Source: Octopus sinensis (lineage: Eukaryota). Taken from it: a stretch of DNA of 64,000 nucleotides. Where the stretch lies: positions 83,018,001 through 83,082,000 of the forward strand of contig NC_043000.1 in assembly GCF_006345805.1 (NCBI RefSeq), read 5' to 3'. This document shows, piece by piece, positions 1 through 64,000 of the stretch (position 1 is its first letter; every line of letters begins with the position of its first letter). Made by a program: the position numbers and the translations under genes. The notes below the pieces were generated by a model. That model was not told the origin of the DNA. It searched no databases and saw nothing but the letters and a program-made list of their open reading frames with translations.

Positions 1-64
1 AATTACAAGGATGTAAACCAACACCGGTTGTCAAGTGGTAATGGGAGGACAAGCACAAACACCC

Positions 65-103
<39 letters not shown>

Positions 104-470
104 GACAGGCTTCTTTCAGTTTCTGTCTACCAAATCCATATATATACATATATGTATATTCTTTTCTAATCTAAGTACAAGGCCCAAAATTTTGAGGGAG
201 GGAGCCAATCGATTAGCTCGACCCAAGTACACAACTGGTACTTAATTTATTGACCCCGAAAGGATGAAAGGCAAAGTTGATCTTGGTGGAATTCAAACAA
301 TATATATATATTACACAATGATTTGGTGTGTTTATGTCCCTGTAACTAGCAGTTTGACAAAAGATGCTGATAGAATAAGTGCCATATTAAGAAAAATAAG
401 TAATGGGGCCAATTCATTTGACTAAAAATTCTTCATGGCCATGGTCTAATGACTGAAACATGTAAAATAG
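1..470. repeat. Cluster of SINE fragments
   Basis: Motifs recurring across the window: ttctttcagtttctgtctaccaaatcca; gaccccgaaaggatgaaaggcaaagttga; gaataagt...aatgactgaaac. Confidence 0.75.
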
Positions 471-619
471 AAAATATACTTATATGTATATCATATATGT
501 GCATAGTTATGCAAAAAAAGTTCACTTTGCAGCCATGCTGTTCTGAATTCAGTCCCATTGCATGATATTACTATAACTATTGCTATTGCTCTTGCCACCA
601 TCATTATCCCCACCATCAC

Positions 620-1570
620 ACTTTTATTGCTCTTATTCTATACTTGCATGGGTTGGGTGGCTCCTTTCCAATACAATACCTCACCATGTGTTGTATTCTT
701 TTGCCATCTCTTTTGTTAGATTCAGCATTCTGAAATCAGTTTTCATCACACATACCCACATTCTCCATGGTTTTCCCTCTTTCAGTTTCCTTCCACATGA
801 CTCTCCTGCAAATTTTTACCTCAAGAGTTATCATCCATGTTCTTTATATGTCCCTACCCATGCAGTTTTATCTCTTCTTCCTGATTCCTTTTATGCCTAG
901 TTTATCTTTCAGCTTATCTGTACCGTGTCATTTATGCATACTAACATTACACATCCATCAGAGCATGCTTATGTCATTTCTCTCCAACCTTCATATATTC
1001 ACTGAATTCAATGGTCACATCTCACTACCATGTGGCATCACACTTTTTTTAGATATAGTGTGCAATCAATCATTTATTTAAAGAGAAAATCCTCTTGTTG
1101 CCAGCCTAGGTAATAACTTCCTGAACATTTTCCACTCAGTTATTTTTCTGGCTACTATGCTTTCAGCACAATCTTTCATAGCTGATTGGGCTGCATAGAT
1201 AACAAAGCTGCCAACTACTTCTGTAGAGCCTTCAAAGCATTAAAAAGGAGTTACATTACTGACTACTAATTACTTCTATACATCTACTACAACAGCTAGT
1301 TTGTGATCTTAGTGCACCCACTTCACAGTGTACACCACAGAAGTTACTACCTACTACTTTTTGCATCATGAACATATTTGAAGAATCTTGTCTGCTTTCC
1401 TACTTACTAAAACTTTGCTCTTTATCAAGTTTACCCCAAGGCCTCTCAATTCAGGTTTTTGTTTCTGTATATAGAAGTTCATTGCTGAGTTTTTCACAGA
1501 CTCTGCTATAAGGACATTAGTATATAGGACAGCTGGCCTCAAACTGCTCTGTTATAACCTGGAGAACTCT
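620..1570 (-). mobile_element. Highly decayed RTE LINE 3' fragment
   Basis: Recognisable similarity to the RT C-terminal region of the other RTE copies (e.g. ctaacattacacatccatcagagcatgct, ctaccatgtggcat). Confidence 0.6.
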
Positions 1571-1847
1571 AATAAAATTGTATGTGTACATGTATGTTCA
1601 TGTATGTGTGTATGGATTTGTACATGCCTGTGTTTATGATTATACCAATCTACAAAGAAAGCTGGCATTGTTTATGTTATATCCTTTTATGTTCAATAAC
1701 TTTATGCATTGACAAGGTTTAATAAAATAAGTCCAAAACTGAAGACAGTACTTCAGCATTACTGTAGTCCAATCACTAGAAATACTAAAAGATGAAAAGA
1801 ATAAAGTAATATACATGTGTACATATAAGTGGCTATGAATTTTATAC

Positions 1848-2048
1848 CTTTAAATAGTGTCCATTCATATATAATATTTCAATAAGTGACTGGAGAGAAA
1901 AGATAAGTTGTCTACTAGGACATCGATAGTGATCAGAAAATAAATGCATATCAGGGATGATATCTTGAGTCAGAAAATTATCACCTACATTGTACATAGC
2001 AAATTTTATATCAACATTTGGATGTTGCAAGGAACCACAGAAAATTGC
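1848..2048 (-). CDS. CFAP54: CFAP54-like exon (most 3' exon found), AIFCGSLQHP...IIPDMHLFSDHYR...NGHYLK
   Basis: ctttatttcAG|...AAG|GTAT; 201 nt, phase 0/0; matches recalled LPHP...LLPGIELFSDRYR. The gene continues beyond position 1. Confidence 0.92.
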
Positions 2049-3029
2049 CTGAAATAAAGAAAGAAAGAAATCAAAACCATGCCTTGTGAAAAGAATGAGT
2101 TGTTATATTTGGAAATTTTTTTTAAATGGCTGGATGCTGAAATCTATGAATATATGTGAAGGCACAAGACTTTTAAACAGACTAAAGCAGTGGTACACAT
2201 AACTGCAATCAATACATTTGTTATTACTGAATTTATAACTGTTAAGATTGCACAGTCTAGTAAATTAGTGCTTCAGTCTACTATTACCAAATATATTTGA
2301 AATGTAGTTGTTATAAAGTAGAAATGCATTTGAACATAAAGTAATTCTTTTTATTTGTCATTAACAAATTCTGTTTTAGGCATAGATGACTGAATAAGCA
2401 CTGAAAAATGAAAGATTCTATATTAGCAAGATGACAATTTGAAAGCAGTTGTTTGGAGAACTACATCTATAATACTGATAAAGAAATTCTTTCCCAATGT
2501 ATATACCAAGAGTATTATACAATACTGCAATAAAATATGGACAGTAAGAATCTTTAATGACTTGGAAATACCTCAGTATGATTTACTAAATGTACAATAG
2601 GTACTTTGAAGAAAACTAAAGAAAGGCTTAGTACATGCCTTTATGAATTATAAATACATTATCTCCTTATATCATTTATTGGCTGGACTATCAGATGTTC
2701 TTATACATCACTGGTCACAAAGCACTTTCATCCTTCCCTTAATTGGGCTCTTCTATTCTTCTTGAGCCTAAATTATTTGATTATGCCATCTTCCTATAAT
2801 CTTGGAGGTCTTCTGATATCTTAAATCAGTTTTAAAGCAGTCTCATTTTCACCGATTAGGTAGTCCTCAGTCTCTCTTTTGCCTATCACTGTGATCCCAT
2901 CTTTGTTCTTGAATGCTGTCACCTCCAATTCATGTAAATTTATATTTGAAACTGATGAAAGGAAATAAAGCCTCTGGAAAGGATGGTATAACAATGGAAA
3001 TGTTGAGGGTGGAAAATAATTACTGTAGA

Positions 3030-3455
3030 AAATCCTTGCACACTAAGTTATAATGTTCTCAGTCACTTCTGTTGTTTATAGCAGTGCTTGAAAGTAAAGT
3101 GAGTAAAGTGTGGTCATCTCAGAAAGAACATTGGGTTTCAACTGTGCAGGATCTCCTTGACTGTGTTGAGGAAGATGATAATGTTTTGAAAACAGTCATA
3201 ACAGGTGACAAATCATGAATCTATAGCTATGACCCTGAAACCAAAGTTCAGTCTTCATAATGGAAGAACCCAACAAGATTTCAAAATATCAAGGAAATCT
3301 AAAAGAATGCAACAAGGCAGCTGCTTGTTATTCCTAAAAAGGAGTTTCATCAATGGAAATGCCTCTAGATGGTTTTGAAAAGGATTAAATGCCGAATCAA
3401 TATGTGTTATAGTTTTCTTTTTACAACAATAGTCCCAATAATTTTTGACCTTGTA
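3030..3455 (+). mobile_element. Mariner fragment
   Basis: VITGDKS*IYSYDPETKVQS motif. Confidence 0.65.
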
Positions 3456-3567
3456 TACATTATTACATGTATATCATTATATATATTATCATATGTATCA
3501 TCTATGTTATTATTATTTCAAACATATATAATTTAACTATTGTATAGAATTAATATATATATATATA

Positions 3568-3799
3568 CTTTATTTAAGGCAGCAGAAAATTCAACAAAAC
3601 CTGTTACTCTGAGTTTCCCATTGCCGTTCATCAGACAGTTTTTGCAATTCTAGCAAAAACTGTCCGATGAACGGCAATGGGAAACTCAGAGTAACAGGTT
3701 TTGTTGAATTTTCTGCTGCTTTAAATAAAGCATATTACTCTACCACTGGTATTTGAGTACTCTTTTTTCCACCTTGTTTCACATTTATGTGTTTACTCT

Positions 3800-3801
<2 letters not shown>
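3568..3801. mobile_element. Penelope-type pseudo-LTR remnant in inverted arrangement, flanked by (TA)n
   Basis: 78-bp arms 3568-3645 and 3653-3730 with 2 mismatches and a 7-nt loop; each arm carries a hammerhead-like core. Confidence 0.7.
3596..3642 (-). ncRNA. Type I hammerhead-ribozyme-like motif
   Basis: Minus strand reads CUGU-CUGAUGA-ACGGCAAUGG-GAA-ACUCAGAGU-A-ACAG: helix I CUGU/ACAG, intact CUGAUGA and GAAA, palindromic helix III ACUC-A-GAGU, GUA cleavage triplet; helix II weak. Confidence 0.65.
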
Positions 3802-3868
<67 letters not shown>

Positions 3869-4010
3869 CCATATAATAGTTAAATTTCATGAAATGATCC
3901 TTCAGTGTAATTACAACCATTCTTATGTAAAAATAACATTTATTCCCACACAAATCCACAAATTTCAGAAAAACATGTTATATGGCTTGTTAAATAGTTA
4001 CACAACCTAC

Positions 4011-4077
4011 CTTGTACATATGATAAGCTAAGAAGCAGAACTCCAACTGAAGACTGGTGTCAGTTACTATACAGTAT
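4011..4077 (-). CDS. CFAP54: CFAP54-like exon, YCIVTDTSLQLEFCFLAYHMYK
   Basis: aatctacAG|...AAG|GTAGG; 67 nt, phase 2/0, bridges the flanking exons exactly. Confidence 0.88.
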
Positions 4078-4934
4078 CTGTAGATTAAGAGCAATAGCCA
4101 AAATTTTAGAAGTTACATAGTCATAATTACAAAGTAACAATCTGAAGCTGTTCAAGTTTTTAAGAGTGAAAATTAGAAAATGTAACAATTTCTGTTGTTA
4201 AAATACTACCAATTCAGTTGTAGAAACAGAATTCTTTGATGATGGTTACTTGGAAATAGAGAATACAGTTGGTACATGCATGAATGGCAAAATGGATTAG
4301 AGTGTTATTAGTCTTAGTTTCTCAAAATCTATATTCAGAAATAAGCTTAATGATCATCAAAGATCAGACTGATTGAAACAGAGTGTATTTGTAAATATTA
4401 AAAGTTTTTTCATCTCTGAAGATGAAGCTAATAATTTGAAAGATTATTTCCAAACTCTCCCATGTTGACAGAGTGATGCACCTGATATGTAGCCTGAAGT
4501 GAAAGTCTAAAGGAAATACATTGCAAGAATCCAAACCAAACTCCATTTCCTTCTCCAACCATACAGTAAACTTTGCTTCAGGATTTCATGAAACAAATGA
4601 TGGCATTAAACTTGCCAGCTTGTTAGAGATCAAATATTGTGGGCCTATAAAATCATTTGAAACAAAAATACATTTTATAAGAAAAAATAAACATCTGTAA
4701 GAAGTAAATGAAAATGCTATTGTTTCTAAACTTAATTTTTAATTAAAAAAGTTGGGTTGTCATCATTAAAATTTATTTTAATAAGCTAAGGGAAAAAGAG
4801 CAGGGCTGATGATCTTTGCAAGCTCTCCAAGACAATTTAGAATAACGAACCTGCTGTACAGTCTGAAAACATGAGAAGGCAAATGTCTGAAAGGAATATC
4901 TAAATGGGGAAGTAATTTGGAGCAAATGGTGATA

Positions 4935-5162
4935 TCAACCCTTTAACATTTAAATCAATAATATCCAGCCCAAATATTTTGCCTGTCTTGCATTCAAACT
5001 AGCCAGATTTGGCCTTTCACTCCTACCTTACAATGTAATTCTAAAATTAAACAATCACACCATCAAAATCCCCAAACTATGAAATAATGCACAATTAATT
5101 CAAAACAGTGTGAATGCATAATCATTGCATTTGGCAGATTAATCTAAACACTAAAGGGTTAA
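4935..5162. mobile_element. TTAA-flanked MITE (CCCTTTA...TAAAGGG)
   Basis: Short TIRs with TCAA/TTAA flanks; reverse-complement homolog at 54191-54420. Confidence 0.75.
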
Positions 5163-5301
5163 ACTGGGTAAACATGTGAGGCCTCCCTTGTGGTAAATTT
5201 TTAGGTAGATTTAAAAAAAAAAGAGTTAGAAAAAGAATATTCAATTCTATACGAAACATAAAGGACATATTGATAGCCATTCAGCAAATCTTTATGATTA
5301 C

Positions 5302-5472
5302 CTTGCAATGAATACTGCAACAGTGCCTCCAAGGAGACAACCCCAGATTCCACAGGTCTTCAATAAGTGAGCATCAGTATCATCTTGGTAGACACTTCTC
5401 CATTTGTTTACAGATTTTTTGTTTAATCGAAGAATTAGTTCAAGAGAATTATTCCAAGATTGGAAAGCTGCT
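5302..5472 (-). CDS. CFAP54: CFAP54-like exon, AAFQSWNNSLE...CGIWGCLLGGTVAVFIA
   Basis: ctactAG|...AG|GTAAT; 171 nt, phase 2/2; matches recalled AAFKCW...GIWGCLQGAVISAKIA. Confidence 0.92.
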
Positions 5473-5921
5473 CTAGTAGACAATTCACAGAAAGGTATTA
5501 TTATTAAAAAAAAATGCAAAAACATGTCATTTATTTGCTGTCTAGTTTCTTTTAACAAATATTTTATTTAAAAACAGCTTAGATACAGTCCCAAAGTAGT
5601 GGGGAGAAGGAAAACTAATATTTAATTTTCCTTTTTTCACTTTTGCACTTTCAGTCATTGGACTATAGCCATGTTGGGATACCACATTGAAAGGTTATTT
5701 TTTTAGTTGAACAAGTCAACCCCAGTACTTACTCTTTAAAGCCTAGTTCTTAATCTATTGAAATTTATTTTACCAAAGTGCTAAGTTATAGGAACATAAA
5801 CAAACCAACATTAGTTGTCATGCAGTGGAGGTAAGGATAAACTCAGACACAAACACACATATATACACGACAGGCTTCCAAACAGTTCCCATTTACCAAA
5901 TTCACTCACGAGGCATCAGTT

Positions 5922-8917
5922 TAATAACACTGTATGACTGGGGTTCGTACAGTACCAGATAGAAACATCCTCTTGACAACTTCAGAATATAATAATATCT
6001 GTCAGAGCAATAACCCTCATACAAAGACAGATACAAGAGTGGCAAAAGATGATTTTATAACAGTGGCGACAAGGATAAACAATTCATGTAGAGTTAATAG
6101 AAACTCGAAGAGGATTTAAACAACTCATGAGAAATTGATAAACTCAACGAAGATTAGTCAATTCATGTGGAGTTAATAGAAACTCATTGAGGAGTTAACA
6201 AACTCACAAAGTTCTTGTGTAAATTTTATGAAAAATTGTAAAATCATGGAAGATTTATTAGCCGATTTGCTTGAGTGGTAAAAACAACAGCAGTTGAAAG
6301 AACAACAACAGCAGATACAACTGCAAGAGCAACAACAATTAATATTACAGCAACAAGTGCGGCAATTACTGAAGTTGTCAGGAAAGCCAGAAAAAGTGTT
6401 GTTGCGAGACTAAGTTGCGAATTCAATAACTGAATTCAAATACAAACTTGATGAAGGAGTTACCTTCAAAGCATACTACAGAAGGTAAGAACAAATCTTT
6501 GAGGAAGAATGTAAAGATTGGGATGACAAGATAAAAACTCATTTAATCTTGAGAAAACTGGTACCAGCAAAACATGAATGATACAGTAATTTTGTACTCC
6601 CAAGAAAACCATCAAACAAAGTTTAGTGATACAATAGATATATTGTGTAAGATTTTCAATGAAAAAAGCTCCTTGTTCAGCACACAGTAGAAGTATCTGA
6701 ACATAGAGGAAAATAGTAATAAGGACTACATTACATATGTTGGTAGAGTAAACAGGGAACGCGAGAAGTTTAAGCTGGATGAATTAACTCCAGATATCTT
6801 CAAATGCCTGATTTTTACACAAGGACTAATTGCTGAAAAAGATGCAGAAATCAGAACTAGAATTCTTGCAAAGCTGGAGCAAAGCCAGGATGTAACCCTG
6901 CATAAGGATAACTAAATTAAAACACAACACAGAGGAAGTTGAACATAAAGATGGTTTCCAAGTAAAACCAGTGCGGAAGAGTCTGAATTGAGATAAAATG
7001 TTTTCTAAAAAGCACGACAAACATCAGGATATAAACCCATATTTTGCATGTGATGCACCTGAGGAAAAATTGTCCAGTTAAAAAGTGGAGTGTTTTCATT
7101 GTGGAAATATAGGACATATAAAGTTGCAATGTAAAATGAAAATGACAAAACGTCAGAACAATGAAAAATAAAATAGTATACCATTGGGAACAGAAAATTC
7201 ATACATGTGAAAATTAAAAATACAAATGTAAAATTGAAGTTCAACACAGGGAGTGATGTGACTATTATAAACGAAAATATGTGGAAACATATCGGTAAGC
7301 TGAAATTAATTAAATCTAAAAAGGTAGCATATGGTATTATGAGAAAAAAATTATATTTTATCAGTGAATGTGTGTGTAACATAACATTTCAAGGTAAAAC
7401 AAAAAAGGCTAAAGGCTAAGATGTATGTATTAAAACATTCACTTAATCTATTTGGCACAGAGTGGACAGAATTATTCAATTTATGGAATACATCAATAAG
7501 TGTTTTGTGTAGAAATATAGTTGCTTCAGTCAAAGGTTCAAATGAGGCCGAAAGATTGAAACAAAAAATTGCAGTAAAACACAATACACCTGTATGCAAG
7601 CCAAAATGAAATGAAAAATTGTCCGCAATAAAAGGTAAACATTGTTCAAAAGTAGATGTTCCATGGTTGAGACTATACATCGATGTAGTGAGTCCTTTAA
7701 ATGGTTCTTACTACTTAGTGGCAGTTGATAGTTTTTCAAAATGGCCTGAAATTGTGTTAAAGACCAACTTCTCAACTGTGATAAATTTTTCACACATATT
7801 GTTTGCAAGATTTGGCATCCCACTCAAGATAGTGTTTGACGATGGAAAACAATTTGTGTCAAGTAGATTTTTTTAATTTTGTGAAATGTTTGTAGTAGAA
7901 CATATAACTACAGTGCCATATCATCCCAGATCAAATGGACAGGCAGAACACTTTGTTGATACTTTCAAAAGAGCTTTAAGAAAAGCAAATAAGGAAAGCA
8001 TGGATGAGGTAGCTTTTCAACAATTTTTAAGAGTGTACCATGTAACATCAAATCCGAATACACCAGCAGGTAGCTCACCAGTGGCGCTGATGTTTGCAAG
8101 GAAAGTAAAGTCAGTTTTTTTATAAATTGCTACCTAGCAAGAAAAGAAAAAGTGCCAGGGAAGACATAGCAGGATTTTTTAAAGTTGGTGACAAGGTGTA
8201 TCTGAGGACATACACAAACAGAAAGCAGAACTGGGAAGAGAGTGAAATAATTAATACATGGGTAAAATGATGTATTGGGTAAAAAGTAGAAAAGGCATAC
8301 AAAAAAGGCACAGGAACCAACTGAAAAAGGGAGTTACGGAAAGTGAACCAAAGAAGTTAGAGGAACCTATGGAATAGTTGTACAATACATTCCAAGTACC
8401 AGTGCCACTGCAAGTGATTGAACTCAGGTGTACAAGTGAAGGAAAAGAAAACATACAGAGTTCCTGAAAATAGATGCCAAGGGAAAAAAATATTGAATTG
8501 TACAAAACAAAAACCTCAAAATAGGGAGATGGGGTGAATAAAAATATTATCGCTAAATAAAATGATACTTCCTAAGAAAAACTTAAAAGGGGAGATGTTG
8601 TAGAGAATTAGTAATGATGGTAAACCCCTCCCAAGTGACAAGTGATATGAGTTAGTCACTATAAATAGGAGAATACATAGAGTATGTGTAGACTGTGTTG
8701 ATATTCATGTATGTGCTGATATAGCAATTATACTGTGGTACCGAGTGGATGCTATAATGATCCAACCTTTTGAGGATAATAACGCTGTATGACTGGGGTT
8801 CATACAGTAACAGATAGAACCATCCTATCGATGACTTCGGAATATGACAATATTTGTCAGATTAACAACCATCGTACAAAGACAGATACAACAGTGGCAA
8901 AAGACTGCTTTATAACA
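5922..8917 (+). mobile_element. Decayed Gypsy LTR retrotransposon lacking RT/RNase H
   Basis: Partial 5' LTR 5922-6062, then PBS TGGCGACAAGGAT (near complement of tRNA-Ser(GCU) 3' end); gag knuckle CFHCGNIGH; protease FNTGSDVTII; integrase VDSFSKWPE and PYHPRSNGQAE; PPT aaaaggggaga; 3' LTR 8596-8917 TG...CA. Confidence 0.9.
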
Positions 8918-9555
8918 TACATACAACCTTTGAGTATTAAAAGTAAGTGTTACTTTCTGAGAAATACACTAATCTTACACTACAAGCAAAGAGTGCTGAG
9001 TTAAGGCTATGAGTTTATAGCCCAAGTGTGTGTGTCTGTCTGTGCTTTGTTTGTCTCCCATCACTGCTTGACAACTAGTGTTGGTTTATTTACATCCCTG
9101 TAACTTAGCAGTTCAGCAAAAGAAACTGACAGAAAGTACTAGGTTTAAAAAAAATAAGATCTGGGGTTCATTTACTTGACTAAACCTTTTGATGCAGTGC
9201 CCCAGCATGGATGCAGTGCAATGACTGAAACAAATAAAAGATAAAAAAGAAATACTAAATGACTTAAGAAAATTTGATTAATTCAAAGTGATATATTATC
9301 TTTAATCTTTTCCTTGTTTGAGTCATTTGACTGCAGTTATGCTGGGGCACTGCCTTGAAGAATTTTATAGTAGAGGACAGTTGCCCAAGGTGTCACACAG
9401 TGGGACTGAACCTGGAACCATGTGGTTGGGAAGCAAGCTTCTTATCACAGTCACACCTGCACCTATATCATTACTACTAAATAATAATATACTTTTAAAA
9501 AAGAGTTCTCAGCTAGAGGAGGACATAAATTCAAAGAATTTTCATGAAGACTTAC

Positions 9556-9643
9556 TTCCTATCTCCAGATACCAATTGGACGTGACCCATCTCAGATAAC
9601 AATTGGGCAGCAAGATCCTTCTCATTTTTATGCAATAAAAGTT
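9556..9643 (-). CDS. CFAP54: CFAP54-like exon, LLLHKNEKDLAAQLLSEMGHVQLVSGDR
   Basis: ttttaccttcAG|...AA|GTAAG; 88 nt, phase 1/2; resembles recalled VLQASNQRSLKVQALHSLG. Confidence 0.88.
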
Positions 9644-10030
9644 CTGAAGGTAAAAAAACATTGTAAGTCATATAAAAATTAATTATAAAAATAAAATCAA
9701 TCTATATTCTAGAGGAAAATAAACTAAATTTCTTTACTTGATATATAAAATTGTATCACATTAGCCTTTAATGCTCATAGACATAGAGCAAATGAGACCA
9801 AATAAACTTCTTTGGAGTAGGACAGTAGGCAGGTAGGCATAAGTAACATTCCCATAAAAACTGGTGATGCTAAGTTTTAACAGAGAAGTTAACTGAAGCA
9901 TATAGAAATAAATGTTCTGGCAAGAGACAATAAAACACAGCAGTGGATATGAACTAACTCTCAATGGACAATTTGCATTGCCCGAGAGGGAGCACACACA
10001 AACACATGTATTAATGTGTATGTCTATTTA

Positions 10031-11253
10031 TAAAGGATGCATCAGTTTTTTGAGGATACCTCTATCAAGAACTTTCTTCTAACTTGTTTTTTGTCTTACT
10101 TTGCAGATAAATGCCAGTTAACTCAGCAAATAAAAAGACACACAATAATTGTTGCCTTAAAAACACCACATAGTGATACAGAGATAGCTCGTTACCAGAA
10201 AGTTGCCCGATCCTTTATTGTCAAAGTCTAAAGGAAGCTGAAAGCCACTAATAGGAATCCAATAAAAGCAGCCAAGTGCAAAACATGCACATAATCCTAA
10301 TACTACCTAATACAAAATGTCCAAGAAATAATCAACAAAACTCTAGAAAGCCAATCAAAGCCATTGCAAAGGACTCCAAGGTTTCGGAATGCATCATCAG
10401 AAGAGTTCTGCATAAGAGTATATGGTACAAGTCATGTGATATAGAGGGGTCAGATTATGGTTGAATGTGGCAAGAAAGAATCATTTGATCTGTGCAAAGC
10501 ACTTGTTAAACAAGTGAAAACACAAAAGGCTGGAATGCTTTGGTTTTTCTCCAATGAGAAAAACTTTGATCATTTCCAAAAGATAAACTGAAAGAACAAT
10601 AGATAGTTATGCAGGGACCTGAATGAGGTTCCAACAGTTATGCATATTAAGTTCCCAGCAATCATGATGGTTCTAGGAATCATCAGCAACGAGGGAGGTG
10701 TCATAACTCCTCACTCTCTTCACAAGGCTTAACAGTCAATGCCATTGTCTACAGAGAGGTACTGCAGAAAGTTGTGAGACCATAGACAGACAGACTATGA
10801 AATGGAGGACCATATGTCTTCCAACAAAACTCTGCACTGTCTCACAAGGCTAGGATAACCCAACTGTGGATGTGTGCCAATCTCTAAGATCCTGTTCTTC
10901 CAGACACATGACCGCCTAGCTTGCCAGACCTCAATCCATTGGACTATTACATATTGGTTGTAGTCAAGAGGGAGGTCAATCAATATCCTCATAACACTAT
11001 ACCATCTCTCAAGTCTGCCAAAGTCAGTACTATGTCCAAAATTGATAATGGTGATCTTATTCAGGCATGTCAACTCTTCCAATCTTATATTGAAGCAGCC
11101 ATTGATGCTAACAGTGGATTCATTGAATAGGTGTAATAAAAGTATTCTCAGGATTATTTGTACCAATTTCTTTTTAAATACAGCCTTTCTTTGATGAGCT
11201 ATGTGTCTTTTTCTAAATTCATACAAATGACCTTAGAAAAGAGATGCACCATA
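10031..11253 (+). mobile_element. maT-like (DD37D) transposon, decayed, second family
   Basis: WFFSNEKNF, FQQNSALSH, PDLNPLDYY; weak TIRs (ggatgcatc / gatgcacc). Confidence 0.8.
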
Positions 11254-12053
11254 TTTGTTTGTTTGTTTGTTTGTTTGTTGTTTGTTGTTTGTATGTATGT
11301 ATGTATGTATGTATGTATGTATGTATGTGTGTGCATGTGTGTGTGAGTGTGTGTGTGTATGTGTGTGTGTGTGTATGTGTGGATGGATGGATGGATGGAT
11401 GGAAATAAGCTCTCATCAAACCTTCCCCAACAACTCATTTTCCATTGCTCCATCAACCTTCAAACTGTTGTACTACTCATTCAGGTGGAATGTACGATAC
11501 CATTTATCCTTTTACACTTTACATTGCATTGTCTCCCTATCACTGACCCTCATCATCTCCTCCACCTTCATGACTCATTCATATTTCCTTCACTTTCTAC
11601 ATAACTTTCCTACATTGCAAAGTTTGTCCTGGTAGGATTTAAGGTCAGAACTGAAAGTTACTACTGTGGCAACATATATTGTTGCAACTATCTGGAAAAT
11701 TTCCCCAACAATCATGATACAAGCCTAGTACTTATGTAAGTGTGGGAGATGAGATGTTGTAGTATTAAAGAATTTTTCAGTAATACTAACAGGCTTCAAC
11801 TGGAAAATGAAACAGGATCAAAGGCTTGGTTAACTGAGAGCTATGGTATCCCTAAATAATAGTGAGTAGATGTGGTTAAGTGTGTATGAAGGATACTATG
11901 GCTTTTACAGTTTAAGATATTTCAATAGTAAAATAAATCAAATTTCTACATTATTTACAATGAAGAAGTTAATGGTAATGGCATATTACGAATATGATAA
12001 CAATATCTAATAGAGAGTGCAGAAGAAGGGTGTTAATGAATGATCCAACATAC

Positions 12054-12242
12054 CTATGGTTTGTGAATATGATGTAATGACAGTGTCACTTAAGTTACTT
12101 GCATCAAAGCAGGATATTGTATCAGTAGGTGAGTCGAAATTTAAATGAAGATCAGGTGAAGGTAATGGCTCTAAAATATTTTCCAGAAATACATGTGGAC
12201 ATTTTATTTCAATTTCCTCTCCAGTTACCCTGCTGCTCTGTG
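12054..12242 (-). CDS. CFAP54: CFAP54-like exon, QSSRVTGEEIEIKCPH...SDTVITSYSQTI
   Basis: ttttttccAG|...ATAG|GTATG; 189 nt, phase 1/1, open frame. Confidence 0.8.
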
Positions 12243-12441
12243 CTGGAAAAAAAATAATCATCATCATCATTGGTGGAGGCAGGGCTAGTCAATTATATTG
12301 ACCCCGGTCCTCAACTGAAATTTATTTTATCAACCCGAAGAGGATAAAAAACACTTCATTTGCATCTTCAAAATATACCATAAATGTTGAACTATATAAC
12401 TGATCCAGAGATGTTCTTAATAAAGGTATATCTAGTATATA

Positions 12442-13328
12442 TGAGGTGGTATCAAAAAGTTCCCAGACTAGTTCTGTAGCATGCCAACAGATGGCAGCAT
12501 ATGGTTGTGTGCACAGTGAGAGCTAATAGTGACCTTCATGAGGCAGTGTGCCAAGTGACATTGCTGCATGAAAATTTGTGCTTTTGTGATCATGTGTATG
12601 CTGTAGTCTGTGATTTTGTTATGGACAAGAACAAAGGGTCAACATGAAATTTTGCGTTAAGCTTGGGCAGTCTGCTACAGAGACATTGATCATGCTTCAA
12701 CAAGCTTACAGTAATGTGGCAATGGGTTGTACGTAATGTATTGAATGGCACAAGCACTTCAAAAGCAAAAGAAAGTCCTTGGAAAGTGATGAATGATCTG
12801 TCAAAAGTGTCACCTCTGGAAATGTGGTATTGTGCATTGAGAATTTATCCCCAGGGCCAGACTGTCAATCAAGTGTTCTACTGTAATGTTTTAAAGCATT
12901 TGAGGGAGGACATTTGGTGAAAGCAACTGGATCCGTAGAGTAAAAAGAATAGGATTCTTCATGATGACAATGCACCCTGTCACTGAGCTCTCCTCACTTG
13001 AGAGTTTCTCACCCAAAACAACATGGTATTGCTTCCGCACCCATCCAATTCACCAGATTTAGTACCTGCAGACTTCCATCACTTCCCCAAGATGAAAATG
13101 TAGCTCAAAGGTCCCTGTTTTAACACCATTGTCAAGATGCAGAGTAAATCACAGAAGGTCCTCAACTCATTTACGGAAAACGACTGCCAGGCTGGATTCC
13201 AAAAGTGGCAGGAATGTGTATTGCTGCACAAGGTGACTATTTCAAAGGAGATAATGTAAAAACTTAGATAAATAAGTTATTTTTTTTATTAAACATAACT
13301 AGTCCAGGAACCTTTTGACACCACCTCA
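12442..13328 (+). mobile_element. Mariner transposon, internally deleted
   Basis: TIRs tgaggtggtatcaaaaagttcc and ggaaccttttgacaccacctca; LHDDNAP and SPDLVPAD remnants. Confidence 0.85.
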
Positions 13329-13607
13329 TTTAATAAAGTATTGTTTGGTCTCTCTTGAAAATTTAATTTTCAAGAAAGAAATTAAATTATTTTTCACTGT
13401 TTATAAGCAATTTAGTGTGTAATGGAAGCACTGTCCAACAGATACATGCTTAATGCCTTTAGCCTTCATTGTTTTATTTTTTGTTTTCAGTTATTGGACA
13501 TGGCCATGCTGAGGCACTACCCTGACAAATAAACAATTTGACCTCATTACTTATTTTTTAAAAATCTGGCACTTATATTCTCTTTTGTTGAACTGCTAAT
13601 ATACAGG

Positions 13608-13643
<36 letters not shown>

Positions 13644-15235
13644 GTTTCTTTTAGTTTCTGTCTACCAAATCCATTCATAAGGCTTTGGTCAGTCAGCAAC
13701 TACAGTAGAAGACATTTGGCCAAGGTAACATGAAGTGGAACCATGTGATTGGGATGTAAACTTCCTATCACAAAGTTATGCCTGCACCTATTTTTATGAT
13801 GATGATGATGGTGATATATATATATATATATACAATCTTAATCATAGAATTGATCTCTAGCAGTTGATTCTTTTATTTAATATGTGATGATTCTTTAATA
13901 CAGTATGGCTAGATGTACACAAGTCATATTCATGGCTTTTTACCAAAACCCATACCTGGATCTCAAAACAAATCATACAATAACAATGATTTTGGTCTTC
14001 TCCAAGCTTTTAGCAAAACCTGAGGAACTATCAACACTGCAATCTAACAAAGCTTATCAAATTGTACAGTACTCCTGTATCTTATAAAAATTATTGTACC
14101 AATATTTGTACCCTTTAATTCATCTGCTACAGATAGATTTTTGCATTATTTTATATCCTGGTGTTGGATAGATAATTTAACAAAGCAGTGGGAAGGAAAG
14201 TATTCACACAATGCAATACAATTATTGTTACACAAGGTTAAACGCTCTCAGTCATGGCTCACAGTGAACTGCTTGCCCTTCAATTGCTCACAGTTCTTTA
14301 CTTTATAGCAATGTGTCTGTTCACTTTTAGTCACTTAAGGGTAGTCAGAATCCTTCCAAGACACATTAACAGTCCATAAGAGATATCTCCGGACAACTCC
14401 TATAATTAACTTGGCTTGCCTCTGTGGTTTTGCATTAAGTGTGATACACGTATTGCTATTTTCATTAAATAGTACTTTAGTTGTACATAACTGATTGTCT
14501 CTGATTGATTATCTGTCACCCTTGTATGTCAGCATACTATACTCATATACAATATTCATTAGAAGGTTTCATATTGTTTCTAGTCAAAGATTTGGGTTTT
14601 ATGAAATCTTAAATATATGATTAAAATTTTTTAAATATATAAATAATGAATGGAAAGATGAACACAGCAATCCAGTTTTGTAAGATATACACCATCATTA
14701 TCATCATTATTTTTACAGCTAGTTTTCCATGCTTGCATGGGTTGGATGGTTTTTGTTTGAAGCATATTTTTCAACAGCCCTTCCTCTCACAAACTCTCAT
14801 CTTTTTCCAAGTAAGATAATATTTCTCCATGACCAGCCATGTTTCTAGGGTAGATTAGAAATGAAGAGCAGCACTTGCATGACGGTGACACTCATTTACA
14901 AAATATCAAATGAAATCAAGGCAAGGAGACAGTAAAAAAAAACAAAAAACATACACACACAGCAGGCATCTTTCAGTTTCCATCTACTAAATCTACTCAC
15001 AAGGCTTTAGTCAGCTCAGAGCTATATTAGAAGACACTTGCAAGAGGTACCATGAAGAAGGACTGAAACTAAAACCATGTGGTTGGGAAGCAAACTTTTT
15101 ACCAAACAGTAATACCTGCAGTTATTCACAAAAACATAATTTGACTTTGAGCTAAATCCAAGATCTCAAAATTTAGTTTTATAATGTTCAGCTAAAGAAC
15201 ACACCAATATATACAAGAAGAATATTTCAACTTAC

Positions 15236-15385
15236 AATAAAATCTTCCAGCAATGTACAGATGCAGAAGTTGTCGACTATGATACACTGAGCGCACTGTA
15301 TAATCACTTACTTCTACAACTGATTGAATGTACTTCCAACTGCTGTCAATATCTATCGGCACAGATATCAAGTTGAGTGCATCAC
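15236..15385 (-). CDS. CFAP54: CFAP54-like exon, DALNLISVPIDIDSSW...RSVYHSRQLLHLYIAGRFY
   Basis: aactaaAG|...T|GTAAG; 150 nt, phase 1/1; resembles recalled LVCVPVDV...RSIRHSRKLLSLFLA. Not in the ORF track. Confidence 0.9.
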
Positions 15386-16458
15386 CTTTAGTTTGTCAGC
15401 ATTAAAGAAAACAATCATTGTTGAGTAAAAGTATCACAAAGAAAATAGATAGATATGTAAAGAGATCACTAAGAAAGAAAATGGAATAAAAATACTTTTA
15501 TAACTGCTTTGAACATTATATTTTTACTCTTGTAAAGATATATTCATAACTCCAATGGAAGACTGCAATGAGGAGATTAATGAGAGCAAGAGGAGAAATT
15601 ATACTGAGGTAGTGGTTTAGTGGTTTGAGTGTTGGACTCATGGTCGTATGATTGTGGTTTTCATTCTTGGGCCAGGTGACGCGCTGTGTTCTTGAACAAA
15701 ACACTTCATTTCATCTTGCTCAAGTCCACTCAGCTGGTAAAAATGAGTCATCCTGCACTGGATCAATGTCCCATCCAGGCGGGGAATGAAACTGGGAAAC
15801 TGGCCCTTATGAGTTGGTATGACTTAAGAAGGTAACTTTACCTTTTTTTAAATTATGCCAAAGCAATGGCTGGCAAGCAAGGTGTGATCCCATCAAGGTC
15901 ATCAGTTTGGTTGTAGAGGTCATCAGAGATTGCTTCAAGGTGACTATGGAATGGGTAGTGCTACTAGGGATAATGCTAACTGGACACAAGCTAGGGTCTA
16001 GGAAACATCACCAATGATGTGTCTGGGTTCATCATAGAATGCTTTATGGCAAAACACTTTAGTTGGTGAGTCAATTCAGTCTGACAGAGCCCATTTCTCT
16101 CAATAACACATTTAAACATACAAAATATTATTTTATATTCCCACAGATTAGCTTCATGATGTTCATAACAAATATCAAATTAGTTGTTAGTCATACTATT
16201 TTATTAGTTTTGTAGATAATTAAAGCAATTTTAGCAAAGTACAATTTATATAATTTAAAATTTGTTCTAGCAACATAATTCAAGGTTGGCAACTAAATAC
16301 TACCCTCAATTAACAACAGAGTTTAAAAAATTGAAATGTTTGTTTATCAAATTTAGTTTGTTAATTCAATATTTTTATTTCTTTTTAATATAAATAATTA
16401 CAATTGAACTTTTGGCAAAAACTCAGTTTACTTATTTCGAAATTCTGTTTACACATAT

Positions 16459-16490
<32 letters not shown>

Positions 16491-19400
16491 TTAACGTCCG
16501 CTTTCCATGCTGGCATGGGTTGGACGATTTTGACTGAGGGCTGGTGAGCCAGATGGCTGCACCAGGCTCCAATCTTGATCTGGTAGAGTTTCTACAGCTG
16601 GATGCCCTTCCTAACACCAACCACTCCGAGAGTGTAGTGGGTGCTTTTTACGTGCCACCTGCATGGGGGCCAGTCAGGCGGCACTGGCAATGACCTCGTT
16701 CGAATCTTTTTACACGTGCCACTGGCACAGGTGCCTGTGAATCGATGTTGGTAACAATCACGCTCGAATGGTGCCCTTTTACGTGCCATGGGTATGGAAG
16801 CCAGTTGGCTGCTCTGGCAACGATCACGCTCGGAAAGTTCTCTTGGCACCCTACTAGCACAGGCATAAGTGCCAGTAAGGCGACGCTGGTAACGATCATA
16901 CTCGAGTAGCCGCTCTGTCAATGATCACACTCGTATGGTGCTCTTTGCACCCCACTAGCACCAGTGCCAGTTATCTAATTGATTTTGATTTTGATTTTGA
17001 TTTCACTTGCCTCAACAGGTCTTCGCAAGCAGAGTATAGTTACCAAAGAAGGAAAGGTATGCATAAGTGGGCTGGTTATGTTCCTGGCATAGGCCACAGG
17101 TTATGGTCTCATTTGGCTTGCCGGGTCTTCTCGAACATAGCATATTTCCAAAAGTCTCGGTTGCTAGTCATTTCCTTGGTGAGGCCTAATGTTCGAAGGT
17201 TGTGCTTCACTACTTCATCCCAGGTCTTCCTGGGTCTACCTCTTCCACAGGTTCCCTCAACTGCTAAGGTGTGGCACTTTTTCACGCAGCTATCCTTATC
17301 CTTTCTTGTCACATGACCATACAAGTGCAGTCGTCTCTCTTGCACACCACATCTAATGCTTCTTAGGTCCAACTTTTCTCTCAAGGTACTTACACTCTAT
17401 CAAGTATGCACACTGACATTACACATCCATCGGATCATACTGGCTTCATTCCTTGCGAGCTTACACATGTCCTCAGCAGTCACAGCCCATGTTTCACTGC
17501 CGTGTAGCATGGCTGTTCATACACATGCATCATACAGTCTACCTTTTACTCTGAGCGAGAGGCCCTTTGTCACCAGCAGAGGTAAGAGCTCTCTGAACTT
17601 TGCCCAAGCTATTCTTATTCTAGCAGCTACACTTTCAGCGCACCCTCTTTCGCTATTAATTTGGTCACCTAGATAACGGAAGCTATCAACTACTTCTAGT
17701 TTTTCTCCCTGGAAGTCCTACTTATTAGGACTTTGGTTTTAGCTAGGTTGATTTTAAGGCCCTTCGATTCTAATCCTTGTTTCTACACTTAAAACTTCTC
17801 CTCTAGTTCTGATAGTGACTCAGCAATTAGAGCAAGGTCATCAGCATAGTGGAGCTCCCAGGGGCATCCTGTCTTGAATTCCTCCGTTATTGCCTGGAGG
17901 ACTACGATAAATAGGAGGGGGCTAAGGACTGAACCTTGGTAGACCCCAACCTCCACCCGGAATTCTTCACTGTACTCATTGCCAACCCTCACCTTACTAA
18001 CAGCATCCCTGTACAGGGCACGCACAGCTCTCACTAACCATTCATCTATCCCTAGTTTCCTCATTGACCACCAGATAAGGGATCGGGGGACCCTGTCAAA
18101 GGCTTTCTCCATGTCAACGAAAGCCAGGTACAGGGGCTTATCTTTGGCTAGGTATTTCTCCTGCAGCTGTCTCACCAGAAATATGGCATCAGTGGTGCTT
18201 TCCCTGGCACGAAACCAAACTGCATCTCATCCAAGTTGATTCTCTCCCTAATCGGTTGGGCTATGACCCTCTCCGTAACCTTCATTACCTGATCCAACAG
18301 CTTGATACCTCTGTAATTATTTGTATCTAGGGCATCACCTTTACCTTTGTAGCAGTTGACTATTATGCTGCTACACCAGTCATTGGGTATGACTCCTTCG
18401 TGTATCACCTGGCTAACTATACAGGTGACTAGGATATAGCCAACACTACCAGATATTTTGAGCATCTCTGCAGTAATTCCTGATGGGCTTGGGGCTTTCC
18501 CTGTCTTCATGATTATAATTGCCTTAACTACCAAAGAACTATCAACTCGGATAGCTGGTCCCTCTGTTGGGTCGACATTTGGCAGACTCTCTTTATCCTA
18601 TTCATTTTCTTTATTCAGCAACCTTTCATAGTGGCATCTCCAAACCTCTCTCTTTGTATCCTCATTTAGCGCAAGTGAACCATCATCCATGCGAACACAT
18701 TTCTCACCAACCACATCACGATTCTCTCTCACACACTGTCTTGCAACGCGAAATACCTCAAGTCTTCGGTCCTCACGGCGCAGAACATTGGCAAATTTTT
18801 TCTTATCTGCTTCCCCTCTGGCTAAATAAACCTGCCTCCTAGCTTCTCTTCTGGCAGTCTGATACACTTTCTGCTACCACCGTTCTTCCAGTCCTTCCAA
18901 GCCTGTTTCTTTTGTCTAATAGCCTTGTCAACAACATTGTTCCACCACCACCACGTTATTTTGGGTTGAGAGGGAGCTTTGCACCATCCACAGAGCTGGA
19001 CGGTGGCCCTTAGCAGGTTGTCCCGTAGGAACCTCCAGTTGTCTTCTATACCATGTGAAGCTATATCCCCTTCTATTTCATCAAAGGCTCTGAGTAATAT
19101 GTCTCTAAATCTCTGTCTGTTAGCAGGTTCTTTAAGTCTCCAGACCCGTCTTCTCCTTGCGGGTCATCTTCTGGGCATCCATTTAGCCCTGATCCTGAAG
19201 TCACTAACTACCAGTCTATGTTGTGGGGTACATTCTTTGCCAGGGAAGGTTTTGGCATTATAAGCAGCCATCTTTCCCTTTTTCTGGTGAGGATGTAGTC
19301 AATCTGACTAGTGTGTCTGCCAGATCGGTTGGTGACTATATGGCTGGCAGGTTTTCTGAAGTTAGTATTGCAAACCATAAGATCATTTGCATCACAGAAC

Positions 19401-20720
19401 TACAGCAGCCTGGTTCCCTCCTCATTGTGAGAGCCAAAACCGTAGCCTCCATGTATGCCATGGAAGCCCCCAACATGTTGTCCTGCATGTCCATTGAAGT
19501 CACCAGCCACAAAGAGAAGGTCCCTGTTATTCGTCAATGTGGTAGTCTGCAAGAGGGTGTCATAGTATCGGTCTTTCTGTCCATCGGGTAGCCCTGGCTG
19601 AGGGGCATAGGCCGAGATAATGGTTGCTAACCCATGATGGAGCACTAATCTAATCTTAAGTATTCTGCCGCATACTCTGACTACCTCAATTACCTTATCT
19701 ACCCATTTCTCTGCAAGAAGTATACCCACACCCCCAACCCCGTCAGTGTTCCCTGCCCAGAAAATCTTGTACCTGTGTTTTTTGCCTGTGAGGAATGTAG
19801 CAGAACCTCCTCTCCACCTTACTTCTTGGATGCAGCACATATTGACACATCTCCGTTCAAGCAACTCAACAATCTCACCGGACCTACCTTTCAGTATGCC
19901 GACATTGAGAGTGCCAACCCTGAGGGTGTGGGAGGTATAGGCCCTAGAGACCCTGGGACGGCGGACAGAGCCGTCATGTACCTGAAAAGAGAGCTCGCAT
20001 TTGGCAGAATTCATAACAACGATAGTCTTAAGCTCAACCTGCATACACTACACTATTATATTTTGCACTGTATGATCACTACCTTATATAGTAGGGGTGG
20101 GTATGGCGTAAGGACTTCAGAAGTGTTCATGGGAGGCAACCAAAGATGACAAAATAAGGATTTCCGGTATAGGTGGAGGGGGTGGGAAGGTGGGCGAACC
20201 GCAAACTAACAAACATGTGCTAGGAGTTGTAAGAGAGAGATAGAGAGGCAGACAGGGTGACGTGGGAGTTATGGCTTCAGGGATTTTTGGAGAAAGATAA
20301 AATTTGAGACGTGTGGTTGTTATCTCAGCCATCAACAAGTAAGAACAAAAAAAATAGAACTGAAATGAAATGCGTGAGCTAAAGTTAAGACAGAAGAATA
20401 GAACTATATTTACAGACAGAATAAGATAGAAGAGAGGGGAGATGATAATAATAAGGGTTTACAATGAAAAATACTGACAGAAATACAATGAAATGTAATT
20501 AATGACAAGTTGAATTTAAATCGCTTATCTGGGGTTTTTCATCCTCTGAGATACGTATTTCACAGCCAAGGAATTGAGGTGTAGTAGAGAGGGTCCGTGG
20601 CAAGCTTTAGTTTATATAGGATGGTAGGTGGGGAAGTAGGAAGTAGGTCTTGGCTAAACTAAAGTAATCAAAGGAGAGGGAGAAAGACACATAGTGATAC
20701 AGAGAGGGGAAGTTATAAGA
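16459..20720 (-). mobile_element. Near full-length RTE-clade LINE (APE + RT), pseudogenised
   Basis: APE motifs VGTLNV, CIQEVRW, AGDFNGH; RT motifs AFVDMEKAFD, QGSVLSP, YADD; stops and frameshifts; repeat-rich 3' UTR; (ATG)n tail. The 5' boundary is approximate. Confidence 0.92.
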
Positions 20721-21101
20721 CTTATAAATTGACTTACTTTGTCTAAGCTTTATTTCAAACCATACCTGTATGATGTAACAACACACTTATTACAACTGAT
20801 AGGAAAGGCAATATTGGAGCCTCTACAAAACTGCTCAACCTCCTTAAAATAGCAGCCTCAAACTACATTCTACCTTCTTGAAAAAAGAAAGAACATAATG
20901 GATAATGTAATCATGGATACATTGTCTTTCATTTTTTATGTCTTTGTTTGGTGAAGAAGATTTATTCATGGATACTCCATGACTAGTTATGAAGTATTTC
21001 ATCATATTTATGTAAGTTGTATATTATTCTAAAGTATTCCATCATTCAATTCAATAAGGACAATATGTAAAAATGGAAATAACTTTATTCTGATATCTTA
21101 C

Positions 21102-21340
21102 CTTTGTTGGTATTATAACTGCGTGCATCAAGATAAGTACCCAAAGGAACAGGCTTAGGTTTAGTTGCAGAGACTTTTAGCTGTAGATTCAAATATTTCT
21201 TGGTATTGAGACTCCCATCAGGGTTGTTAACAAGTTGTTCTAAACCAGCTGCTACAAAGGCCTTTTCAGAATTACACTGTTTCTCAAGGTGAAGTTGAGC
21301 ATTAACTAACAGAGGAAATGTAAATTCAGCAAATTTCTCA
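21102..21340 (-). CDS. CFAP54: CFAP54-like exon, EKFAEFTFPLLVNAQ...RSYNTNK
   Basis: ttttcAG|...AAG|GTAAG; 239 nt, phase 2/1; resembles recalled ERYTEQVTPLLVYAQ. Confidence 0.9.
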
Positions 21341-22839
21341 CTGAAAACCATAAAGATGAATAATTGCACTGAATAGAATAATTAACTGTTTCTTTTATAT
21401 TTTCATAAAACAATGAATTTAGAATGGTCATTATGATGTTCATTCACATTCACAAATTCCATCACTTGTTTCATAAGTTTTACCAGTTTTTCACATGTGG
21501 AAAACCGATCTTATTAAAATGGGCATCTAATCCTTATTTGAATGTGAAACCATAAAACAAACATGATAATGTTTTATTGAATTATTTCTTCTATGACCTA
21601 CATCATCATACAAAAACCTTTCTTCTTTATGTATAGGTAGATTCTTCAGTTAAATATTACAAAAGTACATCACAAGAAAAGAAATTTGACATTATTAAAT
21701 AGTCAAATAATAATTATTTTTCCTAAACTTAAAATATTTCATGTAGAAAACGGAAGCTGTGTAACTGTAGCTGTTTCAGCTTACATGTCAAATGATTTTG
21801 CATGTTTAGCTACCTCCTCTGAGATTACATCATTCAGATGAACATGCTTTTGGGGTGGTGGTTGTTGGATGGTTTTCACAAGAGGGCCCCTGGTCCCCTC
21901 AAGTCATATATTCTAGTCATCAGAATATTGTGAAACTGGACAGTGATTAACTTGCAGTAGGTATTCACCTACATAGCTAGAAAGGCTAAGATTACCAGCA
22001 GCTGTCACATTCCACACTAATTGAGTACTGGATTTGAGTAAGCAACAAGGGCCTATCACTCCCAAATTACTCTTAACAGTGCTCACATTCACTATCTCCA
22101 ATATTTCTATGTCTCCATGCACTGTTGCTAGATAGTTGTTAACCCTGTATTAGGTTAAACAAGTTATTTATCTGATCTTGCTTCTTGTCCCACTCAGTTT
22201 CTTACAATACTCCTCACCAGGTTGATGGGTGTGAGCAAATTTAATTGATGATGACTATGGGACAAGTACTGAATTACATGTTTTTGGTAGTACTCAGAGT
22301 GGTACATTTAGAATGACCACAATTGTGGCTATGTAAGTAATTCTGGGGCCAGACTTGTGACAGAGATTTACATTTACAAGTGGAAACATTCAAGCTAAAT
22401 GAAAATATCAACTGAATTACTCAGTGAAACTATTTCCCATTTTATCTATAGTTAATGCATTGTTGTTTTATTTAATAATTTTTAATAAACAATTTTTGTG
22501 GGGTTCATTCTTAAATAATGTGATCTTGTTTTGATTAAAACTGTAATTCTTCTCATTACAACACATTCAAAATTAATGTGATTTCTAATTTTTCTTTGTT
22601 TTTAACTATTTTCTCAGCAAACTATATTTTCCAATGCTTAGTTTTTTTCTCAAATATTGCAAATTTTTCTATAATCGCAAAGAAACTCATATTGAAAATG
22701 TTAACTAAAAAATTGTGGAGGTTTTTAAAGTACTATTCTGATTATCAAAAGTTATTCATGAATATGGGTAATACCAGTTACTTGTTACCAGTGCAAAATT
22801 AATTACAGAAAATAATATTAAAATATTTTTACATATTTA

Positions 22840-23175
22840 TTTTGCAAGATTTCTGATGTGAAATTGCATGTTGAAACAGATATTTCGGGATGGTCATTTT
22901 CTTTTTTTTTTTGGGGGGCAAATAAACACACACACACAGTATATTTGTTCTTCACTTGTTTATTATTGTTCATATTTTGTATCCTTTGCCAAGAAATCTT
23001 TAGTCACATATCCTGTGACCTCTTCAGGGGCTCTCCATCCCATGTGTCTCCTCCTGTTCTGTTTAGTCCACGTGGAATATACAGAATGAATGATTTCCAG
23101 ACAAAGGGCATAAAATAAGAACAATAATAAACCTGAAGTAAAAAACAAAAGTATGGTGTGTGTGTTTATTTGGCA
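22840..23175. mobile_element. Penelope-type pseudo-LTR remnant, inverted repeat
   Basis: Arms about 22918-22998 and 23092-23175; shares the tgcaagatt..gatgtgaaa..tgttgaaacag head with 44330 and 47908. Confidence 0.55.
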
Positions 23176-24613
23176 TGTATGCATGCATACATACATACAT
23201 GCATGATAGTCTTCTTTCAGTTTCTGCCTACCAAATCCACTCACAAGGCTTTAGTTGGCTAAGACTATAGTAAAAGACACTTACCCAAGATACAATGTGG
23301 TGGGACTGAACCCAGAATCATGTGGTTGGGAAGCAAGCTTCTTACTACACAGCCACATCTGTGTCATAAAATGTTTATGTTATGCTATGAAGTTTTACAT
23401 ATATTATTCTATCATACATAGAGTTATGCTATATAAAACAATAAATTATATCATAATCAATTTCCAGCATGCTGGCCTTGTTTGGCAAAAGCAGATGCAA
23501 AGTTAATTCAAATATCATGCTGTAGATACCATGAGAGAAACTTACATACAGGCTTTTGGTGCAAAATGCACTCTTGTTTATACCATTAGTGGCGAAATAA
23601 ATCCCCTCAACCTTCAGTGCTGAAACCACCCATCACATGTATTCAACCTTCTTTGGCCTTATCAATAATGGACATTCAACTGTTAGAGATAGTAGCAACC
23701 TATCTCCCTGCCAGCGGTATATATAGGAAAACAGTGCCAGAACAGGTGCTGGTGTCACAATTAGCCAGTGAACACTCATGGTGTTTACCTTTGTGTAGTT
23801 TGTTCTCACAGAACATCCACATTTAAGTGGGGATAAATATTACCTCTTGGTATTAACACTGCATCTGTTAGTAACATATGTAACTATTCAATACTCATGA
23901 TACTGAGCTCTTGAGTTGTTTCAAAGTATAGGGCACCTTTTATTTTATTATTAAGTAATGCAACCTAACTACACACCATGTGGCCTATATATCCAGTGGC
24001 TTATATAGCCAGTGACCTATATAGCCTGTAGCTTTCTTTAATTTTTTACTCGTTTCAATCATTAGACTGCAGCCATGCTTCGGCACCACTTTGAAGAAAT
24101 TTTGGTCAAATGGCTCAACCCCAGTAATTATGTTTTTTAAGCCTGGTATTTATTCTGTCAGTCTCTTTTGTCAAATCACTAAATTATGGGAACATAAGCA
24201 CACCAGCACCAATTGTCAAGCAAACACACACACATACACATATATACTATGGGCTTCTTTCAGTTTCCATCTACCAAATCCACTCAGAAGGCTTTGGTCT
24301 GTTAAAGTAGAAGCCACTTACCCAAGTTATGAAACAGTGAGACGGAACCAGAAACCATGTGGTTGGGAAGCAAACTTCTTACCACACAGTCATACATGTG
24401 CCTATATAATCTATAACGCTAAGAGAGGAAGATTTTTGATTATAAGCAAAGTAGAATTTGAACAACAATCTTCTGGTGGGCAGGGGTCTATATAATAAGG
24501 GGAGTTCATATCATAATCTATAAAGACTTATAAAAGAATTATTAAAGACGGTACAAACATTTGAATAATGATTACAATAAAAAAAGATAAAATGAAATAC
24601 AAATTATGTTTAC

Positions 24614-24834
24614 TTTGTCAAAGCATTGAAGCGAAGAATAATATCAACAAGAGTCTCCCATTTTTGCTTATACTGAAGAACAATTATGGCTCTTTTGCAG
24701 ATTTTCTCAATAATACGACCATCAACAACAGTGACATCATCAAGAACTGGATCAAAATGGAGATTGCAACTCCCTTTAAGGTCAGTCTGTGTATTAGACC
24801 AAGGGTCAGCTTTAAAAGAATCATTTTCTGTTGA
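24614..24834 (-). CDS. CFAP54: CFAP54-like exon, STENDSF...LHFDPVLDDVTVVD...KWETLVDIILRFNALT
   Basis: tttacAG|...AA|GTAAAC; 221 nt, phase 0/2; strong resemblance to recalled LTFEHPLDDVNVVD...KWETLVSLAIQFN. Confidence 0.92.
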
Positions 24835-25464
24835 CTGTAAATGATAAAAAATAATGTAGTAATGAGAACGGTGGGTGAGTATCGTTGTAGTAACAATAAT
24901 AATGATAGTAGTAATAGAAGTTACAATAGCCCAAGGGACGAGTTGAGACAATACAATATCTTGAGGAGGGGGGGGGTTAAATGTTTTCTCTAGAAATCTT
25001 GAAGTTGTTAGTCAGTCAGAAATTCTTATTCTATAAACATGCTTTTTACAAATGAACCAATTAATTGGTATTAGCAAATGATATAAAGACAATTAATTAG
25101 TATTAGTAAATAATAGAATGTGATTTGAAACTTAATGAACACTGACTTTGACTAATTATCAAAAGTAAGGTATACGTAGTTTGTGTGTATATATGTTTAT
25201 ACATTTATGTGTGTGTGTGTGTGTGTATTTAGAGAGAGAGAGAGAGAGATAACTTCTACAAGTTATATTTCTAAAAACAACTAAGCTAAATATTGCAAAC
25301 TGATGACATATCACTCCCACACTAAGAGTTTGTGTCATTTATAACAGTATTGCTCTGTTGTGGTACCTATTAATTTTCAGTTGAGAAGAGACAGCAAATT
25401 GAGGAGTCCTGACTGTGGACAACCAAATAGCACTGCTGATAATATTAACCATCAATAATGCAGT

Positions 25465-25655
25465 ATTATTAGCACACCAGGCAAAATGCTTAGTGGCATT
25501 TCACTCATCCTTATGCTCTGAGTTCAAATTCCATCAAGGTCAACTTTACCTTTCATCCTTTCAGGGTTGATAAAATAAGTACCAGTTGAACACTGGGGTT
25601 GATGACATCGACTTACCCTCCCCAAAATTACAGGCCTTGTGCTAAAGTTTGATAC
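25465..25655 (+). repeat. tRNA-derived SINE
   Basis: gagttcaaattcc B-box-like head, then cctttcatcctttcagggttgataaaataagtaccag; reverse copies at about 38200, 45305 and 55690. Confidence 0.75.
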
Positions 25656-26803
25656 TATTATTAACTATCAACGCTTCAAACAGAAAGGGACACAGTATAA
25701 GCCAGATAACAGTAACTAGATGAATAAATATATATGTATATATATTAATGTTTTGTTTTCATGTAAAGTTATATATAAAAACAATTAGCATTAAACTGAA
25801 GGATTACTCAATATTTTTTAGAAGAGTACATGTTTATTAAACTTTTACAAGGAATAGGCTGACAGTGAGTTCAAAGTGAGCAAGCTGAAACTTCAATCAC
25901 TGTCAACATTTTCCTTGTAAAAGTTGAATAAATATAGAGCCATTTCTCAATGAATCATCAAACAAATGTAGTTTGCTATTCCAAAAGAATTGGCTGGAAG
26001 TATATAAACTAAAACAATTACATTTTAAAGCTTTGTTTTACATATCTGCTATTAAGACACTTTATTCTAGATCTATTCCTAGCCAGATTTCTTGTTAGCT
26101 TTCAGTTCATCCTTGTCTATAAATGACTTCTTAAATAACCACAAAGTCTCTAATTTAATGAGATTGAGAAATGACATTTATGAATGTCATAATTTCAGAT
26201 TGCTGAAACCGAACTTTTAGATAATATCCTTATTTGACCGAAAACAAAATGTATGTTACATGTATATACAAAAGAATGGAAGTAAACAGGAACAAAATAG
26301 AAAAGTATTTTGGGTACTTGAATTGGTACTTATGCTAAAATCTTCCTAAGTGACAAGTCTAAATGTACTCATGATGTTTAGATATCACAGGAACAGATTT
26401 CATTTTGATTTTCTTCTTTTAAATAAAGAATTTGAAGATGTTCTGCAGAAGACTCAATCTAGCAGATTGGAAGTTGTATCGTAGACTATTCAAATGGAAA
26501 ATAATGTGCAGTTCTGATTGAGGTTAATATAGGCCTTTATTACTTAAAACAGTGATATATTTTACAGTCAAGTAAAAGAACGAGCCATTAACCTTTTGGA
26601 AGATGACATGGCTACTCTTTACAAAGAAATAAATTAATGTGTGAAGATGCACTGAAGTTAGGTTGAACCAGTCACATTTTCAGAGAATATACTATCAACA
26701 ATTTGGTCAGCATAATATCAAGAAACATTTAGGAATCTAAATTGTTTTCCACAATTCAGTCATACTTAAAATACACAAGCTTACAATCTACATTTCACTT
26801 ATA

Positions 26804-28106
26804 CTGAGTGTGATGGGTAAATTGTTGCCATTTTATATTTTTAATTTTGTGCATGCACATTGTCTGTTTTTGATTTGTTGATTATAGAGTATAGTAGAGT
26901 CGGTTGGGCACCATCTGTGAGAAAAACAGCACCTTGACGCAATTCACTCTGCCAAAAATTTGGAAACACGCTGTACTGCTTGGCATTCATGCCAGAAGCT
27001 CCAACACAAACATTTCAGAGTGTTTGGGTGTCAATCTGAGGACAGTGCAGAAGATTCGGAAACAGTTGAATGAGTCAAATGGTAATTATGAAGGTACAGC
27101 AGCTTAAAAAATTCCCTCTTATCGTTCTGATAAGAAAAGAACTCCTGAATTTGTTGGTGAGATCTAGGCTATGATTGACAATGATCCCTTCAAGTCAATT
27201 AGGTTGATTGTCAAGGACATAAGAGTGTCTGAGTTTCTTATCAGGCAGGTATTGCATGAAGCCATTCAGTATTCCTTATACAAGTTGAGAAAGGGCCAAT
27301 TTTTATCCCAAGCTATCAAGGACAAGATGAAAGACCATGCTACAAAGCTTTTGAACAAACTCAAGCATCCCCTCCAATCAAACATGCTTTGGTTTTTCTC
27401 AGACAAGAAAAATTTCTGCCAAGATCAGATGGTGAGCACACAGAACTACCATTGGTTTACCATGTCCCCAAAACATGTACTGAGAGTGATAAAAAAATCA
27501 ACCATCCAGTCAACATTATGGTGTCTAGAGGGATCACTAGTAATGGCAACATTATATCTCCATTCATCTTCCCACACGGCCTCAGACTCAACACAGAAGC
27601 CTACATTAAGTGCCTGGAGGAAGTAGTGCGGCCCTGGGTCAAGAGGGTAGCTGCTGGAAGACCCTATATCTAGTAACAAGACTCTGCACCATGCCACACA
27701 AGCAGGACAACCCAGTCATGGCTGTCACACAATTTCTGTGTTCACATCACTCTTAACATCCCAGCCACATAACTCCCCAGACTGCAACTTCCTTGGTTAT
27801 TATGTGTGGGGTGCAGTTGAGTGAGAGACTGACAAAACTCCTTGTGACACCAAAGATGAACTGAAAGCAAGGATTATGGCAGCATTCACCAACTTAAACA
27901 AGGAGACCTTCTAGAAGAGTTGCAGGAGATTCTGAAGTTGTCTGGAGGCCGTGGTTGAAGCCAATGGCAATTTTATTGAATAAATTTATTCTTTAGTATT
28001 TCAAGATATTTTAATGCAATTTTAGTAAATACGTCTGTTAAAATGAGATGTCAGTGTTATTTTCATTTTTGCGTAATTTAAACAACAATTTATTCACCAC
28101 ACCCTG
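26804..28106 (+). mobile_element. maT-like (DD37D) Tc1/mariner transposon, decayed
   Basis: TA-flanked TIRs ending caccctg; WFFSDKKNF, QDSAPCH, SPDCN with about 37 residues between the last two catalytic positions. Confidence 0.85.
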
Positions 28107-28254
28107 TATTCAGAGAAAAGAAAATTATAATGTATTTTTATTTTTGAGGAAGTAACACAAATTAGAAGTTCAATAATTGACTACTATATACAATATAATA
28201 ATATTATATATACTATATAATAATCAGTTTTAAAAATAAATGAAAGAAAATTAC

Positions 28255-28497
28255 TGCTGAGCTAGATTCTTCAGTGGTTTTCTTAAATCTCTTTAACATA
28301 TCCAATAATAAATCAGCTGCTGTTGCCAATACTGGATAAATCAAGGTTTGATAGCATTCCAAAGTAATAAAGATACTATTAGGTGTAGGTTCCAGATGAA
28401 TTCTTACAAGCCGTAATTTCATTGCTTGGATAATATCCCACAATAATTTGTTCATATTTTGGAAACTTGACCACAGTTCTCCACGGTGTGACAAAAT
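28255..28497 (-). CDS. CFAP54: CFAP54-like exon, ILSHRGELWSSFQN...AADLLLDMLKRFKKTTEESSSA
   Basis: tttcAG|...GCA|GTAAT; 243 nt, phase 0/0; resembles recalled VLAHRGGYWTLLQN...AELLIDML. Confidence 0.9.
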
Positions 28498-28604
28498 CTG
28501 AAATGTTCAAAAAGTATAGTGTTATATTGTTAATTATAATTTTAAAAATTGAGCCAGTGCTATTCAGTGAACTATATATATATATACATACATATATATA
28601 TATT

Positions 28605-28653
<49 letters not shown>

Positions 28654-28799
28654 TTATACATATTTTTTCACTTCCTGAGTGTTATACTAATACATCTGTA
28701 TGTTGTCTACACCACCTGCCTTCGTCTTTTGCTTTTTTGTGAATTCTCCCTATATATATATATATATATATATATAGATATAGATAGATAGATAAATAG

Positions 28800-30333
28800 A
28801 TAGAAATGGTAAGACAACAAAAGAATGAAAGAGACCTCGATATTATGTAAATAGAGGAATTTATCTGTAAATATAGTATGTGACAATTATTCGGTAGCCA
28901 TGATAAAACTCCGAGTTTCAGATGTCGGGGTGGAAACCCACACTACCATCTTTTCAGTTATCCAGCCATTGAAAAATCGCTATGAAAATGACCATTAAAC
29001 AAAGGGAAATTACTGTGTGATTGACCATTATTAAGAAAAAAGAGCTATTAGAATGACCACTAAGTAAGGGAGTAAAAATCTTCCTAGCAATCATGTAAGC
29101 ATGCATGTCCATACCTACACATGCACGCCCGCACACCCACGTACATGCGCCTATAAGTATATACCCATTCACCCTCACTTGAAACACACACATACTCACC
29201 CACACATTCGCCAAAAAATATATACATACCCGTATACCTGCTCACACACACACACACATATGCACAAAAAATGTTCATGCACACGTCTACATGCACACAT
29301 GCACAAGAAAAACAGAGCTAAAGGCAAAATACAGAAAAATGTGTAAAGGAGTATAAAAAAATAAGCAATAAGAGTAAAACACGTCTATATACGCACATGC
29401 TCGTAAGCATACACACACACACGTCTATATACATGCATACCCACACACATCTATATACGCACACATGATGGCTCATCTGGAAAAGCAGCTTAGACCCCGC
29501 CACATGTCTGAATTCAAGAACTGAACATTTTGGATCATGTCCATATGTAGCTAAATATTTGTTATGATTTTGTTCCTACCGAGATTACAGATAGGACTTG
29601 CTTTCTATATTGTGTCCACGTACAAGCTTTTTATCTCTCTATACTTTTTACTTATATTTCTTATATATTTTTGATATATATATTTATATATTTTTCATAT
29701 ATATATTTTTTACATATTTATAGAGATATTGTTTTATAGGTTTATTGCTCATATATTTTTTACACATATTTTTCTGTATTCTACCTTCCACCCCGCATTT
29801 TCCCTGTGTGTATATAGACATGTATATGGAATCTTTTGTGCGCACGTGTGGATGTGTGTGGGTTTGTGTGTATATAGACGTGTGTGTGGGCGTGCATGTG
29901 AGTATGTGCATGAACCTTTTTTGTGTGCTGTGTGTGTGCAAGCATGTATGCAGGTATGCATATATTTTTTGGCGAATGCGTGGGTGAGCATGTGTGTGTT
30001 TCAAGTGAGGGTGGATGAGTAAATACTTATAGGCGCATGTAAGTGGGTGTGTGGGTGCGCATGTGTAGGTATGGACATACGCGCTTACGTGATTGCTATG
30101 AACATTTTTACTCCCTTACCTTTACTCCCTCTCCTTACTTAGCAGTCATTCTAAAAGCTCTTTTTTCTTAATAATGGTCAATCACACAGTAATTTCCCTT
30201 TGTTTAACGGTCATTTTCATAGCATTTTTTCAATAGCCAGATAACTGAAGATGTGGCGGCGTGGGTTTCCGCCTCGACATCCAAAACTCAGAATTTTATG
30301 GCTACCGAATAATTGTCACATATTATATTTACA
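28800..30333 (+). mobile_element. 5'-truncated Penelope-like element with inverted pseudo-LTRs
   Basis: Long inverted arms (about 28866-29360 and 29740-30333) with hammerhead-like cores; the spacer 29465-29640 encodes decayed MMAH..DPAT..EHFGSC, resembling a Penelope GIY-YIG C-terminus. Confidence 0.6.
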
Positions 30334-30479
30334 TATATATATTTAAAAATTTTTCTCCCATGTGCTCCCTTCCATTCCATTCCATTCATCTGGTTCTGTT
30401 TACACACACCTCCTACATATTCTTGCCCAGTCGCAAAATGATGCTAAGTTAAGATTTTCTCTTTTCGATCTTTCATACA

Positions 30480-33450
30480 TTCATTCGCCATTAACACTTT
30501 AAATGTATTAGCTACTAACAGCTAGTTTTTCAGAAGCTAACCATTTAAGCTGACCCCTCAATATATAACTTCTTCATCTCTCATGTAATTTCACGAAGAT
30601 AATTACTCATTTCTTGGTTTGTTTAAAATTTCTTGTTCTTTGGTTTAATTTCTCATTTCTGTGATCTCAGTTCTCATCCACCATGAACACTCTGAATGTA
30701 TATTATTATTATTATTACTATTATTTTCGTTCCTCATACCATCTCTCCAAATTAAACTTTGCTTGTTCATAGTGTGCCTGCCCTTTCCCGCCCCCACCAC
30801 CAATACCGGATATCTCTATCTCTATCTTCCCACCATCTACACCGGATATATCTCTCTCTCCTCCCACCACCATTACCTGATCTCTTTTCTCCCAACCCTT
30901 CCTCCTCACTGGGCTGTTCTCTATGCATTACCTGAACTCTTTCTTTCTTTCTCTCTCTCTCCTGGGACAAATGCAACTAGCTCAGCCGCTCACCTACTTA
31001 ACCAGCTATCTTTCATTTTGTTTTGTTCTGTCTAGAAATTTGTCACCACCATTACCAGATATCTCTTCTCAATCCTCCCCACTAGTGCTGTTCTCTATAT
31101 TACCTGCACTTTCTCTCTCTCTCCTGGGACAAATGCAACTAGATTAGCTGCCCACCCACTTAACCAGCTATGTTTCATTTCGTTCCATCTAGAAATATGC
31201 CAACAACTACCTGATAATTTTTCATGGACATATCAAGTGAAGGAGAAAGCTAATGGGCTGTACATGTGTGTTTGTTCCTCTGTGTGTGTGTGAGTGTGTG
31301 TGTGTGTGCATGCATGCGTGCTTGTGTGTATGGTTGAGCTTGTTTCCTCTCTTTCTCTGTCTGAAACATCCCCTCACCACCGGTGGTACCCTCCATCATA
31401 CCTACAATCCCCTCTCCCTGGAAAAACTCAACCAGTTTAGCTGACTCCCTACTTAATCTAACATTGGAATATCCATATTTGCAACATCGCTTAAATTTAC
31501 ATTTTTACGATGACCATAATACTTATACTTACAATGCCTCTAACACCTACTCCTACCTCCAGTAGGGGCAACAATCTGAACACGCTTGAATGTTTGTATG
31601 ATGTCAGGTCGGATGTGAGAACAGGTGAAGCATGCCTAAAATACAAACACGACATCCACCCTCTTCTTTTCAGGTGCTGAATAACATCTCTCCTCCCCAA
31701 GCCTCACCCCAGATTCATTTCCCAGTTTTCAGAGTTGGTACTGAAAGGTAGGTCTAGTGAGATTGTAGAGATGTTTGAAAGGAGATGTGTCATTGTATGC
31801 TGCATACAAAAGGTAAGATGGAGAGGAGCTTCAGCTAGGATCCTCACAGGCAAAGCATATAGATATAAAATCTTCTGGCAAGGAAACATGGATGGAGTAG
31901 AGGATGTAGACATAGTCCTTGCAGAGAAATGGGTGGATAAGGTCATAGAGGTTGTCAAGGTATGTGATAAAGTGCTTAAGCTTAGGCTAGTCCTGCAGAA
32001 CAGCACAGCTACAATTATCTCTGCCTATGCCCTACAAGTGGGCCTACCAAATGATCAGAAGGACCACTTTTATGATACCCTTCTACAGGTTACCTCAAAG
32101 ATGAGTGGCAGTGACCTCATTATTGCGGCTGGAGATTTTAATGGGCATGTTGGGTGGCAATCTGGTATATCACTGGTATGCATGGGGGCCATAATATTGG
32201 TTCCTGAAATGATGAGGGAACTAAGCTACTGGAGTTCTGTGATGCATGCAACCTTTTAATCTCCAACACTAACTTCAGGAAGACAGACAGCAACCTGGTA
32301 ACCTATTAATCAGGTGATTGATTTCATCATCACCAGACTGTGGGACACAGGGCTGCTCTTAAATACAAAGACCCTCCCAGGTGAAGAATGTACCCACCTA
32401 GTCATTAGTGATTCTAGACTCGAGGCCAGAAGGATGCCAAGAAGCAGACCAATCCAGAAAAGAAGAATTTGGAAGCTAAAGAACCCTTCACATGATCAGA
32501 GATTTAGGGATATCCTCATCAAGAAATTTGATGAGAAGGAGGAGGAGCTACAGAACTCGGACATAGAAGGTAGCTGGAAATTCCTATGGGACAGTTTACT
32601 GAGTACCACAGACCAAATCTGTGGATGGTACAAAGTCCCTTCCAGACCTAAAGTGACGTGGTGGAATAATATGGTAGACAAAGCCATTAAAGCAAAGAAA
32701 CAGGCCTGGAAAGGCTGGAAGGGTGGGGGTAGCAGGGAATTGTACCAGATAGCCAGAAGGGAGGCTGGGCGACAGGTATACATAGCCAAGGGTGAAGCAG
32801 AAAAGAAGAAGTTTGTCAATGTCCAGTGACATGAGGACCAAAGAACTAAAGTATTTCTGATTGCAAGACAGTGTGTGAGAGAAAATTGTGATGTCACAGG
32901 AGAGAAATGTGTCCACATGGATGAAAGTGCACTTGCTTTTAATGATTCTGAAAAGAAAGAGGCTTGGAGAAGCCATTATGAAAGACTGCTGAATGTGGAG
33001 AATGAATGGGAGGAGGAGAGCCTGCCAAATGTTGACCCAGTAGAAGGACCAGCTATTCGAACAGACAGAAATTGGGTAGATAAAGCAATTAAGGTTATGA
33101 AGCCAGGAAAAGCCCCAAGCCCATCAGGAATCACTTCTGAGATGCTTAAAACATATGGTGGTGTGGGCTATGGCCTAGTCACCCGTTTTGTAAACCAGGT
33201 AGTTCATGATGGAGTCATACCCAATGACTGGCATAGCAGCACCATAGTCAACTGCTACAAGGGGAAAGATGATGCTTTAGATAGTAATAACTAGGTAGAA
33301 GCACTACTGATGCTATATTCCTGGTACGGCAACTGCAGGAGAAATACCTAGCCAAAGATAAACCCCTATACTTAGTTTTTATTGACTTGGAACAAGCCTT
33401 TGACAGGGTTCCCCAATCCCTTACCTTGTGGTCAATGAGGAAACTTGTAG
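30480..33450 (+). mobile_element. RTE-clade LINE, older copy, 3'-truncated
   Basis: ORFs 31735-33294 are homologous to the APE, linker and early RT of the 16459 copy; pyrimidine-rich 5' region with approximate boundary. Confidence 0.85.
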
Positions 33451-33504
33451 CAGGTTGCGTTTGAAGTGGATGCTTGTTATATATGTATATATATATACAT
33501 ATAT

Positions 33505-34120
33505 ATATATCATCATCGTTTAATGTCCAGTTTCTATGCTGGCATGGGTTAGATGGTTTGACTGAGGACTGGTGACCCAGAAGGCTGCACCAGACTCAAT
33601 TTGATGATGATGATAACGATGATATATGACGATGATATATGTACGTATATCATCGTCTCTATATATGTGTGTGTGTATATATATATATATATGTATGTAT
33701 GTATATATTTATGGGTGTGTGTTTGTGTTTTTCCTGCCACCATCACTTGACAACTGATACTGGTGTGTTTATGTCCCCATGACTTAGCGGTTCAGCTAAG
33801 AGACCAATAGAATAAGTACTAGGCTTACAGAGAATAAGTCCTGGGGGTCAATATTTTCAACTAAAACCCTTTAAGGCAGTGCTCCAGCATGGCTGCAGTC
33901 AAAAGACTGAAACAAGTAAAAGAATAAAAGAATAAAACATTATGCTTCAATGTGGCTGAGTAGTAAGACATATGCTTCGCAGCCACTTAGTTCTGGGATC
34001 AATTCTACTGCATGGCACCTTGGGCAAGTGTCTTCTATCATAGCCTTGGGCAAACCAAAACCTTGTAAGTGGATTTCATCAACAGAAACTTGTTGTGCAT
34101 ATGTGTGTATGCATGCATGC

Positions 34121-34177
<57 letters not shown>

Positions 34178-34440
34178 TGTCTGTGTGTGTGTGTGTATCA
34201 CTGTCTCTTTGCCTTGACATTGCGTGATGACTGTAAATGAATGTCATCATCATGCAAGCAGTGCATTTTATTCCTAATCTTCCACAAAAACATGTCTAGG
34301 TATGGGAAAATAGTACTATACATGGAAACAAGTGAAGGCTGACCACAGGAAGGGCACCCAGCTGTATGAAAGTCATGTCAACAAATCTCCAGCTGACCCA
34401 TGTGTGCCTGGAAAAGTGAATGTTGAAACAATGATAATAA
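33505..34440. repeat. SINE and microsatellite cluster
   Basis: LINE-tail fragment and two SINE families with (GT)n. Confidence 0.75.
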
Positions 34441-34651
34441 ATTTATCTGAATTATTACAGATCAAAGGCATTCCAATCATAGCCATTACATCTTTTCTTA
34501 TGGGTATCCCAGATAAAATTATTTGATATGTCCTTTCCCCCACACAACCCTTTTTTTTTAAAAAAAAGAATAGTATTTGAAAGATATTTGGCTGTTATTT
34601 CGTGCAGATTGAACACAAATGTAGAAGTAAAAAGTATGGAATAATACTCAC

Positions 34652-34770
34652 AAGTGCTGTTCTGAAGAGAATGAACATTTTACCTAAGCATTCATAAGTG
34701 CTTTCAGGATTTATTTCAATATGAGGTTTGGAATGAGCTGATGAGTACTTTGTGGAGTGAGGTTTTTCTT
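34652..34770 (-). CDS. CFAP54: CFAP54-like exon, EKPHSTKYSSAHSKPHIEINPESTYECLGKMFILFRTAL
   Basis: aaatAG|AAG (NAGNAG; alternative end 34767)...CTT|GTGAGT; 119 nt, phase 1/0; resembles recalled FMKIFLYCRRAM. Confidence 0.85.
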
Positions 34771-34809
34771 CTATTTAGGAAAATATAAATATAAGACTTT
34801 ATTTTTGTG

Positions 34810-35166
34810 TCTGGTTTGCAAGATTCTTTATATGAATTCATGTGTTAAAGCAAATTTTGTTGTCTGAGGAGAGTTATATTGTCTTTATACCTTATTATCT
34901 AACACACTCACTGATTCAATTTCCACTCATTTATTATTTATATTTTTTCTTCTAAAATTTTCATTGCCTTTGCATCCTTGTCAATGGATGCTGATTCTGT
35001 CTGTTATTGGAGCTGTAATAGTGGACATCCATGACAAGGTGGCAAAAGCAATGAAAATGTTGAAAGAAAAAATATATATAGATAATAAATGAGTGGAAAT
35101 TGAACAGGTGAGTATGATAGATAATAAGGCATTAAGAAAATATGACTCTCCTCAGACACAACAAAA
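34810..35166. mobile_element. Penelope-type pseudo-LTR remnant, inverted repeat
   Basis: Diverged arms about 34855-34990 and 35026-35166; head similar to the 22840 element. Confidence 0.55.
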
Positions 35167-35327
35167 TAAATATAAAAACAAACATTTAATAACAGACATT
35201 TGATAACAAGTAAAGCTTTTTAAAAATCACTTTAAATCTATTTCATGAGGTATCAAAAGTTTCATTACACAACTAAAAGCTGATATCACTGACTTGTACC
35301 ACTACTGTTTCAAAGTCTAACAGACAG

Positions 35328-35468
<141 letters not shown>

Positions 35469-35722
35469 AGTGATGAATTAAATTAGCAGCATGATAAACA
35501 ACCTAAGTTGCAGATTTGTGCTTTTGACAGCATGTCGTTAATGAAACAACATCTATTTTATGCACAATGTAAACCAGAAGGGCCTCAATCTCCCATTTGT
35601 AACTATCTTTCACACTCCTTTCACACTCTTGAAAACTTCTCTAGCCATCCACTCACCCTTTCTGTTCCTCTACCACTATTCTCTTTTTTATATTCATCTT
35701 GTACATTGAGGGTGCATGCTCA

Positions 35723-35790
<68 letters not shown>

Positions 35791-37104
35791 AGTTGGGAAA
35801 TCATGTATCTCCTCTTCAGCAAGATACCTGTTTCTGTCCCAGTACACCCTGTAAAGTGGTTGGTGTTAGGAACGGTATCTGTCTGCAGAAACCATGACAA
35901 AACAGACACTGAAGCCCAGCACAGCCTTCTGAGTCATTGGTTCCTGTTGAACCATCCAAACCATGCAAGTATAGAAAACAGACATTAAACAATGAGGATG
36001 GTAATGATCATGAAAATATAATGGATGAAAATGTACCGCAAAGTTTAAACGATTGCCAAAATCTTTTTTTGATGAAATACAAGGCAACAGATGTTGTATT
36101 TCATTTAGGTATATTAAATATTCTATATCACATTTCAACCAGTTTCCACTCTATAAGTTCTTCAAAGGCAAATGAGAAAAGTAGGTTTTTAAGCAATACT
36201 GCCCAAAGGACACTGACAGACAGGTATAGTAGTAAGAATCAGATCCAATAGCAATTAAAATATATAAAGAAGTAAAAGTATTGTAGGTGGATGGTGAAAG
36301 ATGGTATCAGAGATTGATGGGCAGATACAGCAATGAGAATCAGATAGATAGATGAGTATGGAGGTCAAAGTGTTGTGGATGGAAAAAGAATGAGGGTACC
36401 AGATTACAAGGCAAGGAATGTTTAGTAAATAATTATTTAAATGCTTAGCATTACCATTTAGCTTAAGATAGAATGGTATTCAGATAAGTATAGAAATTTA
36501 ATAGCGTATACAAGACATGCAATGACACACACAAACCATTTATTTATGTAGACCATATTTACATTCACCAATGATATATTGCATATCTTCAACTAGAATA
36601 TGAACATATGCATGCATGTATGTGTGTCTAAAATGCCCATCATTGTATGCTAGTGTTCTTTATATCACTATTCATAGAAATTGTTTGTCAAATGTTCAGA
36701 TAAGGCTTATATTTCATAATGAATTATTCTTGTTTGTTTATTTATTGTTGTTCATTGTTTGTTCATTGTTTGTGAAATGAAAATATTTTAAAATTGGGCA
36801 TTTCCATTCTGGCACATATTACCATATATTCACTTGATGGAACCTACCTGACTTTTCATTATTAATCTGTTGTTTATGTACCATATTAACTTCCACTTTT
36901 TACATTTTCATACTGGCAAGGGACAGACAGAATTTGCTGAGGCAGATTTTTTACAGCTGGATACCCTTCCTGTCACCAACCCTCAACAGTTTTGAAGTAT
37001 GCTAATATTTCCTCGTGGCTAGACATGTTTTTCACAGAAGGAAAATCTTACTTGCATGATGCTCAGTTCATTTAAACCACCACATGATGTCAAAACAAGC
37101 GTGT

Positions 37105-37144
<40 letters not shown>

Positions 37145-37845
37145 CACACACACAGAGCAGACTTTTTTGAGTTTCCACCTATCAAATCCACTCACAAAGC
37201 TTTTGTTCTCCACAGGCAAGAGCAGAAGAAACTTTCCCAAATGAATGATGATAACAATTGAAAAGAACCAATTACTGGGCAAAAAAATTGTGGTCTTGGG
37301 AACTATGCTTCTTAACCACACCATCACATTGGTGTGAGTATGTCTGTTTTTCTATTGCAATGTAAAATGGTGTCTCAAGTTGTTTCTTTTCACACATAAA
37401 ATACAACATAGCCATTTGGTGGATTAGAAATTGATGCAATAGGTACCATACTTTAATAAATATTTAAAATGAGAAAGCAACAAAAGTCTTGAGTGGCTGA
37501 AACCAGTAAGAGAATAAAAGAAAATGTCAGAAAGTATGAGCTTTAAACATTAAAAATGCCAAATTATGATTACATATGCAGTTAAAGAGAAAAAAACCCA
37601 AACTATTTGACAATGAACATTAGCTTCACCTCAGCAAATATGGGAGGCAACTCTATGCATGCTTTTTTCTATTTGCAACTCTCCTGCAAAATGCAGAATT
37701 ATCATGACTTGCTAAAGTATTAGAGATCAAATAGCTTAGTAAACATACAGGAATATATTAGCATAGAATAATGAAAGTGATCAAAACAAAATTTATCTAG
37801 TTGAAATTAAAATACATTATCTTAGCTTGAATAATAAAAATGTAC

Positions 37846-37949
37846 CTTGTTTCAATACTATCGTATCTGTCGTTTTATTTATCATTGTATAATTGAGGAA
37901 GAGGCCACTGTTTTCAAACGAAATCCACTCGTAATCAAAACTTTTGCCA
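37846..37949 (-). CDS. CFAP54: CFAP54-like exon, GKSFDYEWISFENSGLFLNYTMINKTTDTIVLKQ
   Basis: tttttAG|...AAG|GTAC; 104 nt, phase 2/1, chains with both neighbours; resembles recalled DPNMFSLYNSG. Not in the ORF track. Confidence 0.85.
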
Positions 37950-38330
37950 CTAAAAATTTGCAAATAAGGAAAAAATAATGTATGAATATTCATTACAATT
38001 GATTCAAAATCAATGTTTTACTTCAAAATTTATAAAGCATTTAGATTCCAAGTATAAACAACATTTTCTTTAGCCAGTCAATCAAGAAAATACAAGCAAA
38101 CCACTAATTTATATCTATTTGTGAGTAGAATTTCTGTTTAAGAAAAACTAAAAAAATGATGTAACACACTAAACAACATATAAACTAACAGGTTTTTCTA
38201 TTATCAGACAAGGCCTGAAATTATGGCAGGAGGGGACAATCAATTACATCAACCCCAATGCTCAATTGGTACTTATTTTATCAATCCTAAAGAGATGAAA
38301 GATGAAGTCAAGCTCAGCTGAATTTGAACC

Positions 38331-39403
38331 TGTAGTGTGATGGAGGAAAAGGACAATAGAAAAAGCAAACAGGAGAAAGAAATACAAAGACCTTACCTGT
38401 TGACCTAGGCAGGATGAGCAATCACTGTCAAGAAATAAACACATCCTTGCCTGCTGCCATTTCTGCTTGAACTGACTACATGTGCTTCCTGCCAATGCAT
38501 GCCCCATGGCTGTCCCACAAGCCCCTGCAGTCTTCACTTCCATCTACCTCATCTACAATCACCTCCACCAGAACCACATAGCTCATCACAGCCCATAACA
38601 CCACACGCCCATCCTGATCTACAGATCATTCAACTAGCTTTCCCACTCACTCCTCGCTCCTGAACTCACACCTTAACTGGTTTCATAATCAGCCAACCAG
38701 GGAGGAGGGTTCCACTCCCTCTGTGATTGCCGTGCGACCCTGGGACTGGCCTGAGTTCCTGGCATACTGCTGCTGGTTTCATCATCTTGTCTACTGATGC
38801 TGTCTTCAAATTCTTGCCTACTGTTGCTGTCTTCATCTTCTTGCCCACTGCTGCTGGTTCCATCCTCTGAAGCATGGACAATCTTCCGTACATCAAAAAT
38901 GTGGCATGGCATACCATCAACAGAGACGTTGTTCTTCGAATTGATGGAGGTTATTCTTCCCTCTCCCCATTGTGCGTTTGGGGGTTTTACCCAAACTTCT
39001 TCCCTGACCTGCACAAAGGCATGCTCTTCTTCTGCCCCGGGTTGCATTGATGCAGTACACAGATGCCTCCACTCATACCTGAATATTGCCCTGTGTGGCA
39101 CCAACACCTCAGCCTGTCCTGACCTGGGCGACATATTGTACCAAAATACGGCCTCGATTGGTGAAATGTGGCCCCTCTCTGCCATGGTCTTGATGGTACA
39201 ATGATGCCTTTCCACCACCCCATTTCCACTTAGCCGATATGCTGCCCTGCTGCCATTTCTGCTCGAACTGACCACACGTGCTTCCTGCCCACGCATGGCT
39301 GTCCCACAGGCCCCTGAAGTCTTCATTTCTGTCTACTTCATCTGCAATCCCCTCCACCAACACCACATAGCTCATCACAGCCCATACCACCACTAACACC
39401 ACA
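38331..39403 (-). mobile_element. Internally deleted Gypsy LTR element inserted in a SINE
   Basis: TG...CA ends with 5-bp TSD GAACC (38326-38330 and 39404-39408); direct repeats about 38447-38605 and 39243-39395; integrase remnant SGNGVVERHHCTIK in ORF 38673-39326. Confidence 0.85.
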
Positions 39404-40457
39404 GAACCCACAATATAAAGATGGATGAAATGCCACATAGCATTGTGTCTGGAATGCTAATAATTCTGCCAGCTCACCAGCTTTCATATAAACTAATATT
39501 AAAAATATTTTGCAGTTATAAACTTTAATCAAGTAAAGGCCAGCTATTCTAATCCAGTTGGATCTCCTTGAGCTTCAATGTTTGATTTTTTCAGTCAGCT
39601 CTATATGTTCATAACTTATATTAGCTTCTTCACATAAGTTAATTATCATGAAGTGTAGATTTAACCATAAGAGTACAAAATAATTACATAAGATGCTTTA
39701 AAACATGAATAAATAAATTGTATATAACTAGGTTATATTCAATTAGGAAACATTTGCATGGTCATTATTATTTTAAAACAAAGATTAACTATCAATGTTA
39801 TATAGAAACAAAAATCTTCAGTTGTTTAAACATTATTAATATATATTCAAATCCTATTTTATATAATTATTAATTATTAATCTGTATCTGGCAGGTTAGC
39901 CAAAATACTGGAAAAATGGATTTAATGCATTTCAGGACTTAGTTTTGTTTCATATTTAAAATCAAAACTACCAAATGGTTTGATTTTGAATTTTCAGTTG
40001 CCCAGAATCAATAAACTAAATACCAATATTATTATTGATATATTGTAGTCAAATAAATCAAATTCAGCTCTTCTTTGGGAAACTTACCCATATATCATTG
40101 TAAGAAATCAATATTTGTTATTGTTAAGAGAACAGAAGTACTAGATAATTATTTCTTGATAATACTTTCTTGTTATTGTTTATGATTTCTTAAGATCTGT
40201 TCTGCACATATTAATTGACTTTTAACAATTAATTGTGCAGTTTATATTTGTAATTAATATTTATTAAAGTAGAGGTGGTTGACACAAGTAAGCATCAGCT
40301 CAAAATATGTAGTTTTCAATGAAATGTTTATTCTGGGTTAAGATATTGCCAACTCTGTGTTTGCCTTTTATCTGTCCAGAGTAAATAAAGCAGACAGCAA
40401 TGATTTGATCAAAAGAATTTCATAATTGCAATGTTTTATATTTTAGCTGGTACTTAC

Positions 40458-40552
40458 AAGTTTTCAGTTGTCACATTGGTTTGAATTCTTAGATATTGTT
40501 CATACTTATCCAATAAGGAATTAAATAGTGCAATAGCTTGCAACATGTTGAG
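40458..40552 (-). CDS. CFAP54: CFAP54-like exon, LNMLQAIALFNSLLDKYEQYLRIQTNVTTEN
   Basis: ttttcAG|...TT|GTAAG; 95 nt, phase 0/2; resembles recalled MNLYLAGAHFNLVLQKL. Confidence 0.85.
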
Positions 40553-42219
40553 CTGAAAATCATAGAGCATTATGTTAATTAGGTAATTTATTACACAAAA
40601 GTAAAGGTAAATAAAAAACCAAAAATGCGTGAAAAGAGGAAATATATTATAGCCACGTTCAATTCTATTCATTCACATCTGTTTCTATAGAACATGAGTA
40701 CTAGAATAGTGTTGTTTGCTCTGAGCAGAGATATAAGATTTTCATTTTATGATTTTAGTCAAAAGGAAGTTGGCAACAGGCCCTCTATGAATGGTGAAAT
40801 TGATCCTGCAGATGTGAGTGTGAGTAGCAAAGACTAATTCTTCAGGTCCAGAAAATATGTCAGTCTCCAATAGTTGCTGACAAAGCTCAAGGGAGGTCCA
40901 CATCTGAGATAGAACAGCTGCTATGCAGACAGACATCCAAAACTGTATCCAGAGAAGGGTCACTCAACTGATTGACAATAAATCACTAACACACATACTC
41001 TAGCCTCATGCTCACAGGCAAACTGTCTCTTCTCTCTGTCTTTTCTGTCACTACTATAATAGTGTTTGTTCCTTAGAGTTGGCTGGTCTTGTACCTCCTC
41101 CATTTAAGCACACCTGATCCAATTATCTCTCAACCTCTAATTACTTCTGTTGTGTCCACTCCTCCCTGGGCTGACACTAACTGCTTTTCCCAGCCCTTTC
41201 TCCCCAGAACATTGACCGACTGGAATCTTGTCCCTGTTCATGTCCTTCCTGCATCTGTTGAATTGCAACAATTTAAATGGAACATTAACAACATCAAAAT
41301 CACCAGTCTTGGAAAACTTACAAAGGTCTTAGGCAATGCCAGTTCCTCCAGACTCAGCAAGTAAAAAGTAAATAACTCTCAATAAAGACTGTGAGGAGGT
41401 GGTATTGTTTGAGTTATCATTGCTTCATCAATGGTAGAAACTGTTGGTATTTACTTTGGTCCTCTGTGGTAACCCTCTCAGCATTGTACCAGTCAGTCTT
41501 CATCTCAGCAAGAAACCTCCTTATCAACCATGACCATGTGGCCAACCAACACGAGCCATCATCCCAACCAGATCCTCAGAGAAGAATGTATGATATGCAG
41601 AGAATGATCAGAGAAAATTTTAAACTTTCATTTAATATTTCTTCACATCAGTTAAAAACTGAAGAGAGCAAACTGGCCAAATCTCATCCTCAACAAATGT
41701 CATAGTAGTAGTAGCAGAAGAGCAGCATTAAGTCAAGTTAGAACCACTGTAGTTGTTAAAGCTGGTATAAGTTACAGCAGAGACAGATGTGTTGTTAGTA
41801 GTGGTGGTGATGGTGGTGCTGCTGCTGCTACTGCTGCTGCTGCTGGTGTTAGCAGCAGTAATAGCAATGTTCTGGTTAAATTAGTCATTTGGCCAATTCT
41901 TGTGTATTGTCAGTTTGTGCTGTTTAATTAGGACCACTTCAATAATTCATAGATTCCCTACATTGCATTCTGTGACCAAGGCAGTGGAAGCTATGAACTT
42001 GTTGGTGTTCACATACTTCACAATATGTTTCCAAAGATGATGCATTTAGAGCATTGTATTTTATATATTATGTAGTGCACAGGCACCTGGCTGTGTTATA
42101 GAACAGGTAGTTGGCTAGTGTGCATAGTTTCCTGTCATTGTGGGGGCTGCTTTCTGAGGGAAAGTTCTAAGTGGGATTCCTGTGTATTGAGTTATTTCCT
42201 ATGAATAACTGGTCTCATT

Positions 42220-43399
42220 ACAGTTTCCATCTGGCAAATTCATCCACAAAGCTTTGGTCAGCTTGAGGCTGTAGTAGAAGATACTTAACCAAGGTTCCAC
42301 ACAGTGGAGATAAACCCAAGACCACATGGTTGTGAAGCAGGCTTCTTACCCATACATACTTACTAACTCCCAGTTTCATGATCTTGACAATCTATTTAGC
42401 AATAATTCATCAAGTGAGGCTCAGAGTTAAGAGAGTGAATTTTTGGCTTCAGTTAAATGAATAAGCTCTTCAACATGTATTGGGTTATCTATTCTAATAT
42501 CATATTGTAGGCCTGTAAATATCTCTTTTACTTGTTTCAGTCACTTGACTGCAGCCATTCGGGGGAACTGCCTTGAAGAGTTTTAGTTGAACAAATCGAC
42601 CCCAGGACTTATTATATTTTTTAAAGCCTAGTACTTATTCTATCAGTATCTTTTGCCGAACCATTAAGTTATGGGGACATAATCACATCAACACTAGCTA
42701 TCAAGTGGTGATGTGGAACAAACACAGGCATGAAGACACATACACATAGATATATACATAAATATGTATGTGTGTGTGTGTGTGTGTTTGTGTATAAGAT
42801 GGGCTTCTTTCAGTTTCTGTCTACCAAATCCATTCACAAGACTTTGGTTGGCCTGTGGCTATAGTAGAAGATACTTGTCCAAGGTGCCATGCAATGGGAC
42901 TGAACCCAGAACCATGTGGTTCAAACACACACACACACACACACAACACACACACACACTTACATACATACAATGAGCCTCTCTTAGTTTTATGTCCATC
43001 AAAATCCACTCACAAGGATTCTGTTCATCTGGGAATATAGTAGAAGACACATGTCTAAGGTGCCATGTAGTGGGACTGAACCTGAAACAATTTGGTTTGG
43101 AAGCAAACTTCTCAACCACATAACAGTTCTTGTGCCAAGTCATGCCTGTAAGTGTGTGGCTGTGTGTATACAGATTAATATAGATATCTCTTTACTCTTT
43201 TATTTGTTTCAGTCATTTGACTGTGGCCATCCTGGAGCACCGCCTTTAGTCGAGCAAATCAACCCCAGGACTTATTCTTTGTAAGCCTAGTACTTACTCT
43301 ATCGGTCTCCTTTGCTGAACCACTAAGTGACGGGAACATAAACGCACCAGCATTGGTTGTCAAGTGATGTTGGGGGGACAAACACACACAAACACACAC

Positions 43400-43453
<54 letters not shown>

Positions 43454-43620
43454 CATACATATATACGACGGGCTTCTTTCAGTTTCCGTCTACCAAATCC
43501 ACTCACAAGGCTTTGGTCGGCTCGAGGCTATAGTAGAAAACACTTGCCCAAGATGCCACGCAGTGGGACTGAAACCGGAACCATGTGGTTGGTAAGCAAG
43601 CTACATACCATTCAGCCACT
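42220..43620 (-). repeat. Cluster of 4-5 SINE copies
   Basis: Repeated gtctaccaaatccactcacaaggctttggt...gggactgaacc...atgtggtt units; related copies at about 5640, 9030-9465, 13490, 14710, 23200, 24040, 36915 and 52630. Confidence 0.8.
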
Positions 43621-45125
43621 CATATTTATAATTAAAAATTTATCATCTGAAAGTCTCCACTTTTTGCTTTCTCTCATTTTGCATGCATACATATATACAT
43701 ATTAGTATTTCATACATAAACTAACATATTTAATATATTTGATATATCTAATTTGTTTATCTGCATAATTACCTCTCTTTGTCTACACAGGCACACACAC
43801 ACACACACACACAGAATGAGAAAAGGCAAAATAGTTATAGCAAGAATACTTTTGATCATAAGCTTTCACAATCAGAGCTGACCTGGAGTGAAATAACAAT
43901 GATGACATGTTAATAAAGTTTATTAAAAACTAACACAGAAAAGCTACATTCACAGCATATTTAAATCTTTAGTTTCCAGTACTTTTCTCTTTTCATTCTT
44001 ATTGGCTTGTTCTGAAAGAATTGCTGTGCCCATGGCCCTCTGAGACCAGCAAGATCATTGCAGCTACACACTCCCTGCTGAGCTGGAATAATTTCACTTG
44101 CAACAAATTCATTGTTATTACCAACTTCAGATTTAATCATGATCCTTAACAACCATACAATTGTCTCAAAGACACTGCTTATTGCTCAGTGAACCATAAG
44201 AATTAAAACTTCTGACTCTTCAGTCACTGATCTGACATCTTTTATTATTTGTTCATTCTTTCCAACATTTCATTGAGGCTTGCTTCTTTTAAAATTCCAT
44301 TTTGAATAAGTTTTATTGGTGTATTTGGATTGTAAGATTCTTGATGTGAATCTGTGTGTTGAAACAGTTTTTATTGTATCTTAGCAAGGTTATTATGCCA
44401 ATACAAAACACATTCACTAGTTCTATTTCACCTCTTTATTATTCCTCAATTGGTTAACCAATTAACTGACCAATGTTTTTGATTAATCATTCAGTTAATC
44501 AATCAGTTTTACTTTGTAGTCTTGTGTGTAAGAGTGTGTGTGTGGTAAATGTAAAGCAATCCAAGAATTTGACAATATAATTCACTACCATAACTACACT
44601 GATAAGGGTGATCTAACTTGCTACAAATTTACTAACTGAAAAGAAATTCATTGGAAATAACTCTATGGCACAATGTTTTATGAGATCGTCATCCTACCAT
44701 CACTGTCTTCTTCCCAGCTATTCCCACTCACCCTTGAATAATGTTATGCAGCCATGTATCTCCTGTGCCTGTCCCTCAGTCATACTTTAACTTCTCAACA
44801 TCTGGCATAAAGCCACCTCCCTCTCAACAACAATCTCACTCAGTCGAGGGGTCTTTTTCTTTGTCTTGCAAGTTACTTCACTTGTGGTCAGTGCCACAAA
44901 AAAAGCACCCAGATAACACTCTGTAAAGGGGTTGGTGTTAGAAAAGACATCCATCTATAGAAACCATGTCAAAATTGACATTGGATTTCAAGGTCCTCTA
45001 GGTTGTTGGATCCTGTCAAACCATCCAACCTATGTCAGCATGGAAGACAGACATTAAATGATGATGATGATGATGATAGTGGTGGTGGTGATGATGATGA
45101 TGATGATCATGATGATGTTGCTCAC

Positions 45126-45230
45126 CTGACATTTATATGGTAGTTCTTTTTCCAGGACTTGTCTGGTATGCTTTCTATTCAGATAGTTCTTGACACATTT
45201 AGGTACAAATTTAGTGAGAACCGATAAGGC
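45126..45230 (-). CDS. CFAP54: CFAP54-like exon, ALSVLTKFVPKCVKNYLNRKHTRQVLEKELPYKCQ
   Basis: ctccAG|...CAG|GTGAG; 105 nt, phase 0/0; resembles the recalled CFAP54 segment ...SYVKRKRFHRLSLEEMPWRAQ. Confidence 0.85.
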
Positions 45231-45992
45231 CTGGAGATAAACAATAAAACATACAAGTTGATAAACTACCACACAAATATATTAAAGTTTATAATATTAA
45301 TAATTCTTTCTACTATAGGCTCAAGGCCTGAAATTTTGGAGGAGAGGGATAGGTCAAATACATCAACCCCAGTGTTCAAATGGTACTTATGTTTTTGACT
45401 CTTAAAAGATGAAAGGCAAAGTAGACCTCAGCAATGAACTCAGAACATACAGCCAGAAGAAATGTTGCTAAGAATTTTGTCTGGTATGCTAATGATTCTG
45501 CCAGCTCCCCACTTTCATAATTTTAATAATACTCAATAAATAGAAAAGATTATCTTGAAAAAAAATCTAAGAAATTTTTGCATGGCATTTAATGTTAAAT
45601 ATACACTTGTAAATAATGAATTCTAGATTTGCATGTTCTAACCTTTACACATATCTTTATGCATCTGTGCAGATCAGAGTGAAGTTCAGTCTCCATTTAT
45701 CCTTAAGAAAGCTTTACAAAGTGGAAAAACAAATAAACTTTTAGATCAGTTCAAATACGTTTGTAACATATTTCACCTGCAAAATGGCTATTTTCACTGC
45801 AATTTGTCAAGAAGAAAAATTCACACTTTAAACAAAAAGTGAAAAACACCAAAGCCATTCAGAATGCTCCTTATGAACAGATATATGCATTTCATGTTAT
45901 TTACACTCTCATCAGTATCAGATACCTAATGGAACAACTCCAAAATGATGAGAGATGAAGAAAAAGCAGTGTATATATTTTTTTAAACTTAC

Positions 45993-46043
45993 CTTCAATT
46001 TGACAGCTTCAACATCAGGTGGGTCATTTGCAAAAATTCGCTT
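45993..46043 (-). CDS. CFAP54: CFAP54-like exon, KRIFANDPPDVEAVKLK
   Basis: ttttgttattttAG|...AAG|GTAAG; 51 nt, phase 0/0. Confidence 0.75.
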
Positions 46044-47024
46044 CTAAAATAACAAAAGAAACAAAATAATTTTACTGAAAGTGAAGTTTGTAATGTACAA
46101 TGGAACATAAGGGGACATTTTATAAAAAAAATCTCTTAGGGCAGTGCAGTGCTCATGCAATATTTTTCTCTCATTTGTTGCAAGGTCTGCAAAAATGGAA
46201 GGAAGATCTTGAAATGAAGATGTGATGTGAAAGTTCATATCGTTTGCTAATTGCAAACCCAGTGATGCTGGAGCTGCAAAATCTTGCTAACTGCAAACCT
46301 AGTGGATGTGTGGCACTGTTTTTCTATATATTGCAAGCTGGAGTGAACTGCTGCAATGTCAAGCAGTTGAGTACCTATCACTGAAGATTATCAAAATGAG
46401 GTTGAAATCACATTATCAGGTGGTCTCAGTGCTAGATTAGTAGGGAGTACTCTCCCCACTTACAATATATATTGAGTGTGAAGTATGTTGAATAACCAGC
46501 TGAAGGAGGCATCCTCCTGGAGTTAAAATAGTAGTATTGTCTGTTTTTATAGAACACTCACATTTATGTGGCAATAAACATTACTTCTCAGCATAAACAC
46601 TGCTTTCATTTCTAATAGAAATTTTCTTAAAGAGCTAGTTTACTGTGTGTGTGTGTGTGTGTACATACACAACTGGCACTCTGTTGGTTATAATATGTGC
46701 TCCAGTTGATCTGATCAACAGAACAGCTCGCTCCTGAAATTAACATGCAAGTGGCTGAGTACTACACAGACACATGTAACCTTAACATAGTTCTCAAGAG
46801 ATTCAGCATGACACAGAATGGGACATGACCGGACCTTTGAATTACAGGGACAACTCATTCTTACCAGCTGACTGGACAGGAGCAATGTGAAATAAAGTGT
46901 CTTGTTCAAGGACACATGTGCCACCAGGAATTGAAGTCATGACCTTATAACTGTGGGCCAAATACCCTAACTACCAAGCCATGTGTCTTCATCATCATCA
47001 TCATCATCATCATATATATATATG

Positions 47025-47837
47025 AGGTAGACTCAGGAAGACATGGGATGAGGTGGTGAAGCATGACCATTGATAATTGGGCCTCATAAAGGCAATGACA
47101 GGAGACCGAGACCTTTGGAGATATGCTGTGATTGAGAAGACCCAGCAACTAAAGTGAGATCACAGCCACGCATATCCGGCCTAGTTAAGAGTATTCCTGA
47201 TGCATTGTGCTATATGATATGCTTGAGAAGACCTGTTAAGTCAAGTAAAACCAATATCATAGCTGTGGCTCCCATGCCAGTGGTATGTAAAAGGCACCAT
47301 CCAAACGTGGCAAATGCCAGTACCCACTGACTGGTTCCCATCCTGGAGGCACATAAAAGGCACTATCCAAACATGATTGACACTAGGACCACTTGACTGG
47401 CCTCTGTGCCGGTGGCATGTAAAAAGCACCATCCAAATGTGGTTGATGCTAGGTTTGCCTGACTGGCTCCTGTGCTGGTGGCATGTAAAAAGCACCATCC
47501 AAACATGGCTGATGACAGTACCCCATGACTGGCTCTGGTGCCAGTGGCATGTAAAAAGCACCAACCAAGCCTGGCCGATGCCCATACCCCTTGACTGGCC
47601 CCCACGCCAGTAGCATGTAAAAAGTAGTTACTGGATGTGATCAATGCCAGGCCCACCTGACTGGCTCCTGTACCAATGGAATGTAAAAAGCACCCACTAC
47701 ACTCTCGGAGTGGTTGGCATTAGGAAGGGCATCCAGCTGTAGACACATTACCAGATCAGATTGGAGCCTGTTGCTGCCACTGGCTCTCCAGACCTCAGTC
47801 AAACTGTCCAACCACACACGTTAGATGATGATGATGA

Positions 47838-47840
<3 letters not shown>
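47025..47840 (+). mobile_element. RTE LINE 3' end with 66-bp tandem array
   Basis: RKTWDEVVKHD-like coding end, then seven units at exact 66-bp spacing (47275-47695) and an (ATG)n tail. Confidence 0.8.
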
Positions 47841-47888
<48 letters not shown>

Positions 47889-47904
47889 CACATTTATGAA
47901 TATG

Positions 47905-48212
47905 TGTTGCAAGATTCCTGATGTGAAACTGTGTGTTGAAACAGATATTGTTATATTTTGGGGTGGTCATTTTTTTTTTTTTTGCCAAATAAAGACATGT
48001 ACTAAGCAGAGAATGGATTAAGTGGTGAATGGACCAAGCAGAGTGGGAGAATACATTTGGACAGAAAAGGTCATTGAAGAGGTCATAGATATGTGACAAA
48101 AGATTTCCAGACAATGGACATAAGATAAAAATAAGAACAGAAATAAATGAGTGAAGACTGAATATACAGTGTGTGTTTATTTGACAAAAGGAAAATGACC
48201 ATCCTGAAATAT

Positions 48213-48216
<4 letters not shown>
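47905..48216. mobile_element. Penelope-type pseudo-LTR remnant, inverted repeat
   Basis: Arms about 47949-47998 and 48172-48216; same family as 22840; flanked by (TA)n. Confidence 0.55.
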
Positions 48217-48253
<37 letters not shown>

Positions 48254-48352
48254 CAAATAAGAAAATGGAGAAGCACATTAGTCGGTTCATCAAGTTTAGG
48301 ATATTAAAATGTTGACTTATTTATTTGTGTATTAAAAAGTTAATAGCCTGAA

Positions 48353-49550
48353 TATGAAGGAGTATTGCTGAAGCTTCAAAATCTTACATCCATTAATTTC
48401 AATGTTTCTTATTAACAATTGTATTGTTTCTTTCCACCTAAACTGACATCTGATTCTTCAAAGATTTCAAAAGTGACTAGTAGAGGCTTCTCTTGAAAAT
48501 CAACAAAATTTAGCATTGTGGTATAGCACTCAACAACGTTCATGCCAACATAGTTGTTATATTAGAGGAAGATGGTCCAGCTTTATCAACAACGCAAAAG
48601 TGGGCAGCTGAATTTAGGAGGAGCAGGGAGAGTCATTAAGATGACCTAAGGTCTGGACATCCTGCAACTGTCACAACTGAGGAAAATATTGCATGTGTTC
48701 ATCACATGGTGACAGATGACAGGCAATTGACTATAAATCAAATAGCCAATGGCATTAGTATATCTTGTGAGAGAGTTAAGAATATTCTGCATAAGGAACT
48801 TGGCCTAATGAAGGTTTCTGTTGGGTGGGTGCCATGTCTTCTGAGACCTGATCAAAAGTACATGGCTGATCATATCATGGGAAAATCTGACATTGTTTGT
48901 AACAGATTTAGTTGGTTTCTTTGAACATTTCCTAACCCAGGATGAGCTTTGGGTTCATCACTTTGAGTCAGAGACAATGAGACAATCCATGCAATGGAAA
49001 CACCCCTCCTCACCTGCTCCAAAGAAGGCCAAGGTCTTTTCATCTACAGGGAAGGCAATGGCCTCAGTTTTTTGTGATGCAAAAGGCATTGTGTTTATTG
49101 ACTATCTTGAAAAGGGTCACACCATCAATGGAGAGTACTGTGCCAACTTGCTGAGGCAGTTACAAAGGGCTATCAAGACCAAATACCCATGAAAACTGAT
49201 GGAAGGGGTCGTGTTTCATCAGGGCAATGATCCTGCACACAAGTCCTTGGTTTCAATGGCTGCTGAGCATGACTGTGGCTTTGAACTGGTTGATCAGCCT
49301 CCCTATACTCTTGATTTGGCCTCATCTGACTATCCTCTGTTCTCCAATATGAGAAAACATTTGGTTGGGAACCAGTATTGCAGGGATGATTATGTTATAG
49401 CTGCTGTTGATGGCTTTCTTGAGCAACAGGATGAAAGCTTCTTCACCAATGGGATCCAAGTGCTGCAACACCAATGTGTGGACCACAAGGGGTGTATGAT
49501 GAAAAATAAACCTCATTTGGTCAGCCTATGAACTTTTCAGCCAACCCTTG
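48353..49550 (+). mobile_element. Mariner transposon, decayed
   Basis: WVPCLL, LTQDELWVHHF, PPYTLDLASSDY across three broken ORFs. Confidence 0.9.
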
Positions 49551-52500
49551 TATGTATAGCATCAGCTTTAGTAGGATTTATATGGTCCTTAAAAGATAAA
49601 AACACAAAATTTGATACTAAATGGCAAATAATACGTAGGGTGTTACCTTATATAACTAGGAATAGAAAATGAAATTCATGTTTGGAAGAAATTTTCCACA
49701 TCTTTACCTCTAAACACAAATTATTGAATAATAGTCAAGAATTAGCTCTAGAATGCTTGCATTATCTCAAAATAGTGTTCAAATGTTTCCCCAATAAAAA
49801 TTTTTATTAAGACATTACTTACATAAGAGACTCTTCAAAATTTACCTGAGCAAAGTTTGTAGATTTACTACGTTATAAGGCCCAAAAAGAAAATGACCCT
49901 CCCCAGACACAACAGAATATGCTTCCACACACACACTCATATAAAGAATCTTGCAAACCAAATCTAAAAACGAGATTTAGTGCAGTTATCCTTTAATAAT
50001 CTAGTAGTAATTTTTACCCTTCCTCCCATACCTTTACTCAATTATTTCTTGATCTTCAATTCATAAATTTATTAATTCCTCATAATATATATATTTATCA
50101 TTAAAGTTCTTGGTTTGTGGGTGATTCTTTTCTTGACCTAGTCTGGACTTCAACAGCTACTAATTCCTTTCCATGCTTAATATTTCCTACATAAAATATT
50201 TACTAAAATACTTAGTAAAAATATTTATTAGGATCTAGCAAAGTATGGTTTGCTGTATGTGATAATGGTTCGCTGAAGGTCACCAGTGTAACGGTTAGTG
50301 GAATACCACCACCTTAACATAGTTCATTAGTTATTAGTTTGACAGAAGTTGTTCTCACGTTAGGTTGACTCCATGCTGGTTGAAGATGACGATATCGGCA
50401 ACGGAGTTGTTGATAGTCATGTGCAACAGACAGACATCGTTAACAGTATTCATTCAACGGTGATGATATACAATAACAACTCACTTTAAGATTAAAAGTT
50501 TTAATTGTAGTAGTGAGTTACACATGAATTGCCTTGCATAGAGTTCTGTATAGAGATGTGCAGTGTTTGTGTGAAATGTCTATGAAGGAACGTGTGAAGA
50601 CATTAGTTATGCTTTGTATATATAAAAAGAAGACTTGATAGAAGTGTTTCTAGATAGCTTGAGATAACGACATTGAGTTTGGTCTATTCTGTCAGTGCAT
50701 GTGGATGAAGAATAAGGTCTGCTTTAATGTGATAGAACAAAACTACATGCCAGGAGTCCTTTAGAAAAACAAGACCAGGAACTGAAAGGAACTCCATCAA
50801 ACATGGCAGCAGGCTACACTATATAAGTGACAATCGGGTATAGCAGAGAATACCTGTCCGAAGGAGCTTGTTAATTCAGCCAATCACAGACTGAGTAGAG
50901 CTGTAAACCAACAGTGTCGTTTGAACCTACCCTAAGATCCAAAAATGCATGTTTTAACTTAAGCTAATGCAGACATGCTACAGAGCCACCCTCAAAGAAT
51001 AAACTGGTAGGCAAAATAAATGATACAAATGAACAATACAAACGAAAGAAATGTAGCATGGAAAGATGGATAATGAAATAAGTGTGAGAGCACTGTGCTT
51101 CAAATGAGTAATGCAAAAGAGTATGAAAGAACTTTCGTAATACTGCCTGACCTCTGAGTTGGTCTTATGGGAGTCTAAAGCCCAAAGAGAGATGAACAAG
51201 GTCATGTAGTCAGCAAAACTTGATGTGCAAGCATGGTTAACTTACATCTAGCTAAGTGGAAATCATGGGAATACAAAAAATCAAGTTACATGAGAGAAGA
51301 ATATTGGCTGCTGTGAGAATGAGCACAGCTAAGAATTTGCCTGCAAAACAGAGAGTCATTTGCAGTGGCAAAGGCAGTAGGTGCTAGAAAAGTGACAGTA
51401 ACTAATAGAAGCTGGGCAAAAATCTCACAGGAGAGGCAATACAAAATACTAGCAAAGCAAGTCAGGTCATGAAGATAGTGGCAAAAGAAAGAAGTTCCAA
51501 CATGCAAGAAATTTGGTGTTGATCAGGCACTAAAAGAAGAAAATGCATGAAAAAATGCAAGGAATGCTATGTGAAGCCAAGAAAAATGCATTGATAAGAG
51601 GTGGTGTGTGCATCCTACAAACCAGTGAAGAAAACGCATGTCATAACATGCAAAACAGCTTTTGCCGGATGAGAAAAGGCTTGAGAAAAATTTTCAGTTA
51701 GAATAACCCACATATGTTATATGTTGTGTAATGTGTCATTATGTTGAGTGAATGCGTGTGAATAAATGAAATATAACAATATAGGCATGTACAAACATAA
51801 CATAGCAAATAAATGCAACATACTGAAATAAATGGAGCAAAACAGAGAAAAAAAAATGCAAACAAAAAGATGAAAAGTCTATGAAGAAGAGTTTATACAG
51901 TCTGAAAAGAAAAAGTTCATGTGTGACGAACACACAGATACATCTTGACATTGCCATTAGGAGAAAACTGCACGTGGTGAAGGAAAATGGCCGTAGATGC
52001 ATGTTCTAACTTGGGTTCACCACTGTGGCATGGGACGACTGCTCAGGGTCATCAACTAGACTATATTTATAGCTGTACTATAGTTATATTGTAACTAACA
52101 TAATATGAACCCCTTTCCCTGGTTACTAGAAATAAATTTTTGCATCTCCTATGTAATTTCTTACTAACATAGCCAATCTTAACGTATCTATTTGTCCTGG
52201 AAGTTCTATCTGTCTATATCGTTTGCAGCCAATGAGCAAGCACACTTTGACCTAGTTTGCACTTTCATGACTACTAAACTCTTTCGAGATAACCCTTTAA
52301 AACATTAGTGTCACTCTAGGGTTAAATCATAATAATCTTTACAACCATATTGTATTTCTCAACTACCTTTGCTAAACACATGTATCCTCCACCAAAGATA
52401 TACATAGAATAAGACCATCAAAATCCCTTATACTTCAGTTTGCTTCAATGACCTGTAATAGTAACACCTTCAACTTGGATGAAGTCATAATGCGACTGAA

Positions 52501-53143
52501 ACAACAGGATGCTACTGGATACCACAACCTAGGATACCTACACAGTTGAAACACATATTGGACAGAGATTTAAAGAGAATATCTTGTATACATGTACAAT
52601 TCTCCATCCTTATTTTAGATCTTGTGTGTGTGTGTGTGTGTTTATATATGTATGTATCTATGTGCTTAACAATCATTGTTGGTTTGTTTATGTCTCCATA
52701 ACTTATTTCAGCAAAAGAGACTGGTAGAATATGTACCTTGTTTTAGAAAAATAAGTTCTGGAATAGATTTGTTCGACTAAAATAAACTGATCAAAGTAGT
52801 GCTCCAGCATGGCCACAGTCCAATGACTGGAAAATTTTAAAAAAATAAAAGATAGCGTAGCTCAAACCAAACATTTTGGTATTTTTTTCTTTTTAAATAG
52901 AAGTCAGTCAAAGTATTCATAATTTTGAATCCTTTAAAAAGAAACACAAGAAGTAAATGACAGAGGAACCAACCAGCCACTTCAGAATCTATTCCATACA
53001 TACTTATCATGCAATGGATCATATAAAATATGAACTATAAATCAACAAACTAACTTCTTGTACAAAGGAGGTGTTGTAACTGTAAAAGATTTTTTCTTAC
53101 TAGAATATAAAGAAAAAAAAATTAAAGCAAACATCAATCTTAC

Positions 53144-53185
53144 TTTAGTTTGTGGCTTCTTTTCTTTCGGCTTCGATTTTCCACC
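53144..53185 (-). CDS. CFAP54: CFAP54-like exon, GGKSKPKEKKPQTK
   Basis: tatatttcAG|...AAA|GTAAG strong splice sites; 42 nt, phase 0/0; Lys-rich linker. Confidence 0.7.
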
Positions 53186-53298
53186 CTGAAATATAAATAA
53201 CATAAACCAAATAATTTAAATTTAGAATATTTTTCTCCAATTATCATGAAAATGTCTTAAAATCAAATTTATAAATTTGTTTTTATGAAGAGGTGTTT

Positions 53299-53366
<68 letters not shown>

Positions 53367-53605
53367 GTATGTATAAACATTACTTAAAGCAGTGATTCTC
53401 AACAAGAGTCTATATGGCCCTTGGGGGTCCACATAAGATTTTGATGATAAATTTATGCCCAATAAATTGGTTATATTTCTACAATACACAATATGTTTCA
53501 ACACCGTTTTTTAAGAGACAGATGGTATAGGTAGAATTATTGGGGTGGGAATGGGAGGGTAGAAGTGGACAGGACATAAGAGGGACAAAACAAAGAGGTC
53601 CAGAT

Positions 53606-53660
<55 letters not shown>

Positions 53661-54190
53661 AGATGAAGAATGTACAGATAAGGGAAGGTAGAGTGTATTG
53701 GGCACGGACTGTTTGATGTAGTCTCAGCAAGTCTTCTGCACTCAAGGCCCGTGTCTCACTCACTACCATTCATCATTGAGGTTGAATACAAGTTTCATAC
53801 AATCTATAACTTTGAGTGAGAAAACCTTTGTTGCTTGCAAAGATAATAAGCACTTGAACTTTTTCCAGTTTGTTCTTACCCTAGCTACTAAACTTTCAGA
53901 GCAACCACTTCTTTTATTAATTATGCTCCCTTAGAAATAGAAGCTGTCAACTACTCTTAGTAATAATGCTCAAACATTTATCACAATTTGTCATTCCAGT
54001 TTTCAAAATGGAAGCAGGCCCAAAGTCACTCGCCTCTCTTAAAGTATTTGAAAGTATTTGAAAGGATGGTGAAATCAAGAACAACTGGCTTCCTGGTGAG
54101 TAACAGTCTCCTAAATTACAACCAACATGATTTTTGTTGCGACAGAGACTGACTACCTTAAACAGCTTCTGCATTAATTTGATGACATCC

Positions 54191-54420
54191 TTAACCCTTT
54201 AGTATTCAGATTTCTCTGGCAAATCTAATGCTTTTTTATTCACATTGTCTTGAATTAATCATACATTACCTCATAGCTTTGAGATTTCAGTGATATGATT
54301 GTTTATTTTTACTATGACATTGTAAGGCAGGTGTGAAATGTTGGATCTGTCCAGTTTGAACATAAAAGAGGCAGAATATTTTGGTCAGATATGGCCAGTT
54401 TGAACACTAAAAGGTTTTAA
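54191..54420. mobile_element. TTAA-flanked MITE, same family as 4935
   Basis: ttaaccctttag...ctaaaaggttttaa; interior matches the 4935 copy in opposite orientation. Confidence 0.75.
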
Positions 54421-54424
54421 AGTT

Positions 54425-55170
54425 TTGATTGAGGACTCAAACTCTGACATTATATTTCTTGACTTCATCAAAACCTTTGACAGAGTCAACCACAATTTCC
54501 TACTGTTAAAATTGCCCTACATTGAAATCTGTAGAAAACTGCTGCACTGGTTCAAGTATTTCTTGGTGAGCAGAATCCAACAGCCTATATTCAATGGAAC
54601 CCACTCAAACCCAGCAAAAGTTACCAGTGGTGTCTCCCAAGGAACTGCAGTAGGCCCGCTTCTCTTCATAGGCTATACAGACACATATCAAATGTCATCA
54701 AGCTCAGTGAAATAAAAATATTCACAAATGACTCAAGCTTCAAAAAATTATTAATGGAGAAGAAGATCAAATAAAACTTCTCCAGCCTAATCTACATGCT
54801 GTAAGCCAATGGGTGAACAAACGAAAACAACATGCTGCTAAATTAGGGAAAATTTGAATTCATGCACTTTGGAAAAGAGAATGTTTTCAAATAGCCATGC
54901 TCTCTTTCTTCACAAGAACCAATGACAATAACCAACAATATAAGAGATTTAGGAGGAACTGTGACAACCTCAGCTGAAGCAACCACATCAACTATAAAGT
55001 CAATATGGCTTGCAAGATGAGTTTCTAGATCCTCAGAACTTTCTGGTCCAGAGATATGAGTGTCATCATCCCCTTTTCTCTGCCTTTGTATGGTCATAGC
55101 AAGAATACTGTTTCCCACTGGGATCTATTCATATCAAATAAAACATAATGAAAATTGAGATACCCCAGAA
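54425..55170 (+). mobile_element. CR1/L2-like LINE RT fragment
   Basis: DIIFLDFIKTFDRVNH...SGVSQGTAVGPLLF. Confidence 0.8.
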
Positions 55171-56232
55171 AACAAAACAAAAAAAAAATTAATAGAATAT
55201 TAAATAGCATTCAGATTTCGAACATCTCTCAAAAGCCTCAACTGTAGGCATACTTTTCTAATGGTACTGAACTGTGTTCCATTCTCAATTTCCAGAAATT
55301 CTAAAGATGTAGGAACTTTCATATGTTGAAACAATTAAACAAAAGGCTCATTAAAAATAAACTTATTTGGGTAGATTGTGTCAATGCATCTGAGAGTATC
55401 ACTTGATCAAACAACCAGATACCTAGGTATGAATAAACCTCCATTTTCTTTGGTCCTACCAAATGTAATATCTTGGAAGATTGCAGTATAGAAGAGCTTG
55501 GGCAAATTGATCAATTTAACATACTTGAAAGAGCACTGTGAACTTGGAATAGGTCTTCGCTGGATGCAGTTATAGGTATTTTCCTAAGTAAATTAAACCT
55601 TTTCACTATTTTTTAGATAAACATTGAAATGCATCACACTCAGGTGCTGTTCATGGGTAATTTCAAGATTCTTTACCCTCTGTCATTGATATTGGTTTCA
55701 AAATTTGACACAAGGGTAGCAATTTCAGGGGAAGAGGCTAAGTCAATTACATCGACTCCTGTGTTCAACTGGTACTTAATTTATCAACCTCAAAAAGATG
55801 AAAGACAAAGTCAATCTCAGCAGAATTTGAACTCAGAACGTAAGGATGTATGAAATGCTACTAAGCATTCTGCCTGGCATGCTAATGATTCTACTAGCTT
55901 GCCATCTTACCCTCTGTTATCAATATTGATATAACTTCCTATTGGTAAGGCATAATTTCATCAAGATGGTTTCAGTCTGATTTTTGGACTGAGAAACATA
56001 ACCTGACCACTTCTACCAATAAAGTCAACTGGATCAGATTCATAAGTTGTGTTTTTGCTATATTCAAATGATGCTATATTCAAATGATGGTCTTTCTTCA
56101 ACTTTCCACTCTTCTTTTCTTGTTGTTTGATTTCATGGCTTGGCTTCTGGAAGACAATTTCCTTCTTCAACATTTTCATTTTGTCTTGATCTTTTGTTGA
56201 CTGTCCCTATCCATTCAGCATGATTCATATTA

Positions 56233-57521
56233 CGAGGGGCGTTCAATAAGTAATGCCCCTGACCCACTTCCCATAGCAGTAGAGCAACGAAACTTGGCAC
56301 AGTTATTAGTCTTTTTCTACATAGGAACCACCCAGAGTTACGCATTTCTCCTATCATTTGATGCGGCTCTGGAGACCGTTTTTGTAGAAGAACCCAGCTT
56401 GGTCCTCCAACCTCAACGTGACTTCAGAAATCAAGGCTGCATCATCTGGGAAACGCTTTCCTTTCAAAAACAACTTCATGATTGGGAAGAGGTGAAAATC
56501 AGAGGGTGCAAGGTCAGGAAAGTAGGGGGGATGGGAGGAGTTCATAGCCATACGCCTGTGCTTCTGATCTGGCGACAAGCGAGTTGTGGACGGAGCATTG
56601 TCCTGTAGGAGGAGGATGCCTTTGCTGATCTTACCCCACCTCTTGATTTTGATAACTTCTCTTAATTTCCTCAAAAGTGAAGCATAATAAGCTCCTGCAA
56701 TCGTGGTACCCTTTGTCAAGAAATCTGTCATCACTACTCCGTCCTGGTCCCAGAAGACTGTGAGCATGACCTTGCCAGCGGAGGGCTGCACCCTTGCCTT
56801 CTTTGGAGGAGGTGAGTCATGGTGCTTCCACTGCATTGACTGGGCTTTGGTCTCTGGATCATCGTGATGGACCCAGGTTTCATCTTGTGTAATCAGTCTT
56901 TTGAAAAATTTTGACTCATCTTCTTGGCACATCTCCAAATTCACCCTCGAGCACTCGACGCGTTCTTGCTTCTGGAAAGGCGTGAGCAACCTGGGAATCC
57001 ATCTGGCAGACACCTTTTGCATATGCAAATGGTCATGAATGATAGTTTCCACAGACCCGTTACTAATCTTGACCTCATGGGCTATTTCGCGAATAATTAT
57101 GCATCGATCTTCCAAAATGGCAGCCTCAACTTGACGGACAGATGCCTCATCAATGGCAGAAGGGGGCGACCAGATCTGGGAGCTGTTTCCACAGAGTTCC
57201 GACCATGTTTGAATTCACGATGCTAGCGTTTTACAAGGTCATATGATGGGGCATCATCACCATAAGTTACTTTCATTTCATCAAAAGTCTCCCGTGGTGT
57301 GCGTCCTTTCAAATACAAAAACCGGATCACTGCTCGACACTCAACAGGCTCCATTTCACACTTGACTCGGTTCAAACACCTGTAAATCAGAAACCACAAT
57401 TAATTCAGAGCTGTAATTTGCCACTTATTCTATAGAGATATAAATGATTGCACATGCAAAATTTCAGCTAGATCAAACAACTGCAAGTGGGTCAGAGGCA
57501 TTACTTATTGAACGTCCCTCG
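56233..57521 (-). mobile_element. Mariner (DD34D) transposon, full length but frameshifted
   Basis: TA target duplication 56231-56232 and 57522-57523; TIR CGAGGGGCGTTCAATAAGTAATGCC; motifs SARWIPR, ITQDETW, LQDNAP, YFPDLAPSD; a stop in the N-terminal part. Confidence 0.95.
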
Positions 57522-57701
57522 TACCTAGCCATTGCAAAAATGCTCTTCTCATTTTTAAATTCTGGAAACTTTTAATGCTCAAACTTTTGAAGATGAACAG
57601 CTTAAGATTTTCTTTTTAGTCTTACACTAAAAGTAAAATTTTGAACTTTTGAGAGACAAACATTTTATTGCAATAAGAATAGGAAATAAATATATCTGTA
57701 C

Positions 57702-57734
57702 CTTTTTCCGTTGTGCCATTGACTCAGTCAGACT
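57702..57734 (-). CDS. CFAP54: CFAP54-like micro-exon (most 5' exon found), SLTESMAQRKK
   Basis: ctttgtatttttAG|...AAAAAG|GTacag; 33 nt, phase 0/0, fits the neighbouring phase-0 exons. Too short to confirm by homology. Confidence 0.55.
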
Positions 57735-57894
57735 CTAAAAATACAAAGATATTTATTTTAAGAATACTTAGAGAATTTTGTTTACTACCCACAGTTATCA
57801 ACACAAAATCTACTTTTAGTCTCACACAGAAAGTAAAATTTTTAACTATTCTGGGACAAATGCTTTATTACAATAAAAATGAGAAATAAATATC

Positions 57895-60489
57895 CCTGGA
57901 AAGACTGGAAAAATTATGGAAGCAGAGAATTATGTCAGGTAACCAAAAGGGAAGCTAGGCGACATGGTTACATAGTGAAAGGAATAGCAGAGATTTGCAA
58001 ATGTTCTACAGCATGAGGATCAGAGGCATGAGGTGTTCAGGATTGCAAAGCAGTGTATCAGAGAGAATAGAAATGTGGTGGATGAGAAATGTGCATGAAT
58101 GGATAATGGTATGCTTGCACTTAGTGACTCAGAAAAGAAAGATGCATGGAGGTGCCACTATGAAAGGTTATTAACTGTGGAAAATGAATGAAACAGGGAG
58201 AGTCTTTCAATTATTGAACCAATTGAGGGACCAGTCATCAGAATTGATAGTAGTATAATAGATATGGCAATTAAGGATGTGAAGACAAGGAAATCCCCTA
58301 TGTCATTGGGTATCACTGCTGAGATGATTAAAATATCCGGTGGTGTGGGATACAGCCTAGTCACTCACATAGTTAATCAGGTTACTCAGGAAGGTGTCAT
58401 CCCCAATGATTGGTGTAGTAGTATTATAGTTAGCTGCTACAAGGGTAAAGGTGATGCCTTAGATAGAAACAAGTACAGTGGTATCAAACTGCTTGACCAG
58501 GTCATGAAATTTATTGAGGGAGTTGGAGCTCAATTGATTAGGAATAGAATTAAACTAGATGAGATGTTGTGTAGTTTTGTTCCTGGGAAGAGTACTAAAG
58601 ATACCATCTTCCTAGTGAGACAGTTACAAGAAAAGTATTTGGCCAAAAGTAAACCATTGTACTTAGCTTTCATTGACCTGGAGAAAGCTTTTGACAGAGT
58701 TCCCTGCTGTTATCTGGTGGTCTCTAAGGAAGTTAGGAGTGGCTTGTTAGAGCTGTAAAAGCCATGTACAGCAATGCTGTTAGTAAGGTGAGAGTCAGCC
58801 ATGAATACAGTGATAAATTTAGCATACAGGTAGGGGTTCACCAGGGCTCGGTTCTTAGAACACTCTTATTCATCATAGTCCTCCAGGTCATAACAGAGGA
58901 ATTCAAAACTGGATTCCAAGTATGGAAGCAAAACCTAGAATCAAAGGGCCTTAAAGTTAACCTAGCAAATAACGAAGTTGTTGTCAGCGAGAAAGCAGAT
59001 AAGACTCTCTTTCCATCAAGTAAATGGCCCTGCTCAATATGTAGGAAAGGAGTGGGAAGTAATTCCATATACTGCACCCAGTGTAAGCAATGGACACATA
59101 AGGGAATCACAGGCAGATTAACAGATAATGTCACCTGCATGTGTGGCAGATGTGCAGGAACAACAAGCACTAAGAGAACTCTAGACTTAGACCCTCTCAA
59201 ATGCCCAGAAGGCTCTCTTGAGGTGGTAGATAGTTTCTGTTACTTAGGTGACCAGATTAGTAATGGTGGTAGATGCTTTGAAAGTATTGTTTCTAGAATA
59301 AGAATAAGATGGAACAAGTTCAGAGAGCTATTACTTCTGTTGGCAACAAAAGGACTCTCTCTCAGAGTGAAAGATACATTGTATGATGCTTGTGTATGAT
59401 CGGCTTTACTCCATGGTAGTGAAACATAGGCTCAGAATGCAGAAGACATGCATAGACTAGAGAGGAATGAAGGCAGTATGCTTCGCTAAGATGTGCAACA
59501 TCAGTGTACAAGATAAAGTGCAAATGTGTTGAGAGAAAAGTTAGGTATAACAGAAATTAAATGTGGCATGTAGGAGAGGAGACTACTTTGATTTGGACAT
59601 GTAATGCATATGAATAAAGACAGTTATATAAAGAAGTGCCAGTGACTAAAAGTGGATGGTACCTGTGGAAGAGGGAGACCCAGGAAGATCTCAGGACTGT
59701 TGCAGGTCATGTAGAAAAGACAATGGCCTGAGATGTTTGGTGATATGAGCTTCTAGAGAAGACCTGCCTATGTCAGTGAAATTGAGTGCTAGAAAAATTA
59801 TGTCCCACCCATATGTAAGGATAAAATTTTCACACACCCTACCTCAAGAAACCAATCAACATCTCCTCTTCCAAACTGAATCTTTTCTCTTCCTCACATT
59901 TCCTCTTCATACATTATGATTATCTCCCACTTGCCATCCCTGCCCTCCCTGCACTGCTCACTGTTTCCCCTCCCCCACTTTATACCCAGGTTCTCACCAG
60001 TCACTGCAATCCCCACCACTACTCCCAACTCATGCCTTCTTGGCAATACCTGGCCACATATATTATGACCTCCATACCTTGAAGGCATTCACTGGCAATT
60101 GCTACAATTTATCTCTCTGTTTCTGTCTCTGTCTCACTATAACCTTTCATCATCTGACATATGGTCACCTCCTCCAATGCCTCCTCCCCTCTCAAAAATT
60201 CCTTGTCTTGGTGACCTTGCCGGTGCCATGTAAAAAGTATCCAGTCTATATTGTGAAGTGGTAGGGCATCCAGCTGTAAAAATCATGCCAAAACCAACCT
60301 TGCTTGTGCTGGTGGTACATAAAAACCACTGAGTCCACTCTGTGGGGTGGTTGGTGTTAGGAAGGGCATCCAACCATAAACACCATGCCAAAACAGACAC
60401 AGAAACCTGGTGTAGTCTTCTACCTGCCTGCCTCCTGTCAAACCATCCAACCCATACTGGCATGGAAGGTGGATATTAAACAATGATGA
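57895..60489 (+). mobile_element. 5'-truncated RTE-clade LINE, decayed
   Basis: ORFs 58264-59399 RT homology; YADD segment deleted; 3' UTR ends in an atgatgat tail. Confidence 0.88.
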
Positions 60490-60518
60490 TGTATCTTTTT
60501 CTGATGTGTAACAGACTC

Positions 60519-60745
60519 GGACAGAAAATATATGAATTCTGTAGACAAGGCCAGAACAGTACTGCAGGAGTATTTTTCATCACAGATGAGTGAATTTTGG
60601 AAGAGGGGCCTTGCAAGTCTACCAGATAGATGTAATAGCATTGTATAAAATGAAGGAGAGTATATTTTAGATGAAAAAAAACTTTCTTAATTATGAAAAA
60701 TAAAAGAAGTATAAAAAAAACTGCATTATTTATGGGATGACCCAA
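60519..60745 (+). mobile_element. Mariner 3' fragment
   Basis: EYFSSQMSEFWKRGLASLPDR...EGEYILD plus a TIR-like end. Confidence 0.75.
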
Positions 60746-60774
60746 TATATATATATATATATATATAGACATAT

Positions 60775-61020
60775 CTTTATTACTGTCACACTGCCTTCTG
60801 CACATGCACGCTTATAGTTGGTACTATTGTGGTCACATGATTGAAGTTTGAGCCAGACTATGCTGTTTTTCTTTCTGGTTTTACAGTGTAAACATGCTCG
60901 CTCCACTAGCAATGTGCACCAAAGAAGAACAAAGATCAATGATCTGATTTCTCTGGTCAGAAGGTGTGTCAGGTGCTGAAATTCATAGGAAGCTTTTAGC
61001 ACAATAAAGAGACAGTGCTC
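60775..61020 (+). mobile_element. Mariner 5' fragment
   Basis: CTKEEQRSMI*FLWSEGVSGAEIHRKL, mariner N-terminal HTH. Confidence 0.7.
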
Positions 61021-61147
61021 AAACTTCAATCACAGGACCACAAAAGTGCCAAATATAAGCGCATATGCCCAAAAAACAGTATAACAATAATAAAGATATA
61101 TAATGGCAAAAGTGTAAATAATTTTTGACTTCCCCTCACATATATAT

Positions 61148-64000
61148 ATCATCATCATCATCATCGTTTAGCGTCCGCTTTCCATGCTGGCATGGGTTGG
61201 ACGGTGCAACTGGGGTCTTGGAAGCCAGAAGGCTGCACCAGGCCCAGTCTGATCTGGCAATGTTTCTACGGCTGGATGCCCTTCCTAACGCCAACCACTC
61301 CATGAGTGTAGTGGGTGCTTTTTACGTGCCACCTGCACAGGTGCCAGACAAGTCTGGCAAACGGTCATGGTCGGATGGTGCTTTTTACGTGCCACCAGCA
61401 CAGAGGCCAGGCAAGGCTGGCAACGGCCACGATCGGATGGTGCTTTTTACGTGCCACTGGCACGGAAGCCAGTCAGGGCAGCACTGGCAACGGCCACGTT
61501 CGGATGGTTCTCTTATGTGCCACCAACACTGATATCACAGCGACAATTTCCATTCATGTTGATCAATTTTGATTTTTGATTTTTTGATTTTTTGATTTTC
61601 ACACAACTATCTTCATTCATTCTCGCCACATGGCCATACCAGCACAAACGTCTCTCTAGCACACAGCAAATGATGCTTCTTAGGTCCAACTTCTCTCTCA
61701 AGGTACTTACACTCTGTCAAGTATGAACACTGACATTACACATCCATCGGAACATACTGGCTTCATTTCTTGCGAGATTACGCATATCCTCAGCAGTCAC
61801 GTCCCATGTTTCACTGCCATGTAGCATGGCTGTTCGTACACAAGCATCATACAGTCTACCTTTTACTCTGAGCGAGAGGCTTTTTGTCCCTAGCAGAGGT
61901 AAGAGCTCTCTGAACTTTGCCCAAGCTATTCTTACTCTAGCAGTTACACTTGCAACACATCTGCCCCCACTACTGACTTGGTCACCTAGGTAACGGAAGC
62001 TATCAACTATTTCTAGTTTTTCTCCCTGGAAAGTGACGGGAGTTGGTCTCAGAGCATTTTCGGTGTTTGTTGCTCCTGAGCATCTGCCACATACAAAAAC
62101 TATCTTCCTAGTTAGCCTTCCCTTGACGTTGCTGCACCTCTTGTGTGTCCATAGCTTATACTTGGTGCATCTTATAGAGTTTCTACCTACGCCTTTCCTA
62201 CAGATCGAGCAAGGCCATCTACCTAAAGGCGTTTGTGACTTGTCTACCTTCCTACTTATTAGGACTTTGGTTTTAGCTAGGTTGACTCTAAGGCCCTTCG
62301 ATTCTAATCCTTGCTTCCACACCTGAAACTTCTCCTCCAGTTCTGATAGTGACTCAGCAATTAGAGCAAGGTCATCAGCATAGAGGAGCTCCCAGGGGCA
62401 TCCTGTCTTGAATTCCTCCGTTATTGCCTGGAGGACTACGATAAATAGGAGGGGGCTGAGGACTGAACCTTGGTGGACCCCTACCTCTACCCGGAATTCT
62501 TCACTGTACTCGTAGCCAACCCTCACCTTACTAGCAGCGTCCCTATACATGGCTTGCACAGCTCTCACTAACCATTCATCTATCCCTAATGTCCTCATTG
62601 ACCACCAGATAAGAGATCGGGGGACCCTGTCGAAAGCTTTCTACATGTCAACGAAAGCCAGGTACAGGGGCTTATCTTTGGTTAGATATTTCTCCTGCAG
62701 CTGTCTTACCAGGAATATGGCATCAGTGGTGCTTTTCCCTGGCATGAATCCAAACTGCATCTCATCTAAACTAACTCTCTCTCTAAATAGTTGGGCTATG
62801 ACCCTCTCCATAACCTTCATTACCTGATCCAACAGCTTGATACCTGTAATTATTTGTATCTAGGGCGTCACCTTTACCTTTGTAGCAGTTGACTATTATG
62901 CTGCTACACCAGTCATTGGGTATGACTCCTTCGTGTATTACCTGGTTAACTATACGGGTGACTAGGCTATAGCCTGGGCTTTCCCTGTCTTCATGCTTCT
63001 AATTGCCTCAATTACCAAGAAACTGTCAACTCGGATAGCTGGTCCCTCTGTTGGGTCGACATTCGGCAGACTCTCTTTATCCCATTCATTTTCTTCATTC
63101 AGCAACCTTTCATAGTGGCGTCTCCACACCTCTCTCTTTGCATCCTCATTTAGCGCAAGTGAACCATCATCCATGCGAACACATTTCTCTCCTACCACAT
63201 CATGATTCTCTCTCACACACTGTCTTGCAACGCGAAATACCTCAAGTCTTTGGTCCTCACGGCGCAGAACATTGGCAAATTTTTTCTTATCTGCTTCCTC
63301 TCTGGCTAAATAAACCTGTCTCCTAGCTTCTCTTTTGGCAGTCTGATACAATTCCCTGCTACCCCCATTTTTCCAGTCCTTCCAAGCCTGTCTCTTTTCT
63401 CTAATAGCCCTGTCTACAACATTGTTCCACCACCACGTTATTCTAGGTCGAGAGGGGACTTTGCACCAGACACAGATCTGGTCAGTGGCTCTCAGCAGGT
63501 TGTCCCTTAGAAACGTCCAGTTGTCTTCTACCCCCTGTGATGCTCTATCCCCTTCTACTTCGTCAAAGGTTTCAAGTAATATGTCCCTAAATCTCTGTCC
63601 ATTTGCAGGATCTTTAAGCTTCTAGATCCTTCTTCTCCATGTTGGTCGTCTTCTGGTCATCCTCTTAGTCCTGATCCTAAAGTCACTAACTACCAGTCTA
63701 TGTTGTGGGGTACATTTTTCGCCTGGGAAGGTTTTGGCATTTATAAGCAGCCATCTTTCCCTTTTCCTGGCAAGGATGTAGTCAATTTGGCTGGTATGTC
63801 GACCCGATCGGTAGGTGACTAGGTGGCTGGTAGGTTTCCTGAAGTTAGTGTTGCAAACCATGAGATCATTTGCGTCGCAGAACTCCAGGAGCCTGGTTCC
63901 CTCCTTGTTGCGGGAACCATAGCCATAGCCTCCAGGTACACCATGGAAGCCCCCAGCATGTTTTCCAACATGCCCATTGAAATCACCAGCCACAAAGAGA
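61148..64000 (-). mobile_element. RTE-clade LINE, same family as the 16459 copy, runs off the window edge
   Basis: APE C-terminal part, RT with LLYADD, PHD-like finger, 3' UTR repeats, (ATG)n tail; high visible similarity to 16459-19515. Confidence 0.93.

Follow-up and report, generated by a model that had tools for sequence, protein, structure and literature searches.

A near-perfect hairpin in an octopus CFAP54 intron as the leader stub of a Hydra-clade Penelope-like element, likely formed by twin priming

How did a near-perfect 78-bp hairpin made of two back-to-back hammerhead-ribozyme-like motifs come to lie in an intron of Octopus sinensis, and does it have a role there? In the window analyzed here (a 64,000-nucleotide stretch of contig NC_043000.1), the arms at 3568–3645 and 3653–3730 pair at 76 of 78 positions, all but 3578 and 3633, and enclose a loop of 7 nt (3646–3652), just as the first-pass annotation of this stretch had described. 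The hairpin folds with a computed energy of −145.9 kcal/mol (z = −25), which none of 200 shuffled sequences equalled. Its assignment to a CFAP54 intron also holds: tblastn puts the hairpin between minus-strand matches at 4085–4008, a CFAP54-like exon that lies upstream of the host intron and outside the element, and at 2099–1845. Exon after exon on the window's minus strand is matched by a CFAP54-like protein of Octopus bimaculoides, the exon at 24616–24834 (minus strand) at 89%. Pfam returned nothing for two host exons. From the minus-strand exon mapping, the right arm is transcribed before the gene-sense arm in the CFAP54 pre-mRNA, in agreement with the order proposed earlier. Just left of the hairpin, at about 3040–3400, lies a stretch that by the look of the sequence we take to be a decayed mariner-like transposase remnant; its start is repetitive. 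Further CFAP54 introns contain frames that presumably represent LINE reverse transcriptase/endonuclease fragments and mariner-like transposases (31681–33291 and 48845–49528 on the plus strand; 56357–57214 and 61720–63999 on the minus strand).

The limits originally given to the feature, 3568–3730, are correct for the hairpin but not for the element, since the right arm starts at 3647 and continues via a 71-nt tail to 3801. A genome search with one arm returned many near-identical copies, whose shared sequence stops at two places, each entering (TA)n: a short end at +84 and a long end at +155, where +1 denotes the A at 3647. The whole insertion thus spans 234 bp (3568–3801) and is a fold-back mini-copy consisting of two head-to-head, outward-pointing copies of the pLTR (the 5′ leader): (i) a short arm on the minus strand (3568–3645, +7 to +84), which ends just past AATAAA and is gene-sense in the CFAP54 pre-mRNA, and (ii) a long arm on the plus strand (3647–3801, +1 to +155), which alone carries the 71-nt tail (3731–3801, +85 to +155). 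The loop holds the junction, where 3647–3652 are +1 to +6 of the long arm and 3646 is a single extra base at the join. Both outer ends are recurrent ends of the family and run into (TA)n, at 3554–3567 on the left and 3802–3866 on the right; because the insertion lies within a TA run, any target-site duplication is unreadable. The long arm is identical at 151 of 155 positions to a subfamily B copy, at 152 to the 5′ pLTR of locus L106 and at 149 to the corresponding pLTR of intact elements of subfamily A. At the start of the tail, 3736–3760 form a nested stem whose inner part is palindromic save for 1–2 bases; a metagenomic relative, L311, carries the counterpart of this stem, with a paired change, and there is a similar stretch in Hydra-2_Amil. 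The stem could be a protein-binding signal. Between subfamilies, the tail varies less than the ribozyme.

The same leader is found directly before and after intact reading frames, those of a reverse transcriptase/endonuclease, which bears out the first-pass reading of a young Penelope-like pLTR insertion. It flanks 727-aa open frames in L093, L094 and L095, and the pLTR repeat is met also in L106; in full elements the frame measures about 711–727 aa, and the leader lies 67 nt before the start codon and recurs after a 3′ UTR of about 1.0–1.3 kb. The parent protein contains RWK, D/EKT (EKT in L093, DKT in L094), YRDD, a Cx(C/F)x5C linker, CxxC before E and CxH after N, has no cysteines between GVVY and YTG, and lacks CCHH. 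The Neptune clade was considered and rejected on the last two features together with the presence of the Hydra-clade diagnostics, which the available part of Craig et al. 2021 gives as RWK, DKG replaced by DKT, a CxCx5C linker, no CCHH, CxxC and CxH around E and N, and a (TA)n target (PMC8557442). TA-type letters follow the long end in all 73 de-duplicated cases and occur on both flanks of the window copy. Among 50 frames, with overlapping loci unmerged, the second cysteine of the linker (near residue 561) is F in 30, C in 16, Y in 3 and S in 1; the linker is intact in L311 and in a second octopus family. The youngest intact copies have F at this position and are still inserting in (TA)n. Atlas neighbours of the parent protein at 0.97–0.99 carry HTH_animal, GIY-YIG or RVT_1, while a Pfam scan of the parent frame returned nothing and PDB sequence searches nothing useful. 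A metagenome scan returned only two relatives, one of which, L311, has 45% protein identity and a complete pLTR–ORF–pLTR layout; its hammerhead is located as in the octopus element, and it too has AATAAA and a tail, here of about 60 nt, that ends in (TA)n (265–310 and 3024–3174). Protein motifs, save for the variable second cysteine of the linker, and (TA)n target are common to the octopus family and the Hydra-clade families Hydra-2_Amil, Hydra-2_Ajap, Penelope-3_HM and Hydra-1_Obim, so far as these are covered by the consulted part of the same paper (PMC8557442). Going by these motifs, the hairpin is almost certainly the leader stub of an autonomous Hydra-clade Penelope-like element. The octopus family is a new family of a known kind, young and apparently still intact, and it was not found in the searched part of the Craig et al. 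2021 supplement (PMC8557442).

Both hammerhead motifs reported earlier are present, with cores CTGATGA from 3634 (minus strand) and CCGATGA from 3664 (plus strand). In the type I motif of the plus arm (3660–3697), helix I is formed by 3660–3663 and 3694–3697, the core occupies 3664–3670 (U4C), and helix II 3671–3680; GAAA at 3681–3684 is followed by an interrupted palindromic helix III (3684–3692), and the predicted cut falls after 3693. The type I motif of the minus, gene-sense arm spans 3601–3638, with its core from 3634 and its predicted cut between 3605 and 3604. The core C3 U4 G5 A6 N7 G8 A9, G12 A13 A14, A15.1–U16.1 and H17 is complete on the minus arm, and carries U4C on the plus arm and in the subfamily. 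Elsewhere in the window, a descriptor scan found no more than three looser matches, at two places. The Rfam check that had been suggested gave no hammerhead family at E ≤ 10, the only matches being generic miRNA hairpins below the gathering score. Helix III is palindromic, as stated at the outset, with four pairs on each side of one variable centre base, and its self-dimer is predicted at −9.4 kcal/mol; metazoan Penelope hammerheads are described, in the available text of one study, as cleaving weakly and as dimers (PMC4209133). From sequence comparison, the hammerhead is the normal pLTR motif of the Hydra clade, whose published examples, in the part of the compilation at hand, likewise have an actc-N-gagt helix III and, in many cases, a mismatched helix II base (PMC8557442). 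Among them, Hydra-2_Amil has a ctgt/acag helix I identical to that of the octopus family, whereas the hammerhead of Hydra-1_Obim differs, and the octopus helix II, with two firm pairs and a GNRA loop, is shorter than in the published Hydra rows (PMC8557442, same part).

The A·G at the base of helix II had been taken as a sign that this copy may be inactive, a view that comparison with the family does not support. In place of the G10.1–C11.1 opening there is A·G in the window copy and A·A, A·G or A–U across subfamilies; A·G is a subfamily trait, and the youngest subfamily, with intact frames, has A·A. In the 25 Hydra families seen in the available part of PMC8557442, the helix II base is U·U or U·C in 15, and position 4 is U in all 25. 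Since L311 also has C·A at the helix II base, with a paired change in helix III, and 15 of the 25 Hydra families are mismatched, the mismatch is not decay. An ancestor with G–C at this position was considered and rejected, with one matching place in the genome. The older subfamilies C and B2 have C4, a perfect three-pair helix II and a GNRA loop, the oldest sampled having A–U; B1 has C4 and A·G; the youngest, A, has U4 and A·A. Position 4 is thus C in three of four octopus subfamilies against U in 25 of 25 published Hydra families (PMC8557442, part consulted), so that this family and the second octopus family depart from the norm in having C4. According to PMC3088659, the U4C change reduces in vitro activity but was enough for a viroid in vivo.

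Nor is the canonical CUGAUGA of the gene-sense arm, to which the first-pass annotation drew attention, supported as meaningful: the subfamily has CCGA, and CpG decay is the most fitting source of the T at 3633. B-type arms seldom have T at +19 or A at +20, and have them about equally often (3 and 5, against 96), as CpG decay predicts; the canonical core is therefore likely accidental. Peculiar to the window copy is a G·U that replaces G–C as the top pair of helix II on either arm. Other frequent variants in the family fall at free positions (N7, the loop, the helix III centre and the helix I bulge), a placement which, as a post hoc sign, suggests that the hammerhead fold has been kept.

The exact 36-nt core occurs genome-wide 2,415 times in the form of the window copy, 2,850 times in a sister form and 873 times in an older form, and head-to-head junctions near +1 are present at no fewer than 370 loci; our copy samples need exact matches, so young copies are favoured. 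Arm-to-arm divergence at non-CpG sites is 1.0% in A, 2.4% in B1 and 3.7% in B2, and at CpG sites 5–14%. Such divergence is usable as an insertion clock, like that between paired LTRs, with CpG sites decaying several times faster. The window copy belongs to B1; A, which has intact frames, is the youngest. Some loci are more complex. L063 (2656–5200) holds three copies of one fold-back unit in 2.6 kb, and because private changes are common to all three, these units were duplicated after insertion. At the centre of L136 and in L325/L326, a tiny fold-back or TA run is flanked by inverted copies of a larger piece, and the nested unit of L136 includes unrelated captured sequence.

The way in which the two ends are combined follows a rule with few exceptions. 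A core-anchored sample (100 core matches, taken consecutively from the start of one contig) comprised 81 loci: 47 pair a short with a long end, one pairs short with short, none long with long, 6 are unclear and 27 are unpaired (15 long ends, 9 short and 3 other). Were ends chosen independently and with even odds, 47 of 48 mixed pairs would occur with a chance of about 2 in 10^13. A tail-anchored sample, which is blind to short+short units, contained 98 long arms among the 100 matches listed, 68 of them with an inverted partner that was short in 66 cases, cut off in 2 and long in none. Pooled and de-duplicated (n = 104), the samples give 95 short+long, 2 short+short and no long+long pairs, with 7 unclear, and both short+short exceptions are rearranged loci. 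The rule extends to an older subfamily (13 of 14 pairs, with one true long+long), to kilobase-long inverted units (11 of 11 classifiable among 12 examined) and to the second Hydra-like octopus family (4 of 4 inverted units). This second family (L374–L393, L359), in the same genome, has a short and a long end of its own, separated by about 70 nt, and a hammerhead with a long helix II that opens with G–C plus an extra U and a core that is mostly CCGA. Its helix III is identical to that of the hairpin's family, which would allow mixed dimers of the two.

The inner sides of the pairs are less regular. Among the 95 pairs, the short arm reaches further 5′ by at least 5 nt in 34 and the long arm in 23, while 38 lie within 4 nt; in 8, with a long arm that begins no earlier than +83 and is little more than tail, the two arms hardly overlap. 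At the 95 joins, the arms overlap by at least two bases in 53, are blunt or share one base in 21, and are separated by filler in 21. Subfamily variants are common to both arms of a pair, which fits one RNA template as well as two alike.

Towards the element's 5′ end, the arms share an edge. When both arms are counted, 39 of 99 arms in the core sample start at +1 to +5 and 46 at +6 to +35, none at −9 to 0, 6 at −49 to −10 and 8 further upstream; the 46 suggest that in many cases the cDNA ended before reaching +1 or was trimmed back from it. Half of 50 junctions among those listed are centred on CTAG (+4 to +7) or a one-base variant and are perfect palindromes, 12 are of a second type, and none has sequence upstream of +1; a piece of L016 that resembled plain upstream sequence is itself a fold-back junction. 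Genome-wide, +1 to +21 is matched 2,158 times and −3 to +21 1,558 times, a drop that exceeds the 1–4% per-base divergence in a comparison made without a matched three-base control. About 70 nt upstream lies a CCAAT box, and +1 itself fits an initiator pattern. From these features we consider +1 to be probably the transcription start of the element RNA; Penelope pLTRs are known to carry promoters, as the available text of two papers describes (PMC2377424, PMC3846280).

We consider it unlikely that the edge instead marks a structure-caused stop of the reverse transcriptase or a site at which a longer RNA is processed. A stop might be caused by the pairing that +1 to +6 can form, in subfamily B, with a six-base stretch about 20 nt upstream, but the enzyme would be halted on reaching the 3′ arm of such a stem, not after passing it. 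As to processing, the AG at +6/+7 resembles a splice acceptor; however, the bases upstream of this AG are kept in the junctions, and an older subfamily lacks the AG yet retains the initiator-like pattern. Processing by the hammerhead would place ends at the +47/+48 site, where there is no clear peak: only 3 of 98 long arms start at +48/+49, and two of these three begin at helix I microhomology.

Taking the transcription start as the probable source of the edge, we propose that the hairpin is the overlap of a 234-bp fold-back insertion in (TA)n, likely twin-primed on promoter-started element RNA. The element endonuclease would nick both strands of (TA)n, one nick priming reverse transcription at +84 and the other at +155, possibly aided by the TA-like letters that follow both RNA sites. 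Both cDNAs would extend to or near the RNA 5′ end at +1, their ends would join via a few matching bases, most often CTAG at +4 to +7, and fill-in would fix the palindrome. With a read-through transcript as template, the same steps would yield a long copy with an inverted, truncated partner. The hammerhead would be a passenger, copied uncut. For fold-back stubs in general, we regard twin priming as a fairly probable origin.

The letters after both sites are TA-like in all three cases: CATAT and T(G/C)TA here, TATAC twice in L311, and TATA and TAAA in the second octopus family. Seven of 73 long ends retain element letters for four further bases, which fits priming with slight pairing. The closest experimental parallel is Poseidon of the green anole (Frangieh et al. 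2024), whose protein, in the accessible text, nicks and extends both strands in vitro without needing hammerhead cleavage and starts at two internal sites that bound the tail of a sense RNA template (PMC11167929). The two systems are alike in their two tail-bounding start sites, AT-rich target and use of both strands; in Poseidon, however, the sites lie within the ORF and the strands do not differ in start site, whereas in the octopus element they lie in the 5′ leader, one of each per unit (PMC11167929, same text). Because the start sites there are called non-homologous to the cut DNA, the TA microhomology step is our inference only (PMC11167929, as far as available). The published complex Penelope insertions, in the parts of the papers at hand, share with the octopus units an inverted 5′-truncated copy, a one-sided tail and palindromic or microhomology junctions, and differ in that both octopus partners are leader-only and the tail is 71 nt against 30–40 (PMC8557442, PMC3846280); dual minimal hammerheads 100–700 bp apart on opposite strands are also on record (PMC4209133, available part). 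In the portions examined of the literature on complex Penelope insertions, we found no quantification of the short/long rule or of the +1 edge. Nor did we find, in the literature searched, subscription journals excepted, a Penelope paper that invokes twin priming. In LINE-1 twin priming, as reportedly described by Ostertag and Kazazian, both target strands prime on one RNA and the cDNAs join by microhomology. LINE-1 is said to produce an inversion without duplication from a variable inner site, in contrast to the two fixed sites of the octopus element and the overlapping cDNAs that would give a palindrome.

An unlikely origin is self-priming, in which antisense RNA or the first cDNA folds at the palindrome near +1 and copies itself, after which the endonuclease trims one arm, so that only the other keeps its tail. 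This is the reading proposed for head-to-head Penelope palindromes in the available part of PMC3846280, and the CTAG-centred perfect palindromes (25 of the 50 junctions among those listed) and the subfamily variants common to both arms agree with it. However, a self-copying long cDNA cannot yield a short arm that reaches at least 5 nt further 5′, as in 34 of 95 pairs, or the 8 pairs that barely overlap. An antisense template would, moreover, need to end exactly at the sense, promoter-like +1, and in vitro the template is sense RNA and both ends of the tail are start sites (PMC11167929, available text).

Still less probable, and in our view only a slight chance, is that the hairpin moves as a unit of its own, MITE-like or retrozyme-like, with its own master copy. 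Identical junctions are indeed common (among the 50 listed, 25 CTAG-centred and 12 of the second type), and the units have terminal inverted repeats in effect. Against this, junctions differ by locus and recur in subfamilies of different age, which argues that each fold-back unit arose independently; the autonomous element has the same outer ends; and the 81 loci include one triple direct repeat (L131) and no arrays of full units. The retrozyme-like insertion of the first-pass annotation is likewise set aside, as the copies derive from an autonomous element and lie scattered as head-to-head stubs, with no tandem arrangement. The non-LTR retrozymes of Cervera and de la Peña, as far as the consulted part of their preprint goes, are also non-coding and carry a type I hammerhead from a Penelope pLTR, but form head-to-tail tandem arrays of at least two units and have no linked ORF, whereas the octopus stubs are dispersed, head-to-head and bounded by the ends of their parent (bioRxiv 10.64898/2026.07.22.740005).

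What, then, would this stub do in its host transcript? The earlier suggestion that the antisense arm could mask the ribozyme is supported by modelling, which gives −142.8 kcal/mol for the duplex against +1.1 for the monomer hammerhead fold; the motif is predicted to be buried in the duplex within the CFAP54 pre-mRNA. As the monomer fold is unfavourable and the duplex far stronger, cleavage of the CFAP54 pre-mRNA appears unlikely from these models. The window copy is likely inert debris, and its main effect would be a 78-bp dsRNA open to ADAR. Editing of the hairpin RNA is plausible by analogy: in other animals, heavy editing affects palindromic repeats and, in a lizard, Penelope copies, and both near-perfect dsRNA and hyper-editing abound in octopus, as described in the available part of PMC5625713. 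The contigs of one presumed RNA run contain family sequence; their A>G and T>C differences were considered as editing and rejected, as they reflect a family variant at +32 that is found in DNA-type runs also. No contig of the four runs examined spans a junction of this insertion.

That the hairpin is instead a kept regulatory element of CFAP54, either a masked ribozyme switch or a selected ADAR/Dicer substrate, is very improbable. The canonical core on the gene-sense arm, the antisense arm that precedes it, and the editing of palindromes and Penelope copies in animals together with the dsRNA richness of octopus (PMC5625713, same part) speak for it. It is, however, one among hundreds of like copies, and two differences between arms of 78 bases are in line with neutral arm-to-arm divergence in the subfamily (2.4% at non-CpG and 14% at CpG sites). 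CpG decay accounts for the canonical core, and a further change, in both arms, has turned the top pair of helix II into G·U.

Two wider readings follow from the twin-primed origin that we prefer. The first, to which we give no more weight than to its opposite, is that every Penelope-type insertion might be a fixed twin priming, with one hard-wired RNA site per nicked strand; this would explain the one-sided tail, the inverted pLTR and, with a promoter-started mRNA, the hundreds of leader-only hairpins that mark the transcription start. The second and bolder one, prompted by the spread of subfamilies with a weakened core to thousands of copies, is that the palindromic helix III may be kept mainly to pair two RNAs for a protein dimer, and not for cutting.

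Taken alone, the locus is of little import, being transposon debris in an intron. Fold-back Penelope insertions are of a known kind, and the value of the octopus set lies in its counted end-pairing rule and its edge at +1. As a population, the copies are a clean genomic record of the formation of inverted pLTRs with a tail at one end, which is unexplained in the Penelope literature. They yield exact predictions, namely a start site and two priming sites, one per strand, which make an open point of Penelope transposition directly testable. The family's ribozyme core has been off the clade norm through most of its spread, and the family contributes several hundred short, perfect hairpins to an animal in which RNA editing is known to be heavy.
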